A stretch of DNA of 50,364 bases from positions 1-50,364 of IMG/VR virus record IMGVR_UViG_2563366831_000011; one strand, written 5' to 3'. Numbering within the stretch: position 1 is the first letter of the stretch; the number at the start of each line of letters is the position of its first letter. The translations under genes were made by a program, and so were the position numbers. Origin of the DNA: a virus (lineage: Duplodnaviria; Heunggongvirae; Uroviricota; Caudoviricetes). The notes beneath the pieces were generated by a model. It had not been told where the DNA came from. It did not search any database and was given only the letters and a program-made list of their open reading frames with translations. Below are positions 1-50,364 of the stretch, piece after piece.

Positions 1-933
1 ATGGACAACGACAAAATTGATCAACACAGCGACGAAATTGAAGTTGAGAGCGAAGAAAAAGAGCGCGGCAAAAAAATAGAAATAGATGAAGATCGACTCC
101 CCTCCCGGGCGATGGCAATTCATGAGCATATCCGCCAGGATGGTGAAAAAGAGCTGGAACGCGACGCAATGGCGCTACTGTGGTCAGCCATTGCGGCGGG
201 TCTGTCGATGGGCGCTTCGCTACTGGCAAAAGGGATATTTCATGTCGAACTGGAAGGAGTGCCAGGCAGCTTCTTACTGGAGAATCTCGGTTATACCTTT
301 GGTTTTATTATCGTCATTATGGCCCGCCAGCAATTATTTACCGAAAACACCGTGACTGCGGTACTACCCGTCATGCAAAAACCGACAATGAGCAACGTCG
401 GCTTACTTATGCGATTATGGGGCGTCGTGCTGCTGGGTAATATTCTCGGGACAGGTATTGCTGCATGGGCATTTGAATATATGCCTATCTTCAATGAAGA
501 AACTCGCGATGCATTTGTCAAAATCGGCATGGATGTGATGAAGAACACCCCCAGCGAGATGTTTGCCAACGCGATCATTTCCGGCTGGCTGATCGCCACT
601 ATGGTTTGGATGTTTCCTGCTGCGGGTGCGGCAAAGATTGTGGTGATTATATTGATGACCTGGCTTATTGCACTGGGTGACACCACCCACATCGTTGTCG
701 GTTCTGTTGAAATCCTCTATCTGGTGTTTAACGGCACGCTGCACTGGAGCGATTTCATCTGGCCCTTCGCACTACCTACTTTAGCGGGGAACATCTGCGG
801 CGGCACCTTTATCTTCGCGTTAATGAGTCATGCACAGATTCGTAACGACATGAGCAACAAGCGTAAAGCAGAAGCACGCCAAAAAGCAGAACGTGCGGAA
901 AACATTAAGAAAAATGATAAAAACCCAGCATAA
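1..933 (+). CDS. yfdC: FNT-family (formate/nitrite transporter-like) inner membrane protein YfdC
   Basis: 310-aa ORF with a polytopic hydrophobic core, an acidic N-terminus and a basic C-tail. Recognised from memory as E. coli YfdC, the gene preceding argW. Confidence 0.85.
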   Translation: MDNDKIDQHSDEIEVESEEKERGKKIEIDEDRLPSRAMAIHEHIRQDGEKELERDAMALLWSAIAAGLSMGASLLAKGIFHVELEGVPGSFLLENLGYTFGFIIVIMARQQLFTENTVTAVLPVMQKPTMSNVGLLMRLWGVVLLGNILGTGIAAWAFEYMPIFNEETRDAFVKIGMDVMKNTPSEMFANAIISGWLIATMVWMFPAAGAAKIVVIILMTWLIALGDTTHIVVGSVEILYLVFNGTLHWSDFIWPFALPTLAGNICGGTFIFALMSHAQIRNDMSNKRKAEARQKAERAENIKKNDKNPA

Positions 934-1008
934 ATGGCGAGGGTTTAAGCAATCGAGCGGCAGCGTACTTACCCCGCAGTCCATTAGCGGGTATACTCAT
1001 GCCGCATT

Positions 1009-1083
1009 GTCCTCTTAGTTAAATGGATATAACGAGCCCCTCCTAAGGGCTAATTGCAGGTTCGATTCCTGCAGGGGACACCA
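1009..1083 (+). tRNA. argW: tRNA-Arg (anticodon CCU), intact, CCA encoded
   Basis: 75 nt. Acceptor stem GTCCTCT/AGGGGAC (one G-U pair). Anticodon arm AGCCC-CTCCTAA-GGGCT gives anticodon CCT. T-arm is GCAGG-TTCGATT-CCTGC. Ends ACCA. Confidence 0.95.
1069..1083. repeat. attL core (CTGCAGGGGACACCA), identical to the 3' end of argW
   Basis: Exact 15-nt copy recurs at 48661-48675. Flanking bases differ on both sides. Confidence 0.85.
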
Positions 1084-1199
1084 TTTATCAGTTCGCTCCC
1101 ATCCGTACCAGTCCGTAAAATCCCCTGAATATCAAGCCTTCCGTAGATTTACAGTTCGTCATGGTTCGCGTCAGATCGTTGACAGCCGCACTACATGAC

Positions 1200-1244
1200 G
1201 GGTAAAAAGTGGATAAAATAATTTTACCCACCGGATTTTTACCC
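1200..1244. promoter_or_regulatory. attL arm / intS upstream region with three GGGTAAAA octamers (candidate arm-type recombinase sites)
   Basis: GGGTAAAA at 1200-1207. Its complement TTTTACCC at 1222-1229 and 1237-1244, abutting the intS ATG. Two more copies lie at the attR side (48582-48589, 48594-48601). Confidence 0.45.
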
Positions 1245-2405
1245 ATGCTCACCGTTAAGCAGATTGAAGCAGCAAAGCCGAAAGAAAAACCATACCGCCT
1301 TCTCGATGGTAATGGACTGTACCTTTATGTCCCTGTATCCGGGAAAAAGGTATGGCAGCTTCGCTACAAGATTGACGGTAAGGAGAAAGTCCTAACCGTA
1401 GGAAAATATCCGCTAATGACTTTGCAGGAGGCAAGGGATAAGGCATGGACTGCGAGGAAAGACATCTCGGTTGGCATCGATCCGGTAAAGGCGAAAAAGG
1501 CTTCGTCTAACAACAATTCATTTAGTGCGATTTACAAGGAATGGTACGAGCACAAGAAGCAAGTCTGGTCAGTAGGCTATGCAAATGAACTTGCAAAAAT
1601 GTTTGATGACGACATTTTACCTATCATCGGCGGCCTTGAAATTCAGGATATTGAGCCGATGCAACTACTGGAAGTAATCCGCAGATTTGAAGATCGCGGT
1701 GCAATGGAGCGAGCCAACAAAGCCCGCAGAAGATGCGGCGAGGTTTTCCGTTACGCTATTGTCACCGGCAGGGCTAAATATAACCCGGCACCTGACCTTG
1801 CTGACGCCATGAAAGGATACCGCAAGAAGAACTTCCCGTTTCTTCCTGCAGACCAGATCCCGGCATTCAACAAAGCACTGGCAACATTTTCAGGAAGTAT
1901 CGTATCGCTCATTGCGACCAAAGTTTTACGCTACACAGCCCTAAGAACGAAAGAGCTTCGTTCCATGCTATGGAAGAACGTCGATTTTGAAAACAGGATT
2001 ATCACCATCGACGCCAGCGTGATGAAGGGACGCAAGATTCATGTGGTCCCGATGTCGGACCAGGTGGTTGAACTTCTCACTACGCTAAGCTCCATCACTA
2101 AACCAGTATCAGAGTTTGTTTTTGCCGGACGCAACGATAAGAAGAAGCCAATCTGCGAGAACGCGGTATTGCTTGTGATCAAACAAATCGGCTATGAGGG
2201 TCTGGAAAGCGGTCACGGATTCAGGCATGAATTCAGCACGATTATGAACGAGCACGAATGGCCTGCTGATGCTATTGAAGTGCAACTTGCACATGCCAAC
2301 GGCGGATCTGTGCGCGGAATTTACAACCATGCTCAGTATCTCGATAAGCGCAGAGAAATGATGCAGTGGTGGGCTGATTACATCGATGGTCGTGCAGGAG
2401 TGTAA
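1245..2405 (+). CDS. intS: Tyrosine integrase IntS (KplE1/CPS-53, Sf6/HK620 type)
   Basis: ORF-track product from MLTVKQIEAAKPKEKPYRLLDGNGLYLYV... matches my recollection of E. coli IntS. The C-terminal catalytic region contains HGFRHEF and a later Y (GIYNHAQY). I chose the start at the ATG at 1245 rather than the GTG at 1209. Confidence 0.9.
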   Translation: MLTVKQIEAAKPKEKPYRLLDGNGLYLYVPVSGKKVWQLRYKIDGKEKVLTVGKYPLMTLQEARDKAWTARKDISVGIDPVKAKKASSNNNSFSAIYKEWYEHKKQVWSVGYANELAKMFDDDILPIIGGLEIQDIEPMQLLEVIRRFEDRGAMERANKARRRCGEVFRYAIVTGRAKYNPAPDLADAMKGYRKKNFPFLPADQIPAFNKALATFSGSIVSLIATKVLRYTALRTKELRSMLWKNVDFENRIITIDASVMKGRKIHVVPMSDQVVELLTTLSSITKPVSEFVFAGRNDKKKPICENAVLLVIKQIGYEGLESGHGFRHEFSTIMNEHEWPADAIEVQLAHANGGSVRGIYNHAQYLDKRREMMQWWADYIDGRAGV

Positions 2406-2409
2406 GCCA

Positions 2410-3441
2410 TTACGCGAATTCTTCCACGATCGCCATGCCAGTAGCACCATCACCACCGGTAAATGCCGCACCGGTAAACCCAAGGTCATACGCGCCACCA
2501 CCACCGGATCCGGGAGCTGCGCCAGCAATACCGGCCTGAGAACCCGCCCGGCCACCGCCGCCAAAATACGACGCCCCGCCGTTGCCCGTCAGAAGGCTTG
2601 AGCCTGTCTGTCCATCTGAGCCGGTACCACCGTTGATCCTGATATCTCCGGTCGCCGCCGTACCTCCGGCGCCGCCGGCGGTATTGGACACGCCTGACTT
2701 CACGCCGCCTTTCCCGCCAGGAGCTGAGAACAGGCTGGCAAACGAGGTGGCCCCACCATCTGCACCACTTACTGCGCCAACTCCGCCCTTACCACCCTTG
2801 CCGACAGTAATCGCATAAGAACTGGCAGCAGACAGGTCAACCCATACGATAATGGTCGCGCCCGCGCCGCCGCCAGCACCGGAGAAGGTTTCTGTATTGT
2901 TGTAGGCCTGGCAGCCGCCACCGCCGCCACCGGCACCTGTCAACGTTACTTTTGCATAACGGGCCAGAGGAGATCGCGTATAGGTTCCGTTTGCATAGAA
3001 AGCTTTTGGAGCGCCAAGTGAACGCCCGACAAAACCAGAGGAATCAGATATTCCGAGGTTATAACGGGCTTCATTTACCGCATCCTCACCGGCATCTTTA
3101 ATTTCTGACAGGTTATTGCTGATCTGCAGGAACGATAACAATGATCCGGCTGTCATTAAATTCGCGACAATGTCATTCGTTGACCATACGCGTGCCGTTG
3201 TTCCTTCCTGACCACGAATTACTGTCATCACGTCACCGGATACAGACGTTACGTGCATAATTTCAGAAATTGTTTTCGTGGCCGCGTCGGTTATCGTTAA
3301 TTTGAAATAACTCTGCCCAGATACAGGAGAAGGGAATAAAGCCCCCGCTCCAGTTCCCACGGTAATAACGGTAGCGGACGCACTAATACCCGCAGCGAGA
3401 ACACTCTTTGCGTTATTATTGGCTAATAGCTTCAGCGCCAT
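2410..3441 (-). CDS. Tail fibre protein 2 with glycine-rich C-terminal module
   Basis: 343 aa. The N-terminal domain (ITVGTGAGALFPSP...YFKLTITD...VTSVSGDVMTVIRGQEGT) is typical of short fibre N-termini. The C-terminal roughly 190 aa is Gly-rich and paralogous to the C-terminus of the 431-aa fibre at 6914-8209. Confidence 0.7.
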   Translation of the reverse strand: MALKLLANNNAKSVLAAGISASATVITVGTGAGALFPSPVSGQSYFKLTITDAATKTISEIMHVTSVSGDVMTVIRGQEGTTARVWSTNDIVANLMTAGSLLSFLQISNNLSEIKDAGEDAVNEARYNLGISDSSGFVGRSLGAPKAFYANGTYTRSPLARYAKVTLTGAGGGGGGCQAYNNTETFSGAGGGAGATIIVWVDLSAASSYAITVGKGGKGGVGAVSGADGGATSFASLFSAPGGKGGVKSGVSNTAGGAGGTAATGDIRINGGTGSDGQTGSSLLTGNGGASYFGGGGRAGSQAGIAGAAPGSGGGGAYDLGFTGAAFTGGDGATGMAIVEEFA

Positions 3442-3452
3442 ATATACCCCAG

Positions 3453-3770
3453 TTAAATAATAGAATTATCAGAACGAACATCGCAGATAGTAAATGTCAC
3501 GACGCCGATGACAGTAACATCGTCCAGGGCTTCACCCTCGATCACTTCGCCATCTTCGGTAATAAGTGATCTTCCTCTCAGCTTGGCAAGCTCCGTCCCG
3601 CCGCCATGCTGTATAAGCAGTTGGCTACCCTGCTTTGGCTTCAGGGAGATATCTAGTACAACGTAACCACCAGATCGCTCGAAAACTAGCGTGTTTGGGC
3701 CGACATTGCAGATCGAGTTAACAGACAACCTTTGCTCGACGTAGTCCGTCGCTGGTGAAGGGAATCCCAT
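3453..3770 (-). CDS. UmuD'-like (peptidase S24 fold) protein, encoded already 'processed'
   Basis: Starts MGFPSPATDYVEQR, equivalent to UmuD just after its Cys24/Gly25 cleavage site (GFPSPAADYVEQR). The C-terminus VTVIGVVTFTI resembles UmuD DVFGVVIHVV. The start is coupled to the upstream stop through TAATG, with GGGAGGG as the SD. Confidence 0.65.
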   Translation of the reverse strand: MGFPSPATDYVEQRLSVNSICNVGPNTLVFERSGGYVVLDISLKPKQGSQLLIQHGGGTELAKLRGRSLITEDGEVIEGEALDDVTVIGVVTFTICDVRSDNSII

Positions 3771-4009
3771 TAGATCACCCTCCCCATGTTGGCCATCATC
3801 CACAGGCGGTTTTCACTATGCTCTGCCGTTTTATCGATGAAGTAAGACTGCTCGCGAGCGATCCAGGCGTTAGCCTCCACCTCGGAAAAGTGAATGCTAC
3901 GCCGGCGCAGCGCGGTAATGAAGTCGCGGGTGTGAAGGTACTGGAACCCCTTAGAACTGCGCAATACCGACTCGCGGAATGCCTGATTGATGTCTGACTG
4001 TCGATGCAT
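3770..4009 (-). CDS. 79-aa hypothetical protein, first gene of the SOS-box operon
   Basis: ATG at 4009 is preceded by GGAGGG (5-nt spacer). The product starts MHRQSDINQAFRESVLRSSKGF. I did not recognise a family. Confidence 0.6.
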   Translation of the reverse strand: MHRQSDINQAFRESVLRSSKGFQYLHTRDFITALRRRSIHFSEVEANAWIAREQSYFIDKTAEHSENRLWMMANMGRVI

Positions 4010-4026
4010 GTCTTCCCTCCGATAAA

Positions 4027-4080
4027 TACTGTTTTTATATACAGTAGTTTTATTAGAAGGGAAGCTCAAGTGGTTGACAA
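4027..4080 (-). promoter_or_regulatory. Sigma70-like promoter with overlapping LexA (SOS) box
   Basis: Minus strand reads TTGTCA (4080-4075), a 17-nt spacer, TCTAAT (4057-4052), 5 nt, then TACTGTATATAAAAACAGTA (4046-4027). The box has CTG-N10-CAG with an AT-rich centre, close to the consensus TACTG(TA)5CAGTA. Confidence 0.75.
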
Positions 4081-4758
4081 TCAGTTGCCGTACTGGTCTC
4101 TATAGTATGATTTTATTTGTGAAATTTCTGATGTTGTCTTCGAAGTTGAAAAGATAAGAACTTCCGCATAGTTAACGTTATTCGCGGCAGTCGCCGCCAG
4201 CGTTAGCGGAGCATTCTGGTAGGTAATAGACGATGCCGCGGCTACGGTTATGGTCGCGTCGTTGACATACACCGTCTCGGTGTCAGTTATCGGGTCGTAG
4301 TTCACGATCACAAGATCAATGCCTGTGGATAAGGTCACCCCTCCCTGCTGGGTTGATGACCCTGTTTTGTAATAGTAGAGCTTGTTATCTGTCTGTGCCT
4401 GTAGCCGCAGATGGGGCCCCGCGATTAAAAAGGTAGCTTGTGTGGTGTTATCTCGCTTGAAAGCGAAGGCGTAGCAATAGCCGTTTTCCGCTGTAGCAGG
4501 GTAGACATTCTCAGATGTGACGCCGCCATTTGCGGTTAGCGCACTTTTCATCGTCTTGATTCCGTTCAGCGTCGACGCTGAGATTGCAGAACCTAATGCA
4601 ATATTCATATCGCCAGCGCGGTCTGCAAGAGTTGATACTCGCCAGTCAAAATAGTGCGAAGGGTTCCACCTGGCTGTTTTATCATCGCGCTCGGTATAGG
4701 TGGACTGAATACCGCTATTAACGGCGTTTGGAACCTGTAAAAAAGTACAAATTGCCAT
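4081..4758 (-). CDS. LamG/concanavalin-A-like lectin-fold protein (accessory receptor-binding candidate)
   Basis: 225 aa, beta-rich. The C-terminal signature NYAEVLIFSTSKTTSEISQIKSYY resembles the LamG-domain ending (..v.iy.raLs..Ei..l). It sits between fibre and spike genes. Confidence 0.5.
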   Translation of the reverse strand: MAICTFLQVPNAVNSGIQSTYTERDDKTARWNPSHYFDWRVSTLADRAGDMNIALGSAISASTLNGIKTMKSALTANGGVTSENVYPATAENGYCYAFAFKRDNTTQATFLIAGPHLRLQAQTDNKLYYYKTGSSTQQGGVTLSTGIDLVIVNYDPITDTETVYVNDATITVAAASSITYQNAPLTLAATAANNVNYAEVLIFSTSKTTSEISQIKSYYRDQYGN

Positions 4759-4769
4759 GGGTGTATTCC

Positions 4770-6899
4770 TTATTTTCTTAGGGATTGTACGGCGTAGTTC
4801 AGCAGTACTCGTTTTGCCTGATACGCGCCGATAATTCTGGCACCTCTGGCGTTAGGATGTGGGTCTGCGGGATTTGTTGTCGAATATGCATAGCCGTTCT
4901 GAAATGCAAAATTAGAATTCTTTATGAGGTCTCTTACATTGAATCCCAGCATTTTATAGGTTGACTGGATATTATCAAAAACGCTCTCACGCTTAATGTG
5001 ATTGTCGCTATACCAGCGCTCAAGGAAAATAGGCAATTTAGGAATCGCTGATTGAACACGTTCAACTATTGCACTATATCCGTTGAGAAAATCTGTGTCA
5101 GAAAGAGCATAATCATTTTCCCCAAGATTAATAAACGCGACATCCGGCTGAAAATATTGTATCCAGTATTGCTGATAAGACGCTGTTTGATTCAGGTAAT
5201 ACTGAAATGTTGCACCTCCTCTTGCGTAACGAATGACTCTGACGCCGCCAGCAGAGTTGATGCAATTGAAGCTGATCAGGGCAGGATAGCCTGCCTGACC
5301 AGATGCGGGAGGTTCAATTTCCAGGGCGAATCGACCTGAGTTCGGCCCCAGACCCTCCACCCTAACGATTGTTATCGTTTCGCTACCCTCAGGGTTATTC
5401 GGTATTGTGGCTGTTTGCCATTCCCCTGAACCCGCCGGGCCGGTGGAACCATCGTCATTCCTGTCGGTTGCACGGAACCGGAACTGACTAGATGTTCCGG
5501 CGTCTCCGGTACCAGTAAAACCGACCTCGACAACGTCGTGCTGATAAATGGGGTTGCTGCGGGCCGAATCTTTTACGCGAAAAAACAGGTTAGTTCGTCC
5601 AGCCCACGGTACTAGAGCAAAACTCAATGGTGCACATTTTTTCCCATAGGTCTGGTTATCGACCCAGCCAGTATAAACTAACTCCATATTCAGCAGATCT
5701 CTTGACGCTGTGTTATCGTTTGACGGTGCAAAATAACCGATACCCCCATGCCCAAGATTTGCTGCAAAAAGGCTGTACATAGCGTCAATGGCACCCAATC
5801 CCCCTGTGCCTGCAGTGAGAGAGTCACCCTGACAAAAAATAGTTAGATATCCTCCTGTGTATGCCCTTTCCTGCATCGCGATCATGTAATCAAGAAGACC
5901 AGTCTCTGGCAAGCTTGATGCAGCCTGAGAACCTCCTGACCCCGGCAATAGCAATTGGTCGTCGCTTCCGAGAATAGCGAATGGCGAAGATGAGTAGCCC
6001 TTTAAAATAGAACATCCGGCATCTTCTAAAGAATCAGTAGTTAAAAAAGATGCCATCTGGTTATCGCTTCCCATTACAGATAATGGCTTGCCTGGGATAC
6101 CGTAACCATATTTGATATCTGCCCCAGCATCGCGCATTCTGTCGCTATCATTGCCGTATTCAAGGACCTGATAATCAGTGCCTATGATTACGAATTTTTC
6201 ATCTCCGTATCCACTAAGAAATCTTACCCCTGCAAATATCCACGTTGAGGGCATCTGACGTCCGGTAGGCTGCAGCGTTCCGTCAACGTTTACTACCTCA
6301 ATAGCGAGCGTGTCGTCATTGTCAGTGCGATAATAAGCATTTGACCCAACAGGAATATTTCCAGCGTCTGCATCTGCCTGCGCCGCAGCCAGCGTCGGAA
6401 ACTCGCGGATTGTCCCTGTTATGGCCGCTGTACCCGGCTGCTTTGCCTGCAATACGGCCACGCCTGCTTTGTTTTGATACTGCCATGCAGCAGAAAGCGC
6501 ATCTGGACCTTGGGCTACCCAGAATGACTGCCCTTCAGTCGTTGCGGCCAGCCCGGCAATAGTGCCATCAGGATCGCTTGAGGTTTTATAGAATGTGAAC
6601 TTATTCCGTGCATATTCAGAGGCATCATTCTTGTACTCTTCAGCCTGCGCAGCTGAACCTGCGGCTGCCGTTGCCGATTCGGATGAGGCAGCGGCCGAAG
6701 TAGCAGCACTTTGTTCGGCCGTTTCTGCTGAGTTCTTGGCAGCTTCAGCCGCAGTTGCAGCATTAATCGCTTCCTGAGTGGTGGCGCTAATATCCTGATA
6801 GCCCTGCTGGACCTCGATCAGGTACTGCTTTGCCTCTGCGGCACTCACGGACGCCTCTGCCGCGAACTGTGCCGTTTGCTGTGTGTCGGTAGTCGCCAT
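4770..6899 (-). CDS. Tail spike/fibre with C-terminal SGNH (GDSL) esterase domain
   Basis: The N-terminus is an Ala-rich coiled-coil fibre shaft. The C-terminal half carries block I CQGDSLTAG, block III INLGENDY and block V DPHPNARG, all SGNH hydrolase hallmarks. ATG at 6899 follows AGGA; a GTG at 6920 is an alternative start. Confidence 0.7.
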   Translation of the reverse strand: MATTDTQQTAQFAAEASVSAAEAKQYLIEVQQGYQDISATTQEAINAATAAEAAKNSAETAEQSAATSAAASSESATAAAGSAAQAEEYKNDASEYARNKFTFYKTSSDPDGTIAGLAATTEGQSFWVAQGPDALSAAWQYQNKAGVAVLQAKQPGTAAITGTIREFPTLAAAQADADAGNIPVGSNAYYRTDNDDTLAIEVVNVDGTLQPTGRQMPSTWIFAGVRFLSGYGDEKFVIIGTDYQVLEYGNDSDRMRDAGADIKYGYGIPGKPLSVMGSDNQMASFLTTDSLEDAGCSILKGYSSSPFAILGSDDQLLLPGSGGSQAASSLPETGLLDYMIAMQERAYTGGYLTIFCQGDSLTAGTGGLGAIDAMYSLFAANLGHGGIGYFAPSNDNTASRDLLNMELVYTGWVDNQTYGKKCAPLSFALVPWAGRTNLFFRVKDSARSNPIYQHDVVEVGFTGTGDAGTSSQFRFRATDRNDDGSTGPAGSGEWQTATIPNNPEGSETITIVRVEGLGPNSGRFALEIEPPASGQAGYPALISFNCINSAGGVRVIRYARGGATFQYYLNQTASYQQYWIQYFQPDVAFINLGENDYALSDTDFLNGYSAIVERVQSAIPKLPIFLERWYSDNHIKRESVFDNIQSTYKMLGFNVRDLIKNSNFAFQNGYAYSTTNPADPHPNARGARIIGAYQAKRVLLNYAVQSLRK

Positions 6900-6913
6900 A
6901 ATTTTTCCTGTTA

Positions 6914-8209
6914 TTACCACTCGATATGCACAATGCCATCGGCGCCATCGCCGGACGGGTAAGCTATTCCGCTGAAATCAATATCGTAAGCACCACCACC
7001 GCCAGAGCCTGCTGCTTTCCCTTTCACACCGCCGGTTGCGCCGCTGCGTCCTCCGCCACCCCAGAACGAAGCCCCGCCAGAACCGGTAAGCATGTTGGTC
7101 GCAGCCTGGCCGTCATGACCAGTGCCACCCTGAATGTTGATATCGCCACCTGACGCAACACCGCCATCACCACCGGCGCTGTTCACGATGCTGGCCTTGT
7201 TGGATTTTTTTCCACCGCGGCCGAAGATGATCCCACCCAAAGAAGAGTCACCGCCGTCATTGCCCGATACGGCACCTAAAACCGCTGCACCGCCTTTGCC
7301 GACGACAACGGATAAGGTCGTTCCCGGGACAACGTCCAGCCAGCCTAAAGCTGTACCGCCAGCCCCGCCACCGCCACCGCTATAGGACTCACTTGAGGAG
7401 GACGCCTGACAACCGCTTCCGGATCCGCCTGCACCCGTCACGGTGTAACGAATGCGCGTCACCCCTGCAGGCACGACGAACGAATACGTCCCGTTGACTG
7501 CGTAAGCGATGTTTCCGTGAGGCTTCGAAAGGGAGGTTACGTTGGTTCCATCGGAGTGGATTTGCGTAACCGTTCCTGGCTTGCTGACAACTGTTGCGCC
7601 CGCCGCCCTGGTACTTAACTGAACGTAGTAAGCGCTGCCGGTGCAGTTATTTTCGATGGTCCAGTCTTTCACCCATGGAGGGAGATATAGGATCCGGTTA
7701 CCAGTTAGCGCGCCGGTGAGAATTAGCCGTGGGTTAGCAGCCTGCAGATCGGTGGCGTTAACGTTAGCCGTCGATATTGAAATGCTGGCCGCTCCGCATC
7801 CCCATGAAGGCATCCAGCCAGATGCCGTTGCATCGGTTTTTTCCGGTGCGGTGTTATTGGAGTCAATGGTGTTGAGCCACGACACCGAGTAATCGCTGGA
7901 AGGGATCACCGCACCTTTAGGGTAGCCTGAAATTGCTGTTCTGAAATCTGCGTTAAAGGGGTACCCCATCCCGGCATCCGACCATTGCAGGCGAGTGTAA
8001 AGATCATTAAAAATGCCGTTAAAGTCCTGACCCTTTGGCGGCTTACCGCCGGCAGAAAGTGCGATACGGGTCAGCGGCGGGAAACCGGAATCCATAGCCG
8101 CCAGGCCGTCGGCCAGCGTTTCAGAGGTGGAATTGACCGGGATCGTGTTTTTGTCGCCGCTCGCAGAAAATACAACCGTCAGACGTGACGGTATGGCTGA
8201 ATTATTCAA
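6914..8209 (-). CDS. Tail fibre protein 1 with glycine-rich C-terminal module
   Basis: 431 aa. The N-terminus (GFPPLTRIALSAGGKPPKGQDFNGIFNDL...GYPKGA) resembles the baseplate-attachment region of myovirus fibres. The C-terminal roughly 195 aa is Gly-rich and paralogous to 2410-3441. Confidence 0.75.
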   Translation of the reverse strand: MNNSAIPSRLTVVFSASGDKNTIPVNSTSETLADGLAAMDSGFPPLTRIALSAGGKPPKGQDFNGIFNDLYTRLQWSDAGMGYPFNADFRTAISGYPKGAVIPSSDYSVSWLNTIDSNNTAPEKTDATASGWMPSWGCGAASISISTANVNATDLQAANPRLILTGALTGNRILYLPPWVKDWTIENNCTGSAYYVQLSTRAAGATVVSKPGTVTQIHSDGTNVTSLSKPHGNIAYAVNGTYSFVVPAGVTRIRYTVTGAGGSGSGCQASSSSESYSGGGGGAGGTALGWLDVVPGTTLSVVVGKGGAAVLGAVSGNDGGDSSLGGIIFGRGGKKSNKASIVNSAGGDGGVASGGDINIQGGTGHDGQAATNMLTGSGGASFWGGGGRSGATGGVKGKAAGSGGGGAYDIDFSGIAYPSGDGADGIVHIEW

Positions 8210-8210
8210 T

Positions 8211-8798
8211 TCAGACCTCCTGAACGATGTTAACTTTTACCCCGGGAGGGGAAGGAAGCGCGCCGGAGCTTTGCACTATGGCCAGCTCAGATTCGGAAAG
8301 CTGGAACTCGAATACGTAGCTCATGACATGGTTTCCATCGTCACGCACGTAAGCTCGCCCACTGGCTCCGAACATGTACATCAGCATGCGATTCATGACC
8401 GGCACGGTGCAGTCGCTGATTTTCGCCATCGCTTTGCACATGATCAGCTTGCGGTATGCCTCATTGGTCAGGACGACAGTATTCGTGTCCTGTACGCCGG
8501 TATAGAAAGGTGCCTGGTTAAAGGGTTGCGGGTCGGTGAGTTCTGCCGGGGTACTGGTCGCTTCGCCAAACCCCAGAAACTGCTGGGATGGCGTCACAGT
8601 CAGCAAGCGCTCTACATCAACGATTTTACCCCAGCACATCAGCCCGTAATCACCACAGGTCTCGATGTTGAATACGAGGTCATAGAACGTGTCTATCCAG
8701 TCCTCTGGCGCTACAGAAGCGTTAAATGTGTCAATCAGTGACCGCAGGCTGGTTGAGTTCACGTACTGCGCGTAGATCGTCCAGTCGACATTATTCAC
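8211..8798 (-). CDS. Baseplate/tail protein (DUF2612-like by recollection)
   Basis: 195-aa ORF immediately downstream of the baseplate-J-like gene, with an overlapping start. The call rests on position and size. Confidence 0.5.
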   Translation of the reverse strand: MNNVDWTIYAQYVNSTSLRSLIDTFNASVAPEDWIDTFYDLVFNIETCGDYGLMCWGKIVDVERLLTVTPSQQFLGFGEATSTPAELTDPQPFNQAPFYTGVQDTNTVVLTNEAYRKLIMCKAMAKISDCTVPVMNRMLMYMFGASGRAYVRDDGNHVMSYVFEFQLSESELAIVQSSGALPSPPGVKVNIVQEV

Positions 8799-10023
8799 TT
8801 ACCGCCTCCGTTATGATGTTTGTCGCATCGAGGGTCGGTTCCTGATCTATCCCCATAGTCAGCGCACTAGACCAGGTGGTTCCGTCCAGAGAGATCTGGA
8901 CAGAAAGAACGTTCATGTTCTGTGCATCGAGCGCCTGAATGGGTCCGATATAGCGGCTGCCATAAATTCGCGCGCCGGCACGCGCCCGGGTACCTCCATC
9001 TGCGCCGGTAAAGGCATTCAGGACGACCGTTCTGATCTGCGCGTTGATATCTGACGGAAGGCCATCATTTTCCTCATATTCCACCTTGATATGAACACTC
9101 ACCGCGTCCAGCGTTTTCCACCTGTAGGTGTACTCCGGATAAGGGGCGTCATAATTTTCGGTATCCTGCACGGTCCCGGTGGTGTCACCGTTCATAACGG
9201 TGCCCGGGGGGAGTTTTTTATTGATGGCCGCTGCAATCTCAGCTACTGCCCCGCCATAAACCCCGATATAAATCGAGCTGGCCAGCAGTGTGTAATTCGT
9301 GGAACCTTTTTCGACGGAAGTCGGCTCTTTGTTGTCGATCACATAAACATCAAGCACCCCGTCGACTTCCAGGACAGCAGCCCGCACAGCCGCCGCCGTG
9401 TTGAAGGCGTTACGTGCCACTGACTGGCGACGGCGATACTCAAATGCAGATCGCCCTTCAACATTCGAGCCCGGTACACCCGCGGTCTCGTTGGTGATAC
9501 TCGACCAGCCACTTACCGCGACATAGATGTTTGTCAGCGTACCGATGGGGCAAGCTATCGGACCGGTAGTCAGGTTCTGGAACTCAATTTTTACCGTCCC
9601 GTCTGCGCCAATCGTTCCGGCCGCCAGGGACACGTACATATAACCGTTATCGTCTGTTGCATAGGACTGTGCCGGAATAACCGTTCCCGGTACGCCGGAG
9701 CATGTGGCCGTTACAACCGTACCCGCAGCAGCAATACGATCGAGGAAGTAAATCCTGCCAATGCCATCCTGAAATCTTCCGGAGGAAAAGTCCGGGTTCA
9801 TGTTGTTGACGATAGCCAGAAGCTGATCGTTCTTGTCTGCGATGATTGCAGTATCAGTGACAGCCAGTTGCCCCTGTGGCGTCTTGAGGTTCGTGCTCAT
9901 CGCCGTCCCGAATGCAGAACCAATATCTGCTATACGCCCGGCAAGAATGTCTCCCTCATCCGGAACATCAAGGCCAGTGGTGGAAAAGGTCACGGCCGGT
10001 ACCGCCGTAGAGATTGTCGTCAT
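8791..10023 (-). CDS. Baseplate J-like wedge protein
   Basis: 410 aa counted from the ATG at 10023 (SD GAGGAAAAA). Size and position (after a small W/gp25-sized protein, before the fibres) fit a baseplate J family member. Confidence 0.55.
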   Translation of the reverse strand: MTTISTAVPAVTFSTTGLDVPDEGDILAGRIADIGSAFGTAMSTNLKTPQGQLAVTDTAIIADKNDQLLAIVNNMNPDFSSGRFQDGIGRIYFLDRIAAAGTVVTATCSGVPGTVIPAQSYATDDNGYMYVSLAAGTIGADGTVKIEFQNLTTGPIACPIGTLTNIYVAVSGWSSITNETAGVPGSNVEGRSAFEYRRRQSVARNAFNTAAAVRAAVLEVDGVLDVYVIDNKEPTSVEKGSTNYTLLASSIYIGVYGGAVAEIAAAINKKLPPGTVMNGDTTGTVQDTENYDAPYPEYTYRWKTLDAVSVHIKVEYEENDGLPSDINAQIRTVVLNAFTGADGGTRARAGARIYGSRYIGPIQALDAQNMNVLSVQISLDGTTWSSALTMGIDQEPTLDATNIITEAVSE

Positions 10024-10030
10024 TTTTTCC

Positions 10031-10387
10031 TCACAGGGTGACGCTGGAATCCAGGCCGTTGGTATCCACGATCGCAATAACGCCGGTAGTGCGGCGCGTA
10101 TCGCGGTTGTTAATCAGCGTCGGCTCAGCTCGCGCGATATAGCTCATCCGCAACGCTTCAACCTGAAGCGCGGCCGCCATGGCGCCAGTGCTGGCCTTAA
10201 CGTTAAGCAGCTCTTTGTAATTAACGCCGGTGTCTTTTTCGTAAATGCACTCGCCGCGTATAGCCAGGCATGCCGTCGCTACGTCCTGAGCGCAGGCGTA
10301 GGGGTTTTCAACCGTGGCGATATTACCCAGCTCATCAAGGACAAGATCCCAGGTGTCGGGATCGAGTTTGAGAGAGATTGTTTTCAT
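10031..10387 (-). CDS. Small baseplate protein (GPW/gp25-sized)
   Basis: 118-aa ORF directly upstream of the J-like gene. Confidence 0.5.
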   Translation of the reverse strand: MKTISLKLDPDTWDLVLDELGNIATVENPYACAQDVATACLAIRGECIYEKDTGVNYKELLNVKASTGAMAAALQVEALRMSYIARAEPTLINNRDTRRTTGVIAIVDTNGLDSSVTL

Positions 10388-10400
10388 GGATTTCGCCCAT

Positions 10401-10423
10401 AAAAAAACCCAGCCGAAGCTGGG
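10401..10423 (-). terminator. Rho-independent terminator after ant
   Basis: Minus strand reads CCCAGC-TTCG-GCTGGG followed by T7. Confidence 0.75.
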
Positions 10424-10442
10424 TTTGTTAAGTTGTCAATTG

Positions 10443-11447
10443 TCAGTAGCGATGCAGTGAAGGCGGCAACTCTTTGTTCTTAAGTCTTACCCATGCGGAA
10501 AGATTCGTTGGTCCGTCTGGCTCATTGATATCAACATCTCGTGTGTGGTTGATTAAAACGTCTCTCGCCATTCCGATAACATACGAAAACTCATGACCGT
10601 AGTCGTAGCATCTTCCGGAATAGTTCGATTGAATTTGTTTTAATGCCGGATACAGTTCGCGGAATAATGCCTGTGATCGGTTAGCATAATCCCACAACCA
10701 TACAAGGCTGTTTGCTTCTTTTGCAGAAAGCTCGTTGGTGCTCTTCTCTTGTTTGCCAATGAACTCACCTTCAAGTGGAACTCGAGCTGCAAGTGACAGT
10801 GCTTCGGTAAACTGCTCCTCACTGATTTCTTTGTACGAACAGCCAAAATGAGATTTCAGTGACGACCACATAGTGATCATCGCCTTCGCCTGTTTTTCTT
10901 TTGGCAGAGACTGACCGCGACTCATGACGAGTTGTTTAATAGCTTCCTGCTGTTCAGTGGTGATTTTACCCGGCAACACCTTTTTAGCTTTGCGCGGGTT
11001 AACCACATGGCCTTTAGTCCAGTACTCGTAGAGCACATCGTCACACTCTTCCTGATACTGGATTACCTTGTCGCGGATTTCAGGGCGGACTTTGTTTGGT
11101 TGAATGCTTGAAAGCCAAGCCGCAAATTTACGAAAGGCAAGACATGTCATTAACTGTTTACCGCCAGCAGAAGGTATTTCGATTTCCGAAATACCTTTGG
11201 CAAACCTCTGTTTTAACTTAACAAATTGAGCAGCCCAAACCATCCCCATACCTTCAACAACAGGCTTCATAGGAACATAAGGCTCATTGTTAATTCCAAC
11301 CAAAAAGAGATTTGTTCCGTGGAATGGAACATTGATTGTGCGATCTGCAATTGCTAAACTAGTCATATCAGTTTTCTCGTGGTTAACTGGTAATTTAGAA
11401 GCCTCAATGGTTGCAGCCATTGAGGCTTCGCTGTTTTTAGCGACCAT
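10443..11447 (-). CDS. ant: Antirepressor Ant (P22 Ant-type N- and C-domains)
   Basis: 334 aa from [13 protein letters not shown]. The segment [29 protein letters not shown]...LKQRFAKG resembles the P22 antirepressor N-domain. The start overlaps the arc stop (ATGGTCGCTAA). Confidence 0.75.
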
Positions 11448-11610
11448 TCGCCACCTCTTCCCTAACACCTTTTGCCAGCAAACGAACAATTGCAGAGTTC
11501 AGAGATATACAGTCCATTTCCGCCAGGCGGCGAAGGTCTTCATTCAGCCGTGATGGAAGGCGAAGGTTGAGTTTGATATTTTTGCGCTCAGTGAAAAGTG
11601 TATCTTGCAT
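11437..11610 (-). CDS. arc: Arc-like ribbon-helix-helix repressor (57 aa; below the ORF-track cutoff)
   Basis: My own translation: [57 protein letters not shown]. It has the RHH pattern (beta-strand KLNLRLP plus two helices), an AGGAG SD, and sits immediately upstream of ant as in P22 immI. Confidence 0.7.
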
Positions 11611-11717
11611 TATCTAATCTCCTTTATTTGGTGCCAAAGTGACACCATGAAGGCCATGATGCCACCATTGAAATCGTATGGCAATATGGCACCATGATTT
11701 TTTTTGAGAGATTTGCA
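11611..11717. promoter_or_regulatory. Divergent promoter/operator region of the immI-like module
   Basis: Near-palindrome TGGTGCCAAAGTGACACCA (11629-11647). Repeated TG(G/A/C)CACCA motifs at 11640-11647, 11660-11667 and 11687-11694. The region lies between the divergent arc and mnt-like genes. Confidence 0.5.
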
Positions 11718-12038
11718 ATGGCCGAAAAACAAGTAAAAGACTACGACAAGTTCAACCTCCGTTTTCCTGACGGAATGCGAGATGCTATAGCTGAACGAGC
11801 CAAACGAAACGGGCGCTCTATGAACTCAGAGATTGTTCAGATACTGGAAGATGCCTTGAATGCAGAAAATACACTCGGGGAAATAGCAGATAAAATTAAC
11901 AGCGTCTCGGTTCCGCTAAATGTTGATGCGCTAGTTCAACTTCAAGCCCAGGTTATCGCCATGCAAAAAGAAATACAGGAAAAGTTCAGAGAGCAGAACG
12001 AAAAGTTGAGAGAACTGCTAAACAAAAAACCCACCTGA
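11718..12038 (+). CDS. Mnt-like repressor with Arc-type RHH N-terminal domain
   Basis: 106 aa from MAEKQVKDYDKFNLRFPDGMRDAIAERAKRNGRSMNSEIVQILEDAL, an Arc-domain pattern, with a coiled-coil C-terminus. It is divergent from arc-ant as mnt is in P22. Confidence 0.65.
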   Translation: MAEKQVKDYDKFNLRFPDGMRDAIAERAKRNGRSMNSEIVQILEDALNAENTLGEIADKINSVSVPLNVDALVQLQAQVIAMQKEIQEKFREQNEKLRELLNKKPT

Positions 12039-12049
12039 CGGTGGGTTTT
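12024..12049. terminator. Bidirectional rho-independent terminator shared by the convergent mnt-like and lipoprotein genes
   Basis: A6-CCCACC-TGAC-GGTGGG-T4. There are U-tracts on both strands. Confidence 0.75.
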
Positions 12050-12051
12050 GG

Positions 12052-12705
12052 CTAGTACATCGACTTGATCTGCGTGGTACCGTCCGGAACGCCGTACTTG
12101 CTCATTTTCCAACAGGCCTCAGCAACCTGGATTATTTGGTATCTCATTTCAGGGCCAATTCCTTCTGTTAAGCTAATGTGCTGTTTCATAAACTCAAGGG
12201 TCACGCCTTCCCTTTGGGCTGCCCCCGCCACCCGGCACATATGCCTTACCCCGGCGTCAGAATCAGCCTGCTGGTATGGGTATCGGGCCATTAGAGAATA
12301 GTAGACATTATTTAAAGTGTAAGACGCAGCATCAATCTCACGCTTGGCCATACACTCCTTACTAGCCTGACACTCAGCTTCTTTCTGTGCTGCAAATGCT
12401 TCGTTTTCTTTTCTTTCTTTTTCTCTTTTTTTATCCATCATGGAATCGAAGACATTGGCATATTTATTGTAGTAGCAGACGTTATCTTTAAGGCATTCGC
12501 TTGTGTTTTGCTCAGGAAGGTTTAATCCAGTAACGTTTTTATATATCTCTCTTAGATCGTCTACAGACTGAGTACCACCTGAATTTGTTTTGAATTTTTG
12601 CTTATCAAAGCCATGCTCTTTTTGGTATTGGATAGCCTCAGTAGGAGATAAAGCACAGCTTGATAATAAAAATACCAAGGGGATAAAATATATTTTACTT
12701 ACCAT
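12052..12705 (-). CDS. Lipoprotein of unknown function (moron; at the sieA-equivalent position next to immI)
   Basis: 217 aa. The signal peptide and lipobox are MVSKIYFIPLVFLLSSC. The gene is visibly AT-richer than its neighbours and ends at the bidirectional terminator. Confidence 0.75.
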   Translation of the reverse strand: MVSKIYFIPLVFLLSSCALSPTEAIQYQKEHGFDKQKFKTNSGGTQSVDDLREIYKNVTGLNLPEQNTSECLKDNVCYYNKYANVFDSMMDKKREKERKENEAFAAQKEAECQASKECMAKREIDAASYTLNNVYYSLMARYPYQQADSDAGVRHMCRVAGAAQREGVTLEFMKQHISLTEGIGPEMRYQIIQVAEACWKMSKYGVPDGTTQIKSMY

Positions 12706-12706
12706 T

Positions 12707-13294
12707 TCACGGCTCCAGGGGTTCAGTTCGGCTTCCTCCTGATACTACCCCACCATGAGTATGCCCATCAACGATAGAACCGTCGACAAGCTCAAGCTGC
12801 CCGTTTGGATGGACTTTCAGGCCGTTGATGTTAACCACTCCAGGGCTCTGTATGTTTATTCCGCTTCCTGTAAACTCAGCGAACTCCGTGGGTTCATCGT
12901 TCAAACTAGCGATAGCAGTGATGTAAACAGCATCCGAGTATGAATGGCGCCGCTGAGTTGGCGGTGGTCCACTTTGCCTTGACGCTCTGACATTGGTTGT
13001 GTCTTTGTCACAGGCGATTACCAGTCCAATATCGCCAATGCGGGGAGTCATTTTTACAGCGCTGTTCCCAGCCTGATACCGAATGAAGGGGATGTCATAT
13101 ACCTCCTGACATTTAATCTCCCCCCCGGAAACGTTCGCGCCGCTCACAAGAGGTAGCACAGTCATAACGCCATCACCAACATCTTTAACCAGAACAATAT
13201 CTGCAAAAACATTGCCCTTTGATGCCGTGGCTATAAGGGACAAGATCGCGTTACCCTGACAGGAGATATCAGAAGCTTTTTGGTTAGTTGCCAT
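12707..13294 (-). CDS. Baseplate central spike / assembly protein V-like (Mu gp45 / P2 gpV type)
   Basis: 195 aa from MATNQKASD. It has an OB-fold-like N-half, and the C-terminus GSIVDGHTHGG is reminiscent of spike tips. The start was chosen at 13294, overlapping the upstream stop. Confidence 0.55.
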   Translation of the reverse strand: MATNQKASDISCQGNAILSLIATASKGNVFADIVLVKDVGDGVMTVLPLVSGANVSGGEIKCQEVYDIPFIRYQAGNSAVKMTPRIGDIGLVIACDKDTTNVRASRQSGPPPTQRRHSYSDAVYITAIASLNDEPTEFAEFTGSGINIQSPGVVNINGLKVHPNGQLELVDGSIVDGHTHGGVVSGGSRTEPLEP

Positions 13295-14153
13295 TGCTTT
13301 CCCCTCCGATGACAGATGCCGGAGATGCCACAACAAACGTCTCCCAAAGCCCACCAGGCACTTTACAGGACAGATAGTGGGTAGTCCCCGCCTGCACCAC
13401 CCACTCGCCGCTAGCGTGTGGCAAGTCTGTTTTCAGGATGATCTTCGTATTCAATTTTAGCGCCGGTGAATAAATGCACCTAAAGTTAATCCCCATCTCA
13501 TAAAATATTGGATACCCAATAAGTCCATGCTCTGGCGAAATTAACGGAACAACTGAATCCGACGGTGTTTTGCCTGTATAAATTGTGACAGTGCCAAAAT
13601 CTATATCAACAGATATGTCATGCGCTGCCGCAATTTTTAATATTTGGATTATTGCGTTGTCATCGAAATACGGATTCCGATGCGTCGCTTTGACGTCGAC
13701 ATTGATGAATTTCAGGCCAACTTTAAAGGCAAGAGCACGAATCATATCAGCAACATCAGCATCGCCGCGAATGGACGTAGGCTCGCAGGGGATCAGGCGC
13801 TCCCTGCCGGCGGCCGCCGCGGTTATCTCAATCGGTGCGTCCGGCATCTGGTTCAGGTTAATCCTGGCAGATGTTATTGACCCGGAAAAAACACGGGTGT
13901 CGCCGGCGTAAACGACAATTGAGTTCTGTGCATACGCGATTATCTTTTGCGCGTTGGTCGTCAACTTTGACATGTTTTCCAGGGAAAGTCCCCAGAGGCT
14001 AAGTTCAAGAATCGTTCCGGTAGCGCCGCCAAATGCTGATATAGCCGCCTCACACTTGAAACCTTTAACCGTCAAGGTGTCGCCAATGTCGCCGTCAAAC
14101 GTACCGTTGGCCAGCGTGAACGATACGGTAAGCTCTCTCTCCTTGTAACTCAT
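13284..14153 (-). CDS. Tail/baseplate hub-like structural protein
   Basis: 289-aa ORF in the post-tape-measure block. The call rests on position only. Confidence 0.45.
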   Translation of the reverse strand: MSYKERELTVSFTLANGTFDGDIGDTLTVKGFKCEAAISAFGGATGTILELSLWGLSLENMSKLTTNAQKIIAYAQNSIVVYAGDTRVFSGSITSARINLNQMPDAPIEITAAAAGRERLIPCEPTSIRGDADVADMIRALAFKVGLKFINVDVKATHRNPYFDDNAIIQILKIAAAHDISVDIDFGTVTIYTGKTPSDSVVPLISPEHGLIGYPIFYEMGINFRCIYSPALKLNTKIILKTDLPHASGEWVVQAGTTHYLSCKVPGGLWETFVVASPASVIGGESNGN

Positions 14154-14455
14154 CTGCCGACCTCACTGCTCGTCGCATAATACAGCTTGAATCTGGTGCC
14201 GATTTCGTCGTAATAGGGATCGGCTGTACCTTTTGAATCAACGAAAACCAGATCGCCACTGAACCCCAGATATTTATACCGAACCAGGTAAACGCAGTTC
14301 AGGCAGAGAACACCCTGAAATATCGGCTTGTCATCGACATACAGATCGGCGTAAAACCCGGTTGAACGCTGATGTAACTTGATCGCGCAGTTCTGGCCGT
14401 CAAGCGTGACATAGACCTTTTGGGATAGTGACGGTGATAAGCTAATTTCCTGCAT
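14150..14455 (-). CDS. Small tail structural protein
   Basis: 101-aa ORF with coupled start and stop codons inside the tail operon. Confidence 0.45.
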   Translation of the reverse strand: MQEISLSPSLSQKVYVTLDGQNCAIKLHQRSTGFYADLYVDDKPIFQGVLCLNCVYLVRYKYLGFSGDLVFVDSKGTADPYYDEIGTRFKLYYATSSEVGR

Positions 14456-14456
14456 G

Positions 14457-15296
14457 TCACATCACCTTTTCCAGAAAGTCGGAGACGGTGCTTTTTATCT
14501 GCTTAGAAACTGCAGTTGAAGAGCTGTCCCACGACTTAGAGACCGACTCGGCTGCCGAGTTAACGTTAGACACAATCGCCGCCCCAGTCGTCTGGAGAGC
14601 GTCTGATAAGGTTGTATCTGCACTTGACCAGGCATTCTTAACATCGCTCAATGTCACCTCTTTCGTCGCCCCGGTGATCACCTGCGTTGATGCTGCGGCG
14701 CCATTGTTGGTTTTCGCATTGCTGGTCGGCGGCCCTTCAATAACAGCATTTGAAAGCATGACTTCCCCGCCGTCCATGATCTCCTCGAAAGTGCAGTTAG
14801 CCATCAACAACGTCTGCCCGCGATACGAACCCACAAAGTAATCGAAGTGGGTCAGATCGTAGCTGTAATACACCGTGTCCGGCGTCTCGATGTTGTAGGT
14901 GCTGGCCGTGTTTTTCATCTCATCCAGTTTCTGAATGAAATTATTCCTGCTCAGCAGAGAGAAGTTGGTCAGGTTAGGCAGTGACCCGGAAAAAGCCGTC
15001 CACCCCTCAAGGGCAAAAATGATCCTGAGTTCAGACGGCTGTTTCACTTTGTTGTAGGACGTGTACCGGCCCTTTTCTACCGGCCCCTTAGTCACTGCCG
15101 CATCACCGTAGCGATCAACGCTAACCCAGCCGGAAGGAGAGAAAACCTCCTGCCCGGCTGCAGCCGTCAAAAGCGACTCGTCAACGGTGTTATAGGTGAT
15201 CCGGTAAGTTGGCGACAGGGCGCTGTTAAGGACGGATAACAGGCTTCCTCCCTGAATGGCGGATAGCACTGTCGAGACATTCAGAGAAAACGACAT
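14457..15296 (-). CDS. Tail structural protein downstream of the tape measure
   Basis: 279-aa ORF that follows the tape-measure gene. Confidence 0.45.
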   Translation of the reverse strand: MSFSLNVSTVLSAIQGGSLLSVLNSALSPTYRITYNTVDESLLTAAAGQEVFSPSGWVSVDRYGDAAVTKGPVEKGRYTSYNKVKQPSELRIIFALEGWTAFSGSLPNLTNFSLLSRNNFIQKLDEMKNTASTYNIETPDTVYYSYDLTHFDYFVGSYRGQTLLMANCTFEEIMDGGEVMLSNAVIEGPPTSNAKTNNGAAASTQVITGATKEVTLSDVKNAWSSADTTLSDALQTTGAAIVSNVNSAAESVSKSWDSSSTAVSKQIKSTVSDFLEKVM

Positions 15297-15299
15297 GAG

Positions 15300-17204
15300 T
15301 TATTGTCCTGAGTAGCCAGCCAAAAGCATGACACGGTTGTCGCCGTGCTTTTTGATGTCGCTGGTAAGCTGTTCCACGTTCTGGGCCTGGGTGGTGATTT
15401 TGGTGCCATAAAAGTTATAAACACCGCCAGCCTGACCCGGCATCGCGCGGTCTACGGCCATCCCGGCCCCGGGGCGCATTCCGGCCATGACTTTAGGGAC
15501 GTAATTTCGAGTTTCCGACGGCAGGTTATCCATGCCTTTCTTCTGGACGTTTCCGAGCCCCCAGTTATAGGAAGCAAGAGTTTTTTCCAGATCTCCGCCA
15601 GTGGCATCCATTAACCATCTTAGATATTTCGCTGCTGCCTCTGCAGACTTGTGGGGATCGTAAACATCACGACCTTTGAGCCCCATATCCTTTGCCGTGC
15701 CAGGCATGAACTGGAACAGGCCTTTGGCTCCGGCCTTCGACTCCGCAAACGGATCACCACCTGATTCAGTAGCAGCTACCGAAGACAGCAGCCCGGCAGG
15801 TAGGTCATATTTACCCTCCAGCGCACCGAACTCACCCGCCATTGCCTGCAAGAATGATTTTCCTTTAATACCCAATTTTGCTGCTTTGGCATTTAATGGG
15901 ATGTTAGGCTGGTATTGGCCTACATCCAATTTCATTGCCGTAGACAAATCCATTTGGGTATCCATCATTGCCTGCTGGTAGGCATTAGGAACAGTCCTCT
16001 GTGAGCCATTAGGAACAGCGCCGGAGTCAATTTGCCGCTGCCTTTCCTCTGCGTCTTTCTTGTTAAGGAAAAACTCTCCATTAGAGGTCCAGAAAATACC
16101 GTGATTTTGCATCCACTCCTTATTTTCCTTGCTCACTATCTTCGACAGGAGCCCGTCAATTATTGGATAGAGCGCAGTTATGGCAAAAATGAGACCACCC
16201 GGACCACTTAGCGCAAACGCAATCCCTCTAAACCATGATGCAACCTTTAAAGCAAGCAACGCGACAATAACATTCTTCCACCCTCCCACTGCGTCGGCTG
16301 CATCATTGGCTGCAGCCGCCACGTCTTTGATGGCGCCGAAAAACGCATCAATACCGGCTTTCATCTCTTTAGGGTGAGATTTCATCCAGTCAGATAAGTC
16401 ACGAAGTACGCCATTGAACTCGCGCACATACGGGATCAGGAAGGTATAAAACTGGTTTTTTGTGGTATCAAGGTTCTGGTTTAATTCAGCCCATGCGGCT
16501 GTAAATTCCTTTGCGCCTTTGGTTGAGGCGTCTGTAATGCCGGAGCTTTTAGTCAGGCGATCAACGTCAGGCAGGAATTGCCCTTCCTGGTTGCGCTGGT
16601 TGATAGCATCATCAATACCTACCAACTGAAGAATCTGACGGCGGATATCTGGATCGGTAACCTTCCTTGCCGAATCCAGTATTTTCCTGAACGTGGTTTG
16701 TGCTGAGTCGTCCCTGATATTGAAAGAATCATGGGTCAGTGAATTAAGCCGGATTGCAGCTTCCTGCACTGGCGTATCGTACACCCCGACCTTAGCCAGT
16801 TGCTTTGCGTTCTGAAACCCCTGCAATGCTGCACTTATTTTCTCGACAGAACTACCGGCCGCCTCTGCCGCCTTGCCCACGCCGTCAAGCTCTTTGGCTG
16901 TCATCCCCAAAGATTTAGCCTGAATGGACAACTCCATTAGCCCTGAGGTAGTGCTTTTCACAAAGCTCATCAGGCCGCCGGCAGTGACGGTAACGCCAGT
17001 CAGTGCCAGCAATTCCGTCTTTATGCTGCCGAAGAATGCTGCTGCCTTTTTCCCCTGCTCCGCCATTTCCTTGGCAGTTTTTTTGGCATCTTCGCGCTGC
17101 TTTTTCAGGTCATCACTGACTTCCTGCTGGCCTTTGCGGAACTGAGAAGTATCAAGGCCCAGCGTAACCAGGAGGGCGTCAATTACCGTTGCTGCCATGA
17201 TCAC
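15300..17204 (-). CDS. Tape measure protein with C-terminal lytic transglycosylase (SLT) domain
   Basis: 634 aa. It has a helical N-part with hydrophobic segments. The C-terminus contains AATESGGDPFAESKAGAKGLFQFMPGTA, an SLT catalytic-Glu motif. It begins at a GTG start. Confidence 0.8.
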   Translation of the reverse strand: MIMAATVIDALLVTLGLDTSQFRKGQQEVSDDLKKQREDAKKTAKEMAEQGKKAAAFFGSIKTELLALTGVTVTAGGLMSFVKSTTSGLMELSIQAKSLGMTAKELDGVGKAAEAAGSSVEKISAALQGFQNAKQLAKVGVYDTPVQEAAIRLNSLTHDSFNIRDDSAQTTFRKILDSARKVTDPDIRRQILQLVGIDDAINQRNQEGQFLPDVDRLTKSSGITDASTKGAKEFTAAWAELNQNLDTTKNQFYTFLIPYVREFNGVLRDLSDWMKSHPKEMKAGIDAFFGAIKDVAAAANDAADAVGGWKNVIVALLALKVASWFRGIAFALSGPGGLIFAITALYPIIDGLLSKIVSKENKEWMQNHGIFWTSNGEFFLNKKDAEERQRQIDSGAVPNGSQRTVPNAYQQAMMDTQMDLSTAMKLDVGQYQPNIPLNAKAAKLGIKGKSFLQAMAGEFGALEGKYDLPAGLLSSVAATESGGDPFAESKAGAKGLFQFMPGTAKDMGLKGRDVYDPHKSAEAAAKYLRWLMDATGGDLEKTLASYNWGLGNVQKKGMDNLPSETRNYVPKVMAGMRPGAGMAVDRAMPGQAGGVYNFYGTKITTQAQNVEQLTSDIKKHGDNRVMLLAGYSGQ

Positions 17205-17402
17205 TCTCCGCTGCTATGGCTCTGTTGGTGTTATCCACGGTCATTATTTCTATCAGCCACCACATATCCTGAACGCTGTATACCGTGTCCAGTTCGTGGA
17301 GTGTCGCCATTTTCCCGGAGATCACCGCGGCGATGGTGCGCGGTACATTCGCATACTGTATGAAGCCGCGATCTGAATCTTCCGGGACGGATAGGGGAAT
17401 TT

Positions 17403-17879
17403 CTAACTTGCGGTGGCTGCTACAAAAGCGATATGGAGTTTGAAGGCTTCGATTTTCAGGCGCGACCAGGTGCTGATTTCTTCGATCTGACCTTCGTCAA
17501 CAAGCGCTGTTTCGATACCATTACCGCCGAGGAATTTCACGCAGCCAAGCAACTCATCAAGCAGAGGCTTTGACTGTGCGAACGGAACTTTAGCCAGTGA
17601 AGTGATACCCCACTGAGCGAGTCCGGCCATACCGCTGGCCATCACGCTTTCGTACAGCTCGCGAGCTTCTGCGTTATCCTCGGCTGGGGCCGGCGCCACC
17701 GCAGCACCGATGGCCATCATCATATTGTCGGGAACGGTAACGCCGGCGCCAATCACGGCACACGCCAGGCGGATCGCCCACTCTTCGGCCTTTCTCGCCG
17801 GCATTTCGGTGATTTTGAACTGCTTACCCTTGTCACGGTTATCTGCTTCAACCGTGAATACGATGCTTTTACGAGCCAT
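17403..17879 (-). CDS. Tail assembly chaperone
   Basis: 158-aa acidic protein between the tube gene and the tape measure. A -1 frame stays open for roughly 70 further codons down to 17179 (see findings). Confidence 0.55.
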   Translation of the reverse strand: MARKSIVFTVEADNRDKGKQFKITEMPARKAEEWAIRLACAVIGAGVTVPDNMMMAIGAAVAPAPAEDNAEARELYESVMASGMAGLAQWGITSLAKVPFAQSKPLLDELLGCVKFLGGNGIETALVDEGQIEEISTWSRLKIEAFKLHIAFVAATAS

Positions 17880-17906
17880 TTTTGTTTCCTGAATGAGTTA
17901 TCTGGC

Positions 17907-17957
17907 AATAAATAAGCCCACCGTAGTGGGCCATTCAAAAACCACGAATTTGTGGTT
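17907..17957 (-). terminator. Two tandem rho-independent terminators after rha copy A
   Basis: Minus strand reads AACCAC-AAATTC-GTGGTT-TTTG, then GCCCAC-TACG-GTGGGC-TTATTTATT. Confidence 0.65.
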
Positions 17958-17958
17958 T

Positions 17959-18516
17959 TCATGATTCGGTAAGCGCACCAGGAAAACCGGGCAATGCCAA
18001 CTGACCTTGCTTGTCCAGTTGCTCAATGCGTGAAAGTAGCTGTGGCTTCTTCTCTTTCCCCCACCGGCGCAACAGACGACCAGACATACTGGCAACATCC
18101 TTCTCTTTAAGGAACTCCAGCATGACGGCGTTACGCTCTTCTTCAAACTGGCGCCGCCCAACCTGAAGCATCGCGTACATCCAGTTGAAGGCGTTGATGT
18201 AGGCGATCTTGATACGCATCGCCTCTTTTTTGGTGTAGGACATAACCAGAAGCATCAATCCATCTTTGCGGAGGCGATAGAACTTCTGCGGCTTTCCGTT
18301 CTGCAACTCATTGTTTTTATAGCAAACCTCAAAATTGAGTTTTGTATCGAACTCTTCCGGGCATGCCTTAATAGTCTTTTCGATATCACGAATGACGTTG
18401 TCAGGACGTTTCCCAAATGCCTTCGCCACCATAAACGAGTCAGTTACCGGGTCGTTGTCAGCAACAAAAATGAGGTCACGGAAATCAAGTCCGTTAATAA
18501 CTGTTGGGTATGACAT
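17959..18516 (-). CDS. rha: Rha-family phage regulatory protein (copy A), inserted in the tail operon
   Basis: 185 aa. VTDSFMVAKAFGKRPDNVIRDIEK...KFYRLRKDGLMLLVMSYTKKEAMRIKIAYINAFNWM is the pRha-domain pattern. It is a paralogue of 31312-31836. Confidence 0.75.
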   Translation of the reverse strand: MSYPTVINGLDFRDLIFVADNDPVTDSFMVAKAFGKRPDNVIRDIEKTIKACPEEFDTKLNFEVCYKNNELQNGKPQKFYRLRKDGLMLLVMSYTKKEAMRIKIAYINAFNWMYAMLQVGRRQFEEERNAVMLEFLKEKDVASMSGRLLRRWGKEKKPQLLSRIEQLDKQGQLALPGFPGALTES

Positions 18517-18665
18517 TGCGGTATTTCCTTTAGAAAGATGAGCCTGTTCGCACAGAAATGCCGCCCCGAGAAGGTCCGCACCTATACGGCATTTCTCAGG
18601 CTCAGCTTTCTGAAAGACTCGGGAGTTAAATGCGCTGCGACGCGCAGGAGGTTTATTTCTGGTAT
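18517..18665 (-). promoter_or_regulatory. Conserved structured 5' leader of rha (copy A); candidate cis-regulatory or c4/IsrK-like RNA
   Basis: Aligns along its length by eye with 31837-31978. It contains the long hairpin GAGCCUG-AGAAAUGCCG...CGGCAUUUCU-...-CAGGCUC, ending next to the rha SD. Confidence 0.45.
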
Positions 18666-18690
18666 AAAAAAGCCCGGACTTGGCCGGGCT
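18666..18690 (-). terminator. Rho-independent terminator after the tail tube gene
   Basis: Minus strand reads AGCCCGG-CCAAGT-CCGGGCT-TTTTT. Confidence 0.75.
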
Positions 18691-18696
18691 GATTGT

Positions 18697-19140
18697 TTAC
18701 GCTGAGTAGTCTGCCGGGGTGACAGTTTCCCACTGGATAAGTCCAGTTACCGGCTGAAGAACACGGCCGGCAGACGGCATGCGGCGTGCGCGCTGCAGGA
18801 TACCGTTAGTCATGATGTACTTTTTACCCAGCGACGGCAGGATCACAGTCCCATTGACACGCAGCACAGACCGCGTGGTCATCTGCGTGGTTTGCCAGTT
18901 GTCGATGTACTTAATCGACGGGGATGATGCCGCCAGATGGAAAGTCCACGGCAGATCACCATAAACAAAACCACCCAGCAGTTTACCGTCAGCAGTACGC
19001 TGGTACTCTGCCATGTCGGTATCACCCATTTCGAAGATGTTTTGTGCTTCGAACTGTTCCAGGTTAAACCCTGACGGGTAGAGCTCAGCGATTACCAGCT
19101 CAATGATGGCGTCAGCCGCCGTAATATTTTGACCGGCCAT
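18697..19140 (-). CDS. Tail tube protein
   Basis: 147-aa ORF directly after the sheath gene (ATGA-type overlap). The call rests on order and size. Confidence 0.6.
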   Translation of the reverse strand: MAGQNITAADAIIELVIAELYPSGFNLEQFEAQNIFEMGDTDMAEYQRTADGKLLGGFVYGDLPWTFHLAASSPSIKYIDNWQTTQMTTRSVLRVNGTVILPSLGKKYIMTNGILQRARRMPSAGRVLQPVTGLIQWETVTPADYSA

Positions 19141-20621
19141 TACTGCACCTCCGTGCTGTTAACGGTGATACCCTGGATGATCCCGCCGTCGGTGTACCAG
19201 AAGTAAACCGTTGGCTTGGTACGCGCGGCGCGCATTGCCGGGGTGAACGGGCCGATGTAGACGTAATACCCTTCAGCCATAAGCGAATCCGTAACATCGA
19301 CGCCAGCGATGGCGTTAATCTGGTCGATCTGCGACTGGTCAAGATCGGTGCCCGCCGTCATGCCACCCCACGCCCTGAATTGCTCAATGGTCGGCTTCAT
19401 GCACGACTCAATGCGAGCTTTTCCGGCTGCTGCGTAGGGCAGATTGCTCGCCTGCTGGAACAGCGCAACGAGAGCCGCCTGCAACTGAGCATTTACCCAT
19501 ACCTGACCAGCCCATGCGTCAAGCCAGGCATAATCACCGGTAATAGAGCCGGGTGCCCACTGGTTGGTTTCGACGGCATTCGAGGCATAGTTGCCGTAGA
19601 AGTTATAACCGTTGGCCTTGGCCGCCTCGTAATCAGTATCGTTACTGATCATCGGCAACAGGCCGGACACCTGACGACCATTCAGCGAACAGCGCCCATT
19701 GGCCTGCGTGAAGTTCAGCGCGGCCACAAACCCCATCGCATTTGCTGCGTGGTTCGGGTAACCATACACCGGGCAGGTATCGTTATAGGCGTAGGTGTTG
19801 ATGATGTCGTACACCAGTGCATTCGAGCTGCCCGCCACGATTGCCGTTCCTGATGCGTCCCATGGGACATAGGCAAAGCGGTGGTTCTGGCTGTTTGTCC
19901 AGAGCGCAAACGCATTAGCCTGGTCTTTGGTGACAGCGAACGTCGTGGAGAATGTTACCCAGTCCTGCTCTTTGGCCAGAATGGCAGTAAAGATATCGTC
20001 AACCACTGCCGGCGCCGCACCCTGAGAGATCACCGCGCCGGTCGCTTCGGTCAGTTTCAGACCCGTAGCAAGCGTACCTTCATCGGCAAAGGTAATGGTG
20101 CTATCCACGCCCGTGGTGGCAGAGGTGATGATGAATTTCTTCAGCACGCTATCCCAGGTCACTACAACCGAGGAGCCAATGCCGGTTTCAATCAGCTCTG
20201 CCGCGTTATCAAAACTGGTGGCGCCGCTGAGGTTGATAGCCGCAGAAGTCTCCTCCGTGCCGTCAACTGTCAGAGTCAACGTACCAGAAAGCAACTTGAG
20301 CTGTGCCAGCGTGGTCGCTGCGTGCGATCCGGAACGAAGGAATGCCGCCACTGCTGCGGTATTGAATCGGCTAAAATACAGCTTGCCAGGCATCTGTGTT
20401 TTACCGGTGAATGCGGCGAAATACAGCACCGCGGCGGTGTACTCAATCGACGCGCTGCCGAAGTACGCCTTTACCTCATCCGCACTGGAAAATGAGGGTA
20501 CTGCACCAACCGGCGCATATGCGCTGTCGGTCAGGAACAGGCCATTGAGATCAATAGCTGTCCCTGTCGCCTTCAGTACGCCGGGAAGCATCTGGGCGAT
20601 TTTTGATAGCGAAATTGCCAT
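19140..20621 (-). CDS. Contractile tail sheath protein (DUF3383-like by recollection)
   Basis: 493 aa, positioned between the neck proteins and the tube gene. Confidence 0.65.
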   Translation of the reverse strand: MAISLSKIAQMLPGVLKATGTAIDLNGLFLTDSAYAPVGAVPSFSSADEVKAYFGSASIEYTAAVLYFAAFTGKTQMPGKLYFSRFNTAAVAAFLRSGSHAATTLAQLKLLSGTLTLTVDGTEETSAAINLSGATSFDNAAELIETGIGSSVVVTWDSVLKKFIITSATTGVDSTITFADEGTLATGLKLTEATGAVISQGAAPAVVDDIFTAILAKEQDWVTFSTTFAVTKDQANAFALWTNSQNHRFAYVPWDASGTAIVAGSSNALVYDIINTYAYNDTCPVYGYPNHAANAMGFVAALNFTQANGRCSLNGRQVSGLLPMISNDTDYEAAKANGYNFYGNYASNAVETNQWAPGSITGDYAWLDAWAGQVWVNAQLQAALVALFQQASNLPYAAAGKARIESCMKPTIEQFRAWGGMTAGTDLDQSQIDQINAIAGVDVTDSLMAEGYYVYIGPFTPAMRAARTKPTVYFWYTDGGIIQGITVNSTEVQ

Positions 20622-20624
20622 TTA

Positions 20625-21176
20625 TTATTTCTCCGGAGGAAATCTCACGTCGACTGGCTGCGATATCACATCTGCGCCTGTCATAAACTGCTGAGGAACG
20701 CTGACGACAATCAGCGGGTTTGCGTGGAATTCAAGCGTCCAGCGGGATTCCCACTGCTTCTCGCCGTTGATCATCGATGTTTGCCGCGGGGGGCCGGAAT
20801 AAAGCGGTACCAGGACATTCGCGTTTTCCCTGAACCAGGTACATGCGAATTCTGAGCGGGCGATGCGCGAAAAGATGGTGGCATTGTTTTGCGCCTGATC
20901 TCCGTAGAAATCGAGCTGACATTGCCATTCATCAACGCGGCGAAGTTCTGCCCGCCCGTAATCGCTAACGCCGTCATACTCGTAATTGACAGCACTGGTT
21001 GAGAGGTCCGTCAGAAAAAGCGGCGTCATAGTAATGAAACCGCCTTTCGGCATGGGGGTCTGATTTTGCTGAGTCTGCGTGATCTCTGAATCCGGGAAGA
21101 GGACAGAAAGGAAATCGCCAGTCGCCTTAAACAGATCGCTTTCAGTGACCTGCAGGCCTACGTCAATTGTTGACAT
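20625..21176 (-). CDS. Neck/tail-terminator-like protein
   Basis: 183-aa ORF preceding the sheath gene. Confidence 0.45.
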   Translation of the reverse strand: MSTIDVGLQVTESDLFKATGDFLSVLFPDSEITQTQQNQTPMPKGGFITMTPLFLTDLSTSAVNYEYDGVSDYGRAELRRVDEWQCQLDFYGDQAQNNATIFSRIARSEFACTWFRENANVLVPLYSGPPRQTSMINGEKQWESRWTLEFHANPLIVVSVPQQFMTGADVISQPVDVRFPPEK

Positions 21177-21526
21177 GCGATAACCCTCGTCCAGTCCGGC
21201 CAGATTTCAGGCACATCCACGACCAGCCACGTTTCATTGCCGATAACGAACTTATCGCCGCCCTGCTGCCGATCCCTGTTAACCCCGCACCAGTTGCCAT
21301 CCGTCCAGATACTGACCAGCACACCCTGGATATTCATGTTATCCATGTGCCTGATATCAGCCTGACTCAGCGCCTGCTTTTGCACCATCATCGTTACCGG
21401 CGGCGCGAAGCCCGGAGAAGTCGAGTAATCCGGGTTTTTGATTGGTCCGATCGAGCGGTAAATCTGCGCCTCGACGCGAGGATTAACCGCGCTAATGGCG
21501 CTTCGCACTATGGAATGAAGATTCAC
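21158..21526 (-). CDS. Head-tail joining protein
   Basis: 122-aa ORF with overlapping starts and stops in the connector block. Confidence 0.45.
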   Translation of the reverse strand: MNLHSIVRSAISAVNPRVEAQIYRSIGPIKNPDYSTSPGFAPPVTMMVQKQALSQADIRHMDNMNIQGVLVSIWTDGNWCGVNRDRQQGGDKFVIGNETWLVVDVPEIWPDWTRVIACQQLT

Positions 21527-22086
21527 TCTTTCACCTCGTAGTCGACCGAGTTCAGCATGTGGGCCGAGTCGATTAACGGGTCATTAAACCCTTTTTTGTC
21601 GACCGTGCTTTTTGCGTTCGGCGGCTCAGAAAAGGCGATGATTGACGACTGAATCTGCCCCTTGATCCGCTCCCCCATCAGCGCCAGGCTTTTGCGGGCG
21701 TCAAAATCGTTTGCCTTCATGAGTTTCCCGAGCTCTCCGACCCACTCCGGACCATGTTCAGAAATGGTCTTCCTGAAGTACGGCCGGGATGGGATCGTAA
21801 CGATATGCTCGGGTATCATTACTGACTGCGCGAAATTGGCCTTTGATGGCTTTGCGAAGCGCGAAACACCGTCACGGCGAACGTAAAAGTTCAAATCCCG
21901 GGTATGCGCCGGGATTTTTACAGTGCCGCCAAATTCGTTAGTGGCTGCCACAAGTGCTACCGGCGTCCCGTCCGGGTACTTATCCCCCTCAAGGAAGCCC
22001 ACCTTCAAATCATCGCCAGAGGACAGCCCCTTTGCGATCGACTGCAGGTGCTCCATCAGCTTATCGCCGCCTGACATTCCATCCAT
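21523..22086 (-). CDS. HK97 gp10-family head-tail completion protein
   Basis: 187 aa. The C-terminal NDPLIDSAHMLNSVDYEV resembles the gp10-family motif (PL.DTG.L..S). Confidence 0.55.
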   Translation of the reverse strand: MDGMSGGDKLMEHLQSIAKGLSSGDDLKVGFLEGDKYPDGTPVALVAATNEFGGTVKIPAHTRDLNFYVRRDGVSRFAKPSKANFAQSVMIPEHIVTIPSRPYFRKTISEHGPEWVGELGKLMKANDFDARKSLALMGERIKGQIQSSIIAFSEPPNAKSTVDKKGFNDPLIDSAHMLNSVDYEVKE

Positions 22087-22088
22087 AG

Positions 22089-22532
22089 CTACCTCCAGAT
22101 GAATGAACGACGGTTATAATGGCCCGGGTACATTGAAGGGGATGAGCCAGGGACATAAAAACCTGTCCTGTAAGGCTTCGTGGCTTCCCAGTAAGCTGAC
22201 CCGTAAGTAGTCTGCTTATACCACCAGGAGCTTTCGCTTGAGGGCCCTGCGTCAGCTGATACTGACACTGACCCCTCAGATGCGCTTGCCACACGGCCAA
22301 CCAGACCAGAAGCCTTTTCGCCGTTTACGCCTGAATTCAGCGCCGCAATGTGCGCAACCAGCATGTTCAGGAAAAGAGCCCGGATAGAGATATCTTTTAC
22401 CGGGCTGCTGTCCGTGTTATTCAGGTAAATCGTTGCCTCCGTGAAGTACGCATTAAGTAGCGTATTACTTACGGCATCGAACTCCGGATAACGCTCACGA
22501 AATGCGGCAACATCAAAGACAACGATCGCCAT
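22089..22532 (-). CDS. Head-tail adaptor (DUF4054-like)
   Basis: 147 aa. The N-terminus [28 protein letters not shown] is typical of that family as I recall it. Confidence 0.55.
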
Positions 22533-22858
22533 TATTTTTTGTCCGCCTTCTCAACGCCCGGGGCCGGGTTGTTCTGATCCAGACCTTCCAGACCGGTTTT
22601 CTCCGAAGCGTTTTCATTCGCTTTCGCCTGGGCGCTGCTGGTTTTCGCTTGGGCAAACACCAGCTCTTTGCGAACATAGGGCTGATCAGCATGTACGGCC
22701 AGCCACGCCTCAAAGGCTTCCTTGTCCACGTTTTCGGTCAGGCCGTAGCCGCCGACAACGATAGAGGAGTTGGAGCCGTTAAGCTCCACTTTGTACTCGC
22801 CCTGCTCCAGGATCAGGCCGTTCGGCAGTTTGCATCCTACAGTTACTGTTTCGGCCAT
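22532..22858 (-). CDS. Small head-associated protein
   Basis: 108-aa ORF directly after the capsid gene. Confidence 0.45.
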
Positions 22859-22859
22859 G

Positions 22860-23897
22860 TTACACCCCGATCATGCTGGCGATGCCCAGCGGTTGACGAA
22901 TGATTGCACCCCAGGTGCCACCGGATTTTTTCTGCCGCCAGGAAGACTCTTCTACCACGACAGCGTGCGCGCGCATCTTCTCGGTGAATGCTGCGTAAGC
23001 GGTGTCCTGCTCACCCAGACGCTCAACAATCAGTTGCACCAGCTCGCCTGAGGCGGTGCTGTATTCAACAGCGGTTTCGATACGCATGTTCGGGAAGTTT
23101 TTCTTCAGCTGATCGGTGACGTTCACGTTGTACTGGTTCGTCTTGGTCAGGTTGACTTCCATTTCCGGCGACATGCCGAGCACCATGCGATCGGTACGCT
23201 CTACGAGGCCTTTGGTCTGAGATACCAGCTGCTTATAGAGGCGACCGGAAATGTCGTCATATACAGCCTGCCCGTCTTTCGTTGCCCAGGTAACGCCACC
23301 GCCGGAACCAGTCGCCGCCGGAGTAACCGAAGCGCTCAGAGACGGATCGTTGAGCAGACCGTAGTTTTCCAGCCCGGCGATGCCGTAGAAGTAGGACTTG
23401 TTCTGGAACTTGTTCAGCACAAGCGCAGAGGCCACGTTGAGTTCGGCGGCATAGCCGATACGCCCGGCGCCATACATGTCCAGCTCGCGCTCACCCCAGC
23501 GGGTGTGAGTCTGATAATGGAACGACTGGCGCGGTACCCAGTTGACGTTGGCAGACGTCATGCCGTTGTTGTTGAAGTCGCCGTAAGCGCTGGTTTCACC
23601 AGTCGACTCGACGATCGGGAACTGCGAGGTCAGCGTGGTCCAGTCGCCTTTTTTCACTTCACCGATAATCTCTGCGGCCTTCATCGGCGTTACGAGAACG
23701 CGGATAAGTTCCGGATCGACGTAGTTAGTGAAGTAGGCCGGGATGCCGGCGTTATTCGCAGTGACCATTTGCGGCTGGGCATCCATCGCCAGCGCGAAAT
23801 TCTCCGCAAACTCCGGCTTCAGGTAGTCCTTCGCGCCGGGCAGCACAATGCCATATTTCCCGCTGGCTGCGGCGTAGTGTCGCTGAAATTCGTTCAT
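22860..23897 (-). CDS. Major capsid protein
   Basis: 345 aa, positioned after the scaffold and a small head protein. Size and order fit an HK97-fold capsid protein. Confidence 0.7.
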
Positions 23898-24379
23898 TAC
23901 TTGCTCCAGGTGCTGATTTTGACCAGCTCGCCAGCGTCACAATCGCTTGCGGCATAGAATGCGGTCTCGATAAAACCGGCCACGGTCGCGCCGGCTGCGG
24001 CGACTTGCACCTCACCGGTGGTCAGGGATGCAAAAACCTTCTGCCCGCGGGTGGCAGCGGTTGACGTTTTGGCCCAGAAGTCACCGGCAACCATCAGGGT
24101 GATTTCGCGTCCGGGCTGGATAAGCATGGATGCCTGGCCCAGCCAGATGGTGATCGAGGCCTGACCGTCACGATGGACAAAGCCAGACGGAACACCGCTA
24201 CCGGCATTGGAAGCCACACCGTCAACGTCCCAGGCGAAGCGGCCGACAGTCAGGCCGTCCTCGCCAGCAACCAGAGCTCCCTCGCCGGCCTGATAGGTCG
24301 CGTGAGGGTTGGTGCCAGCAAAGGCCCCTTCGACGCCGGGGGCCGGATACTGGTTAATTCGTGTCTGAAAACCTGCCAT
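23897..24379 (-). CDS. Head structural/decoration-like protein
   Basis: 160-aa Gly/Ala-rich beta-type protein between the scaffold and capsid genes. Confidence 0.45.
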
Positions 24380-24380
24380 G

Positions 24381-25553
<1,173 letters not shown>

Positions 25554-26381
25554 TCAATCCTGTTTTAAAAGCCCTGGAATGACAGCCTCCCAGGTGCAAC
25601 GACAATTTGGTAATTCGCCTGGCATGATGTGCTCGCCATCAATGAGCATCCCTTCCGAGAGATCGAACAGCTTGCCATTGGCTTTCACATGGGACTGGCG
25701 AGGCTTTTTACCTGCATGGGAGTGCTTCCATATTCCCTGGGTAATGCCGAGCGCCTGCTGTCGCGCAGACTGAACGACTGAGGTAGCCTTGTTGTTCTGA
25801 TCTCGGGCAATGAACGCCGCACGGCGCCGGGTAATCCCGTATCGCTTCTGGAGTTCATCGGTGAGATAGGACAAGTCGCGCCCACGCGCTACCGACCGCA
25901 TAACCAGCCCTTCCACCTCGGTGAAATACTTCTCGGGGATGGATCTGATAAGGCCGACGTTCTCGGCGATGGTCGCCTGAAGAGCGTTATTCATCTGCGA
26001 GGTCATCTTGAACTCGACAGTAAACCCCGCATCTTTGAAGGCTGTGGCCAGTGACGCATCCGCGTTTTTCATGGCGTCGTTAGCGAATCTGTCGGCCAGC
26101 TTTTGCGCCATGTCATCAAACCGCCGCGTCCAGCGCTTAGCCAGTTTCTGCATGGCATTCCGCATCATCACTGCAGGCGATGCATCCATGGCGACAGCCG
26201 CGCCGCTGGCCCGATAGTTTGCCGACAGCCAGTAGACAACAGATGCCTGCATTTCCTGCACCTGCTTATCAAGCTGTCGGCGGTACCATGCTTCGACGCC
26301 AGCGTTAGGATGAACCGCCCTTATCGTCAGGGTCTGTTTCTTCCTCTTCGTCGTAGTCGTCTTCGATTTCGAGGTCATCAT
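25554..26381 (-). CDS. Head morphogenesis protein (Mu F / SPP1 gp7 family)
   Basis: 275 aa. The C-terminus PGELPNCRCTWEAV is typical of the Mu F family. It follows the portal gene, and its start overlaps the portal 3' end. Confidence 0.7.
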   Translation of the reverse strand: MMTSKSKTTTTKRKKQTLTIRAVHPNAGVEAWYRRQLDKQVQEMQASVVYWLSANYRASGAAVAMDASPAVMMRNAMQKLAKRWTRRFDDMAQKLADRFANDAMKNADASLATAFKDAGFTVEFKMTSQMNNALQATIAENVGLIRSIPEKYFTEVEGLVMRSVARGRDLSYLTDELQKRYGITRRRAAFIARDQNNKATSVVQSARQQALGITQGIWKHSHAGKKPRQSHVKANGKLFDLSEGMLIDGEHIMPGELPNCRCTWEAVIPGLLKQD

Positions 26382-27825
26382 TCAGGTCCAGAGAGTGATA
26401 GGGAGAGTCCGGGTCATCGGCGATTTTTTCGCGGACTTCGTTGCCAGAGAGCACGCTGGCGGCCACATAGACAGCGTCCGTGTCAGCGTCTACTTTGCGA
26501 ATTTCCGCCCGCTCTTTAGCGCTCATTTCGTACAGCGGCTCAAAGTCGAAGGTTATGCCATCGTCAATGTCGCCGAACTCAGAGAGCTGAATGATGTCCA
26601 TCACGCGCTTCAGGTTGTCTTTAAAAACAGACTGCTGCAGGGCGTGAATGTAGTCGTAGAAAACGCGAATTTCGCCGTCAGACGTTGCGTTAAGGCCATT
26701 TGGAGTAATGCCCAGTAGTTTGACGAGCGGGATGCTCGAAACCGCTGACATGTGCTCCTGCGACTGTGCCTGCAGGGCATCTAGGCCGTTAAGCGGGGCG
26801 TTAACGAACTCAACCGTTTCTGGCTGGGTAGGGTTGTTGTCTTTTGCGAATGCGCCACGGTTATCACGGCATCGGTTGAAGACATCAAGCCTTGCCAGAA
26901 GACTATCTGCCCCACCGCCCTGCAGAATCGTGCTCATATTTGTTCCGATTACCGGAACTGAGAACGAGTGGATCATGTCGCTGACGCTGTCGCGGGTGCG
27001 AAGCCAGTTATTGACGTATGGCTCGGCAATCTGCGAAAGAGACAGGCCGCGGAAGTTATACGATGCTTTCAGCAGATCAGGCACCTGCCGCGAGACGAAA
27101 TCAATCATCCGGCTTGCATGTACGGTCCGGCCCATGACAAACCACTGAGTCGGCTTGTAGAAATCCGGGCTCAGCGGGTTGTCGGAGTTATAAATCCCCG
27201 GATAGGTCCAGATGGGCTCAATAACCCTGAACCCCTGCAGGCTGCCTTTCGTGATTTTCTTGTCGCTCATGAAGAGCTTCGATTGCAGCTCGTTGTCGTC
27301 CATCCATGCGGAGATTCCCCGCGGCGAACGAACGTCGATGTAAATCTGGCCACCGCCAAAGTAACCATCGTGTTCTGCGGCTTCTTTAAAGCGCTCGCGC
27401 ACCTTAAACCGCTTCATGGCCTCTTCAAGTTTTCTTACCCGATCCGCCTTGTCTTCATCGCCGACAGTTTTGAGCTTTATCCATTTGCGGGTCATTTCCT
27501 CCGCGATGGTGCCGACCATCTTGCGATATTCAGGCTTCTGCGCCAGCGTGGCCAGATACGGGTATCCGGGGAAGCTATCAAAGTCGCCGTAGCCGTAGCC
27601 GCCATACGCAGCATTGAGAGCATCGTAAGGCGTGGAGTCCATTGCCAGAATGGCGCTTTTGATAGCCTCGGGGATCACCCCTTTCGGCGGCTCGTAGCGC
27701 TGAAACTCTCTTTTCGGTAATGCGCGGACTTCGGCCACGGCCTCTGGCCTGATCCCGACCTTCGGTGCTTCAGGTTCTTTTGCCGGCTCAGGCGCGGCGA
27801 CTTCTTTCTTTTTAAACCACCACAC
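26305..27825 (-). CDS. Portal protein
   Basis: 506 aa, immediately after the large terminase gene, with an acidic C-terminal tail. Confidence 0.75.
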   Translation of the reverse strand: MWWFKKKEVAAPEPAKEPEAPKVGIRPEAVAEVRALPKREFQRYEPPKGVIPEAIKSAILAMDSTPYDALNAAYGGYGYGDFDSFPGYPYLATLAQKPEYRKMVGTIAEEMTRKWIKLKTVGDEDKADRVRKLEEAMKRFKVRERFKEAAEHDGYFGGGQIYIDVRSPRGISAWMDDNELQSKLFMSDKKITKGSLQGFRVIEPIWTYPGIYNSDNPLSPDFYKPTQWFVMGRTVHASRMIDFVSRQVPDLLKASYNFRGLSLSQIAEPYVNNWLRTRDSVSDMIHSFSVPVIGTNMSTILQGGGADSLLARLDVFNRCRDNRGAFAKDNNPTQPETVEFVNAPLNGLDALQAQSQEHMSAVSSIPLVKLLGITPNGLNATSDGEIRVFYDYIHALQQSVFKDNLKRVMDIIQLSEFGDIDDGITFDFEPLYEMSAKERAEIRKVDADTDAVYVAASVLSGNEVREKIADDPDSPYHSLDLNDDLEIEDDYDEEEETDPDDKGGSS

Positions 27826-29502
27826 TTAAATTCTCCTGAGTTGATTCGGGTCGATAACCATCGGCTGCGGGCCGGAAATCAGGTTGTCGTCGATTGCGTC
27901 CATCCAGGTATCGAGGATGTCGTCGTTATCGTGACTGTCATCAGCGGAGAAAGCAGCGCATTCCGTCATCGCCGTCAGCACCCACTCCGTTGAGCCTGCG
28001 ATCGTGCCATCCTCGTAGAAGATGCTGGAAAGCTTCTGTCCGTCTTCGGTGTGCGTCGCGGGGACAAACACTTTCCCGGTTTTGATTTGGGGGATGACGT
28101 TAAGGCAGCGAACGAGCTTGTTCTGTCCGGTTCCGCGCGGGATTTCCCTCACCGGGATGGCGAGTTGCCCTGGGGTCTGACTACGTTTTTTCAGCGTGGT
28201 GATGAGGCCCTGTCCGGCTTGCTTCTCTTCAATGGCCATGTGGCGGAGCGGCATAACCCGCATGGAGCCAGACAGGCGCCATTTTTCCCAAACCTCTTCC
28301 GCTTTCTTCAGGAGGTCTTCCGGGTCCCACCGGCCGCGAACGACGTCGATGATGTACAGATTCCCGTCCACGCCCATGCCAGCCAGCGTAAACACGGTGT
28401 AATCCAGCCAGTCCTCTACCTTCCCGCTGTTCGTATCGACATACACGGCACGGTGCGTAAGCTTCGGCAGCGTGGTGTACGTTCTGAACCAGCTGGTGTC
28501 GATAATCCCGCCAGTCAGCGCCATCGGGTTTTGCTGGTATTGCGACAGGAAGGTGTAGCGGTCCTTTTCCCACAGCTGCAGGAGGTCGTTAACGTCTTCC
28601 ATCTGCGGCCAGTAGGACCAGTAGCGAACGCCGCCAACGACCACAGAATCGGTATCTTTTACCGTTTCCCAGCAAAGCGAACGCCATGGCTCATCGAGCG
28701 ACTGGATGTACTTCTCGTCGATCATGGCCGGTATGGCGACATGGTGAAACGGCACGCCCATTCCGCCGGCAAGCATGAAGCCCGTTGCGTCGTCGGTGTG
28801 CAGGCGCTGCTGGATGCTCACAAACGGAGTCGGGTGCTCTTTCGACTTATCGCCGCGGCGTGATCGAATGGTGTTTACCAGCAGCGTATTCGCGCTTTTG
28901 CGTCGGGACTCGCTGAGCATGTCCACCGGCTTGTTGTAGTCGTCCAGCATCACCATGCCGGAGAACTCAGGTCCGTAGTATCCACCACGACCACCGGTGA
29001 TTTGCCCGTTGCTTGAGCGCGATACCGTCTGGCCTATAGAGCGCCCTCGCTCGTCCTTTATCTCCCACTCTTCTGCCTGGTTGACACCAAACGAGCAGGG
29101 CCAGAACTCCTGATATTCACGGCTGGCGATAATGTCGCGGGTGCGCCGGCTGTTACGCTTTACCAGCGTGTCAGCAAAAGAGATATTCAGGTTGCGAAAG
29201 CGTTTGAGCCGCTTCTCCTGCACCAGGGCGTTGACATACGCCGGGAAGTGAATGGAGAAGAACTCTGTTTTCGTACCGCCAGGGGGGATGTTGATAATCA
29301 GGTTTCGCGGGACAAGGCGCCCGGCAAGCAGATCATCAATTTTCGAAGCCATCAGGCGGTGATGCCAGTTAACCAGCAGCCGATCGCCCTGAATCAGCTC
29401 GAACCATATCCGGGTGAAGTTCAGGAATGACTTCGTGGACTTTGAACGGATGATCACGCGCTCCGGGAATGACAGGTCATCCCATTCGATAATTCCGCTC
29501 AT
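27826..29502 (-). CDS. Terminase large subunit
   Basis: 558 aa. It has a Walker-A-like segment (INIPPGGTKTEF) and a C-terminal nuclease-type region. It follows the small terminase gene. Confidence 0.8.
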   Translation of the reverse strand: MSGIIEWDDLSFPERVIIRSKSTKSFLNFTRIWFELIQGDRLLVNWHHRLMASKIDDLLAGRLVPRNLIINIPPGGTKTEFFSIHFPAYVNALVQEKRLKRFRNLNISFADTLVKRNSRRTRDIIASREYQEFWPCSFGVNQAEEWEIKDERGRSIGQTVSRSSNGQITGGRGGYYGPEFSGMVMLDDYNKPVDMLSESRRKSANTLLVNTIRSRRGDKSKEHPTPFVSIQQRLHTDDATGFMLAGGMGVPFHHVAIPAMIDEKYIQSLDEPWRSLCWETVKDTDSVVVGGVRYWSYWPQMEDVNDLLQLWEKDRYTFLSQYQQNPMALTGGIIDTSWFRTYTTLPKLTHRAVYVDTNSGKVEDWLDYTVFTLAGMGVDGNLYIIDVVRGRWDPEDLLKKAEEVWEKWRLSGSMRVMPLRHMAIEEKQAGQGLITTLKKRSQTPGQLAIPVREIPRGTGQNKLVRCLNVIPQIKTGKVFVPATHTEDGQKLSSIFYEDGTIAGSTEWVLTAMTECAAFSADDSHDNDDILDTWMDAIDDNLISGPQPMVIDPNQLRRI

Positions 29503-29503
29503 A

Positions 29504-29989
29504 TCAGTCCAGCCCTTCTAACCTTCCCTCCAGCTTCTGCTGGGCCTTCGCATAGTCTTCAGCGGTGTACGTCACCTGATTCAGTGGGCCGCCGTCTTTA
29601 CCGGTCAGCTCGACCTTTTGCTTGTTGCTGTAGGCGTCGCCAACCTCTTTTGCAGCCTGCTCCAGTAACTGAGCTGTCATGCCGAGGTTTTTCATACCTT
29701 CGGCAGTCGTAGACATTCGCTGAAGGACGCGCAGGCGGTAGGCTTTATTGGCGATCGGAATGTCGGAGATTTCGTTGAGGAAGCGGTCGCGGGTAAGGTT
29801 GAAAAGTTCGACCCATTTTTGAGCCAGACCTTTCCCTGCCACCTTTGTCGGGTCATGCGATGCCACCTGCTGGCGCGTTACCTGAACCTTGAATTCTTTT
29901 TGTACGGACTCGACGATTTGGGATGGCGTATCAAAGCATGCAAGCTCTTGAATGATAAAGGCTCTCACTTCTGGTTTTAGTGCAGCCAT
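29504..29989 (-). CDS. Terminase small subunit (DUF2280-like)
   Basis: 161 aa, immediately upstream of TerL, with a helix-turn-helix-like N-terminus. Confidence 0.6.
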   Translation of the reverse strand: MAALKPEVRAFIIQELACFDTPSQIVESVQKEFKVQVTRQQVASHDPTKVAGKGLAQKWVELFNLTRDRFLNEISDIPIANKAYRLRVLQRMSTTAEGMKNLGMTAQLLEQAAKEVGDAYSNKQKVELTGKDGGPLNQVTYTAEDYAKAQQKLEGRLEGLD

Positions 29990-30019
29990 AACTCACCATC
30001 CGTATAAAGCAGTATAAAA

Positions 30020-30688
30020 TCACGCCAGCTTAAGCATGCACGTCCCGCACGCTCTGGCAACATCGATATGAGCAACCTCCGCCGGCCTGTTCGCAGCATC
30101 CACCATTTCCTGCACGTCTTTGCTGGCGCCGTAACGCCGGACAACTCCGACGAATTCCTCGACGTCGTGGCCGCGAAGTTTGAGCACCGGCATACCGGTC
30201 TCTTTGTTGAATTTCGGCGCGCCATAGTCATCGGTAGCCTGGGCGATGTGGTAAAGCTCATGCTCTACCAGTGCGCAGAACTCCAGATCGTTGCATTGCT
30301 CGCAGTAGTCAGCAGCCAGGGTGATGATGAACTTCGGTATGCGTCCGAACCATTCATGCATCTGCTGCTCCATTCTGGCTTTCTGCCAGCCACCGGCGCG
30401 CATCATTACCTGCTCACACTGGCCCAGCACAATGCGGCCGCTTTTGGCGAATGAGCCAGAGGCCCACATGAACGCGACATCAGCATCGAGCAAGTGCGCA
30501 TGGTCAGGGTTATGGATTCGGCCATCTTCGGAGAGGATGTTCTGATTTACCCATTCGCCGATTTCGGCAGCAGGGATCAGCCGGGTATAAGGCAGCCAGT
30601 TTTCGCCAGTGAAGTTGACGGGAGGGTATGGTCTGCGATTGTCATTTCCAGCCATACAGAATAATCCTCTGGGTTGCTTTGATGCCAT
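30020..30688 (-). CDS. Putative phage metallopeptidase (HExxH)
   Basis: 222 aa with an HELYH motif. This is the first ORF of the late packaging block. The alternative start at 30655 (MAGNDN...) has the better SD (AGAGGA). Confidence 0.6.
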   Translation of the reverse strand: MASKQPRGLFCMAGNDNRRPYPPVNFTGENWLPYTRLIPAAEIGEWVNQNILSEDGRIHNPDHAHLLDADVAFMWASGSFAKSGRIVLGQCEQVMMRAGGWQKARMEQQMHEWFGRIPKFIITLAADYCEQCNDLEFCALVEHELYHIAQATDDYGAPKFNKETGMPVLKLRGHDVEEFVGVVRRYGASKDVQEMVDAANRPAEVAHIDVARACGTCMLKLA

Positions 30689-30828
30689 TTCGGTAATTTC
30701 GACACCGCAGTACCCGTAAACTCACATAAAACTCTGTCAATGATACAAAAAGGCATCATTTGCAGAACTTTATAAAATTATTGAACGCCTCTTTCGGTAC
30801 CTACCTTTGTCTGCCGGCATGGATGTGC

Positions 30829-30848
30829 TTGTCTCTTATAAGAGACAA
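30829..30848. repeat. 20-bp perfect palindrome TTGTCTCTTATAAGAGACAA
   Basis: I checked the base pairing position by position. It lies in a 550-bp non-coding gap. Confidence 0.9.
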
Positions 30849-30890
30849 AGACTGCTCAGAAGCTATTAAGACTCACTATTAGGAAGGGCT

Positions 30891-30908
30891 TGTCCAACAC
30901 GTTGGACA
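30891..30908. repeat. Inverted repeat TGTCCAAC-ac-GTTGGACA, sharing its 8-mer with the ori iterons
   Basis: The arms equal the GTTGGACA core of the six iterons at 39214-39308. Confidence 0.85.
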
Positions 30909-31041
30909 CTCAATAGTGGCGAGTATAGAACGAAAAATAACCGTTCAAGGCCTTTAATGTTACACGAGTAGGAACAGCCACAGGAGGAATAAGTTACACA
31001 ATAGAAATCAGACTTCGCCCAATAATCAAAAAGGAGAATAA

Positions 31042-31158
31042 ATGTTGAAAATCAGTTTGTTTAGAACAATCGTCAATCACAAAATAACCTTCGCTGTCAT
31101 CTGCTTCCTTTTGAGCCTGATTCACTTCTACTTAACCGGCTCGCCTCTATCTTTCTAA
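31042..31158 (+). CDS. 38-aa hydrophobic mini-protein, antisense to the late transcript (below the ORF-track cutoff)
   Basis: AAGGAG SD lies 6 nt before the ATG. The product is MLKISLFRTIVNHKITFAVICFLLSLIHFYLTGSPLSF, with one predicted TM helix. Confidence 0.4.
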   Translation: MLKISLFRTIVNHKITFAVICFLLSLIHFYLTGSPLSF

Positions 31159-31311
31159 TCCTCGATTAATCCAAATTTCACTGCCATAATGCCGACATTC
31201 TCTGCCATTGTTGGCTCCGTTTATCCGTTAAAAGGGATATCAGTTAAGTTATCCCGTGCAGGGTATAAGCCATTATCAAGCCCCCCGTAGATAGGCTTTG
31301 TAATGACATCT

Positions 31312-31836
31312 TCAATTAATCAGCAGTTCAGGCTGTGTCACCTGCAAGATGTATTCATGCTCGACAGCCAGGACACGCTTCTCTTTCTTCCGTTCGTTCA
31401 TTAACCGACTGCCGATCGTACCTTTCAGCTTTGAGCGTGTTTCTTTGATGGCGTAGCGGTGCTGCATTTCTTCGCCAATTGCCATGCGGCGGCTCAGTTG
31501 CTCTGCCATCCAGTTGAATGCTGCGATATAGCTCTCCTTGATTGCCGCAGCAGCTTTCCCGGTGAACCCCATCACAACCATGATCCAGCCATCTTTCGTC
31601 AGGCTGTACATCGGGCGAACCTTGCCCTGCTCATCGATATAATCAGCCGACGCAAAATTGCGTTGGCTAAACTCACGCGAGCAATCAGCCTTAACCTGCT
31701 CGATTTTCCTGAGAACATCACCGTGTCGCTTGCCGAAGTACTTGGCAATTTTTCTGGATGTGGTAACGACCTCTCCGTTTTTGGCTTGCACCATTTCTCG
31801 GAAGTCGAAGGCTGGAATAACTGAATGATTATTCAT
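31312..31836 (-). CDS. rha: Rha-family phage regulatory protein (copy B)
   Basis: 174 aa from MNNHSVIPAFDF. VTTSRKIAKYFGKRHGDVLRKIEQ...MYSLTKDGWIMVVMGFTGKAAAAIKESYIAAFNWM is the pRha pattern. Confidence 0.75.
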   Translation of the reverse strand: MNNHSVIPAFDFREMVQAKNGEVVTTSRKIAKYFGKRHGDVLRKIEQVKADCSREFSQRNFASADYIDEQGKVRPMYSLTKDGWIMVVMGFTGKAAAAIKESYIAAFNWMAEQLSRRMAIGEEMQHRYAIKETRSKLKGTIGSRLMNERKKEKRVLAVEHEYILQVTQPELLIN

Positions 31837-31978
31837 AGCGTCTTTACCTTTTAGAAAGTGAGCCTGTCTCACAGAAAAGCCGCCCGAGAGAGGTCGCCAC
31901 CTATAACGGCATTTCTCAGGCTCGCTTACTGAAAGGCTCTCGTGAATATGCGCGTGAGATGCGCATTTACTGCGGACA
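31837..31978 (-). promoter_or_regulatory. Conserved structured 5' leader of rha (copy B)
   Basis: Homologous to 18517-18665. It has hairpins ATGCGC-atctcac-GCGCAT and GAGCCUGAGAAAUGCCG...CGGCUUUUCUGUGAGACAGGCUC. CCUUU...AAAGG pairing reaches the SD region. Confidence 0.45.
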
Positions 31979-32002
31979 TAAAAAAGCCCCGCATCGCGAG
32001 GC
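31979..32002 (-). terminator. Rho-independent terminator after Rz/Rz1
   Basis: Minus strand reads GCCTCGC-GAT-GCGGGGC-TTTTTT. Confidence 0.75.
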
Positions 32003-32034
32003 TCATTAAATGGACTTTGTGATTTGCAAAAAAA

Positions 32035-32472
32035 TTATTTCAGGCATTGCGCCCTGATGTATTCCTGCAGGTAGTTGACCTGTGCGGTTATCTTGTCGAT
32101 TCCACTTCGGAGACGGTAATAATTGAGTTCAGCATCTGCTGTAAGTCTTGGGCTTTCTCCATCGCCCATGCTGCTGGCTCTGGTCGTTGATTTTGCACAG
32201 GTGGCGGCGACTTGCAGGCGCTTACGCCCAGAAGAAACATCAGCACGGAGACTTTCGATAGTCGCGTTAGCATCAGCAAGCTCCTTTGTATATCTGGCGT
32301 CGAGTTCTGCTACGTCACGTTGACGCTTCTGCATGTCAGCGATGATGGATGTGGCTTTGTCGCGCTGGGCTTTGTAGGCGATGGCGTTATCACGGTAATG
32401 ATTAACAGCCCATAACAGGCAGACGATGATGCAGATAACCAGAGCGGAGATAATCGCGGTGACTCTGCTCAT
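32035..32472 (-). CDS. Rz: i-spanin Rz
   Basis: 145 aa with an N-terminal TM segment and a coiled coil. It follows the endolysin gene and resembles P22 gp15 / lambda Rz. Confidence 0.85.
32088..32279 (-). CDS. Rz1: o-spanin Rz1 (embedded, +1 frame within Rz)
   Basis: It has a lipobox (LLGVSAC) followed by a Pro-rich segment [16 protein letters not shown]. The precise start is uncertain. Confidence 0.7.
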
Positions 32473-32945
32473 GCCTCAATCTCTCTGACCGTTCCGCCTG
32501 CTTCTTTGAATTTTGAAATCAGACTGTCAGCCTTATGCTCGAACTGACCATAACCAGCGCCCGGCAATGAAGCCCAGATATTGCTGCAACGGTCGATTGC
32601 CTGACGAATATCACCGCGGTCAATCATCGGTAAAGCGCCACGCTCTTTAATCTGTTGCAGTGCCACAGCGTCCTGGCTTTTCGGAGAGAAGTCTTTCAGG
32701 CCAAGCTGCTTGCGGTAGGCATCCCACCAACGGGAAAGAAGCTGGTAGCGTCCGGCGGCTGTTGATTTGAGTTTGGGGTTTAGCGTGACAAGTTTGCGAG
32801 GGTGATCGGAGTAATCAGTGAATAGCTCTCCGCCAACAATGACGTCATAACCATGATTTCTGGTTTTCTGACGTCCGTTATCAGTTCCCTCTGACCACGC
32901 CAGCATATCGAGGAACGCCTTACGTTGATTATTGATTTCCACCAT
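32469..32945 (-). CDS. R: Endolysin, lambda R-type lytic transglycosylase
   Basis: 158 aa. [39 protein letters not shown] matches lambda R as I recall it. Confidence 0.9.
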
Positions 32946-33252
32946 CTTCTACTCCGGCTTTTTTAGCAGCGAAGCGTTTGATAAGCGAACCAATCGAGTC
33001 AGTACCGATGTAGCCGATGAACACGCTCGTTATATAAGCGAGATTGCTACTTAGTCCGGCGAAGTCGAGAAGGTCACGAATGAACCAGGCGATAATGGCG
33101 CACATCGTTGCGTCGATTACTGTTTTTGTAAACGCACCGCCATTATATCTGCCGCGAAGGTACGCCATTGCAAACGCAAGGATTGCCCCGATGCCTTGTT
33201 CCTTTGCCGCGAGAATGGCGGCTAACAGGTCATGTTTTTCTGGCATCTTCAT
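32929..33252 (-). CDS. S: Holin, lambda S (dual-start MKM motif)
   Basis: 107 aa. [39 protein letters not shown] matches lambda S107/S105. Confidence 0.9.
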
Positions 33253-33494
33253 GTCTTAGCCCCAATAAGGGGATTTGCTCTATTTATTTAGGAATAAGGT
33301 CGATTACTGATAGAACAAATCCAGGCTACTGTGTTTAGTAATCAGATTTGTTCGTGACCGATATGCACGGGCAAAACGGCAGGAGGCTGTTAGCGCGACC
33401 TCCTGCCACCCGCTTTCACGAAGATCATGTGTAGAAGGCCGCAGCGTAACTATCACTGATGAATTCAGGATAGCCAGTGGCTACGGCTCAGTTA

Positions 33495-33570
33495 TGGTGC
33501 TGTTTAACGGACTTGAACCGCTACCCATTCGCTTACAAGGCGACCGCTCTACCATTGGAGCTAAAACAGC
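33495..33570 (-). tRNA. Phage tRNA-Thr (anticodon UGU)
   Basis: The reverse complement is GCTGTTTTAGCTCCAATGGTAGAGCGGTCGCCTTGTAAGCGAATGGGTAGCGGTTCAAGTCCGTTAAACAGCACCA. It has a 7-bp acceptor stem, the anticodon loop CTTGTAA, and a T-loop TTCAAGT. There is one mismatch at the base of the anticodon stem. Confidence 0.75.
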
Positions 33571-33575
33571 ATGTT

Positions 33576-33650
33576 TGGCGGGACAGCGTGGACTCGAACC
33601 ACGATAAGAAGGTTAACAGCCTTCCGTAATGACCTTTATACGACTGACCC
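33576..33650 (-). tRNA. Phage tRNA-Asn (anticodon GUU)
   Basis: The reverse complement is GGGTCAGTCGTATAAAGGTCATTACGGAAGGCTGTTAACCTTCTTATCGTGGTTCGAGTCCACGCTGTCCCGCCA. It has a perfect anticodon stem GAAGG/CCTTC with loop CTGTTAA and a T-arm CGTGG-TTCGAGT-CCACG. There is one acceptor mismatch and a weak D-stem. Confidence 0.7.
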
Positions 33651-33653
33651 AAA

Positions 33654-33696
33654 TAAAAAAAGCCACCGTTGCAACTTAAGAGTCACTAATGGCAGC
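33654..33696 (-). terminator. Hairpin plus U-tract just downstream of Q (candidate tR'-like terminator)
   Basis: Minus strand reads GCUGCCAUU...AACGGUGGC (a stem with G-U pairs and one mismatch) followed by T7. Confidence 0.4.
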
Positions 33697-33713
33697 TTAC
33701 CTTCTAATTATGG

Positions 33714-34232
33714 CTAAATGGATAATTGCATGTCAAGGCTTTTAACAGCAACATGCTTAACTTTCTCAACACGTTTACGCATTTTAAAAGCATTTTGCAT
33801 TGGCTGGTATAAAACAAATAATGACGCTTTCAGGATGTCGTCAATTTCGTTTCTACAGGTTGCCAGTGAAGGTTTTCTCCATCCCTCGCCACCACGTCCA
33901 CACATCTTGCGTGGCTTTGCAGTCGCGTGATAGTAGGATGCAATTGCTCGCTTAGATGAACCATGAGCGTAGTAGCTTAGGAGGATGCCAAAGGCTTTCT
34001 TGTCAATGTACATGACGGAATCGACGACCTGAGAAATCAACATTCCATCGTCATCATTACACATTGGCCTTGTCATAACTCTTCCCGGCTCTACGCTCTC
34101 CATGAACTTCGCTATTACGCTGCTCATGCGCTTTTCCAGACGACCTGAATAAACCCATGCGCCCCACAGTTCAAGCCAGCCATTCAGCCACTCATGCTGT
34201 TCTTTGGTGAGGTTTAGTTCTCTTATGCCCAC
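33714..34232 (-). CDS. Late-gene antiterminator Q (non-lambda Q family)
   Basis: 172 aa. The position (after the nin genes, before lysis) and the motif [14 protein letters not shown] are typical of Q proteins of the phage 21/82 type. It has a GTG start that overlaps the ninI stop. Confidence 0.7.
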
Positions 34233-34894
34233 GCGCCTTCTCCCTGTACCTGAATCAATGTGAGGTTTCCGCAGAACACTGCGCCGGTATCGATATACAT
34301 CTGGTTGGCAAATTTGAGTGGTTTCACTGCTGGCGTATGACCAAAGATGAACGTGTCCACGCCTTTGATTTCTTTCACGATCCCGTCTTGTGAGTTGCCG
34401 ATTCGTTCGCGGTTCCAGATTACCTGCTGAGGATCAACTGGCTTTCCAAATTCGTATTCGTTACAAGGATAATCGGCGTGGCAGATGACATATTTTTTAC
34501 CTTTGCTCACCAGTTCGATGATTAACGGAAGTTCTTCTGCTTTATGGGCAAGAGCTTTAGCCAGAATCTCTTTGTCGTAATCGAGATTGAAGAACCAGCC
34601 ACCGCCATTAAGCAGCCAGTGATTAACGTTTCCACGCTCTGATAAGCCATCAATCATCATTTGCTCATGGTTTCCACGTACAGCTCTGAACCAGGGGAAT
34701 GTGATTAATTCCAGGCATTCAACGTTCTCTGCACCACGATCAACCAAATCGCCCACCGAGATAAGCAGGTCTTTTTTGTTGTCGAATCCAATCGTATCCA
34801 GTTTGTTCATCAGGTTCGTGTAGCATCCGTGCAGATCGCCAACTACCCAAATATTTCGGTATTTGCTGCCATCAATTCTTTCGTAGATATTCAT
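34223..34894 (-). CDS. ninI: Ser/Thr protein phosphatase (lambda PP, orf221/NinI)
   Basis: 223 aa containing GDLHGC, GDLVDRG and GNHE metallophosphatase motifs. It is close to lambda PP as I recall it. Confidence 0.9.
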
Positions 34895-35502
34895 GCAGCC
34901 TCACTTCTGCTGTTTCGCAGTTTTTTAAGTTTCTGTTGATACTCCGCCTTGATGGTCCTGCACTCTTCGACAGTCCAGCGATGGCGGTTATGGTTTGATT
35001 CGATTTCGTCTACTGCTTCCTGCCCGATGCGGTTAATCAGTTCGACGCGATACGGAACGAGATTTCCGCTTTTGTGCTGGTTGCACACCACGCATTGCTT
35101 GTGAATATTGCGTTCATCAAATCGGAGTTGAGGCGCCGCAGCAGTTGTCCGGTAATGCCCGGCATCCCACTGAGCAGACGTGAGCGTTCCGCACGAGATA
35201 CATGGTAAGTCGCGGTCTCTTTCTCTGATGAAGGCGTTTACGGCTTGTTGGGCTTGTTTAATCCAGTAACTGCGGGGCTTTAAGGCGAGTTTTCGAATCT
35301 TAAGTTTATCTTTCTGTTTCTGATCCTCTCGTCGTCGTTTCTTCTCTGCTGCTTTTTCCGCTTTTTCGCGTTCTTTACTTCGTCGTTCGAGTGCTATCTT
35401 GGTTCCACACTCTGGAGAGCACCACCACTGATTAGCGAATGCAGGGTGAAACCATTCCCGACATTCATCGTTTTTACATCGTCTTCGCGCTGGTTTAGCC
35501 AT
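34891..35502 (-). CDS. ninG: NinG (Rap) recombination endonuclease
   Basis: 203 aa. [33 protein letters not shown] matches lambda NinG. Confidence 0.85.
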
Positions 35503-35671
35503 CGTCTTCTTCCTCGTACATTGAGCTATTCGGATCGCTCATCAGTTCTGCGCAGCAGTGCTCACACACGTGAACTTCCAGCACATGCAGCTTCTGACCG
35601 CAGTTAGCGCACGTTAAAGCCCGCTCGACGCTTTCTTTCTGGTATTGGAGGGATTGGGATGGGCTAAGCAT
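35495..35671 (-). CDS. ninF: NinF (58 aa; below the ORF-track cutoff)
   Basis: My own translation: [58 protein letters not shown]. The stop overlaps the ninG ATG. Confidence 0.7.
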
Positions 35672-36035
35672 TATTGGCGTCCTGCATCATGAGAAAGACA
35701 ATCATGGCGGCGCGGAGGGAATTTTCATGTATAGCTCGCTTAGATTTACAGTAGGCCACACCGCGTGCACCCCACTCGTCTTCATCGAGATTGATAATGC
35801 TAATCCTGTATTTTTCAATAATCGGCCATGCGTCTGCTGGGTTTGCGCATGGGTTAAAGGATCCGCGCTCAACTTCTACTTCAACTGCGTCTCCGTTTAC
35901 AATGTCTCCCTCAAATGAGACAAACACCATATCGCCATTCTCACCTTCTTTGTAATCCGGTGATCCGTTATGAATGGCTTCGAATACCGCCACGTTAATT
36001 TCAAAATCACTTAACTGTGAATAATCCATTGTCAT
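35664..36035 (-). CDS. NinX-like protein (DUF2591-like)
   Basis: 123 aa from [17 protein letters not shown]. The start is coupled to the ninE stop (ATGA). Confidence 0.55.
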
Positions 36036-36208
36036 TTCCTCGCACGATTTCTTAGCCACCGGATATCCCACAGGTGAGCAGTGTAATTGAATGTTTTCAC
36101 ATCAGATTCTTTTGGGATTGGCTTGGGTTTATTTCTGGAGCGCTTCGTTGGAAGGTATTTGCAGTTTTCGCAGATGATGTCGGTGATACTTCGTCGCTGT
36201 CGTCTCAT
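36032..36208 (-). CDS. ninE: NinE
   Basis: 58 aa. [58 protein letters not shown] matches lambda NinE as I recall it. AGGAGG SD. Confidence 0.8.
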
Positions 36209-36615
36209 TCGTACCTCCTGTCGGTAAATCTGACACCCTGACCAATAGCCCATGCTGTCGTGTACTCAATCAGACTTGCCATACGCTTCACGCTCATCTG
36301 CGCGCTGCTTTCGCGAATGTTGACGTATTCGCCTTCAAGGCCTGGCAAAACATCAGCTTCCTGTTTTGTTGCCACTGCATGACCGCTGATCAACAAAACC
36401 TTCCATTGTTCCGGTTTTAACCATTTGCCGCACCATTGAACCTGACGTGCGATATCCGCCAGCATCGCGTGAAATTTTGCGTTCTGATCAAGGTTGCGCT
36501 TGTAGTCAATAATGCGGATGGTGACTGGCTTGTCTTTATCGAGTGGTGTTGCGAGGATGGCGTTGATTGCGGCTTGCTGTTGTTGCTTAGTTCGGAGGAA
36601 TATTGTTTGCTTCAC
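36205..36615 (-). CDS. ninB: NinB (Orf-family recombination mediator)
   Basis: 136 aa. [33 protein letters not shown] parallels lambda NinB RSLDQNRKLWACLGDVSRQVEWHGRWL. Confidence 0.8.
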
Positions 36616-36626
36616 TGAACACTCCT

Positions 36627-36818
36627 TTATTTTTTATGCCTGTAACCCCATTCTTCCAGCAACCTTGCGGCGTACCACCCAAGAAACAAAGGAAAGAACA
36701 TTACAATGAGATATTCCCCGCCACGGTCAATGTTCGAAATTGACCAGATTACGATGTAACCAGTGCAGAACAGGAATATTACAAACCCCAAAAAGCTACT
36801 TCGTCGACTCATGCTCAC
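36627..36818 (-). CDS. Small membrane protein (nin region)
   Basis: 63 aa with two hydrophobic helices. The start overlaps the upstream stop. Confidence 0.5.
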   Translation of the reverse strand: MSMSRRSSFLGFVIFLFCTGYIVIWSISNIDRGGEYLIVMFFPLFLGWYAARLLEEWGYRHKK

Positions 36819-37078
36819 TCCTTCACTTTGATTCCAGCGGCGCGGATAGCCTCTACATCGCTTTCGTATTGCGATTCTGCACCTGAGTCATAGCCAATGT
36901 GATAATCACCGGGAAGTGGGCCTTTCTTTGGCTTTTGCAGCTCAATCTCGATAGCTGCTCGCGATGCCTGCCACGCTTGCCAATACATCTCAACCATATT
37001 GGCGTATATTTTATTTTTAGGATCACATCCGGTGTAATTTTCAAACCATTCTTCAAACTGCTTTCTTGATTCGTCCAT
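36815..37078 (-). CDS. Hypothetical early protein
   Basis: 87-aa ORF, MDESRKQFEEWFENYTG.... I did not recognise a family. Confidence 0.5.
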   Translation of the reverse strand: MDESRKQFEEWFENYTGCDPKNKIYANMVEMYWQAWQASRAAIEIELQKPKKGPLPGDYHIGYDSGAESQYESDVEAIRAAGIKVKE

Positions 37079-37095
37079 CGATACTTACCCTCAGT

Positions 37096-37302
37096 TCAAC
37101 TCACAAAACGCCACGCCATTTTTGCTACAGCGACAGGCGCAACACCGATAATCACCCAGACAAATGCAGCGCCAAACAACGTATACCATGGGTCTTTACC
37201 GTCATTCACAAGACGAATGTAGCTATGCAGAACAATAAAAAACGTCAGAAGAATCCATCCAACGCCAACGAATTTGAGTGCGACGAGCATAAACTCAACC
37301 AC
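37096..37302 (-). CDS. Small membrane protein
   Basis: 68 aa with two TM helices. GTG start follows GGGGGAGAG. Confidence 0.45.
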   Translation of the reverse strand: MVEFMLVALKFVGVGWILLTFFIVLHSYIRLVNDGKDPWYTLFGAAFVWVIIGVAPVAVAKMAWRFVS

Positions 37303-37317
37303 GATTTACTCTCCCCC

Positions 37318-37349
37318 AAATAAAAAGGCCTGCGATTACCAGCAGGCCT
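37318..37349 (-). terminator. Rho-independent terminator after the helicase gene
   Basis: Minus strand reads AGGCCTGC-TGGTAATC-GCAGGCCT-TTTTATTT. Confidence 0.7.
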
Positions 37350-37377
37350 GTTATTAGCTCAGTGATGTAGATGGTCA

Positions 37378-38814
37378 TCAGAATCCTCCTTTCTTCTTGG
37401 ACTGCGGTTCCTCGCGTTCACGGCGGCGCATTTCAGCAGACTGTTGGTCTGTGTCATAAATAGCGCCATTTGCCTGAATGCAATACACCGTGCCGGTATT
37501 GCCATGACGATTGAGACGAAGGATTAGTTCGGTTTCACCAGGTGGAACACTGTCATCAAAAGCACCTTCACGATGGATCCCCACCCAATAATCGCAATCC
37601 TGTTCAATCTGCCCTGTATCTCGTGAGTCACTTGGTAGTGGGCGTTTATTGGTTCGGCTTTCCAGTGCGCGGTTAAGCTGCGTCAGAAGCACAACAACGC
37701 AATCAAGCTCTTTGGCAAGGTTCTTCAGTCCTTTGGTGATCATGCCGTAAGCAAGGTCGTTGCGATCGGCCTTCTCAGCGGTCATTAGTGTCAGGTAATC
37801 GACCAGAATCATGCCAACACATCCTTTTTCTCGCTTGATTCGACGGCTTTCGCTGACGATTTGAGCCAGAGATAATCCCGGCGTGTCGTCGATGTAAAGC
37901 ATGTCGATTTCACTCAAGCGATTGGCTGTTTCGATCGCCCTGTTGAAGTCACCATCGTAATCACCCTGATAGCCGTCATCAGCGTCATTTGTCGCCGGAA
38001 GGTAAAAAATATTCGGGTTAACACCTGACTTCTGTCCTACCAGTTTTTCCAGTATCTGATCACCTGGCATTTCAAGGCTGAACATCAAAGCGGGCTTTTT
38101 CTCATGCACTGCGCAATTGATTGCCATCTGGCTGTATAGCGTCGTTTTCCCCATCTTAGGGCGAGCGCCAATGACAAACAGAGAGCCTTTCACCAGACCT
38201 TTCGGTGACAGCATCCTGTCCAGCGATGGGATCCCTGTGCTCATTCCCCGTTGTTCGCCTGATGGGTCAAATCGCTTCTCAAGGTCGCTAACCCAGTCTT
38301 CCATGACCTCACCAAATGAGCGAAGGCCGCGACGCGATCCGGTTTTTGCATGGTCTGTCAGTTGCGTGAAAATCGCCTGAATAGCTTCGTACTTCTGCAT
38401 TGCAGTCATTCCGTTGCGGGAATAGAGCAATTCCGTCGCTTCAGTCATGCGGTTGATGGCGTAGCGTTCCATTGCGGTTTCACGAACCTGCATTGCATAG
38501 GCAACGATGTTTGCTGCGCTTGGCGTGTTCTTTGCGATCTCAGCGATATAAGCAAAACCGCCAACAGACGCCGTTAACGATTTACGCTCCAGTTCATCGA
38601 AAAGCGTCAGGCCATCTACTGGCTTTTGCTCACGGTGCATTCTGGTTATTTCTTCGAAAAGGATTTTGTGTGGTCGGCTGTAAAATGAATCAGGCTTCAG
38701 CATCGCCAGAACTTTCTGGACGCGCTCACTGCTGTCATCATCCAGAAGCAATCCACCAATCACCGCCTGCTCTGCCTCGATGCTATGGGGCGGCGCATAA
38801 AAATTATCGGTCAT
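37378..38814 (-). CDS. DnaB-type replicative helicase (P22 gp12-like)
   Basis: 478 aa from MTDNFYAPPHSIEAEQAVIGGLLLD, a DnaB N-terminal signature. Walker A is GARPKMGKTT. The start overlaps the initiator gene stop. Confidence 0.85.
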   Translation of the reverse strand: MTDNFYAPPHSIEAEQAVIGGLLLDDDSSERVQKVLAMLKPDSFYSRPHKILFEEITRMHREQKPVDGLTLFDELERKSLTASVGGFAYIAEIAKNTPSAANIVAYAMQVRETAMERYAINRMTEATELLYSRNGMTAMQKYEAIQAIFTQLTDHAKTGSRRGLRSFGEVMEDWVSDLEKRFDPSGEQRGMSTGIPSLDRMLSPKGLVKGSLFVIGARPKMGKTTLYSQMAINCAVHEKKPALMFSLEMPGDQILEKLVGQKSGVNPNIFYLPATNDADDGYQGDYDGDFNRAIETANRLSEIDMLYIDDTPGLSLAQIVSESRRIKREKGCVGMILVDYLTLMTAEKADRNDLAYGMITKGLKNLAKELDCVVVLLTQLNRALESRTNKRPLPSDSRDTGQIEQDCDYWVGIHREGAFDDSVPPGETELILRLNRHGNTGTVYCIQANGAIYDTDQQSAEMRRREREEPQSKKKGGF

Positions 38815-39631
38815 CGTGTTCACCCTCACGAACTTTCAGGTAGGTATTATCGTTAAGCAGGAAATCAAATCCCTTTTTGTGCCAGACGGTTCCGCGCTGA
38901 TGGTTTGGGCGCTCTTCGAACATCCATCGGCAATTTTCGCCTACGTAGCTCAAATAATTTCTCCAGTCCTGCATCGTGAAACCATGCCCGTCAAGCTGTC
39001 GGGTTATCACTCCGGCTTTGCGCCAGAACGTTCGGATCTGGTTTTTACGCTTGTCATTCAGTGCGCGGATTCTTGGCGCTTCAGGAAGGATTTCGTGGTA
39101 AGCATCGACAACATCCTGACAGCTGACGGAAGGTTTTTTCTTGTCAGACTTTTTGTCTGCTGTGGCACTCTCTAATACGTCAGTATTAGAGATATTATTT
39201 ATATTATTGTTTATGGACAACCGTTGGACAACCGTTGGACAATCTCCGCTGAGAGGCGCGCCATTACTGGTGTTTGCGTTGGACAACCGTTGGACAACCG
39301 TTGGACAATTTTTTGCCTGAAAATCGTCATATTTAACGATTGTAAACAGGCTAAATTTCTTCCCCATCGAGCAAATATTAAGCATCCCTTTCGACTCAAA
39401 AGTCCGTAATAAGCTCCGAACTTTGTTGTCGGGGATGAATGTTTCTCTGACCAGCGACGGGCGTCCAGTTATCATCTGACCGCGATCAACAGTTATCGGC
39501 CCGATATCCGTATTGACGACAGTAGATTCGTGATTAGCCTTGAGGATTAAGTGAAGCCAAAGATGTACTGCCTGAGAGTCCTTATAGAGCCTGCTGTCCA
39601 TAAACTGGCGGTGTATAGAGACATACCCCAT
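38804..39631 (-). CDS. Replication initiator (O / P22 gp18-like) containing the origin iterons
   Basis: 275 aa from MGYVSIHRQF (AGGAGG SD). The internal duplicated peptide CPTVVQRLS is encoded by the iterons. Confidence 0.7.
   Translation of the reverse strand: MGYVSIHRQFMDSRLYKDSQAVHLWLHLILKANHESTVVNTDIGPITVDRGQMITGRPSLVRETFIPDNKVRSLLRTFESKGMLNICSMGKKFSLFTIVKYDDFQAKNCPTVVQRLSNANTSNGAPLSGDCPTVVQRLSINNNINNISNTDVLESATADKKSDKKKPSVSCQDVVDAYHEILPEAPRIRALNDKRKNQIRTFWRKAGVITRQLDGHGFTMQDWRNYLSYVGENCRWMFEERPNHQRGTVWHKKGFDFLLNDNTYLKVREGEHDDR
39214..39308. repeat. Origin of replication: two clusters of three 11-bp iterons (TTGGACAACCG) flanked by AT-rich DNA
   Basis: Cluster 1 is at 39214-39242 and cluster 2 at 39278-39308. 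AT-rich tracts lie at about 39185-39212 and about 39309-39345. All of this is inside the initiator gene, as in lambda and P22. Confidence 0.8.
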
Positions 39632-39680
39632 ACTGGATGCCTCCTGATGTTGTACAGGGTTATGCCTGTAATCAGCTAAC

Positions 39681-39842
39681 TTAACGACGCCCATGTTTCA
39701 CTCCTGCTTTGGCTAGTCTGTAAACACCAACAAGGCGCTCTGCGAACGCCCTGTTATTTGCTGCGGCTACCACTAATCCCTCAGGTGAATCAGGGTGTCG
39801 AATCTCTTCTTTTTCCTGGTATTTCTTACGACGTTTTGTCAT
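39681..39842 (-). CDS. Small basic protein between cII and the initiator
   Basis: 53 aa, MTKRRKKYQEKEEIRHPDSPEG.... Confidence 0.4.
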   Translation of the reverse strand: MTKRRKKYQEKEEIRHPDSPEGLVVAAANNRAFAERLVGVYRLAKAGVKHGRR

Positions 39843-39876
39843 AATTACCCCTGTGGATTGATCCAGTCTTTCTACA

Positions 39877-40155
39877 TCAGGCCTCAAAACTGTTGCAGCA
39901 GTCTTGAGGCTTTTCTTTTGTCAGCACCATGGCTACTTTCTTTGCCAGCTCTGCTAATTCCTCGTCTTCAACCCCCCACTCCAGCACAGCCAGAAGCATG
40001 GCCATCTTTGGGATAAAGCTGTCTTTCCATCGCGAAATTTGCGATTCATTAATCCCTAATGCATCAGCAACCTTTCGCTGACCACGTACAGCAATTCGAT
40101 TCAGGATGTTGCTTGTAATTGCATTCGCTTTCTTGCGAGTACTTGTAAGTTGCAT
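39877..40155 (-). CDS. cII: CII transcriptional activator
   Basis: 92 aa. ...SQISRWKDSFIPKMAMLLAVLEWGVEDEELAELAKKV parallels lambda CII SQISRWKRDWIPKFSMLLAVLEWGV. Confidence 0.85.
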   Translation of the reverse strand: MQLTSTRKKANAITSNILNRIAVRGQRKVADALGINESQISRWKDSFIPKMAMLLAVLEWGVEDEELAELAKKVAMVLTKEKPQDCCNSFEA

Positions 40156-40234
40156 ATGTAAGTATTTCCTTAGATAACAATTGATTGAATGTATGCAAAT
40201 AAATGCATACACCATAGGTGTGGTTTAATTTGAT

Positions 40235-40266
40235 GCCCTTTTTCAGGGCGGGGATGGGTAAGAGCG
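40235..40266 (-). promoter_or_regulatory. nutR (boxA CGCTCTTAC, boxB GCCCTGAAAAAGGGC)
   Basis: Read on the minus strand between cro and cII. It matches lambda nutR as I recall it. Confidence 0.8.
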
Positions 40267-40273
40267 GGGTTAT

Positions 40274-40483
<210 letters not shown>

Positions 40484-40500
40484 TTAGTACATGCAACTAT

Positions 40501-40564
40501 TATCACCGCCAGAGGTAAAATAGTCAACACGCACGGTGTTAGATATTTATCCCTTGCGGTGATA
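40501..40564. promoter_or_regulatory. Lambda right operator OR1-OR2-OR3 with pR/pRM
   Basis: OR1 is TATCACCGCCAGAGGTA (40501-40517). OR2 is CAACACGCACGGTGTTA (40525-40541). OR3 is TATCCCTTGCGGTGATA (40548-40564). Confidence 0.9.
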
Positions 40565-40571
40565 GATTTAA

Positions 40572-41288
<717 letters not shown>

Positions 41289-41306
41289 TAGGAAGTAAGT
41301 TTTATG

Positions 41307-41335
41307 TTGACGGCACAGTCAACTTGGCATAGATT
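41307..41335 (+). promoter_or_regulatory. Promoter-like element TTGACG-17 nt-TAGATT downstream of cI
   Basis: The -35 is at 41307-41312 and the -10 at 41330-41335. The -35 lies within the inverted repeat GTTGAC-ggcaca-GTCAAC. Confidence 0.4.
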
Positions 41336-41345
41336 AATTAAACCA

Positions 41346-41406
41346 AGCCCAGCCCCGTTCGCAGACAATTGTTAATATCTGCATAACGGCTCTGGGCTAT
41401 TTTTTT
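41346..41406 (+). terminator. Long imperfect hairpin followed by a T-tract, 10 nt before the NYN-gene ATG (terminator/attenuator-like leader)
   Basis: Paired blocks are GCCCAG/CTGGGC, CCGTT/AACGG and GCAGA/TCTGC, with loop CAATTGTTAATA. These are followed by ATTTTTTT (41399-41406). Confidence 0.5.
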
Positions 41407-41415
41407 GGGACTCTT

Positions 41416-42273
41416 ATGAAGAAAGCAGCAATTTTAATTGATGCGGGTTTTTTCATGCAGCGTGTTCATGCTACGCATCGTAAACACTTCGCCGAGCATG
41501 AACTGACTGCGCAATGCATAATGAAAGTAATATGGTCAATGGTTCTTTCCCATCTTAATGGAAAACGTCAATCACAAGAACGTAGGGAACCGCTTGAGCT
41601 TTATAGAATTTACTTCTATGACTGTCCACCACTCGACATTCAAACACGCCTTCCACTTCCTGAGCATGGCAATAAGACGCCTGGTCGCAAGAATTTCAAA
41701 CTCGAAAAATCATATATTCTGAGAACGGAGCTGCATGAAGAGTTAAGAAAAACTCGAAAAACAGCCTTAAGATTAGGGAATCTTGTTGATAATAAGCGAT
41801 GGCAACTAACTACATTCTCCCTTGATGCTCTGATGAAAGGAACGAAAAAATGGGATGAACTGACAAATGATGATTTTTACTATGACATCAAACAAAAACA
41901 AGTTGATATCAAGCTAGGGATGGATATCACGACTTTAGCTTATGAAAAACTTGTTGATGTAATTGTCCTTGTTGCTGGGGACTCAGACTTTGTGCCTGCC
42001 GCCAAACACGCCAGAATTAAAGGTATTGATTTTATTCTTGATCCACTAAGACAGAATGTTACCCCATCACTGTCAGAGCACATTGATGGAGTTCAGTCAT
42101 ACAGCTTGATATCAGGACTTGCCGATGCTTTACATGTTGAGCCAGACCCGGCACCTGACTGGTGGGAAGATCGAAAAAAAGGCAAGCCTAGAGGAAAAAA
42201 CAATAGCGGTAAACGCAGGTATGGAAACACTCAAGCTGAGTCTGCAAAGAAACATCAAAGAAATAAACGATAA
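41416..42273 (+). CDS. NYN/LabA-like (PIN-like) predicted ribonuclease with a Lys/Arg-rich C-terminal tail, in the rexAB position
   Basis: 285 aa. NYN-type motifs are KAAILIDAGFF (N-terminal Asp), DIKLGMDI and VIVLVAGDSDFVPAAKHARIKGIDFIL. The C-terminus is KKGKPRGKNNSGKRRYGNTQAESAKKHQRNKR. It is AT-rich relative to the lambda flanks. Confidence 0.6.
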   Translation: MKKAAILIDAGFFMQRVHATHRKHFAEHELTAQCIMKVIWSMVLSHLNGKRQSQERREPLELYRIYFYDCPPLDIQTRLPLPEHGNKTPGRKNFKLEKSYILRTELHEELRKTRKTALRLGNLVDNKRWQLTTFSLDALMKGTKKWDELTNDDFYYDIKQKQVDIKLGMDITTLAYEKLVDVIVLVAGDSDFVPAAKHARIKGIDFILDPLRQNVTPSLSEHIDGVQSYSLISGLADALHVEPDPAPDWWEDRKKGKPRGKNNSGKRRYGNTQAESAKKHQRNKR

Positions 42274-42282
42274 TCCCATCAA

Positions 42283-42309
42283 CCCGGCCACCGAGCCGGG
42301 TTTTCTTTG
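42283..42309 (+). terminator. Rho-independent terminator after the NYN gene (tImm position)
   Basis: CCCGGC-CACCGA-GCCGGG-TTTTCTTTG. Confidence 0.8.
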
Positions 42310-42463
42310 CCTCACGATCGCCCCACCTAAAAACACATAACCAATTGTATTTATTTTAAAATTAATAGGTGCAACTCACTAAACAACGCAATTCTGATCT
42401 CTCGATCACCTCCCAAGCCACACAACCCTGCAAAAAATAAATCTATATAAAAAACATACAGAT

Positions 42464-42526
42464 AACCATCTGCGGTGATAAATTATCTCTGGCGGTGTTG
42501 ACACAAATACCACTAGCGGTGATACT
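42464..42526 (+). promoter_or_regulatory. Lambda left operator OL3-OL2-OL1 with pL
   Basis: OL3 is AACCATCTGCGGTGATA (42464-42480). OL2 is TATCTCTGGCGGTGTTG (42484-42500). The -35 TTGACA is at 42498-42503. OL1 is TACCACTAGCGGTGATA (42508-42524). The -10 GATACT is at 42521-42526. Confidence 0.9.
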
Positions 42527-42565
42527 AAACACATCAGCAGGACGTACTAACCACCATGAAGGTGA

Positions 42566-42596
42566 CGCTCTTAAAAATTAAGCCCTGAAGAAGGGC
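42566..42596 (+). promoter_or_regulatory. nutL (boxA CGCTCTTAA, boxB GCCCTGAAGAAGGGC)
   Basis: Matches lambda nutL as I recall it. Confidence 0.85.
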
Positions 42597-42767
42597 AGCA
42601 TTCAAAGCAGAAGGCTTTGGGGTGTGGTGAAGGGTTCATGGATGGGAATATGTCGCACGTAAAGCGGCGAGGCCTGCGGAACTATTGCCGAATTGAAGTC
42701 GGCCGAAGCAGGTCGAAATGGGTCTCCCACCTACCACACCACCAAAGCTAACTGACAGGAGATGAAC

Positions 42768-42896
42768 ATGAAACATAACGAACACTTTATGGCTTGGTTG
42801 AAGTCAATGCGTGATGAAGCAAAGCGTCCTGAAACAACAATGACGCGAATCGTGGAAATCTTCTCCTGCATCAGCAAGTACGCAACCTGCCAATAA
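42768..42896 (+). CDS. 42-aa ORF inserted between the N leader/RBS and N (below the ORF-track cutoff)
   Basis: It uses the ACAGGAG SD that serves N in lambda. The product is MKHNEHFMAWLKSMRDEAKRPETTMTRIVEIFSCISKYATCQ. It is followed by the hairpin GGCCCC-gctga-GGGGCC. Confidence 0.45.
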   Translation: MKHNEHFMAWLKSMRDEAKRPETTMTRIVEIFSCISKYATCQ

Positions 42897-42937
42897 CTGT
42901 CGGCCCCGCTGAGGGGCCATTTATCTAAGGATGATAT

Positions 42938-43270
42938 ATGGACTCTCAAACACGCCGCCGCGAACGTCGCGCAGAGAAACAGGCTCAATGGAAAGCAGCA
43001 AATCCCCTGTTGGTTGGGGTAAGCGCAAAACCAGTTAACCGCCCTATTCTCTCGCTGAATCGCAAACCGAAATCACGAGTAGAAAGCGCACTGAATCCGA
43101 TAGACCTTACGGTGCTGGCTGAATACCACGAACAGATTGAAAGCAACCTGCAGCGTATTGAGCGCAAGAATCAGCGCACATGGTACAGCAAGCCACGCAG
43201 TGAAATGGGGGTGACTTGCTCAGGCCGCCAGAAGCAACGCGGAAAATCAATTCCAGCTTATTACGATTGA
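42938..43270 (+). CDS. N: Antiterminator N (lambda-like, divergent C-terminus)
   Basis: 110 aa. MDSQTRRRERRAEKQAQWKAANPLLVGVSAKPVNRPILSLNRKPKSRVESALNPIDLTVLAEYH matches lambda N, including the Arg-rich motif. Confidence 0.9.
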   Translation: MDSQTRRRERRAEKQAQWKAANPLLVGVSAKPVNRPILSLNRKPKSRVESALNPIDLTVLAEYHEQIESNLQRIERKNQRTWYSKPRSEMGVTCSGRQKQRGKSIPAYYD

Positions 43271-43278
43271 GGTGAGCC

Positions 43279-43416
43279 ATGCTCAAGAAAGTCAAACGCC
43301 GACTTTACAAGGAAGGTAGATATTCATGCCAGTTGCCAAAATGCGACACAACAAAATGGAGTGTCGATGATTGGTGTAACTGGATAGATAGATACGGAAC
43401 TTGGTGGGATAAATAA
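43279..43416 (+). CDS. 45-aa Cys/Trp-rich small protein
   Basis: GAGGTGAG SD. The product is MLKKVKRRLYKEGRYSCQLPKCDTTKWSVDDWCNWIDRYGTWWDK. Confidence 0.4.
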   Translation: MLKKVKRRLYKEGRYSCQLPKCDTTKWSVDDWCNWIDRYGTWWDK

Positions 43417-43470
43417 CAGGTAACTTAAGCGTATTTACTTTCGCGGCAAACCACATATTTGAGGTGAGAT

Positions 43471-43551
43471 ATGGAAGAAGAATTTGAAGAGTTCGAAGAG
43501 CATCCTCAGGATGTGATGGAACAATACCAGGACTATCCGTATGACTATTGA
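43471..43551 (+). CDS. 26-aa highly acidic peptide
   Basis: GAGGTGAG SD. The product is MEEEFEEFEEHPQDVMEQYQDYPYDY. Confidence 0.35.
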   Translation: MEEEFEEFEEHPQDVMEQYQDYPYDY

Positions 43552-43766
43552 TACAAATCAATGGTGTGGACAATACGAACGACGGCAATGATTGCCAGAG
43601 AACTTGGTAAACAGAATAACAAGGCTGCCTGATGGTGGCCTTTATTTTTGGCATAAACAACAGAATAAACACTGCACTGTGTATTCATTCCAACGAGTGA
43701 ATACACGGAGCAATGTCGCTCGTAACTAAACAGGAGCCGACTTGTTCTGATTATTGGAAATCTTCT

Positions 43767-43795
43767 TTGCCCTCCAGTGTGAGGGCAATTTTTTT
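43767..43795 (+). terminator. Strong rho-independent terminator in the pL operon (tL-like)
   Basis: TTGCCCTC-CAGTGT-GAGGGCAA-TTTTTTT. A weaker terminator-like hairpin lies at about 43622-43650. Confidence 0.8.
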
Positions 43796-43807
43796 GACGG
43801 AGGATAT

Positions 43808-44776
43808 ATGAGTGAAGTAACAGATTTAGTTGTTATTGAAAAAGCAAATGCAATGACTGTATTTCAGTCTGCCGACCAGATTGAAGAAATCCTTCAAAAG
43901 GTTGAACGTGAAGTTATGTCCTTTGTGCCTGATATCACAACGGCAAAGGGCAGAAAGGAGATCGCTTCTCTGGCGTATAAAGTTGCGCAGACGAAAACAT
44001 ATCTCGATGGTCTTGGCAAAGACCTTGTTGCTGAACTGAAGGAAATTCCAAAGCTAATTGATGCTAACCGCAAGACAGTGCGCGATCGCCTTGATGAACT
44101 GAAAGCCAAGGCGCGCCAGCCTCTTACTGATTATGAGGAAGAACAGGCGCGGATTAAAGCCGAAGAAGAAGCTAAGGCAGCAGCTGAAGCTCTCGCAAAG
44201 CAAATTGAGTCTGACCATGAAATAGCTATTTTGATGGATCGCGAATTTGACCGCCAAAGAGAAGAGGCAAGACTCAAAGCGGAGCAGGAAAAGCGAGAGC
44301 ATGAAGAACGCTTAAAAAGAGAAGCTGAAGAGAAAGCCAGAGCAGAAGCCGAAGCAAAGGCAAAAGCCGAAATTGAAGCAGCAGCAAGGCGAGAAGCAGA
44401 AGCTAAGGCCGCAGCGGAACGTGCAGAGCGTGAACGCATTGAAGCCGAGCAGCGAGCACAGCGCGAAGCAAAAGAGGCAGCAGAACGAGCTGAAAGAGAA
44501 AAGCAGGCAGCAATTGAAGCAGAACGCAGAAAAGCACAGGAGGAGGCTGAACGAATCCGTCGCGATGCTGAAGCAAAAGAGCAAGCCAGAATAGCAGAAG
44601 AAAAAAGAATCAAGGAAGAAGAAGAGCGTAGAGCAAAGGATAAAGCTCACCGGAAAGAAGTAAATAACAAAATACTTGCTGACCTTATCAAGGTTGGTGC
44701 ATCAGAAGATGTTGCTAAAAATATCATAACAGCCATCGTAAAAGGCGAAGTATTCGCAACAAAAATAACCTACTAA
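43808..44776 (+). CDS. 322-aa protein with a long Glu/Ala/Lys/Arg coiled coil (TolA-like composition)
   Basis: GGAGGA SD. The N-terminal roughly 120 aa are globular (MSEVTDLVVIEKANAMTVFQSADQIEEILQK...). The centre is a low-complexity charged helix. Confidence 0.6.
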   Translation: MSEVTDLVVIEKANAMTVFQSADQIEEILQKVEREVMSFVPDITTAKGRKEIASLAYKVAQTKTYLDGLGKDLVAELKEIPKLIDANRKTVRDRLDELKAKARQPLTDYEEEQARIKAEEEAKAAAEALAKQIESDHEIAILMDREFDRQREEARLKAEQEKREHEERLKREAEEKARAEAEAKAKAEIEAAARREAEAKAAAERAERERIEAEQRAQREAKEAAERAEREKQAAIEAERRKAQEEAERIRRDAEAKEQARIAEEKRIKEEEERRAKDKAHRKEVNNKILADLIKVGASEDVAKNIITAIVKGEVFATKITY

Positions 44777-44800
44777 TAAAACCAACATAAGGAACCACCC

Positions 44801-44932
44801 ATGATTTACGCAATCGCGGGAGGCGCTCGCATGGGTGCCTTCCAACTAAATGAATCTTTACTTGAACGAATCACCCGTAAATTACGTGACGGATGGAAAA
44901 GAGTTGAGGTCTTATTATGCGCAATGAAATAG
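44801..44932 (+). CDS. cIII: CIII (FtsH inhibitor), short variant
   Basis: 43 aa. ...ESLLERITRKLRDGWKR matches the lambda CIII core. Confidence 0.75.
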   Translation: MIYAIAGGARMGAFQLNESLLERITRKLRDGWKRVEVLLCAMK

Positions 44933-45069
44933 CCATAAATCATCAGATGCTTCGTGCTGCACAAAACAAAGCAGTAATAGCCAGATTTATTGGTGATTCC
45001 AAAATGTGGTTTGAAGCAAATAAAGCGATGAAATCAGCTATCAACCTTCCGTGGTATCGCAGGAAATGA
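44917..45069 (+). CDS. kil: Kil-like host division inhibitor
   Basis: 50 aa. KAVIARFIGDSKMWFEANKAMKSA parallels lambda Kil TIATFIGDEKMFREAVDAYKKW. Confidence 0.55.
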   Translation: MRNEIAINHQMLRAAQNKAVIARFIGDSKMWFEANKAMKSAINLPWYRRK

Positions 45070-45144
45070 GTTTTACAGATAACTGGTCAGACGAAGAATT
45101 CATTCGTCAGATGAAAGATTTAATCGGTAACGAAGGAGATATTC

Positions 45145-45315
45145 ATGTCACTTGCAACCACAGTGAAGGAGAGCAAGTTACAGAGACGCATGTACACGCA
45201 GAAAGCTCTCTGGTATCGCCATAATGGTGACCGCGAAGGAATGCGGGTATGCCTTAATTTGTCCCGAGTCGAAGTATTAAATCAGCGTTATTTCCTTGGG
45301 CCGTGTCCATTCTGA
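45145..45315 (+). CDS. 56-aa hypothetical protein (arf position between kil and erf)
   Basis: AAGGAG SD. The product starts MSLATTVKESKLQRRMYTQKALWYRHNGDREGMRVCLNL.... It competes with an overlapping 52-aa ORF at 45066-45224. Confidence 0.35.
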   Translation: MSLATTVKESKLQRRMYTQKALWYRHNGDREGMRVCLNLSRVEVLNQRYFLGPCPF

Positions 45316-45325
45316 GATCAAACAT

Positions 45326-45931
45326 ATGAGCAAAGAATTTTATGCAAGGCTGGCAGCCATTCAGGAGAATCTGAACGCGCCAAAGAATCAGTACAACTCA
45401 TTCGGTAAATATAAATACAGAAGCTGCGAAGACATTCTTGAAGGCGTTAAGCCGTTACTGAATGGTCTGTTTTTATCAATCAGCGATGAAGTTGTGTTGA
45501 TTGGTGATCGGTATTACGTGAAAGCCACGGCAACTATTACCGATGGCGAAAACAGTCATACGGCAACCGCTCTTGCACGAGAGGAAGAAAGCAAGAAAGG
45601 AATGGATTCTGCACAAGTTACGGGAGCTACAAGCTCTTATGCACGCAAGTATTGCCTCAATGGTTTGTTCGGCATTGATGATGCGAAAGATGCAGATACC
45701 GACGAGCATAAACATCAGCAGAACGCAGCAGCAAAGCAATCAAAACCATCACCTACACCTGAACAGGTTCTAAAAGCATTCACTGACGCAGCAATGCAGA
45801 AAAACACCGTAGAAGAGCTTAAACAGGCGTTCGCCAAAGCGTGGAAGATGCTCGAAGGCACACCGGAGCAGCACAAAGCGCAGGACGTTTACAACATCAG
45901 ACGAGACGAATTAGAAGGAGCGGCTGCTTAA
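45326..45931 (+). CDS. erf: ERF-family single-strand annealing protein
   Basis: 201 aa from MSKEFYARLAAIQENLNAPKNQYNSFGKYKYRSCEDILEGVKPLL. ...GATSSYARKYCLNGLFGIDD is the ERF signature as I recall it. Confidence 0.75.
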   Translation: MSKEFYARLAAIQENLNAPKNQYNSFGKYKYRSCEDILEGVKPLLNGLFLSISDEVVLIGDRYYVKATATITDGENSHTATALAREEESKKGMDSAQVTGATSSYARKYCLNGLFGIDDAKDADTDEHKHQQNAAAKQSKPSPTPEQVLKAFTDAAMQKNTVEELKQAFAKAWKMLEGTPEQHKAQDVYNIRRDELEGAAA

Positions 45932-46314
45932 TGGCACATTCGATTACTGTAAGACTAAACAAGCCCGCAAGAGAGTTTCAGACCGGGGAAAATATCGGAT
46001 TCAACATCCGTGCTGGCGTTCAGTATTACGATCGCCAGACAAAAAAGAAAGAATGGACAAACTACAGCGCCGTTGTATTTGCCAAGCCGGGAGCGCAAGC
46101 GGATTACTATCGTAGCGTTCTGGTTGAAGGAGGCATTGTAGAAATTACCGGAGAAAACATCAGGGTTGATGTTTATCAGGGGCAAAATGGTCAATCAATC
46201 ACTCTTGAATTACTGAATGCAAAGATTGGATTTGCAACTTCAGGAAACAGCCAACAGCAGCAAAGTAGCAATCATCAAAATCATCCTGAATACGACGATT
46301 CAATTCCCTTCTAG
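45931..46314 (+). CDS. ssb: Phage single-stranded DNA-binding protein
   Basis: 127 aa with an OB-fold-like N-part, a Gln-rich linker and an acidic C-terminal tip DDSIPF (compare SSB DDDIPF). The start overlaps the erf stop (TAATG). Confidence 0.7.
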   Translation: MAHSITVRLNKPAREFQTGENIGFNIRAGVQYYDRQTKKKEWTNYSAVVFAKPGAQADYYRSVLVEGGIVEITGENIRVDVYQGQNGQSITLELLNAKIGFATSGNSQQQQSSNHQNHPEYDDSIPF

Positions 46315-46337
46315 ATTAGCAAAATAAGGATTCCATT

Positions 46338-46631
46338 ATGCCAGCGCCTCTGTATGGTGCGGATGACCCGCGCCGCTGTTCCGGCAATTCCGTATCGGAG
46401 GTGCTGGATAAATTCAGAAAAAACTACGATCGGATAATGTCGCTACCGCAGGAAACGAAAGAGGAAAAGGAATTTCGTCACTGTATATGGCTTGCAGAGA
46501 AAGAAGAACGCGAGCGAATTTACCAGACATCAATCCGACCATTCCGCAAAGCCACATATACCCACTTCCCTGAAATTGACCCGCGCCTGCGTAATTACCG
46601 CTCACGCTATGGCGCTATCAGTAATGACTGA
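46338..46631 (+). CDS. abc2: Anti-RecBCD protein Abc2 (P22-type)
   Basis: 97 aa. MPAPLYGADDPRRCSGNSVSEVLDKFRKNYD... matches my recollection of P22 Abc2. It lies next to erf. Confidence 0.6.
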   Translation: MPAPLYGADDPRRCSGNSVSEVLDKFRKNYDRIMSLPQETKEEKEFRHCIWLAEKEERERIYQTSIRPFRKATYTHFPEIDPRLRNYRSRYGAISND

Positions 46632-46641
46632 GGAATTAACA

Positions 46642-46932
46642 ATGAAAACAATGAAGCTGAACATCGACCTCGGAAAATACGTTATTACCGGAACCAAACA
46701 CGACCTGATTCTTAGCGAAAGAGGAATTATCAAAGAAGGTGAGAATGCAGGGAAAGAAACACTAAGCCGTATCGGTTATTACAGCAAGTTTGAGCATCTG
46801 GTTAAAGAGTTATGTAACCGTGAAATCCTGTTATCTCAGGCGCAGACGCTACAGGATATTCAGCAGCATATCGAAACTTTAGGTATGTCACTTAGCATGG
46901 CTATTGACCAGTTCGTGGAGAGTAAATCATGA
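46642..46932 (+). CDS. 96-aa hypothetical early protein
   Basis: GAGGAA SD. The product starts [28 protein letters not shown].... Confidence 0.5.
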
Positions 46933-47096
46933 GAGGACTTGCATACAATCCCGGCATTCTTCCGGCAGAAATGATTATTCGCCAACGCGTAAAGCCAATG
47001 CCATCGAGAGAGGAATTGCTTAAGAGAAAGAGTTTCGGTTCTGTTAATGACAACAAATATCTGAATGCGATGTTGCGCAAAGGAGGCAACCGGTGA
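46929..47096 (+). CDS. 55-aa hypothetical protein
   Basis: The start is coupled to the upstream stop through an ATGA overlap. The product starts [37 protein letters not shown].... Confidence 0.4.
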
Positions 47097-47176
47097 CTGG
47101 ACATGCAGCGATCCTCGACATGTGCTGTGGCAGCCGCATGTTCTGGTTAGATAAGAATGACGAACGGGCGAGATAA
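47093..47176 (+). pseudogene. N-terminal 27-codon remnant of a phage DNA methyltransferase
   Basis: [27 protein letters not shown]-stop. LDMCCGSRMFW resembles the SAM-binding start of prophage methyltransferases (YfdM-like). It is truncated where the low-GC cargo begins. Confidence 0.5.
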
Positions 47177-47226
47177 GCGATCGGTTAAGTGCTATAGTAA
47201 TGCGCTTTTGTATTTATGGAGTGAAT

Positions 47227-47925
47227 ATGAAAAATATCCTACTGGCATCATTGTTAGTGGCATCGCCGGGTGCATTTGCAGCCAGCTTTGACTGCCAAAA
47301 GGCTTCGACAGCAATCGAACATAAAATCTGCGATAACGAACGTCTGTCAAAATTAGACGAACAGCTTAGCTCTGCCTATTCTAGTGCCCTCAAAGAAAAC
47401 CCAGAGAACGCAGACACCCTAAAAATGGTTCAACGTCAGTGGGTAAATATGCGTGGAAAACTCACTGATAATAAGGCTCTGGAGCTGGCTTATCTTATCC
47501 AAATTAATGGCCTCAAAGGTTTGGGGAGTTCAGTCAGCGTAACAGCGGCCAATGAGATACCCACGTCGACGCAGAAACATTCTGAAGAGCAGGAAGAAAC
47601 AAGTAAGGCAGAAGTTAAGTCGGTCAAGAACGGCAATAAGCTAACCTTAGAGTCATTCCGAGCTAAATATGTAGAAGTAGATGGTGAGTATTACAGCACG
47701 ACATCCATTCCTAGAGGCAGTTCGTTCTTGTTCACTTGCGCCAGTCGTATTGCTGATGACCAAGTGAATGTTTGGAAGAAACATGCAGCCAAAGAGGGCA
47801 AAATCGACCTATTCTTTGAGGTTGAGAATCACTTACACACTGCTATGTTGAACGCCAATTTCCAGAAGTTGAATTCAGACCCTGCCAAAAGAGGTATTTG
47901 TAATCTGATTAACGCAGTGCCGTAA
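47227..47925 (+). CDS. Secreted protein with an N-terminal DUF1311 (LprI-like) segment; moron
   Basis: 232 aa with the signal peptide MKNILLASLLVASPGAFA. FDCQKASTAIEHKICDNERLSKLDEQLSSAYSSAL...QRQWVNMR is the DUF1311 pattern. It is AT-rich and has its own terminator. Confidence 0.65.
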   Translation: MKNILLASLLVASPGAFAASFDCQKASTAIEHKICDNERLSKLDEQLSSAYSSALKENPENADTLKMVQRQWVNMRGKLTDNKALELAYLIQINGLKGLGSSVSVTAANEIPTSTQKHSEEQEETSKAEVKSVKNGNKLTLESFRAKYVEVDGEYYSTTSIPRGSSFLFTCASRIADDQVNVWKKHAAKEGKIDLFFEVENHLHTAMLNANFQKLNSDPAKRGICNLINAVP

Positions 47926-47932
47926 GTAAATT

Positions 47933-47964
47933 TAGGGCCACAGTTGTGGCCTTAAATATTTTTT
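47933..47964 (+). terminator. Rho-independent terminator after the DUF1311 gene
   Basis: GGCCAC-AGTT-GTGGCC followed by TTAAATATTTTTT. Confidence 0.7.
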
Positions 47965-48161
47965 CAGCCTTTTCTTATTTGTAATAAGCAGTACTTAGTA
48001 GTGCTTATAAAACAGAATAAAAAACATATGACTTTGGCGATTACCCAGTAAAGATATTCGAAATAAATGTAAATATCGGCAATGAATAACAATCCTCGCA
48101 TTCGCGGGGATTTCTTTTATCTGAACTCGCTACGGCGGGTTTTGTTTTATGGAGATGATAA

Positions 48162-48329
48162 ATGCACTTCCGAGTCACAGGTGAATGGAATGGAGAGCCA
48201 TTCGACAGGGTTATCGAAGCAGAGGACATCAACGACTGCTATAACCACTGGATGATATGGGCGCAGATAGCGCATGCAGACGTAACCAATATTCGAATTG
48301 AAGAACTGAAAGAACACCAAGCCGCCTGA
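48162..48329 (+). CDS. 55-aa hypothetical protein upstream of torI (below the ORF-track cutoff)
   Basis: GGAG SD. The product is MHFRVTGEWNGEPFDRVIEAEDINDCYNHWMIWAQIAHADVTNIRIEELKEHQAA. It resembles my vague recollection of the K-12 KplE1 gene next to torI, so I do not assert a symbol. Confidence 0.5.
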   Translation: MHFRVTGEWNGEPFDRVIEAEDINDCYNHWMIWAQIAHADVTNIRIEELKEHQAA

Positions 48330-48342
48330 TGGCGGTTTTTTA
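48321..48342 (+). terminator. Rho-independent terminator
   Basis: CCGCC-TGAT-GGCGG-TTTTTTATT. Confidence 0.75.
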
Positions 48343-48351
48343 TTGCCTGAT

Positions 48352-48367
48352 TTGCAGGTTCGATTCC
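48352..48367. repeat. 16-nt fragment identical to argW positions 1054-1069 (T-arm region)
   Basis: TTGCAGGTTCGATTCC is an exact match. Together with 48661-48675 it reconstitutes 30 contiguous nt of the tRNA 3' half. Confidence 0.85.
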
Positions 48368-48386
48368 CTATTCGGAGATAGCACTC

Positions 48387-48587
48387 ATGCAACACGAACT
48401 ACAGCCTGATTCACTGGTTGATTTGAAATTCATCATGGCCGATACTGGCTTCGGTAAAACCTTCATCTACGACCGGATTAAGTCCGGCGACCTGCCAAAA
48501 GCCAAAGTTATCCACGGACGAGCAAGATGGTTATATCGTGACCATTGTGAATTCAAAAATAAGCTCTTAAGCCGCGCTAATGGGTAA
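48387..48587 (+). CDS. torI: TorI: KplE1-type excisionase (recombination directionality factor) and Tor response-regulator inhibitor
   Basis: 66 aa. MQHELQPDSLVDLKFIMADTGFGKTFIYDRIKSGDLPKAKVIHGRARWLYRDHCEFKNKLLSRANG matches E. coli TorI as I recall it (AlpA/Xis-type winged helix). Confidence 0.85.
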   Translation: MQHELQPDSLVDLKFIMADTGFGKTFIYDRIKSGDLPKAKVIHGRARWLYRDHCEFKNKLLSRANG

Positions 48588-48601
48588 AATAGCGGGTAAA
48601 A
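48582..48601. promoter_or_regulatory. Two direct GGGTAAAA octamers at the attR arm
   Basis: Copies at 48582-48589 and 48594-48601. The first overlaps the torI stop codon. The same octamer occurs three times at attL. Confidence 0.45.
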
Positions 48602-48660
48602 TATTTCTCACATCTAAAAAATATCATTCCAATCAACCCCCTGCCGCGCCAAGTAGATGT

Positions 48661-48675
48661 CTGCAGGGGACACCA
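48661..48675. repeat. attR core (CTGCAGGGGACACCA)
   Basis: Exact copy of 1069-1083. This is the displaced original 3' end of argW. Confidence 0.85.
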
Positions 48676-49116
48676 GATACCCTTCAAACGAAATCTACCT
48701 TCACCCCGTAAAAGATGGGTTTGGCAGCACACTTGCCTTATATCTACTCATTTTTACTGCAACAGGTTGAAATCTCAGCACTGTCAGAAAGCGCTGATGA
48801 CTAAACAGCCCTGGGCCGGGCGATGTAACCATCACACAGAATCCTGATAGCGAAATATGGCGTGACTCGATACTTCACTCCGCAATGCATTCCTTGATGA
48901 ATTCGCAGGACCGTGATACACGGGACAGGTCACTGAATGACGACAATGTCCTGGAAATCAGCGAACCGCGCATCTGAAGTACATTTGAGCGACTGTACCA
49001 GAACATGAATGAGGCGTTTGGATTAGGCGATTATTAGCAGGGCTAAGCATTTTACTATTATTATTTTCCGGTTGAGGGATATAGAGCTATCGACAACAAC
49101 CGGAAAAAGTTTACGT

Positions 49117-50364
49117 CTATATTGCTGAAGGTACAGGCGTTTCCATAACTATTTGCTCGCGTTTTTTACTCAAGAAGAAAATGCCAAATAGCAACATCAG
49201 GCAGACAATACCCGAAATTGCGAAGAAAACTGTCTGGTAGCCTGCGTGGTCAAAGAGTATCCCAGTCGGCGTTGAAAGCAGCACAATCCCAAGCGAACTG
49301 GCAATTTGAAAACCAATCAGAAAGATCGTCGACGACAGGCGCTTATCAAAGTTTGCCACGCTGTATTTGAAGACGGATATGACACAAAGTGGAACCTCAA
49401 TGGCATGTAACAACTTCACTAATGAAATAATCCAGGGGTTAACGAACAGCGCGCAGGAAAGGATACGCAACGCCATAATCACAACTCCGATAAGTAATGC
49501 ATTTTTTGGCCCTACCCGATTCACAAAGAAAGGAATAATCGCCATGCACAGCGCTTCGAGTACCACCTGGAATGAGTTGAGATAACCATACAGGCGCGTT
49601 CCTACATCGTGTGATTCGAATAAACCTGCATAAAAGACAGGAAAAAGTTGTTGATCAAAAATGTTATAGAAAGACCACGTCCCCACAATAAATATGACGA
49701 AAACCCAGAAGTTTCGATCCTTGAAAACTGCGATAAAATCCTCTTTTTTTACCCCTCCCGCATCTGCCGCTACGCACTGGTGATCCTTATCTTTAAAACG
49801 CATGTTGATCATCATAAATACAGCGCCAAATAGCGAGACCAACCAGAAGTTGATATGGGGACTGATACTAAAAAATATGCCGGCAAAGAACGCGCCAATA
49901 GCATAGCCAAAAGATCCCCAGGCGCGCGCTGTTCCATATTCGAAATGAAAATTTCGCGCCATTTTTTCGGTGAAGCTATCAAGCAAACCGCATCCCGCCA
50001 GATACCCCAAGCCAAAAAATAGCGCCCCCAGAATTAGACCTACAGAAAAATTGCTTTGCAGTAACGGTTCATAAACGTAAATCATAAACGGTCCGGTCAA
50101 GACCAGGATGAAACTCATACACCAGATGAGCGGTTTCTTCAGACCGAGTTTATCCTGAACGATGCCGTAGAACATCATAAATAGAATGCTGGTAAACTGG
50201 TTGACCGAATAAAGTGTACCTAATTCCGTCCCTGTCAACCCTAGATGTCCTTTCAGCCAAATAGCGTATAACGACCACCACAGCGACCAGGAAATAAAAA
50301 AGAGAAATGAGTAACTGGATGCAAAACGATAGTACGCATTTCTGAATGGAATATTCAGTGCCAT
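49117..50364 (-). CDS. cscB: Sucrose:H+ symporter CscB (LacY/oligosaccharide:H+ symporter family)
   Basis: 415 aa and complete, with its ATG at the window edge. MALNIPFRNAYYRFASSYSFLFFISWSLWWSLYAIWLKGHLGL... matches E. coli CscB as I recall it. The csc locus is known to lie next to argW. Confidence 0.9.
   Translation of the reverse strand: MALNIPFRNAYYRFASSYSFLFFISWSLWWSLYAIWLKGHLGLTGTELGTLYSVNQFTSILFMMFYGIVQDKLGLKKPLIWCMSFILVLTGPFMIYVYEPLLQSNFSVGLILGALFFGLGYLAGCGLLDSFTEKMARNFHFEYGTARAWGSFGYAIGAFFAGIFFSISPHINFWLVSLFGAVFMMINMRFKDKDHQCVAADAGGVKKEDFIAVFKDRNFWVFVIFIVGTWSFYNIFDQQLFPVFYAGLFESHDVGTRLYGYLNSFQVVLEALCMAIIPFFVNRVGPKNALLIGVVIMALRILSCALFVNPWIISLVKLLHAIEVPLCVISVFKYSVANFDKRLSSTIFLIGFQIASSLGIVLLSTPTGILFDHAGYQTVFFAISGIVCLMLLFGIFFLSKKREQIVMETPVPSAI

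Follow-up and report, generated by a model that had tools for sequence, protein, structure and literature searches.

A 38-aa hydrophobic mini-ORF on the plus strand of a lambdoid E. coli prophage is preceded, within 180 nt, by four tandem, same-strand matches to promoters of phage RNA polymerases, and we think it probable that this ORF supplies the effector of a "promoter trap" that the prophage carries and that is triggered by the polymerase of an infecting podophage. The window, by which we mean the whole 50,364-nt stretch of DNA that was analyzed, is a prophage adjoining tRNA-Arg/yfdC; the phage is a temperate siphophage and encodes no single-subunit RNA polymerase. The four matches, M0 to M3, are motifs that differ from one another, not copies of one repeat, and each is unique in the 50-kb window (Table 1).

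Table 1. Features of the cassette and of its neighbors in the window
Feature	Position	Strand	Basis or remark
Presumed large terminase, 558 aa	27826-29502	-	Position and relatives' annotation (TerL in CFS3246); without Pfam match
DUF2280 small terminase	29504-29989	-	Pfam
PhageMetallopep	30020-30688	-	Pfam
Perfect palindrome, TTGTCTCTTA followed by TAAGAGACAA	30829-30848	+	Podophage-type hairpin upstream of array
M0, TATTAAGACTCACTATTAGGAAG	30864-30886	+	T7/BA14 (Studiervirinae) type; predicted +1 A30881, 161-nt leader to ATG
Inverted repeat TGTCCAAC-AC-GTTGGACA	30890-30908	+	Hairpin carried with M1 from Kp7-like podophage
M1, CAATAGTGGCGAGTATAGAACGA	30911-30933	+	Kp7 (Molineuxvirinae) type; predicted +1 G30928, 114-nt leader
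M2, TTAATGTTACACGAGTAGGAACAGC	30954-30978	+	Drulisvirus (KP34/KpV41, Slopekvirinae) type
M3, GAATAAGTTACACAATAGAAATCA	30987-31010	+	Klebsiella phage KL01 type; predicted +1 G31004, 38-nt A/U-rich leader
Shine-Dalgarno AAGGAG	31031-31036	+	5 nt before ATG; direct sequence reading
Small ORF	31042-31158	+	38 aa, single hydrophobic helix, proposed effector peptide
Decayed Rz1 (o-spanin) 3′-end remnant	31159-31185	-	Overlapped gene that travels with the cassette; comparison with Kp4864-1
Rha	31312-31872	-	Pfam
Rz	32035-32472	-	Pfam
Presumed endolysin, 158 aa	32469-32945	-	Position and relatives' annotation (GH24 in CFS3246); without Pfam match
Holin	32929-33252	-	Pfam
Q antiterminator	33714-34232	-	Pfam

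The Mini-ORF, Its Peptide, and Its Neighbors

The ORF encodes the product MLKISLFRTIVNHKITFAVICFLLSLIHFYLTGSPLSF. Its Shine-Dalgarno (SD) sequence is separated from the ATG by the spacer AATAA, a gap that a preliminary description had put at 6 nt, correct to within one base, and it closes with TAA at 31156-31158. That description had also read one membrane-spanning stretch in the product, in agreement with a 17-residue Kyte-Doolittle mean that peaks at 2.3 over residues ~15-31 and with an AlphaFold2 model that predicts one helix (residues 2-32, mean pLDDT 79.9). With fewer than 60 aa and one predicted helix, the peptide has the size and hydrophobicity of a type I toxin. Searches of Pfam and NCBIfam with the peptide gave zero matches and PHROGs gave chance-level ones only (E ≥ 0.098); no homology of the peptides to the Hok, Ldr, Ibs, TisB, ShoB, Zor, DinQ, or Fst toxin families was found in these three collections, membership of a holin family was not found in Pfam or PHROGs, and the PADLOC defense families returned nothing for seven peptide families at E ≤ 10. 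An origin of the peptide as a stolen podophage gene was considered and rejected, as tblastn gave zero matches in KL01, Kp7, BA14, and ~70 SP6-like stretches. Matches to a representative D-like peptide are confined to two lambdoid phages among 50,697 phage records, and 36 clusters in the protein databases come from E. coli and Klebsiella, each of them labeled "hypothetical" or "uncharacterised."

The earlier reading that the ORF lies on the plus strand among minus-strand neighbors is borne out by the Pfam assignments of those neighbors. The cassette is convergent with the prophage late operon, and the ORF is on the strand opposite to the lysis genes, that of the holin included, so that it is not cotranscribed with the endolysin gene. 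The packaging genes beside the cassette vary, with DUF2280/TerL in the window and in CFS3246 and DUF1441 in IAI39. On the other side, the conserved flank corresponds in Kp4864-1 to the 3′ half of a 116-aa lipobox ORF (LLTAC...QCNLDKAGIRK) that overlaps Rz, and flank variants, compared by reading the sequences, differ by synonymous or conservative substitutions in this minus-strand o-spanin frame. The flank in the window is 80% identical to that of Kp4864-1 over 30 nt, and stop codons interrupt its o-spanin frame. In the Klebsiella phages the last ~20 codons of the ORF overlap the o-spanin tail on the other strand, which confounds the selection analysis there; the o-spanin 3′ end accounts for the conservation of the flank in these phages and leaves the cassette itself unexplained. 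Minus-strand coding under the ORF and flank was also considered, in the form of a 43-aa antisense ORF and a 17-aa ORF examined by eye, and was set aside, neither being conserved in frame.

The Upstream Array Matches Promoters of Four Podophage Groups

When up to 3 mismatches to TAATACGACTCACTATTGGGA are allowed, M0 is the sole match in the window, and chance alone would give 0; BLAST aligns it with features annotated as "promoter" in phages BA14, Kvp1, and FE44. With the BA14 PWM it scores 22.8 bits, compared with 15.0 for the next-best window site and a median of 33 for BA14 itself. M1 is likewise a sole match (1 mismatch, 0 expected by chance). Kp7 has 12 plus-strand promoter copies with the consensus TTAATAGTGGCGAGTATAGAA(C/G)AG; M1 scores 31.8 bits, genuine Kp7 promoters 21.6-39.3 (leave-one-out), and the next-best window site 13.2. 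M3, again a sole match (1 mismatch, 0.02 expected by chance), corresponds to a motif of KL01, a member of the Autographiviridae with its own RNA polymerase gene, which carries nine plus-strand copies, mostly intergenic, including TTAATTAAGTTACACAATAGAATGCAG immediately 5′ of the capsid gene. It scores 26.2 bits, with genuine KL01 promoters at 18.7-32.4 and the next-best window site at 12.6. M1 and M3 therefore score like genuine Kp7 and KL01 promoters, while M0 is weaker than the BA14 median and well above background; the margin of each of the three over every other window site is 7.8 bits or more. KL01 was found by a 32-mer BLAST, used after a scan of the collection with the 15-mer AGTTACACAATAGAA had proved too unspecific (119 single chance matches). 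PWM scoring covered these three motifs and M2 was assigned by repeated-motif match, its Drulisvirus consensus being inferred from repeated motifs rather than from promoter annotation. BLAST with M2 returned 250 records (227 Klebsiella phages; ~43-44 kb; at least two places each). Four copies of the M2-type motif were found in KpV41; an intergenic one at 12717 reads TTAATGTGATACGAGTAGGAACA and another at 20603, directly 3′ of the RNA polymerase gene, reads TTTAATGTTACAGGAGTAGGAAT. Relatives of the window carry the exact M2 consensus, TTAATGTTACAGGAGTAGGA, at the same position.

Hairpins accompany the motifs. BLAST of 30827-30849 finds intergenic sites of Autographiviridae (KL01 18195-18217, 2 places; Klebsiella phage 6939; Ralstonia phage Reminis; Aeromonas phage Tola), and B-type cassettes have an analogous hairpin, GGCTTGTCTCACACGTGAGACAAGCC, after a T7-like promoter. 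Many podophages of 44-46 kb, from Klebsiella and in one case from Proteus, match 30886-30934 with 84-90% identity over ~50 nt, in 8-12 places per podophage genome; the best Kp7 copy, at 5857-5913, lies directly 3′ of the RNA polymerase gene, and the hairpin at 30890-30908 also occurs in K1-5 at 9569-9603.

The motifs share the 20-23 bp layout of Autographiviridae promoters (T7, BA14, K11, SP6/K1-5, Kp7, KL01, KP34), with an AT-rich segment at −17 to −13, a specificity block at −12 to −8, and (C)ACTATAG, AGTATAG, or ACAATAG at −7 to +1, and they match them exactly or near consensus. As in Autographiviridae late-gene leaders, the cassette promoters are followed by 5′ stem-loops and strong SDs. 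In contrast to those promoters, however, the motifs here stand in the genome of a temperate siphophage without such a polymerase, and four specificity groups precede one gene, an arrangement seen in none of the podophage genomes examined here.

Related Cassettes Conserve the ORF and Exchange Promoters and Peptides

Related loci were located from both sides of the ORF. With an upstream-side anchor outside the ORF, an intact SD and ATG ORF is found at +85 to +87 in 11 of 11 loci. With a downstream-flank anchor, which takes in the stop codon but otherwise lies outside the ORF, 127 of 142 loci show an ORF of 32-41 aa that is led by an SD and ends at a common TAA. At least eight mutually unrelated peptide families occupy the slot in the loci found with the downstream anchor, each with AAGGAG, AAGGAGG, or GGAGG 4-8 nt before its ATG. 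The in-frame dN/dS of the peptide families is 0.2-0.63, and of five families tested, all but MFH have a lower value in this frame than in the other two; the ratio is only moderately below 1, and in the B/C family it is near 0.5-0.9. The preliminary description had proposed conservation and Ka/Ks among related prophages as a check on the gene, and both come out in its favor. Because of this conservation pattern, its alternative that the ORF is noncoding is ruled out, and on these comparisons the mini-ORF is a real gene that looks translated. In two degenerate cassettes (L029 and L015), promoters and start codon have been lost together. A scan of species-representative genomes for the cassette gave two matches alone, in Pseudocitrobacter and Enterobacter, because one genome per species samples prophage cargo poorly.

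The promoters are oriented toward the ORF throughout. Within 300 nt upstream of 51 unique cassettes there are 102 promoter matches on the ORF strand and none on the opposite strand, and within 300 nt downstream there are none on either strand. Across 1.3 Mb of prophage loci, 144 PWM matches lie just upstream of cassettes and 11 elsewhere, those among the matches listed of the latter being variant-flank cassettes or duplicated degenerate units. The SD-led ORF begins ~35-70 nt after the promoters and has a constant length in at least eight unrelated families, and unrelated peptides are paired with the same promoter arrays. In the phages whose promoters are matched (KL01, Kp7, K1-5, BA14, K11) every copy lies on the plus strand, some of them immediately in front of capsid genes, and the same is true of the 16 and 13 annotated promoters of BA14 and K11, respectively.

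The first slot, that of M0, swaps among BA14-, T7-, and K11-type promoters in relatives; the K11-like versions score 28.8 bits, compared with 25.5-38.7 for genuine promoters annotated in the K11 record. The B-family cassette contains the exact 21-mer ATTTACTGGACACTATAGAAG, the multicopy promoter both of 43-45 kb SP6-like contigs and of phage K1-5, in which there are 13 plus-strand sites, 4 of them exact and one 5′ of the capsid gene. Other cassettes carry T3-like and further SP6-like motifs and 5′ stem-loops like those of capsid leaders. These comparisons indicate that the promoter slots are modular. The sequence thus shows how the promoters are wired to a conserved ORF: which phage groups they belong to, which way they point, that each is unique, that they are swapped as modules, and that host promoters were not found (see next section).

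The promoters in cassettes from Klebsiella are those of the sampled Klebsiella podophage groups, and those in E. coli cassettes are K1-5- and T7-group-like, with mutated promoter cores in some E. coli copies (e.g., GACAGTATAGGAG in IAI39). Because M1 to M3, three of the four promoters in the window, match podophages isolated on Klebsiella and the host of the window is E. coli, the trap in this genome may be mismatched cargo.

Host-Type Expression Signals

The preliminary description had suggested a small membrane toxin or modulator that is made in the lysogen and shut down, with the logic of a type I toxin, by the late transcript running antisense to it, or simply a small moron. This idea is supported in part, in that the ORF is a conserved, independent gene on the opposite strand of the late region, with a type I toxin-like size and character; the proposed regulation finds no support. 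A consensus scan of 30500-31500, which an atypical promoter could escape, found no sigma-70-type promoter on either strand, and the terminator-like sites in the same interval are all unrelated to a host-driven unit. At gathering thresholds Rfam identified three tRNAs alone and no known sRNA, and at E ≤ 10 it returned only chance matches to snoRNA and RsaOG models in 30600-31400; a candidate sRNA antitoxin, antisense or divergent, that has a host promoter and terminator of its own was not found in 30500-31500. Folding of the transcript predicted for 31004-31175 gives −18.1 kcal/mol (z = +0.96 vs. shuffles); it is thus less structured than the controls, which indicates that the SD is not sequestered, as it would be in a structured toxin mRNA. 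Together with the lack of homology to type I toxins, these results argue against expression in the lysogen with antisense silencing.

Two known prophage systems were considered here and rejected. Anti-sRNAs of the AgvB/AsxR type in EHEC prophages sit between PR′ and the lysis genes (PMC4104026), a different site, and had no Rfam match here; neither a location 3′ of PR′ at the stx/moron site nor a 51-60 nt sRNA fitting the Rfam model of the group was found. For hokW-sokW of Sp5, the published account provides no locational link, and the peptides have no match to a Hok-family profile.

A Proposed Promoter Trap and Its Alternatives

The cassette would comprise four tandem promoters, each read by the single-subunit RNA polymerase of one particular group of virulent Autographiviridae and no two by that of the same group, then a short leader that is unstructured and has a strong ribosome-binding site, and finally the gene for the hydrophobic peptide. 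Since no host RNA polymerase promoter was found, the gene would be silent in the lysogen and would need no antitoxin, and since its sole recognizable promoters are those of unrelated virulent phages, it would be switched on by superinfection. An infecting podophage would shut off host transcription and make its own polymerase, which would read the trap promoters and flood the cell with peptide. The peptide would then enter the inner membrane and kill or permeabilize the cell before progeny are completed, by abortive infection or premature lysis. The single chromosomal copy of the cassette would need to act before the podophage degrades host DNA. We infer, accordingly, that podophage polymerases could fire from the trap sites, that the peptide could be toxic at the membrane, and that the lysogen population could be protected. 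On balance, we lean somewhat toward the broader view that temperate phages of the Enterobacteriaceae run a natural, modular "promoter-capture" immunity, in which copied promoters of up to four specificities are concatenated before a tiny membrane-toxin gene. Promoter slots and peptide effectors would be exchanged by recombination in an arms race, and with neither a protein sensor nor an antitoxin, the transcription machinery of the invader would itself be the trigger of abortive infection. No account of the peptides or of such a mechanism was found in the full-text literature, the coverage of which was incomplete, so that a prior description is possible.

The same wiring to an invading polymerase could also serve a peptide that specifically inhibits or mistimes the podophage, as an antiholin, as a premature holin acting with the podophage amidase, or by blocking a membrane step. 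Cells might live through such an encounter, and the result would be exclusion instead of abortive infection. The cassette directly abuts the spanin/lysis module, the peptides are predicted single-helix membrane peptides, and many unrelated families could mirror different phage targets; however, the peptides resemble no holin or antiholin family, and because unrelated peptides share the same arrays, a generic membrane insult is a better fit than target-specific binding; we regard this explanation as unlikely. It is quite unlikely that the function lies in the RNA or DNA and the ORF is incidental, with the array acting as a polymerase decoy, driving antisense transcription into the lysis genes, or representing scars of recombination with podophages. 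Stretches of hairpin and promoter of ~50 bp are clearly copied from podophage genomes, and transcription from the array would run antisense into Rha, Rz, and the presumed endolysin gene, but scars would be neither strictly co-oriented (102 vs. 0) nor always placed ~35-70 nt before an SD-led ORF of constant length in at least eight families. In addition, promoters and start codon decay together, and one chromosomal copy would make a poor decoy.

[quoted passage not shown] The late transcript is necessarily antisense to it, and its position and opposite orientation recall bor of lambda, an opposite-strand moron of the late region. Against this stand the absence of a sigma-70-like promoter from 30500-31500 and of any Rfam sRNA, the unstructured mRNA with its open SD, and the lack of homology to the Hok, Ldr, Ibs, TisB, Sho, or Zor families; the four podophage promoters aimed at the ORF would also be left without a reason, which makes such control very unlikely. 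Finally, the motifs lie upstream of the small-terminase module at a spacing of ~35-45 bp that superficially resembles that of the R sites of cosB, and they might be binding sites of prophage proteins (small terminase, pac/cosB-like repeats) with a coincidental likeness to podophage DNA. We reject such repeats because each motif matches the promoter of a different podophage: the four are not repeats of one another, each fits the multicopy promoter of a different phage group with the scores of genuine promoters, including exact 18-21-mers, and the same cassette occurs beside unrelated packaging modules. A coincidence of this kind is barely credible.

Comparison with Known Systems

Type I toxins (Hok, TisB, Ldr, Ibs, ShoB, ZorO, DinQ) share with the promoter-trap peptides a hydrophobic, single-helix product of <60 aa, a strong SD, and carriage on mobile elements. 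In contrast, no antisense or divergent sRNA, host promoter, folded leader, or homology was found here, and where type I toxins depend on antitoxin decay after host shut-off, the trap would be under positive control by promoters specific for the polymerase of the invader. Pecota and Wood reportedly described in 1996 the exclusion of T4 by hok/sok, with the toxin released by a transcriptional event of the infecting phage; the proposed trap is alike in that such an event would unleash a peptide. A lethal restriction cassette driven by a promoter of Lactococcus phage phi31 is likewise said to have been built by Djordjevic, O'Sullivan, Walker, Conkling and Klaenhammer in 1997. In Studier's T7 system (pET), a target gene is silent until a phage-specific polymerase appears and is then massively expressed. 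These engineered suicide and expression systems follow the same logic of silence until phage transcription, but they are laboratory constructs, whereas the cassette would be natural, widespread, and multi-input.

Transactivation between satellites and helpers (P4/P2 Ogr-delta, PICI/SaPI derepression, PLE/ICP1) also senses the expression machinery of an incoming or induced phage. Satellites, however, respond with their own replication and packaging through protein activators or antirepressors, whereas here the sensor would be bare promoters and the output the 38-aa peptide only. Lambda bor, rexAB, and sieB occupy the same niche, between Rz and the packaging genes, as accessory cargo with a possible role in defense; in the lysogen, bor and rex are transcribed from promoters of the host type, in contrast to the present ORF, for which no lipobox, homology, or host promoter was found.

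Significance and Spread

If the promoter trap operates as proposed, it would represent a new principle of immune sensing, in which the sensor is enemy promoter DNA rather than a protein and which, being read only by the enemy polymerase, would be resistant to the shut-off of host transcription. It would explain postadsorption resistance to T7-, SP6-, K1-5-, KP32-, KP34-, and Kp7-like phages, the main podophages in phage therapy of Klebsiella and E. coli K1, and would provide a sequence-readable predictor of the podophage groups against which a strain is armed, as well as a compact natural part for phage-responsive kill switches. Intergenic regions of prophages could then encode specificity as promoter arrays that are invisible to gene-centered searches for defense systems. 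The sister cassette of E. coli with the exact K1-5 promoter 21-mer is present in 626 of 5426 complete genomes (11.5%); standard annotation misses it, in that it is unannotated among the RefSeq matches listed, and only scattered records call it "hypothetical."

A Conserved Small Gene in a Gap of the Late Operon

The mini-ORF occupies part of a 623-bp gap that interrupts the minus-strand late operon at 30689-31311. Its Shine-Dalgarno (SD) sequence, AAGGAG, precedes the ATG by 5 nt, one less than the preliminary description gave, and the ORF, which ends in a TAA (31156-31158), encodes MLKISLFRTIVNHKITFAVICFLLSLIHFYLTGSPLSF. The product has a hydropathy peak of 2.3, and an AlphaFold2 model of the peptide, from a 23-sequence alignment, has one helix only (residues 2-32; mean pLDDT 79.9). 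The peptide families match no Pfam, NCBIfam, or PADLOC model, a PHROGs search gave chance-level matches only, and the 36 clusters in the protein database, from E. coli and Klebsiella, are labeled solely "hypothetical" or "uncharacterised."

Relatives differ in their peptide N termini, as in Klebsiella phage Kp4864-1 (MLKISLLSTIV...), E. coli IAI39 (MFHSTSHQAVIM...), and E. coli CFS3246 (MLEVLNTLAPF...); the frame, stop, and strong SD are common to all compared. With an upstream anchor outside the ORF, an SD+ATG ORF was found at +85 to +87 in 11/11 IMG/VR loci, among them a fifth, unrelated peptide (MSHIEIIHLIDSYVLL...). A search with the downstream flank, which overlaps the ORF in the stop codon only, recovered an SD-led ORF of 32-41 aa with the same TAA end in 127 of 142 evaluable loci, the slot being filled by at least eight unrelated peptide families. 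The remaining 15 loci are mostly deletion remnants; at locus L029 the start codon is gone and the upstream motifs have decayed. After removal of duplicate DNA sequences, in-frame dN/dS was 0.2-0.63, only moderately low; of five families tested, four had their lowest ratio in this frame. Retention of the frame and these ratios, the conservation check proposed at the outset, mark this as a real gene and reject the noncoding alternative.

Pfam confirms the neighbors as minus-strand operon genes, as first described. For two ORFs without a Pfam match, location and the annotation of relatives suggest the endolysin (32469-32945) and the large terminase (27826-29502). The Rha-family regulatory gene is an insertion that separates Rz from the cassette (promoter motifs, leader with SD, and mini-ORF); in relatives this slot is empty or holds a hypothetical gene of 50 or 79 aa. 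The relative CFS3246 carries tRNA-Thr and tRNA-Asn at the position of the window's two tRNAs. The prophage is integrated in E. coli at yfdC/tRNA-Arg/intS, which makes up the initial 2.5 kb of the window; positions 1-2500 have 100% identity to strain SW07096 of this species.

Features of the late operon and of the cassette, with promoter scores in bits
Feature	Position	Strand	Match or basis	Score	Genuine promoters	Next-best window site
Q antiterminator	33714-34232	-	Pfam
Two tRNA genes, between Q and holin	33498-33650	-
Holin	32929-33252	-	Pfam
Rz	32035-32472	-	Pfam
Rha	31312-31872	-	Pfam (Phage_pRha)
Mini-ORF	31042-31158	+
SD	31031-31036	+	AAGGAG
M3	30987-31010	+	...TAAGTTACACAATAGAAATC; 9 plus-strand promoters of Klebsiella phage KL01	26.2	KL01, 18.7-32.4	12.6
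M2	30954-30978	+	Repeated motif of Drulisvirus (KP34/KpV41) group
M1	30911-30933	+	CAATAGTGGCGAGTATAGAACGA; 12 promoters of Klebsiella phage Kp7	31.8	Kp7, 21.6-39.3	13.2
Palindrome	30890-30908		Podophage-type hairpin
M0	30864-30886	+	TATTAAGACTCACTATTAGGAAG; T7/BA14-type promoter	22.8	BA14, median 33	15.0
Palindrome	30829-30848		Podophage-type hairpin
PhageMetallopep	30020-30688	-	Pfam
DUF2280 small terminase	29504-29989	-	Pfam

Podophage-Type Promoters Precede the ORF

Every ORF has a T7/SP6-type promoter motif ~40-70 nt on its 5′ side. In the E. coli B and C peptide families the motif is an exact 21-mer, ATTTACTGGACACTATAGAAG. In IMG/VR one copy of it precedes every cassette, and SP6-like podophage contigs of 43-45 kb have several copies per genome. 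Phage K1-5 has 13 plus-strand promoters whose consensus is this same sequence; four, including the one before the capsid gene, match it exactly. The window carries four motifs in tandem on the plus strand (M0 to M3). The KL01 promoters matched by M3 are mainly intergenic, one standing immediately 5′ of the capsid gene, and the homology of M1 to Kp7 extends over ~50 nt, taking in a hairpin located 3′ of the Kp7 polymerase gene. For M2, the Drulisvirus consensus derives from repeated motifs rather than annotation; KpV41 has one M2-type copy immediately 3′ of its polymerase gene. BLAST matches of M0 fall on features annotated as "promoter" in BA14, Kvp1, and FE44. In consensus scans M0, M1, and M3 have one site each in the 50-kb window (chance expectation 0-0.02), and by position-weight matrices derived from each phage's own promoters M0 ranks below a typical BA14 promoter. 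All sequence-level tests identify the cassette promoters as of Autographiviridae type; the cognate polymerases would presumably fire from them.

The arrangement is systematic. In 51 unique cassettes, 102 promoter matches lie on the ORF strand in the 300 nt upstream, and none was found on the opposite strand upstream or on either strand within 300 nt downstream. In prophage loci totaling 1.3 Mb, matrix hits that score above the weakest genuine promoter number 144 immediately upstream of cassettes and 11 elsewhere, the latter being, among the matches listed, variant-flank cassettes or duplicated degenerate units. The first slot is exchangeable: it is BA14-like, T7-like (TAATGCGACTCACTATAGAGAGA), or K11-like (AATTAGGGCCCACTATAGAGACC; 28.8 bits vs. 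25.5-38.7 for the annotated promoters of K11). In B-type cassettes of E. coli, a BA14/T7-like promoter with a hairpin additionally stands 5′ of the K1-5-type promoter. Cassettes unmatched by nine consensus sequences contain T3-like motifs, e.g. ATTAACCCTCACTATAGG, additional SP6-like motifs, and 5′ stem-loops like the Kp7 capsid-gene leader.

In IAI39 (locus L002), a strain of serotype O7:K1, the K1-5-type promoter at 2868-2888 has two changes (GACAGTATAGGAG vs. GACACTATAGAAG), which may reflect either decay or adjustment to the polymerase of a variant phage type. E. coli B-type loci (L015, reverse strand 3101-3300; L002, 2550-2720) hold an additional cassette unit, joined to what remains of an HNH endonuclease gene. 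This unit is degenerate, with a promoter core that now reads GACAGTATAGGGGGG, a spoiled SD, and no ATG, which suggests tandem duplication and then decay. An extra cassette type occurs in a different flank context in L220 (minus strand, ~3224-3400) and also in L183, and the phenomenon thus extends beyond the site flanked by o-spanin sequence. In L220 a 39-aa ORF, MFMPEMISLATALVELAKPIVEVICHWLKLEINKRYGVN, is preceded by AAGGAG and, before that, by an SP6-type promoter, ATTTACGGGACACTATAGAAG; another promoter, ATTTAGGGGACACTATAGAAG, is found ~700 nt off, and the small ORFs that follow it are all doubtful.

Of 5,426 complete genomes, 626 carry the 201-nt E. coli K1-5-type cassette (promoter and ORF), 412 of them with at least 99% identity; among the matches listed, none has an annotated feature under it. 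Contigs with Klebsiella cassette forms number from hundreds to over 1,000. Among E. coli, the A-type cassette of the window itself is rare; none of the collection's complete genomes of this species covers at least 80% of the 30689-31311 gap, and the window's version is absent from them.

A Possible Trap for Superinfecting Podophages

Collectively, these comparisons show a conserved, seemingly translation-ready mini-ORF wired solely to predicted promoters of foreign single-subunit RNA polymerases, with several specificities in series, each aimed at the ORF, and with neither host promoter nor antitoxin signature. T7-like phages shut off host transcription and transcribe from their own promoters alone; their polymerases are highly active on any promoter-bearing DNA. 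We propose that the mini-ORF would be silent in the lysogen, that the polymerase of a superinfecting podophage would induce it massively, and that the peptide would then damage the inner membrane and so abort the infection, a full chain of events that we consider reasonably probable. A similar logic underlies the pET system and suicide cassettes engineered to be triggered by phage, and satellite-helper transactivation resembles it more loosely. A full-text literature search of incomplete coverage found neither these peptides nor promoter capture as a defense described.

The same podophage polymerase might drive an effector that is anti-phage yet not suicidal, a variant we judge unlikely. Still less likely, to the point of being improbable, is the model first put forward, a type I toxin-antitoxin-like peptide expressed in the lysogen. 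By analogy the peptide may well work as type I toxins do, but no σ70-like promoter was found on either strand of 30500-31500, no Rfam family matches at the locus, and podophage-type promoter motifs stand upstream of the ORFs instead. Three hallmarks of such systems were looked for at the mini-ORF and not found, namely an sRNA antitoxin, a folded mRNA, and relatedness to known toxins; its transcript, predicted from G31004, is unstructured (z = +0.96).

Origin of the Cassette and Its Flanks

The four promoter specificities could not have come from one podophage donor. M1-M3, three of the four window promoters, match phages isolated on Klebsiella, and the window's host being E. coli, the cassette may be a recent import that is partly mismatched in this host. 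A tblastn search of the peptides against KL01, Kp7, BA14, and SP6-like contigs gave no match, and of 50,697 phage records just two, both of lambdoid phages, match a representative D-like peptide.

The conserved flank beyond the mini-ORF stop is the 3′ half of an overlapped, minus-strand o-spanin gene, as in Kp4864-1, whose o-spanin has the lipobox LLTAC and the sequence ...QCNLDKAGIRK. In this phage (locus L001, 3409-3759, minus strand) the o-spanin ORF continues antisense across the last ~62 nt of the mini-ORF, and the o-spanin C-terminal tail after ...DKAGIRK therefore varies with the inserted cassette (IEESRLGRSESGSKGSR vs. VEEERRSTLQ). The window's flank is a decayed o-spanin remnant with stop codons, ~80% identical over 30 nt, which indicates that the cassette arrived together with a piece of its former neighbor.

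The spacer between the mini-ORF and Rha (31159-31311) is a mosaic that includes this decayed 3′ end. Positions 31100-31250 are ~95% identical to many E. coli prophages, and 31199-31311, noncoding in the window, are 88-97% identical to DNA annotated as DUF2560/Gp49 family genes, which in P22/Sf6-like phages (Sf6 genes 66/67, HK140, SEN22) adjoin the lysis region. At ~31262-31300 lies a degenerate copy of a strong bidirectional terminator hairpin, of which IAI39 (AAAGCCACTC...GAGTGGCTTTT) and other relatives have the intact form.

What the first reader, a model, noticed from the sequence alone, without database searches (positions are those of the whole stretch)
41289..42310. A single NYN/LabA-like predicted RNase replaces rexAB in an otherwise lambda immunity region, behind a promoter-plus-terminator leader
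Seen in the sequence:
- cro, OR1-3, cI, OL1-3/pL, nutL and N are lambda-type.
- Between the cI stop (41288) and OL3 (42464), where lambda carries rexA-rexB, there is one AT-rich 285-aa ORF (41416-42273).
- Its N-terminal roughly 215 aa carry NYN (PIN-like nuclease) hallmarks: an Asp in the first strand (AAILIDAGFF), DIKLGMDI, and VLVAGDSDFVPAAKHARIKGIDFIL.
- The last roughly 40 aa form a Lys/Arg-rich tail suited to nucleic-acid binding.
- Upstream there is TTGACG-17-TAGATT (41307-41335), then a long hairpin plus a T-tract (41346-41406) ending 10 nt before the ATG. A strong terminator follows the gene.

Established knowledge: the slot downstream of a lambdoid repressor gene is expressed in lysogens and is a recurrent site for exclusion or abortive-infection cargo (RexAB in lambda; BstA downstream of the repressor in BTP1).

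Inference: this is a candidate single-gene, RNase-based anti-phage or exclusion module. I cannot match it to a named defence system. The terminator-like leader could keep it silent until transcription reads through, for example under an incoming phage's antitermination. That last idea is pure speculation.
Basis: partly seen in the sequence, partly recalled or inferred. Interest (0 to 1): 0.85.

Follow-up and report, generated by a model that had tools for sequence, protein, structure and literature searches.

The report
RNase gene with conserved RNA leader
In place of lambda's rexAB, this prophage carries a predicted NYN RNase gene that always travels with its own promoter and a conserved folded RNA ending in a terminator, a layout like RNA-controlled toxin or abortive-infection modules, but its function has not been tested.

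Summary

The cassette is already in databases as an uncharacterised gene. It is found in phages ev099 and 2B8, about 48 Stx2a phages and 275 of 5426 E. coli genomes, and it is intact in 74 of those genomes.

The new finding is that the leader is not a local oddity. A promoter followed by a 50-80 nt hairpin and a U-tract precedes homologues in about 70 of 77 distinct loci across several phyla. The stems covary, some unpaired bases are conserved, and Rfam has no match. The -10 box sits 7-14 nt before the hairpin, which leaves no room for an antiterminator.

My best reading is a two-part RNA-protein module resembling type III toxin-antitoxin systems and AbiF/RCd22, expressed in lysogens and probably acting in exclusion or abortive infection. 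It fails the formal type III criteria: there are no tandem repeats and no ToxN fold. Toxicity, RNA-protein binding and defence are all untested.

The parts
41293..42280 (+). Cassette that replaces lambda's cI-rexA spacer, rexA and rexB
   Evidence: Homology to lambda stops at 41292 and resumes at 42281, which corresponds to the rexB stop. The same cassette, 41270-42402, occurs at 97.8% identity next to a different repressor in Stx2a phage L008. It is 99.7-99.9% identical in phages ev099 and 2B8.
41307..41335 (+). Module's own sigma-70-type promoter: -35 TTGACG at 41307-41312, a 17-nt spacer, and -10 TAGATT at 41330-41335
   Evidence: The consensus scan gives 9 of 12 matches. A promoter matching at least 9 of 12 is present in 34 of 73 distinct homologous upstream regions. 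In 31 of those 34 the -10 box ends 7-14 nt before the first base of the hairpin; in the window the distance is 10 nt.
41306..41323 (.). Palindrome GTTGAC-N6-GTCAAC overlapping the -35 box; a possible operator
   Evidence: TTGAC-N6(9)-GTCAA is found in 7 of 81 distinct upstream regions: E. coli, Tatumella, Yersinia, Edwardsiella, P. syringae, a Lysobacteraceae genome and P. wadenswilerensis. The background rate is 0.0008 per 70 nt. Its function is unknown.
41346..41398 (+). Conserved leader RNA hairpin of three stacked stems (7+5+5 bp) with a 12-nt loop, CAAUUGUUAAUA
   Evidence: Folding gives an MFE of -26.5 kcal/mol for 41336-41430. In a MAFFT alignment of 15 leaders of this type, 94.9% of cells are paired and 12 of 17 pairs carry compensatory changes. 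Slid controls give 27-45% paired and 0-2 such pairs. Model R2 scores 61-85 bits at NYN leaders only, and 82 bits on the plus strand against 29 on the minus strand. Rfam 15 has no match.
41399..41406 (+). A+U7 tract that completes an intrinsic-terminator shape directly after the hairpin
   Evidence: Read from the sequence. A U-rich tract follows the hairpin in nearly all homologous loci.
41407..41410 (+). Weak Shine-Dalgarno-like GGGA, 5 nt before the ATG and downstream of the terminator
   Evidence: Read from the sequence. The ribosome-binding site is not sequestered by the hairpin, so any control by the leader would act on transcription or on the protein.
41416..42273 (+). 285-aa NYN/LabA-like PIN-type predicted ribonuclease, with an inserted subdomain and a disordered Lys/Arg-rich C-terminal tail
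42281..42302 (+). Intrinsic terminator inherited from lambda (the sequence just past the rexB stop), which ends the immunity transcript
   Evidence: The terminator scan finds 8 pairs, 6 of them G-C, followed by a T-rich tail. Homology to lambda 35826 onward begins exactly here.
40575..41288 (+). Lambda-immunity cI repressor gene (context). Its transcripts run into the leader terminator 58 nt downstream
   Evidence: 97.8% identity to lambda across cII-cro-cI. This exact allele (at least 99% identical) occurs in 274 of 5426 E. coli genomes, the same number that carry the leader.

Best explanation
The cassette is a self-contained, two-part RNA-protein module.

**Proposed mechanism**
- Its own constitutive promoter starts transcription 0-6 nt before a conserved hairpin whose outer stem, together with the U-tract, forms an intrinsic terminator.
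- Most transcripts should therefore end as a free RNA of about 60-65 nt.
- A minority should read through into the NYN ribonuclease gene.
- I propose the leader RNA keeps the nuclease in check in two ways: in cis by terminating transcription, and probably in trans by binding the protein through its conserved unpaired bases.
- This is how type III toxin-antitoxin systems and the AbiF/RCd22 system work.
- In a lysogen the module would sit poised. Loss of the RNA brake, for example when an infecting phage shuts off host transcription, would free the RNase to cut RNA and abort the infection or exclude the phage.

**Shown here**
- The NYN fold and its conserved acidic residues.
- The replacement of rexAB.
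- A conserved, covarying RNA motif with a fixed promoter-hairpin-U-tract-gene order.
- The solitary, mobile nature of the gene.

**Inferred**
- The fraction of transcripts that terminate.
- RNA-protein binding.
- Toxicity of the protein.
- The anti-phage outcome.
For: **Protein**
- Asp and His residues are invariant across 40 homologues.

**RNA**
- A hairpin plus U-tract was found upstream of the gene in about 70 of 77 distinct loci spanning Proteobacteria, Bacteroidota, Acidobacteria, Firmicutes, Spirochaetes and others.
- Model R1 gave 43 hits with E below 1e-10 in 869 kb, all directly upstream of NYN homologues.
- Covariation is strong. In the MAFFT alignment 94.9% of cells pair and 12 of 17 pairs carry compensatory changes. 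In the model-guided alignment of 76 sequences, 89% pair and 14 of 15 pairs carry them, against 29-61% pairing and 6-10 such pairs in the slid controls.
- Unpaired bases are conserved: 5' G-U-A-n-G and 3' C-n-G-A.
- Scores are much higher on the gene's strand.
- The promoter is at a fixed distance, with the -10 box ending 7-14 nt before the hairpin in 31 of 34 cases. This leaves no room for a competing antiterminator.
- There is no Rfam match.

**Context**
- The gene has no conserved neighbour.
- It sits in classic accessory-gene slots: after the repressor in E. coli phages, Proteus phage Brookers and a Tatumella genome; between the repressor and the integrase in Streptococcus phage Javan84; between Q and the holin; next to integrases.
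- In one locus it lies between BrxC and PglX of a BREX system.
- It also occurs on conjugative plasmids.
- In two viral contigs the RNA motif remains, but the gene slot holds a RelA/SpoT-type gene or a ToxN-like fragment instead.

**Precedent**
- In AbiF/RCd22 the layout is promoter, conserved RNA motif, terminator, toxin. The short RNA is the main transcript and neutralises the toxin in cis and in trans (PMC12373285).
- In type III systems a terminator sets the ratio of antitoxic RNA to toxin transcript (PMC3401426).
Against: - There is no experimental datum for this family: no toxicity, RNA binding, cleavage or plaque assay.
- Canonical type III features are absent. There is no tandem repeat array and the protein is not ToxN-like.
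- PADLOC gives only weak domain-level hits. The only tested NYN defence candidate, HEC-09, protected against none of the phages tried.
- Across 75 diverse genomes the immediate neighbours are mostly housekeeping genes, with only 4 integrases and a handful of defence proteins. Defence-island enrichment is therefore not demonstrated.
- A few homologues lack the motif, including Campylobacter plasmid pCC31 and about 5-7 of the 77 loci.
- The window's own RNA belongs to a diverged subtype that scores only 12 bits (E about 1) with the model built from distant loci. Its homology to the widespread form rests on shared architecture and intermediate forms.
- Covariation counts are per sequence, not per evolutionary event.
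Confidence: 0.45

Rival explanations
1. The leader acts only in cis, as an attenuator or autoregulatory site. It merely limits synthesis of the RNase, or the RNase binds or cuts its own 5' hairpin as feedback, as RNase III, RNase E and Regnase-1 do with their own mRNAs. On this reading the protein is an RNA-processing or gene-regulation factor for the prophage or host, not a toxin or defence effector.
For: - The promoter-hairpin-terminator-gene order fits pure attenuation equally well.
- Neighbours across 75 genomes are mostly housekeeping genes.
- LabA-type NYN proteins are linked to regulatory roles, and bacterial NYN function is otherwise unknown (PMC5499597).
- In AbiF/RCd22 the cis effect on transcription alone was 17-fold.
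Against: - A plain attenuator does not need invariant unpaired bases kept from Firmicutes to Proteobacteria.
- The patchy distribution, the lack of conserved synteny, and the placement in prophage accessory slots, on plasmids and inside a BREX system are typical of conflict genes rather than housekeeping RNases.
Confidence: 0.25
2. The module is a toxin-antitoxin-like addiction element that stabilises the prophage or plasmid carrying it, with no direct role against other phages.
For: - It is a solitary nuclease gene with an RNA partner.
- It occurs on 169 plasmid records, 129 of them conjugative.
- It lies next to integrases at prophage ends.
- The leader is retained next to a truncated gene in about 200 genomes, mostly O157:H7.
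Against: - Stabilisation and abortive infection are not exclusive in known type III systems.
- The solitary chromosomal copy beside glmS in Proteus has nothing obvious to stabilise.
- One copy is embedded in a BREX system.
- In two viral contigs the slot after the motif holds a RelA/SpoT-type gene or a ToxN-like fragment instead.
Confidence: 0.15
3. The hairpin is a small riboswitch, an aptamer that is itself the terminator, sensing a metabolite or nucleotide signal and switching the nuclease gene on or off.
For: - It is a compact hairpin with one conserved internal loop, covarying stems and a U-tract, a shape seen in some small OFF-switch riboswitches.
- It is not in Rfam, so it could be an undescribed class.
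Against: - The -10 box ends 7-14 nt before the outer stem, so there is no upstream RNA to form an alternative antiterminator.
- The outer stem is about 8 G-C-rich pairs and should fold without any ligand.
- The two RNA subtypes keep the overall shape but differ in which unpaired bases are conserved, and they track protein subtypes that differ in their C-terminal tails. That pattern fits a protein partner better than a fixed small ligand.
Confidence: 0.07
4. The hairpin is only the terminator of the upstream gene (here cI). It looks conserved because the cassette moves as a unit, and the promoter match is chance.
For: - In the window it does sit 58 nt after the cI stop and would terminate transcripts from the cI promoter pRM.
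- The promoter match alone is not above shuffled expectation.
- The hairpin's single-sequence z-score is only -2.2.
Against: - The motif precedes homologues that have unrelated upstream genes, often on the opposite strand, in many phyla at protein identities down to 38%.
- Stems covary while specific loop bases stay fixed.
- Promoters appropriate to each phylum occur at a fixed distance, including the Bacteroidota TAnnTTTG type, which I identified by eye in the printed upstream sequences.
Confidence: 0.03

Closest known systems
AbiF/RCd22 of Clostridioides difficile prophage phi027 (PMC12373285)
   Same: - A prophage-borne, single toxic effector gene is preceded by its own promoter, a conserved structured RNA motif and a Rho-independent terminator.
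- The short RNA is the main transcript, and read-through gives the effector mRNA.
- The RNA acts in cis by termination and in trans by binding the protein.
- The gene order and spacing here are the same.
   Different: - The protein there is Abi_2/AbiD/F (HEPN/Cas13-like), whereas here it is a NYN/PIN-like nuclease.
- The RNA there holds two copies of the Rfam abiF motif followed by a separate terminator. Here a single hairpin is itself the terminator, and it matches no Rfam family.
- Nothing has been tested experimentally here.
Canonical type III toxin-antitoxin systems (ToxIN, CptIN, TenpIN; PMC3401426)
   Same: - The order is promoter, non-coding RNA, terminator, endoribonuclease gene.
- The terminator sets the ratio of RNA to toxin transcript.
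- They are found on phages, plasmids and chromosomes, and several act as abortive-infection systems.
   Different: - Those antitoxins are tandem arrays of 34-36 nt repeats that the toxin itself processes. No tandem repeat exists here.
- Those toxins share the ToxN fold, whereas this protein is NYN.
Lambda RexAB
   Same: It occupies the same slot between cI and OL/pL, has the same orientation as cI, and is followed by the same terminator sequence. That slot is expressed in lysogens, according to established knowledge of lambda.
   Different: - There is no sequence or fold relationship.
- RexAB is a two-protein exclusion system transcribed with cI from pRM. Here a terminator-shaped leader separates the gene from cI, and the module brings its own promoter.
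- rexA is present in only 99 of 5426 E. coli genomes, against 275 with this leader.
NYN/LabA-like PIN-domain nucleases (Pfam PF01936; structures 2qip and MARF1 5yaa) and the PADLOC candidate HEC-09
   Same: The fold and the acidic active-site residues are shared. HEC-09 is likewise a NYN protein proposed as a defence RNase from its genomic context.
   Different: - This subfamily has an insertion of about 70 residues and a C-terminal extension.
- Pfam aligns only residues 158-205.
- The match to HEC-09 is weak and partial (E 2e-4 over 46 residues).
- No RNA partner is described for any of those proteins.

Membership tests
NYN domain (Pfam PF01936, LabA-like PIN-like nucleases) | Profile match above the curated cutoff | tested here: met
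   36.8 bits against a cutoff of 24.2, E 6.8e-9, but covering only residues 158-205. TIGR00288 matches at E 5.1e-7, far below its own cutoff.
NYN domain (Pfam PF01936, LabA-like PIN-like nucleases) | PIN-like alpha/beta fold superimposable on solved NYN domains | tested here: met
NYN domain (Pfam PF01936, LabA-like PIN-like nucleases) | Four conserved acidic residues that bind the metal ion | tested here: met
   D9, D69, D164, D170, D189 and D191 are invariant in 40 homologues down to 39% identity. Which four line the active site was not mapped onto the model.
NYN domain (Pfam PF01936, LabA-like PIN-like nucleases) | Metal-dependent (ribo)nuclease activity | not testable with these tools
   This needs purified protein. 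According to PMC5499597, bacterial PF01936 proteins had not been studied for nuclease function.
Type III toxin-antitoxin (criteria of Blower et al. 2012, PMC3401426) | Toxin gene directly preceded by a palindromic transcriptional terminator | tested here: met
   The hairpin at 41346-41398 plus U7 ends 9 nt before the ATG. The criterion is quoted.
Type III toxin-antitoxin (criteria of Blower et al. 2012, PMC3401426) | Tandem array of nucleotide repeats upstream of the terminator, serving as the antitoxic RNA | tested here: not met
   Tandem Repeats Finder reports nothing in 41200-42460 at minimum score 30. The -10 box is only 10 nt from the hairpin, so there is no room for an array.
Type III toxin-antitoxin (criteria of Blower et al. 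2012, PMC3401426) | -35 and -10 promoter elements positioned at the start of the RNA | tested here: met
   TTGACG-17-TAGATT in the window. The position is conserved in 31 of 34 homologous regions that have a good promoter match.
Type III toxin-antitoxin (criteria of Blower et al. 2012, PMC3401426) | ToxN/CptN/TenpN-type toxin fold | tested here: not met
   The fold is NYN/PIN-like, and there is no ToxN Pfam hit.
Type III toxin-antitoxin (criteria of Blower et al. 2012, PMC3401426) | The RNA binds and neutralises a toxic protein | not testable with these tools
   This needs toxicity-rescue and binding assays.
AbiF/RCd22-type RNA-regulated Abi systems | Abi_2/AbiD/F family protein | tested here: not met
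   Pfam returns only NYN.
AbiF/RCd22-type RNA-regulated Abi systems | Rfam abiF motif (RF03085) in the leader | tested here: not met
   No Rfam family matches at E up to 10 in window 41200-42500 or in L076 4860-5010. None reaches the gathering score at the leader in 13 loci.
AbiF/RCd22-type RNA-regulated Abi systems | Promoter, conserved RNA motif, Rho-independent terminator and effector gene in one unit | tested here: met
   compared with the description.
PADLOC candidate HEC-09 (NYN) | Full-length match to the HEC-09 model | tested here: not met
   E 2e-4, 19 bits, covering only residues 155-200 against model positions 98-143 of 203.
Transcription-attenuating riboswitch | An aptamer plus an alternative (antiterminator) fold that competes with the terminator | tested here: not met
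   The predicted transcript starts 0-6 nt before the outer stem, so there is no upstream RNA to compete with it. This is an inference from promoter positions, not from a mapped 5' end.

The most novel reading that the evidence does not exclude
The NYN gene and its leader define a previously undescribed, phylum-spanning class of RNA-protein toxin-antitoxin or abortive-infection system. The toxin would be a PIN-like (NYN) RNase. It would be held in check by a single terminator-embedded hairpin RNA with conserved unpaired bases (5' GUA-n-G and 3' C-n-GA), which may form a loop-E/sarcin-ricin-like module. Phages and plasmids would carry it in lysogen-expressed slots such as lambda's rexAB position.
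Probability: 0.35. Interest if true: 0.85.

Novelty: new variant of a known kind. Interest (0 to 1): 0.72.

Why it matters
- **Function for an unstudied group.** Bacterial NYN (PF01936) proteins are numerous but functionally unstudied (PMC5499597). A specific, conserved RNA partner gives this subfamily a testable mechanism for the first time.
- **Broader RNA-antitoxin principle.** If the RNA neutralises the nuclease, the principle would extend beyond the ToxN-type and AbiF-type effectors to the PIN-like superfamily. It would also add an RNA motif that Rfam does not hold.
- **Lambda biology.** Natural lambda-immunity prophages carry this module more often than rexAB: 275 against 99 of 5426 E. 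coli genomes. The textbook immunity region is therefore not the typical one.
- **Pathogen relevance.** The module is intact in about 48 Stx2a-converting phage records and truncated in most O157:H7 genomes. This may bear on phage-phage exclusion in those pathogens.

Tried and rejected
- **Named defence systems.** PADLOC gave only weak hits on the NYN core. NCBIfam gave a sub-threshold hit and PHROGs a family of unknown function.
- **Literature.** Nine full-text searches were run. None found a paper on this protein or its RNA. One search was wasted on an ambiguous term. The 2017 catalogue of 224 RNA motifs does not mention NYN or LabA in its main text; its supplements were not searched.
- **Sequence search of solved structures.** Nothing useful.
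- **RNAalifold on the MAFFT alignment of distant leaders.** It recovered only 7 pairs because the inner stem was misaligned. I supplied the structure by hand and used the covariance model to realign.
- **Pattern scan of viral contigs.** It returned 59 matches, about what I estimated by hand for chance. Only 12 passed the model.
- **Apparent pseudogenes.** The gene is annotated as split in RefSeq genomes, but those ORFs are intact, so this is an annotation artefact.
- **Second copy of the RNA in the window.** None found; the other hits are weak generic terminators.
- **Defence-island enrichment.** Not shown by the nearest neighbours of 75 loci.
- **tRNA or ribosomal RNA mimicry by the hairpin.** Considered by eye only and dropped as unsupported.
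- **Integron attC-like DNA site.** Rejected because of the promoter, the U-tract, the strand-specific scores and the G-U pairs.
Full report
**1. The observation**

The plus strand of the window runs in lambda's leftward direction. It reads cro (40274-40474, minus strand), cI (40575-41288), a 285-aa ORF (41416-42273), then OL/pL and N.

BLAST against lambda gives three homologous blocks:
- 40153-41292 matches lambda 38362-37223 at 97.8%.
- 42281-42626 matches lambda 35826-35489 at 89.9%. This block covers OL1-3 and nutL.
- 42938-43194 matches N at 97.3%.

Homology therefore ends 4 nt after the cI stop and resumes at the position of the rexB stop (annotation). The 988 bp in between replace the cI-rexA spacer, rexA and rexB.

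The terminator after the ORF (42281-42302) is lambda's own sequence, not part of the cassette. The ORF has 40.7% GC against 49.8% for the window, and 14 of its last 40 residues are Lys or Arg.

Taken alone neither is striking. The region has 3 promoter-like sites against 5.2 expected, and the hairpin's z-score is -2.2.

**2. The protein**

- Pfam NYN (PF01936) scores 36.8 bits against a cutoff of 24.2, but aligns only residues 158-205.
- PHROG 5783, of unknown function, matches end to end.
- PADLOC gives only weak hits on the NYN core: HEC-09 at 2e-4 and a generic NYN model at 1.4e-3.
- An AlphaFold model built on 37 homologues has pLDDT 86.6, with a disordered tail.
- Across 40 homologues down to 39% identity, D9, D69, D164, D170, D189, D191, H222 and D224 are invariant. 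The protein therefore looks catalytically competent.
- The family is large: 7034 clusters at E up to 1e-3.
- The 2017 classification of PIN-like domains lists bacterial PF01936 proteins as functionally unstudied.

**3. How new is the cassette as sequence?**

It is not new.
- It is 99.7-99.9% identical in phages ev099 (where it is annotated as a NYN domain-containing protein) and 2B8, and 98.9% in E212. It is also present in about 48 Stx2a-converting phage records.
- Among 5426 complete E. coli genomes, the leader occurs in 275. The gene is full-length in 74 and truncated in about 200, mostly O157:H7.
- In O157:H7 strain ATCC 35150 it lies in a decayed lambda-immunity prophage beside thrW, with the gene cut after about codon 116.
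- The split annotation in several RefSeq genomes is an artefact. Those ORFs are intact and differ from the window only by H84P.
- The window's cI allele (at least 99% identical) is found in 274 genomes, while rexA is found in only 99. In nature, cI followed by the NYN module is at least as common as cI followed by rexAB.
- Four other sampled prophages, three with lambda-type cI and one with a related repressor, carry four further, different two-gene cassettes in the same slot. This confirms the slot is a cargo hot-spot.
- In a Stx2a phage the same cassette (41270-42402) sits beside a different repressor, behind an extra DUF3024 gene. The cassette therefore moves as a unit that includes its leader.

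**4. The main new finding: the leader is a conserved structured RNA**

I fetched 80 loci with homologues from one genome per species. They include Proteobacteria, Bacteroidota, Acidobacteria, Firmicutes, a Treponema, Verrucomicrobia and others. I then looked upstream of each gene.

In about 70 of 77 distinct loci, a 50-80 nt hairpin followed by a U-rich tract lies 7-60 nt before the start codon.

The widespread form has four parts:
- an outer stem of about 8 G-C-rich pairs;
- an internal loop with near-invariant bases, 5' G-U-A-n-G and 3' C-n-G-A;
- an inner stem of 7-9 pairs;
- a variable loop.

The first loop strand and part of the second resemble the AGUA/GAA consensus of bulged-G (loop E, sarcin-ricin) modules. 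I recalled that resemblance from memory and did not test it.

A covariance model of this form (R1) gave 43 hits with E below 1e-10 in 869 kb, every one directly upstream of a NYN homologue. On the model-guided alignment, 89% of cells pair and 14 of 15 pairs show compensatory changes. Slid controls give 29-61%.

The window's hairpin belongs to a diverged subtype shared by enterobacteria, Pseudomonas, Acinetobacter and Pasteurella. It has three stems of 7+5+5 bp and a conserved AAU..UUA loop. On a plain MAFFT alignment of 15 such leaders, 94.9% of cells pair and 12 of 17 pairs carry compensatory changes, against 27-45% and 0-2 in slid controls.

A model of this subtype (R2) scores 61-85 bits only at NYN leaders. 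It scores 82 bits on the gene's strand against 29 on the other, and it finds no second copy in the window. The sequences used for training match by construction, but L018, L024, the second copy in L008 and the O157 locus were not in the training set.

R1 scores the window at only 12 bits. The link between the two subtypes therefore rests on identical architecture and on intermediate forms, such as the Proteus chromosomal copies at about 20 bits.

Rfam 15 has no match, either at E up to 10 on two representative leaders or at gathering scores on 13 loci. No paper in the library connects NYN with an RNA motif or an RNA antitoxin.

**5. The promoter is part of the unit**

In 34 of 73 distinct upstream regions there is a sigma-70-type match of at least 9 of 12 positions. 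In 31 of those 34 the -10 box ends 7-14 nt before the first base of the outer stem; in the window the distance is 10 nt. Bacteroidota loci instead show their own TAnnTTTG-type element at the same place, which I identified by eye in the printed upstream sequences.

Transcripts should therefore begin at the foot of the hairpin. That leaves no upstream RNA to form an antiterminator, which argues against a classical riboswitch or attenuator. It predicts a free RNA of about 60-65 nt as the main product, with read-through giving the mRNA.

The ribosome-binding site lies after the U-tract. In the window, the same hairpin would also terminate transcripts coming from cI.

**6. Context of the family**

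There is no conserved neighbour. The nearest ORFs in 75 genomes are mostly unrelated housekeeping genes, with 4 integrases among them.

Where the setting can be read, it is an accessory-gene slot:
- directly after a CI/LexA-type repressor in Proteus phage Brookers and in Tatumella;
- between a toxin-antitoxin pair and the integrase in Burkholderia phage phiE202, and between the repressor and the integrase in Streptococcus phage Javan84;
- between terminase and coat genes in Moraxella phage Mcat4;
- between Q and the holin in an Edwardsiella prophage;
- at a prophage end in P. syringae;
- alone beside glmS in Proteus;
- between BrxC and PglX of a BREX system in one metagenome-assembled genome;
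- on 169 plasmid records, 129 of them conjugative. A Xanthomonas plasmid keeps the RNA motif, while Campylobacter pCC31 does not.

In viral contigs, 8 of 12 model-confirmed motifs are followed by a NYN gene. In two others the motif is followed instead by a RelA/SpoT-type gene with its own promoter, or by a ToxN-like fragment on the opposite strand next to an integrase. This is consistent with a slot where toxic effectors are swapped.

**7. Mechanism**

The closest worked-out parallel is AbiF/RCd22 in a C. difficile prophage. There the layout is a promoter, a conserved RNA motif, a Rho-independent terminator and a toxic effector. The short RNA is the major transcript. [quoted passage not shown]

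Canonical type III systems use the same order, with a terminator setting the ratio of RNA to toxin.

I therefore propose that the leader restrains the NYN RNase by termination and probably by binding, and that loss of this restraint during infection releases the nuclease.

Against formal membership, there is no tandem repeat array, no ToxN or Abi_2 fold and no abiF motif.

One weak pointer to RNA-protein contact is that proteins paired with the three-stem RNA are longer (median 275 aa, with a Lys/Arg-rich tail) than those paired with the widespread RNA (median 235 aa). This may simply reflect shared ancestry.

**8. Verdict**

The sequence itself is already in databases and annotated only as a NYN-domain protein.

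What appears undescribed is the RNA partner and the resulting two-part architecture. I rate this as a new variant of a known kind, namely RNA-controlled toxin or Abi modules.

Every functional step beyond fold and architecture is inference, so overall confidence in the full mechanism is about 0.45.

Noticed in passing
window 42627-42937: Between nutL and N there are about 310 nt where lambda has about 130. The region holds a 44-aa ORF (42762-42896) with no Pfam hit, followed by a G-C hairpin (42902-42918). A 28-nt copy of lambda's N-upstream sequence (42735-42762 = lambda 35394-35367) sits just before that ORF. The first part (42620-42762) is common in 933W-type and other lambdoid phages. The ORF part was not found at full length in the phage collection, and ev099 lacks it.
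   Followed up: partly
window 41306-41323: A perfect palindrome, GTTGAC-N6-GTCAAC, overlaps the -35 box of the module's promoter. The same TTGAC-N6(9)-GTCAA arrangement recurs in 7 of 81 distinct homologous upstream regions from distant taxa, against a background of 0.0008 per 70 nt. It could be an operator for an unknown DNA-binding factor.
   Followed up: partly
L008 (Stx2a phage LC616031) 3603-3629, 3639-3980, 3982-5101 and 5936-8374: A DUF3024 gene is inserted between the repressor and the NYN cassette. It is bracketed by two copies of the last roughly 20-27 nt of lambda cI, which suggests this short sequence is a recombination joint. Further on there is an IS element (5936-7149). Beyond it lies a second, degenerate cassette copy that keeps the leader but has lost about 645 bp of the gene.
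   Followed up: partly
L154 (E. coli O157:H7 ATCC 35150) 2482-5453: Many O157:H7 genomes keep cro, lambda-type cI, the intact leader RNA and only the first roughly 116 codons of the NYN gene, in a decayed prophage beside thrW. This is effectively an orphan leader next to a dead nuclease gene.
   Followed up: partly
L099 9215-10181 and L120 9252-10811 (viral contigs): High-scoring copies of the RNA motif have no NYN gene after them. In L099 a RelA/SpoT-domain gene of small-alarmone-synthetase type follows 250 nt later, with its own promoter. In L120 a truncated ToxN-like ORF lies on the opposite strand, followed by an integrase.
   Followed up: partly
L090 1316-9295: In this metagenome-assembled gammaproteobacterial genome, the NYN gene with its RNA motif (59.8 bits) lies between BrxC and PglX of a type I BREX system. 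Both flanking genes give full-length PADLOC matches at E = 0.
   Followed up: yes
L004 (Moraxella phage Mcat4) 4283-4470: Directly downstream of the NYN homologue there are gathering-score Rfam matches to isrK (61.9 bits) and to C4 antisense RNA (71.3 bits). These are phage immunity and antitermination-type RNAs.
   Followed up: no
L002 4128-4985 and L155 428-1285 (RefSeq E. coli genomes): RefSeq annotates the gene as two pieces: an incomplete PIN-domain or hypothetical protein plus a shorter NYN protein. The ORF is in fact intact and identical to that of ev099, so this is an annotation artefact. Searches that rely on annotation would under-count the intact gene.
   Followed up: yes
L156-L159 (E. 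coli prophages with lambda-like cI): The slot between cI and N holds at least four other unrelated two-gene cassettes of hypothetical proteins, one with a DUF1828 domain. None has been characterised. They are further candidates for lysogen-expressed exclusion genes.
   Followed up: no
L160 (Campylobacter coli plasmid pCC31) 2300-3184: The family member on pTet/pCC31-type conjugative plasmids (136 Campylobacter plasmid records) has a promoter-like sequence but no recognisable leader hairpin. The 'Cpp15' label attached to the Burkholderia phage phiE202 gene looks to me like a name borrowed from these plasmids (my recollection). The RNA partner is therefore not universal.
   Followed up: partly

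What the first reader, a model, noticed from the sequence alone, without database searches (positions are those of the whole stretch)
48352..48675. Thirty contiguous nucleotides of the argW 3' half are split exactly around the torI gene
Seen in the sequence: 48352-48367 (TTGCAGGTTCGATTCC) equals tRNA positions 1054-1069, and 48661-48675 (CTGCAGGGGACACCA) equals positions 1069-1083. The two pieces abut in the tRNA, sharing C1069. In the prophage they are separated by 293 bp that contain only torI and its flanks. A 16-nt exact match is very unlikely to occur by chance in a 50-kb window.

Inference: the ancestral att region probably carried about 30 bp of tRNA identity, and the excisionase gene (RDF) was inserted into it or evolved within it. 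Alternatively this is the scar of nested or tandem integrations at argW. Either reading bears on how the unusual 'int at one end, xis at the other' KplE1-type module arose.
Basis: seen in the sequence. Interest (0 to 1): 0.55.

Follow-up and report, generated by a model that had tools for sequence, protein, structure and literature searches.

The report
Conserved tRNA T-loop box before torI
The 16-base tRNA look-alike in front of the prophage excision gene torI is real and belongs to a conserved, apparently undescribed "T-loop box" of the well-known KplE1/HK620/Sf6 integration module, but the neat "30 bases split exactly around torI" picture holds only in the E. coli lineage.

Summary
TTGCAGGTTCGATTCC (48352-48367) and CTGCAGGGGACACCA (48661-48675) each occur only there and in argW (1054-1083). 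The 15-mer is the published KplE1 att core. The 16-mer is not a scar of this strain: it is also in K-12 KplE1, HK620, Sf6 and 52 of 55 E. coli-type torI loci.

In relatives from other Enterobacterales the conserved part shrinks. GTTCGATT (tRNA G53 plus the 7-nt T-loop) is invariant in 17 of 17 box-bearing lineages and is the longest invariant run in the alignment, longer than any in torI itself. Its flanks drift, it is tandemly duplicated in three lineages, and it is absent from others.

The "exact split" does not generalise:
- The left copy runs on to CCTG in Serratia and Pantoea.
- The sequence left of the core is itself T-loop-like (TTCGATGT) in most lineages, so the two copies overlap.
- The first TTGC of the 16-mer aligns with a lambda pI-type cII half-site.

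Best reading, at low-to-moderate confidence: a tRNA-derived box kept by selection as a DNA site in the torI leader, for TorI (its GTTCG pentamer) and/or IntS. It is not needed for excision in vitro. Interest is moderate.

The parts
1009..1083 (+). argW, tRNA-Arg(CCT); attL side of the prophage
   Evidence: ARAGORN; sequence
1054..1069 (+). tRNA copy of the 16-mer: end of the variable loop, T-stem 5' strand, T-loop and CC
1069..1083 (+). att core in attL (CTGCAGGGGACACCA)
   Evidence: the published KplE1 core is CTGCAGGGGACACCAT (PMC2951348)
1091..1118 (+). TorI sites I1 (GTTCGCTC) and I2 (GTCCGTAA), 12 nt apart
   Evidence: sequence, mapped from the description in PMC2951348
1154..1181 (+). 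TorI sites I3-I5 (GTTCG, GTTCG, GATCG; 10-bp period) next to the PintS -35 box TTGACA
   Evidence: sequence; PMC2951348
1245..2405 (+). intS integrase gene (99% identical to E. coli IntS)
48319..48342 (+). intrinsic terminator shared with lambda (after the orf55-like ORF 48162-48329)
48343..48355 (+). TTGCCTGATTTGC: cII-box-like repeat with a 5-nt rather than 6-nt spacer. It is homologous to lambda pI TTGCGTGTAATTGC and is annotated as the cII site of a 'phage integration' promoter in the HK620 record
48352..48367 (+). the 16-mer, which is the E. coli form of the T-loop box
48358..48365 (+). GTTCGATT, the invariant core of the box (tRNA G53 plus the 7-nt T-loop); contains the TorI pentamer GTTCG
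   Evidence: PMC2951348
48374..48378 (+). GGAGA, Shine-Dalgarno sequence of torI
   Evidence: sequence; conserved in the alignment
48387..48587 (+). torI, the recombination directionality factor (66 aa; 100% matches in the database)
48582..48602 (+). two GGGTAAAAT repeats, putative IntS arm-type sites of the P arm
   Evidence: sequence; conserved in all lineages; TAAA is the arm-site motif (PMC2951348). Assignment inferred
48631..48643 (+). AATCAACCCCCTG, a conserved block and probable IHF site of attR (inferred)
   Evidence: conservation
48652..48660 (+). AGTAGATGT, degenerate T-loop remnant left of the core (TTCGATGT in most other lineages); inferred IntS core-type site C
48661..48675 (+). 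att core in attR

Best explanation
The 15-mer at 48661-48675 is the ordinary att core of a KplE1/HK620/Sf6-type module, here on a roughly 47.6-kb lambdoid prophage in argW. The 16-mer is the E. coli version of a separate, conserved 'T-loop box' that forms the left edge of the torI-attP-intS module.

Shown:
- The box is carried by free phages as well as prophages.
- Its 8-nt core GTTCGATT is invariant across divergent lineages while its surroundings drift.
- It has been duplicated in tandem three times independently and lost several times.
- A second, degenerate T-loop copy sits directly left of the att core. The module therefore holds two overlapping tRNA-derived copies, not one 30-mer cut in two.

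Inferred:
- The box descends from the argW T-arm, the attB/attL 'B' side. A normal attP does not contain that side.
- Selection keeps it as a DNA site in the torI leader, 21 nt upstream of the start codon and 8 nt upstream of the SD.
- The most likely ligands are the module's own recombination proteins. TorI has the experimentally defined recognition pentamer GTTCG. IntS must recognise the same T-loop sequence next to its crossover in attB. Either would couple torI expression to recombinase occupancy.

The box is not part of the minimal excision substrate.
For: - The module is identified by IntS at 99%, TorI at 100% and the core duplication.
- The same box is in K-12 KplE1, HK620 and Sf6, and the exact 16-mer is in 52 of 55 E. 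coli-type loci.
- The box is present in Enterobacter, Citrobacter, Serratia, Pantoea/Erwinia, Edwardsiella and Hafnia-type modules, with unrelated sequence upstream of it.
- GTTCGATT is invariant in 17 of 17 lineages and is the longest invariant run of a 246-column alignment. Only 10 of 66 third codon positions of torI are invariant, and the spacer and upstream flank show 0.32-0.44 pairwise identity.
- Within E. coli-type loci, variants inside the box are all singletons, whereas flank variants reach higher frequencies.
- Tandem copies occur in Erwinia/Pantoea-type loci (16-nt unit; L003, L132, L163), in L117 and in L009 (13-nt units).
- In 1.83 Mb of fetched loci, GGTTCGATT[CT]C occurs only in tRNA-Arg genes, upstream of torI, and at three unrelated coding sites.
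- TorI sites are 8-mers defined by GTTCG, GATCG or GTCCG, TorI represses intS, and PtorI is 'non-characterized' (PMC2951348).
- The sequence left of the core is T-loop-like in nearly all lineages.
Against: - The box is an atypical TorI site. In 37 P'-arm sites the base after GTTCG is C or T in 36 and A in one, and the base before it is mostly A, whereas the box reads G-GTTCG-A.
- The tandem copies are spaced 13-16 bp, not the 10 or 20 bp seen in attL.
- The IntS idea needs the outer part of a half-site to bind on its own. The true C site is less conserved than the box.
- The box is dispensable in several lineages: the Klebsiella type, Dryocola, Tatumella and the L118 group.
- It lies outside the 135-bp attR that suffices for excision in vitro (PMC3509656).
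- No binding or expression data exist for it.
- The lineages were chosen because they carry the box, which inflates the apparent invariance.
Confidence: 0.4

Rival explanations
1. An ancestral attP carried a continuous copy of about 30 nt of the argW 3' half. A segment holding torI plus the P arm was then inserted or integrated at the T-loop. This left a T-loop heptamer at both ends and put the RDF and int genes on opposite sides of attP. The box is the left junction and a relic.
For: - The pieces lie in tRNA order and orientation.
- T-loop-like TTCGAT+T/G is present at both ends of the torI segment in most lineages.
- The left piece contains the B-arm side (CAGG), which a normal attP lacks.
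- Several integrase types with different sublocations use arg tDNAs (bioRxiv 10.1101/2020.11.02.365908).
- A TorI homologue in Proteus sits next to int with no attP between them, so the order has changed during evolution.
Against: - The distant clades with the same torI-attP-int order lack the left piece.
- Compared with lambda, L013 and L109, the box behaves as an 18-25-nt block within an RDF leader.
- A relic would not be the most conserved 8-mer of the region while the right-hand repeat decays.
- No uninterrupted intermediate was found.
- The IntS crossover inferred here lies in the acceptor-stem part (about AGGGGAC), not in the T-loop.
Confidence: 0.2
2. The box is a promoter element. It would be the -35 and spacer region of the uncharacterised PtorI, or of a cII-activated pI-like promoter (as annotated in the HK620 record). 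That promoter would start near or after the torI SD and so express int without TorI during the establishment of lysogeny.
For: - The HK620 record annotates a 'phage integration' promoter and a cII site over the equivalent of 48342-48380.
- Lambda has the same terminator / cII box / SD / xis layout.
- Arsenophonus L019 has a lambda-like TTGCGTGTAATTG directly before torI.
- The prophage encodes a lambda-type CII and has canonical N6 boxes at the pRE and paQ positions.
- The distance from the box to GGAG is mostly fixed at 8 nt.
Against: - The repeat here has a 5-nt spacer, not 6.
- The TTGC half-sites are not conserved in other genera, whereas GTTCGATT is.
- The consensus scan found no sigma-70-like promoter.
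- A promoter spacer gives no reason for an invariant 8-mer.
Confidence: 0.15
3. The box is a neutral hitch-hiker. It is a tRNA-derived or chance fragment that travels with the module edge and looks conserved because of recent horizontal spread and my choice of lineages.
For: - The box has been lost repeatedly without loss of the module.
- SNPs do occur inside it (L060, L062, L070, L080, L115, L122).
- It is not needed in vitro.
Against: - Eight consecutive invariant columns stand against 15% invariant third codon positions in the same sequences.
- The adjacent 6-nt spacer and 7-nt SD-to-ATG stretch have no invariant column.
- The shared derived CCC (tRNA has CCT) points to one old origin followed by drift of the flanks only.
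Confidence: 0.15
4. The box acts as an RNA T-arm mimic in the torI mRNA leader, for example as a substrate or decoy for T-loop enzymes or as a structure that controls translation.
For: GUUCGAUUC fits the generic T-loop consensus and lies 8 nt before the SD.
Against: - The 3' strand of the stem is not conserved.
- The alignment fold gives -1.2 kcal/mol with no covarying pair.
- ARAGORN and Rfam find nothing there.
Confidence: 0.03

Closest known systems
KplE1 (CPS-53) / HK620 / Sf6 / CUS-3 recombination module at argW (IntS, TorI, attL/attR; work of Panis, Ansaldi and colleagues)
   Same: The window has the same integrase, the same RDF, the same 15-16-nt core, the same GTTCG-type TorI sites and PintS in attL, and the same P arm. 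It is a full-length lambdoid member of this group.
   Different: Nothing differs in the module itself. The box upstream of torI is present in all the classical members. It is not mentioned in the accessible papers and is not annotated as tRNA-related in the HK620 or Sf6 records. I could not read Panis 2007 (JBC), Panis 2010 (Virology), Clark 2001 or Menouni 2013.
Lambda xis leader with the cII-dependent pI promoter
   Same: Both have the same upstream terminator, a TTGC...TTGC repeat, then an SD and the RDF start codon.
   Different: Lambda has the canonical 6-nt spacer and no T-loop box. Here the spacer is 5 nt, and 18 nt (AGGTTCGATTCCCTATTC) lie between the repeat and the SD.
TorI binding sites I1-I5 of attL
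   Same: Both share the pentamer GTTCG in an 8-nt unit. The context of I1 (CAGTTCGCTCCC) resembles the box (CAGGTTCGATTCCC).
   Different: The flanking bases of the box are atypical for TorI sites. The box lies on the other side of the prophage, in front of torI, and outside the defined att substrates.
T-loop-type att cores of tRNA-targeting integrases (symmetric sublocation; for example mycobacteriophage Ms6 attP, PMC1762012)
   Same: A 7-nt T-loop is flanked by (partly) inverted T-stem arms. The pattern of an invariant loop with drifting arms is what a crossover site shows.
   Different: No integrase is known or predicted to use it. IntS crosses over in the acceptor-stem part. In most lineages the 3' arm is not complementary.

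Membership tests
KplE1/HK620/Sf6-type argW recombination module | IntS-family integrase gene immediately downstream of argW | tested here: met
   The gene at 1245-2405 is 99% identical to E. coli IntS.
KplE1/HK620/Sf6-type argW recombination module | TorI RDF gene at the opposite prophage end, next to attR | tested here: met
   The gene at 48387-48587 encodes 66 aa, with 100% matches named TorI.
KplE1/HK620/Sf6-type argW recombination module | Duplicated core CTGCAGGGGACACCA(T) at both ends | tested here: met
   There are two exact copies of 15 nt. The 16th base is T at attL and G at attR.
KplE1/HK620/Sf6-type argW recombination module | Five TorI sites (GTTCG/GTCCG/GATCG) overlapping PintS in attL | tested here: met
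   The sequence at 1091-1118 and 1154-1181 matches the published description. Binding was not tested.
tRNA gene or tRNA-like RNA at 48.35 kb | Cloverleaf or a covariance-model match | tested here: not met
   ARAGORN finds no gene there, Rfam has no match, and there is no conserved fold.
Lambda-type cII-activated promoter (pI) | TTGC-N6-TTGC straddling the -35 region | tested here: not met
   The spacer is N5 at 48343-48355. N6 boxes exist at 40109 and 33907. The half-sites are not conserved in other genera.
TorI binding site | Pentamer GTTCG/GATCG/GTCCG within an 8-nt site | tested here: met
   GTTCG lies at 48358-48362 (PMC2951348).
TorI binding site | Flanks as in the known sites ([C/T]A before the pentamer, C/T after it), with 10- or 20-bp phasing | tested here: not met
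   A follows GTTCG in only 1 of 37 sites. Tandem box copies are 13-16 bp apart.
TorI binding site | Specific binding by TorI protein | not testable with these tools
   This needs EMSA or footprinting.
att core for a T-loop crossover | A 7-nt overlap identical to the host T-loop, flanked by inverted arms, and used by an integrase | tested here: inconclusive
   The loop is identical and invariant. The arms are inverted only in the Serratia and Edwardsiella / P. stewartii versions. No cognate integrase is known, and all sampled hosts have the same T-loop, so covariation cannot be tested.

The most novel reading that the evidence does not exclude
The T-loop box is a phage-borne mimic of the left half of attB (argW T-arm). 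IntS and/or TorI occupy it to gate RDF expression. In that reading, the proteins that read the bacterial tRNA target also read a decoy copy in front of torI, which would supply the missing cis element in the control of KplE1-type prophage excision. A bolder variant is that the box is still a usable T-loop crossover site that mobilises the torI-P-arm cassette.
Probability: 0.3. Interest if true: 0.6.

Novelty: new variant of a known kind. Interest (0 to 1): 0.4.

Why it matters
In KplE1-type prophages the integrase is made all the time, and excision is decided by whether TorI is made. The group that studies the system calls PtorI non-characterized and names RDF expression as the key open point (PMC2951348). 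A short, strongly conserved, tRNA-matching box directly in front of torI is a concrete candidate for that control, and it can be tested with simple binding and reporter assays.

For att-site evolution, the result replaces a tidy but lineage-specific picture (30 nt split by torI) with a firmer one. There are two overlapping T-arm-derived copies. One has decayed into the integrase's core-type site. The other is held invariant.

There is also a practical point. The published attL primer ends in the same 16 nt, so it can prime at the box as well.

Tried and rejected
- Chance match: rejected on uniqueness, specificity across 1.83 Mb of loci and cross-genus conservation.
- Strain-specific chromosomal scar: rejected, because free phages HK620 and Sf6 and more than 50 E. 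coli-type loci carry the 16-mer.
- Degenerate tRNA gene or known RNA family: none found.
- RNA hairpin or SD sequestration: no conserved structure.
- Covariation of the base before CAGG with the host tRNA: not supported. Hosts are almost uniformly TTGCAGG, whereas the box has G, C, A or T there. The ACAGG variant matches a Proteus-type tRNA, but I could not pair hosts with phages.
- Uninterrupted 30-mer fragments outside tRNA genes: none in the row-capped IMG/VR scans.
- Residual homology of the torI SD region to the acceptor strand (GGAGATAGCA against GGGGACACCA, 7 of 10 in E. coli): not conserved in other lineages, so treated as chance.
- Extra GTTCGATT or CAGTTCG sites elsewhere in the prophage as a TorI regulon: counts are near chance or uninformative.
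- Literature: Panis 2007 (JBC) and Menouni 2013 (PNAS) are not held. The sequence string occurs in no held paper.

Full report
**Observation.** ARAGORN places tRNA-Arg(CCT) at 1009-1083. Reading the sequence and pattern searches confirm two exact matches. TTGCAGGTTCGATTCC occurs at 1054-1069 and 48352-48367. CTGCAGGGGACACCA occurs at 1069-1083 and 48661-48675. Neither occurs anywhere else in the window, even with two mismatches, and the shuffle expectations are 0.02 and 0.07. The two pieces abut in the tRNA. In the prophage they are 293 bp apart.

**Context.** The window holds a prophage of about 47.6 kb in argW.
- Its integrase (1245-2405) is 99% identical to IntS.
- The 66-aa ORF at 48387-48587 is TorI.
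- The 15-mer is the published KplE1 core, CTGCAGGGGACACCAT (PMC2951348).
- attL carries the published TorI sites. These are 8-mers defined by GTTCG, GTCCG or GATCG, at 1091-1118 and 1154-1181.
- The prophage has lambda-type CI, Cro and CII.
- The 293-bp gap contains torI and the whole P arm of attR: two GGGTAAAAT repeats and a conserved AATCAAnCCCCTG block.

**The 16-mer is part of the phage module.** BLAST shows that homology to lambda-like phages (an orf55-like ORF plus a terminator) ends at about 48349-48355. Homology to K-12 KplE1, HK620 and Sf6 runs from 48337 or earlier through the core. The 16-mer is identical in K-12 KplE1, HK620 and Sf6. It is exact in 52 of 55 E. coli-type torI loci fetched from IMG/VR and GTDB. 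It is therefore not a scar of this strain's history.

**Wider family.** I collected TorI-encoding loci from one genome per species and from viral contigs, which gave 70 distinct upstream variants.
- A block (N)CAGGTTCGATT(C/T)CC, usually 8 nt before the SD GGAG, is present in E. coli, Enterobacter, Citrobacter-type, Atlantibacter-type, Serratia, Pantoea/Erwinia, Edwardsiella and Hafnia-type modules. The sequence upstream of it is unrelated between them.
- In an alignment of 17 such lineages, GTTCGATT (48358-48365; tRNA G53 plus the seven T-loop bases) is invariant. It is the longest invariant run of the 246 columns.
- For comparison, only 10 of 66 third codon positions of torI are invariant. 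The spacer, the SD-to-ATG stretch and the upstream flank have no invariant column.
- The flanks CAG and CC are about 73% conserved. The leading TTG of the 16-mer is only 43% conserved.
- Three lineages have independent tandem duplications: a 16-nt unit in Erwinia/Pantoea-type loci, and 13-nt units in L117 and L009.
- The box is absent from Klebsiella-type, Cronobacter-type, Dryocola, Tatumella, Arsenophonus, Proteus and 'MELRDD' modules. On a rough NJ tree several of these absences are nested among box-bearing lineages, which implies losses. One distant clade lacks the box entirely.
- Dryocola L013 and Cronobacter-type L109 read ...CCTG|GAG..., exactly where their relatives carry a 25-nt block containing the box.

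**The split is not exact outside E. coli.**
- In Serratia L011 and Pantoea L014 the left copy continues as CCTG, as in the tRNA.
- Immediately left of the core, almost every lineage reads TT(C/A/T)GATGT(A/C/T)TGCAGGGGAC. This is the T-loop followed by three fixed mismatches and then the exact 3' end. E. coli has the more decayed AGTAGATGT.
- The module therefore carries two overlapping T-arm-derived copies. The right one is best read as the integrase's core-type site C. I infer an inverted repeat, GATnnATG...CATnnATC, around an overlap near AGGGGAC (inference).
- The first TTGC of the 16-mer belongs to TTGCCTGATTTGC. This aligns base for base, with one gap, to lambda's pI cII box TTGCGTGTAATTGC behind the same terminator. 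Relative to lambda, the torI leader has 18 extra bases (AGGTTCGATTCCCTATTC) between that repeat and the SD.

**Is the box tRNA-derived?**
- In 1.83 Mb of fetched loci, GGTTCGATT[CT]C occurs in 120 tRNA-Arg genes, about 135 times upstream of torI, and at three unrelated coding sites.
- Host tRNA-Arg(CCT) genes are nearly uniform: TTGCAGGTTCGATTCCTGCAGGGGAC.
- The box includes the T-stem 5' strand, the 'B' side of attB. A normal attP does not carry that side, so it must have come from the tRNA or attL, or it mimics them.
- Most lineages share the derived CCC where the tRNA has CCT. This points to one old origin followed by drift of the flanks.

**What the box does.** This is inference.
- *RNA roles are disfavoured.* There is no tRNA or Rfam match, no conserved fold and no covariation.
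- *It is not needed for excision in vitro.* The published attR substrate starts inside the 3' end of torI (PMC3509656).
- *A pI-type promoter is possible.* The HK620 record annotates one there. However, the repeat spacing is N5, whereas the pRE and paQ boxes of this prophage are N6. The half-sites are not conserved elsewhere, and no sigma-70-like promoter was found.
- *TorI is a candidate ligand.* The invariant 8-mer contains TorI's recognition pentamer, and TorI is already known to repress intS. The box flanks, however, are atypical of 37 TorI sites from the P' arms, and the tandem copies are not helically phased.
- *IntS is the other candidate.* The invariant part is exactly the argW-specific T-loop next to IntS's crossover in attB, so IntS must read that sequence there.

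I therefore favour a DNA operator in the torI leader for the module's own recombination proteins, with modest confidence (0.4). The refined split-att or nested-integration model (0.2), a promoter element (0.15) and a neutral hitch-hiker (0.15) remain rivals.

**Novelty.** The module and its core are well known. I found no mention of the box in the accessible literature, but several key papers could not be read. The open question it bears on, the control of RDF expression, is stated explicitly by the group that studies the system.

Noticed in passing
window 48352-48367; PMC3509656 methods: The published primer attL-KpnI (…GCTAATTGCAGGTTCGATTCC) ends in the same 16 nt as the box upstream of torI. 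It can therefore also prime at attR/attP, about 310 bp from the core. This is relevant to PCR assays of KplE1-type att sites.
   Followed up: no
L003 2484-2515; also L132, L159, L163, L117, L009: The T-loop box is tandemly duplicated three times independently: CAGGTTCGATTCCCGT/CAGGTTCGATTCCCAC with a 16-nt period in Erwinia/Pantoea-type loci, and 13-nt units in L117 and L009.
   Followed up: partly
L021 2992-4567 (Proteus hauseri): A TorI homologue (62 aa) lies convergent with, and overlapping the 3' end of, a 385-aa integrase gene that is adjacent to tRNA-Arg(CCT). The RDF and int genes are on the same side and no attP lies between them. This tRNA has an ACAGG/CCTGT T-stem.
   Followed up: partly
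window 40109-40122 and 33907-33920: Canonical TTGC-N6-TTGC cII boxes lie inside the CII gene (pRE position) and inside the ORF next to the two phage tRNA genes (paQ-like position). The torI-leader repeat is N5.
   Followed up: partly
window 33495-33650: The prophage carries its own tRNA-Thr(TGT) and tRNA-Asn(GTT) genes on the minus strand.
   Followed up: no
window 41416-42273: A 285-aa ORF with a NYN (RNase-like) domain lies directly downstream of the CI repressor gene, in the position where lambdoid phages often carry exclusion or defence genes.
   Followed up: no
window 48676-50364: The host flank right of attR differs from K-12, where dsdC follows. Here a LacY-family symporter gene (49117-50364, minus strand) follows, and related genomes annotate a DUF4942 gene. 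The base after the core is G at attR and T at attL, so the repeat is 15 nt rather than 16.
   Followed up: no
window 48310-48437, minus strand: There is a sub-threshold Rfam match to the enterobacterial sRNA STnc130 (25 bits, gathering score 55, E = 0.15), antisense to the terminator, the box and the torI 5' end. It is probably noise.
   Followed up: no
L019 about 2555-2595 (Arsenophonus nasoniae): The torI homologue is preceded by TTGCGTGTAATTG, almost identical to lambda's pI cII box, directly before its SD and with no T-loop box.
   Followed up: no
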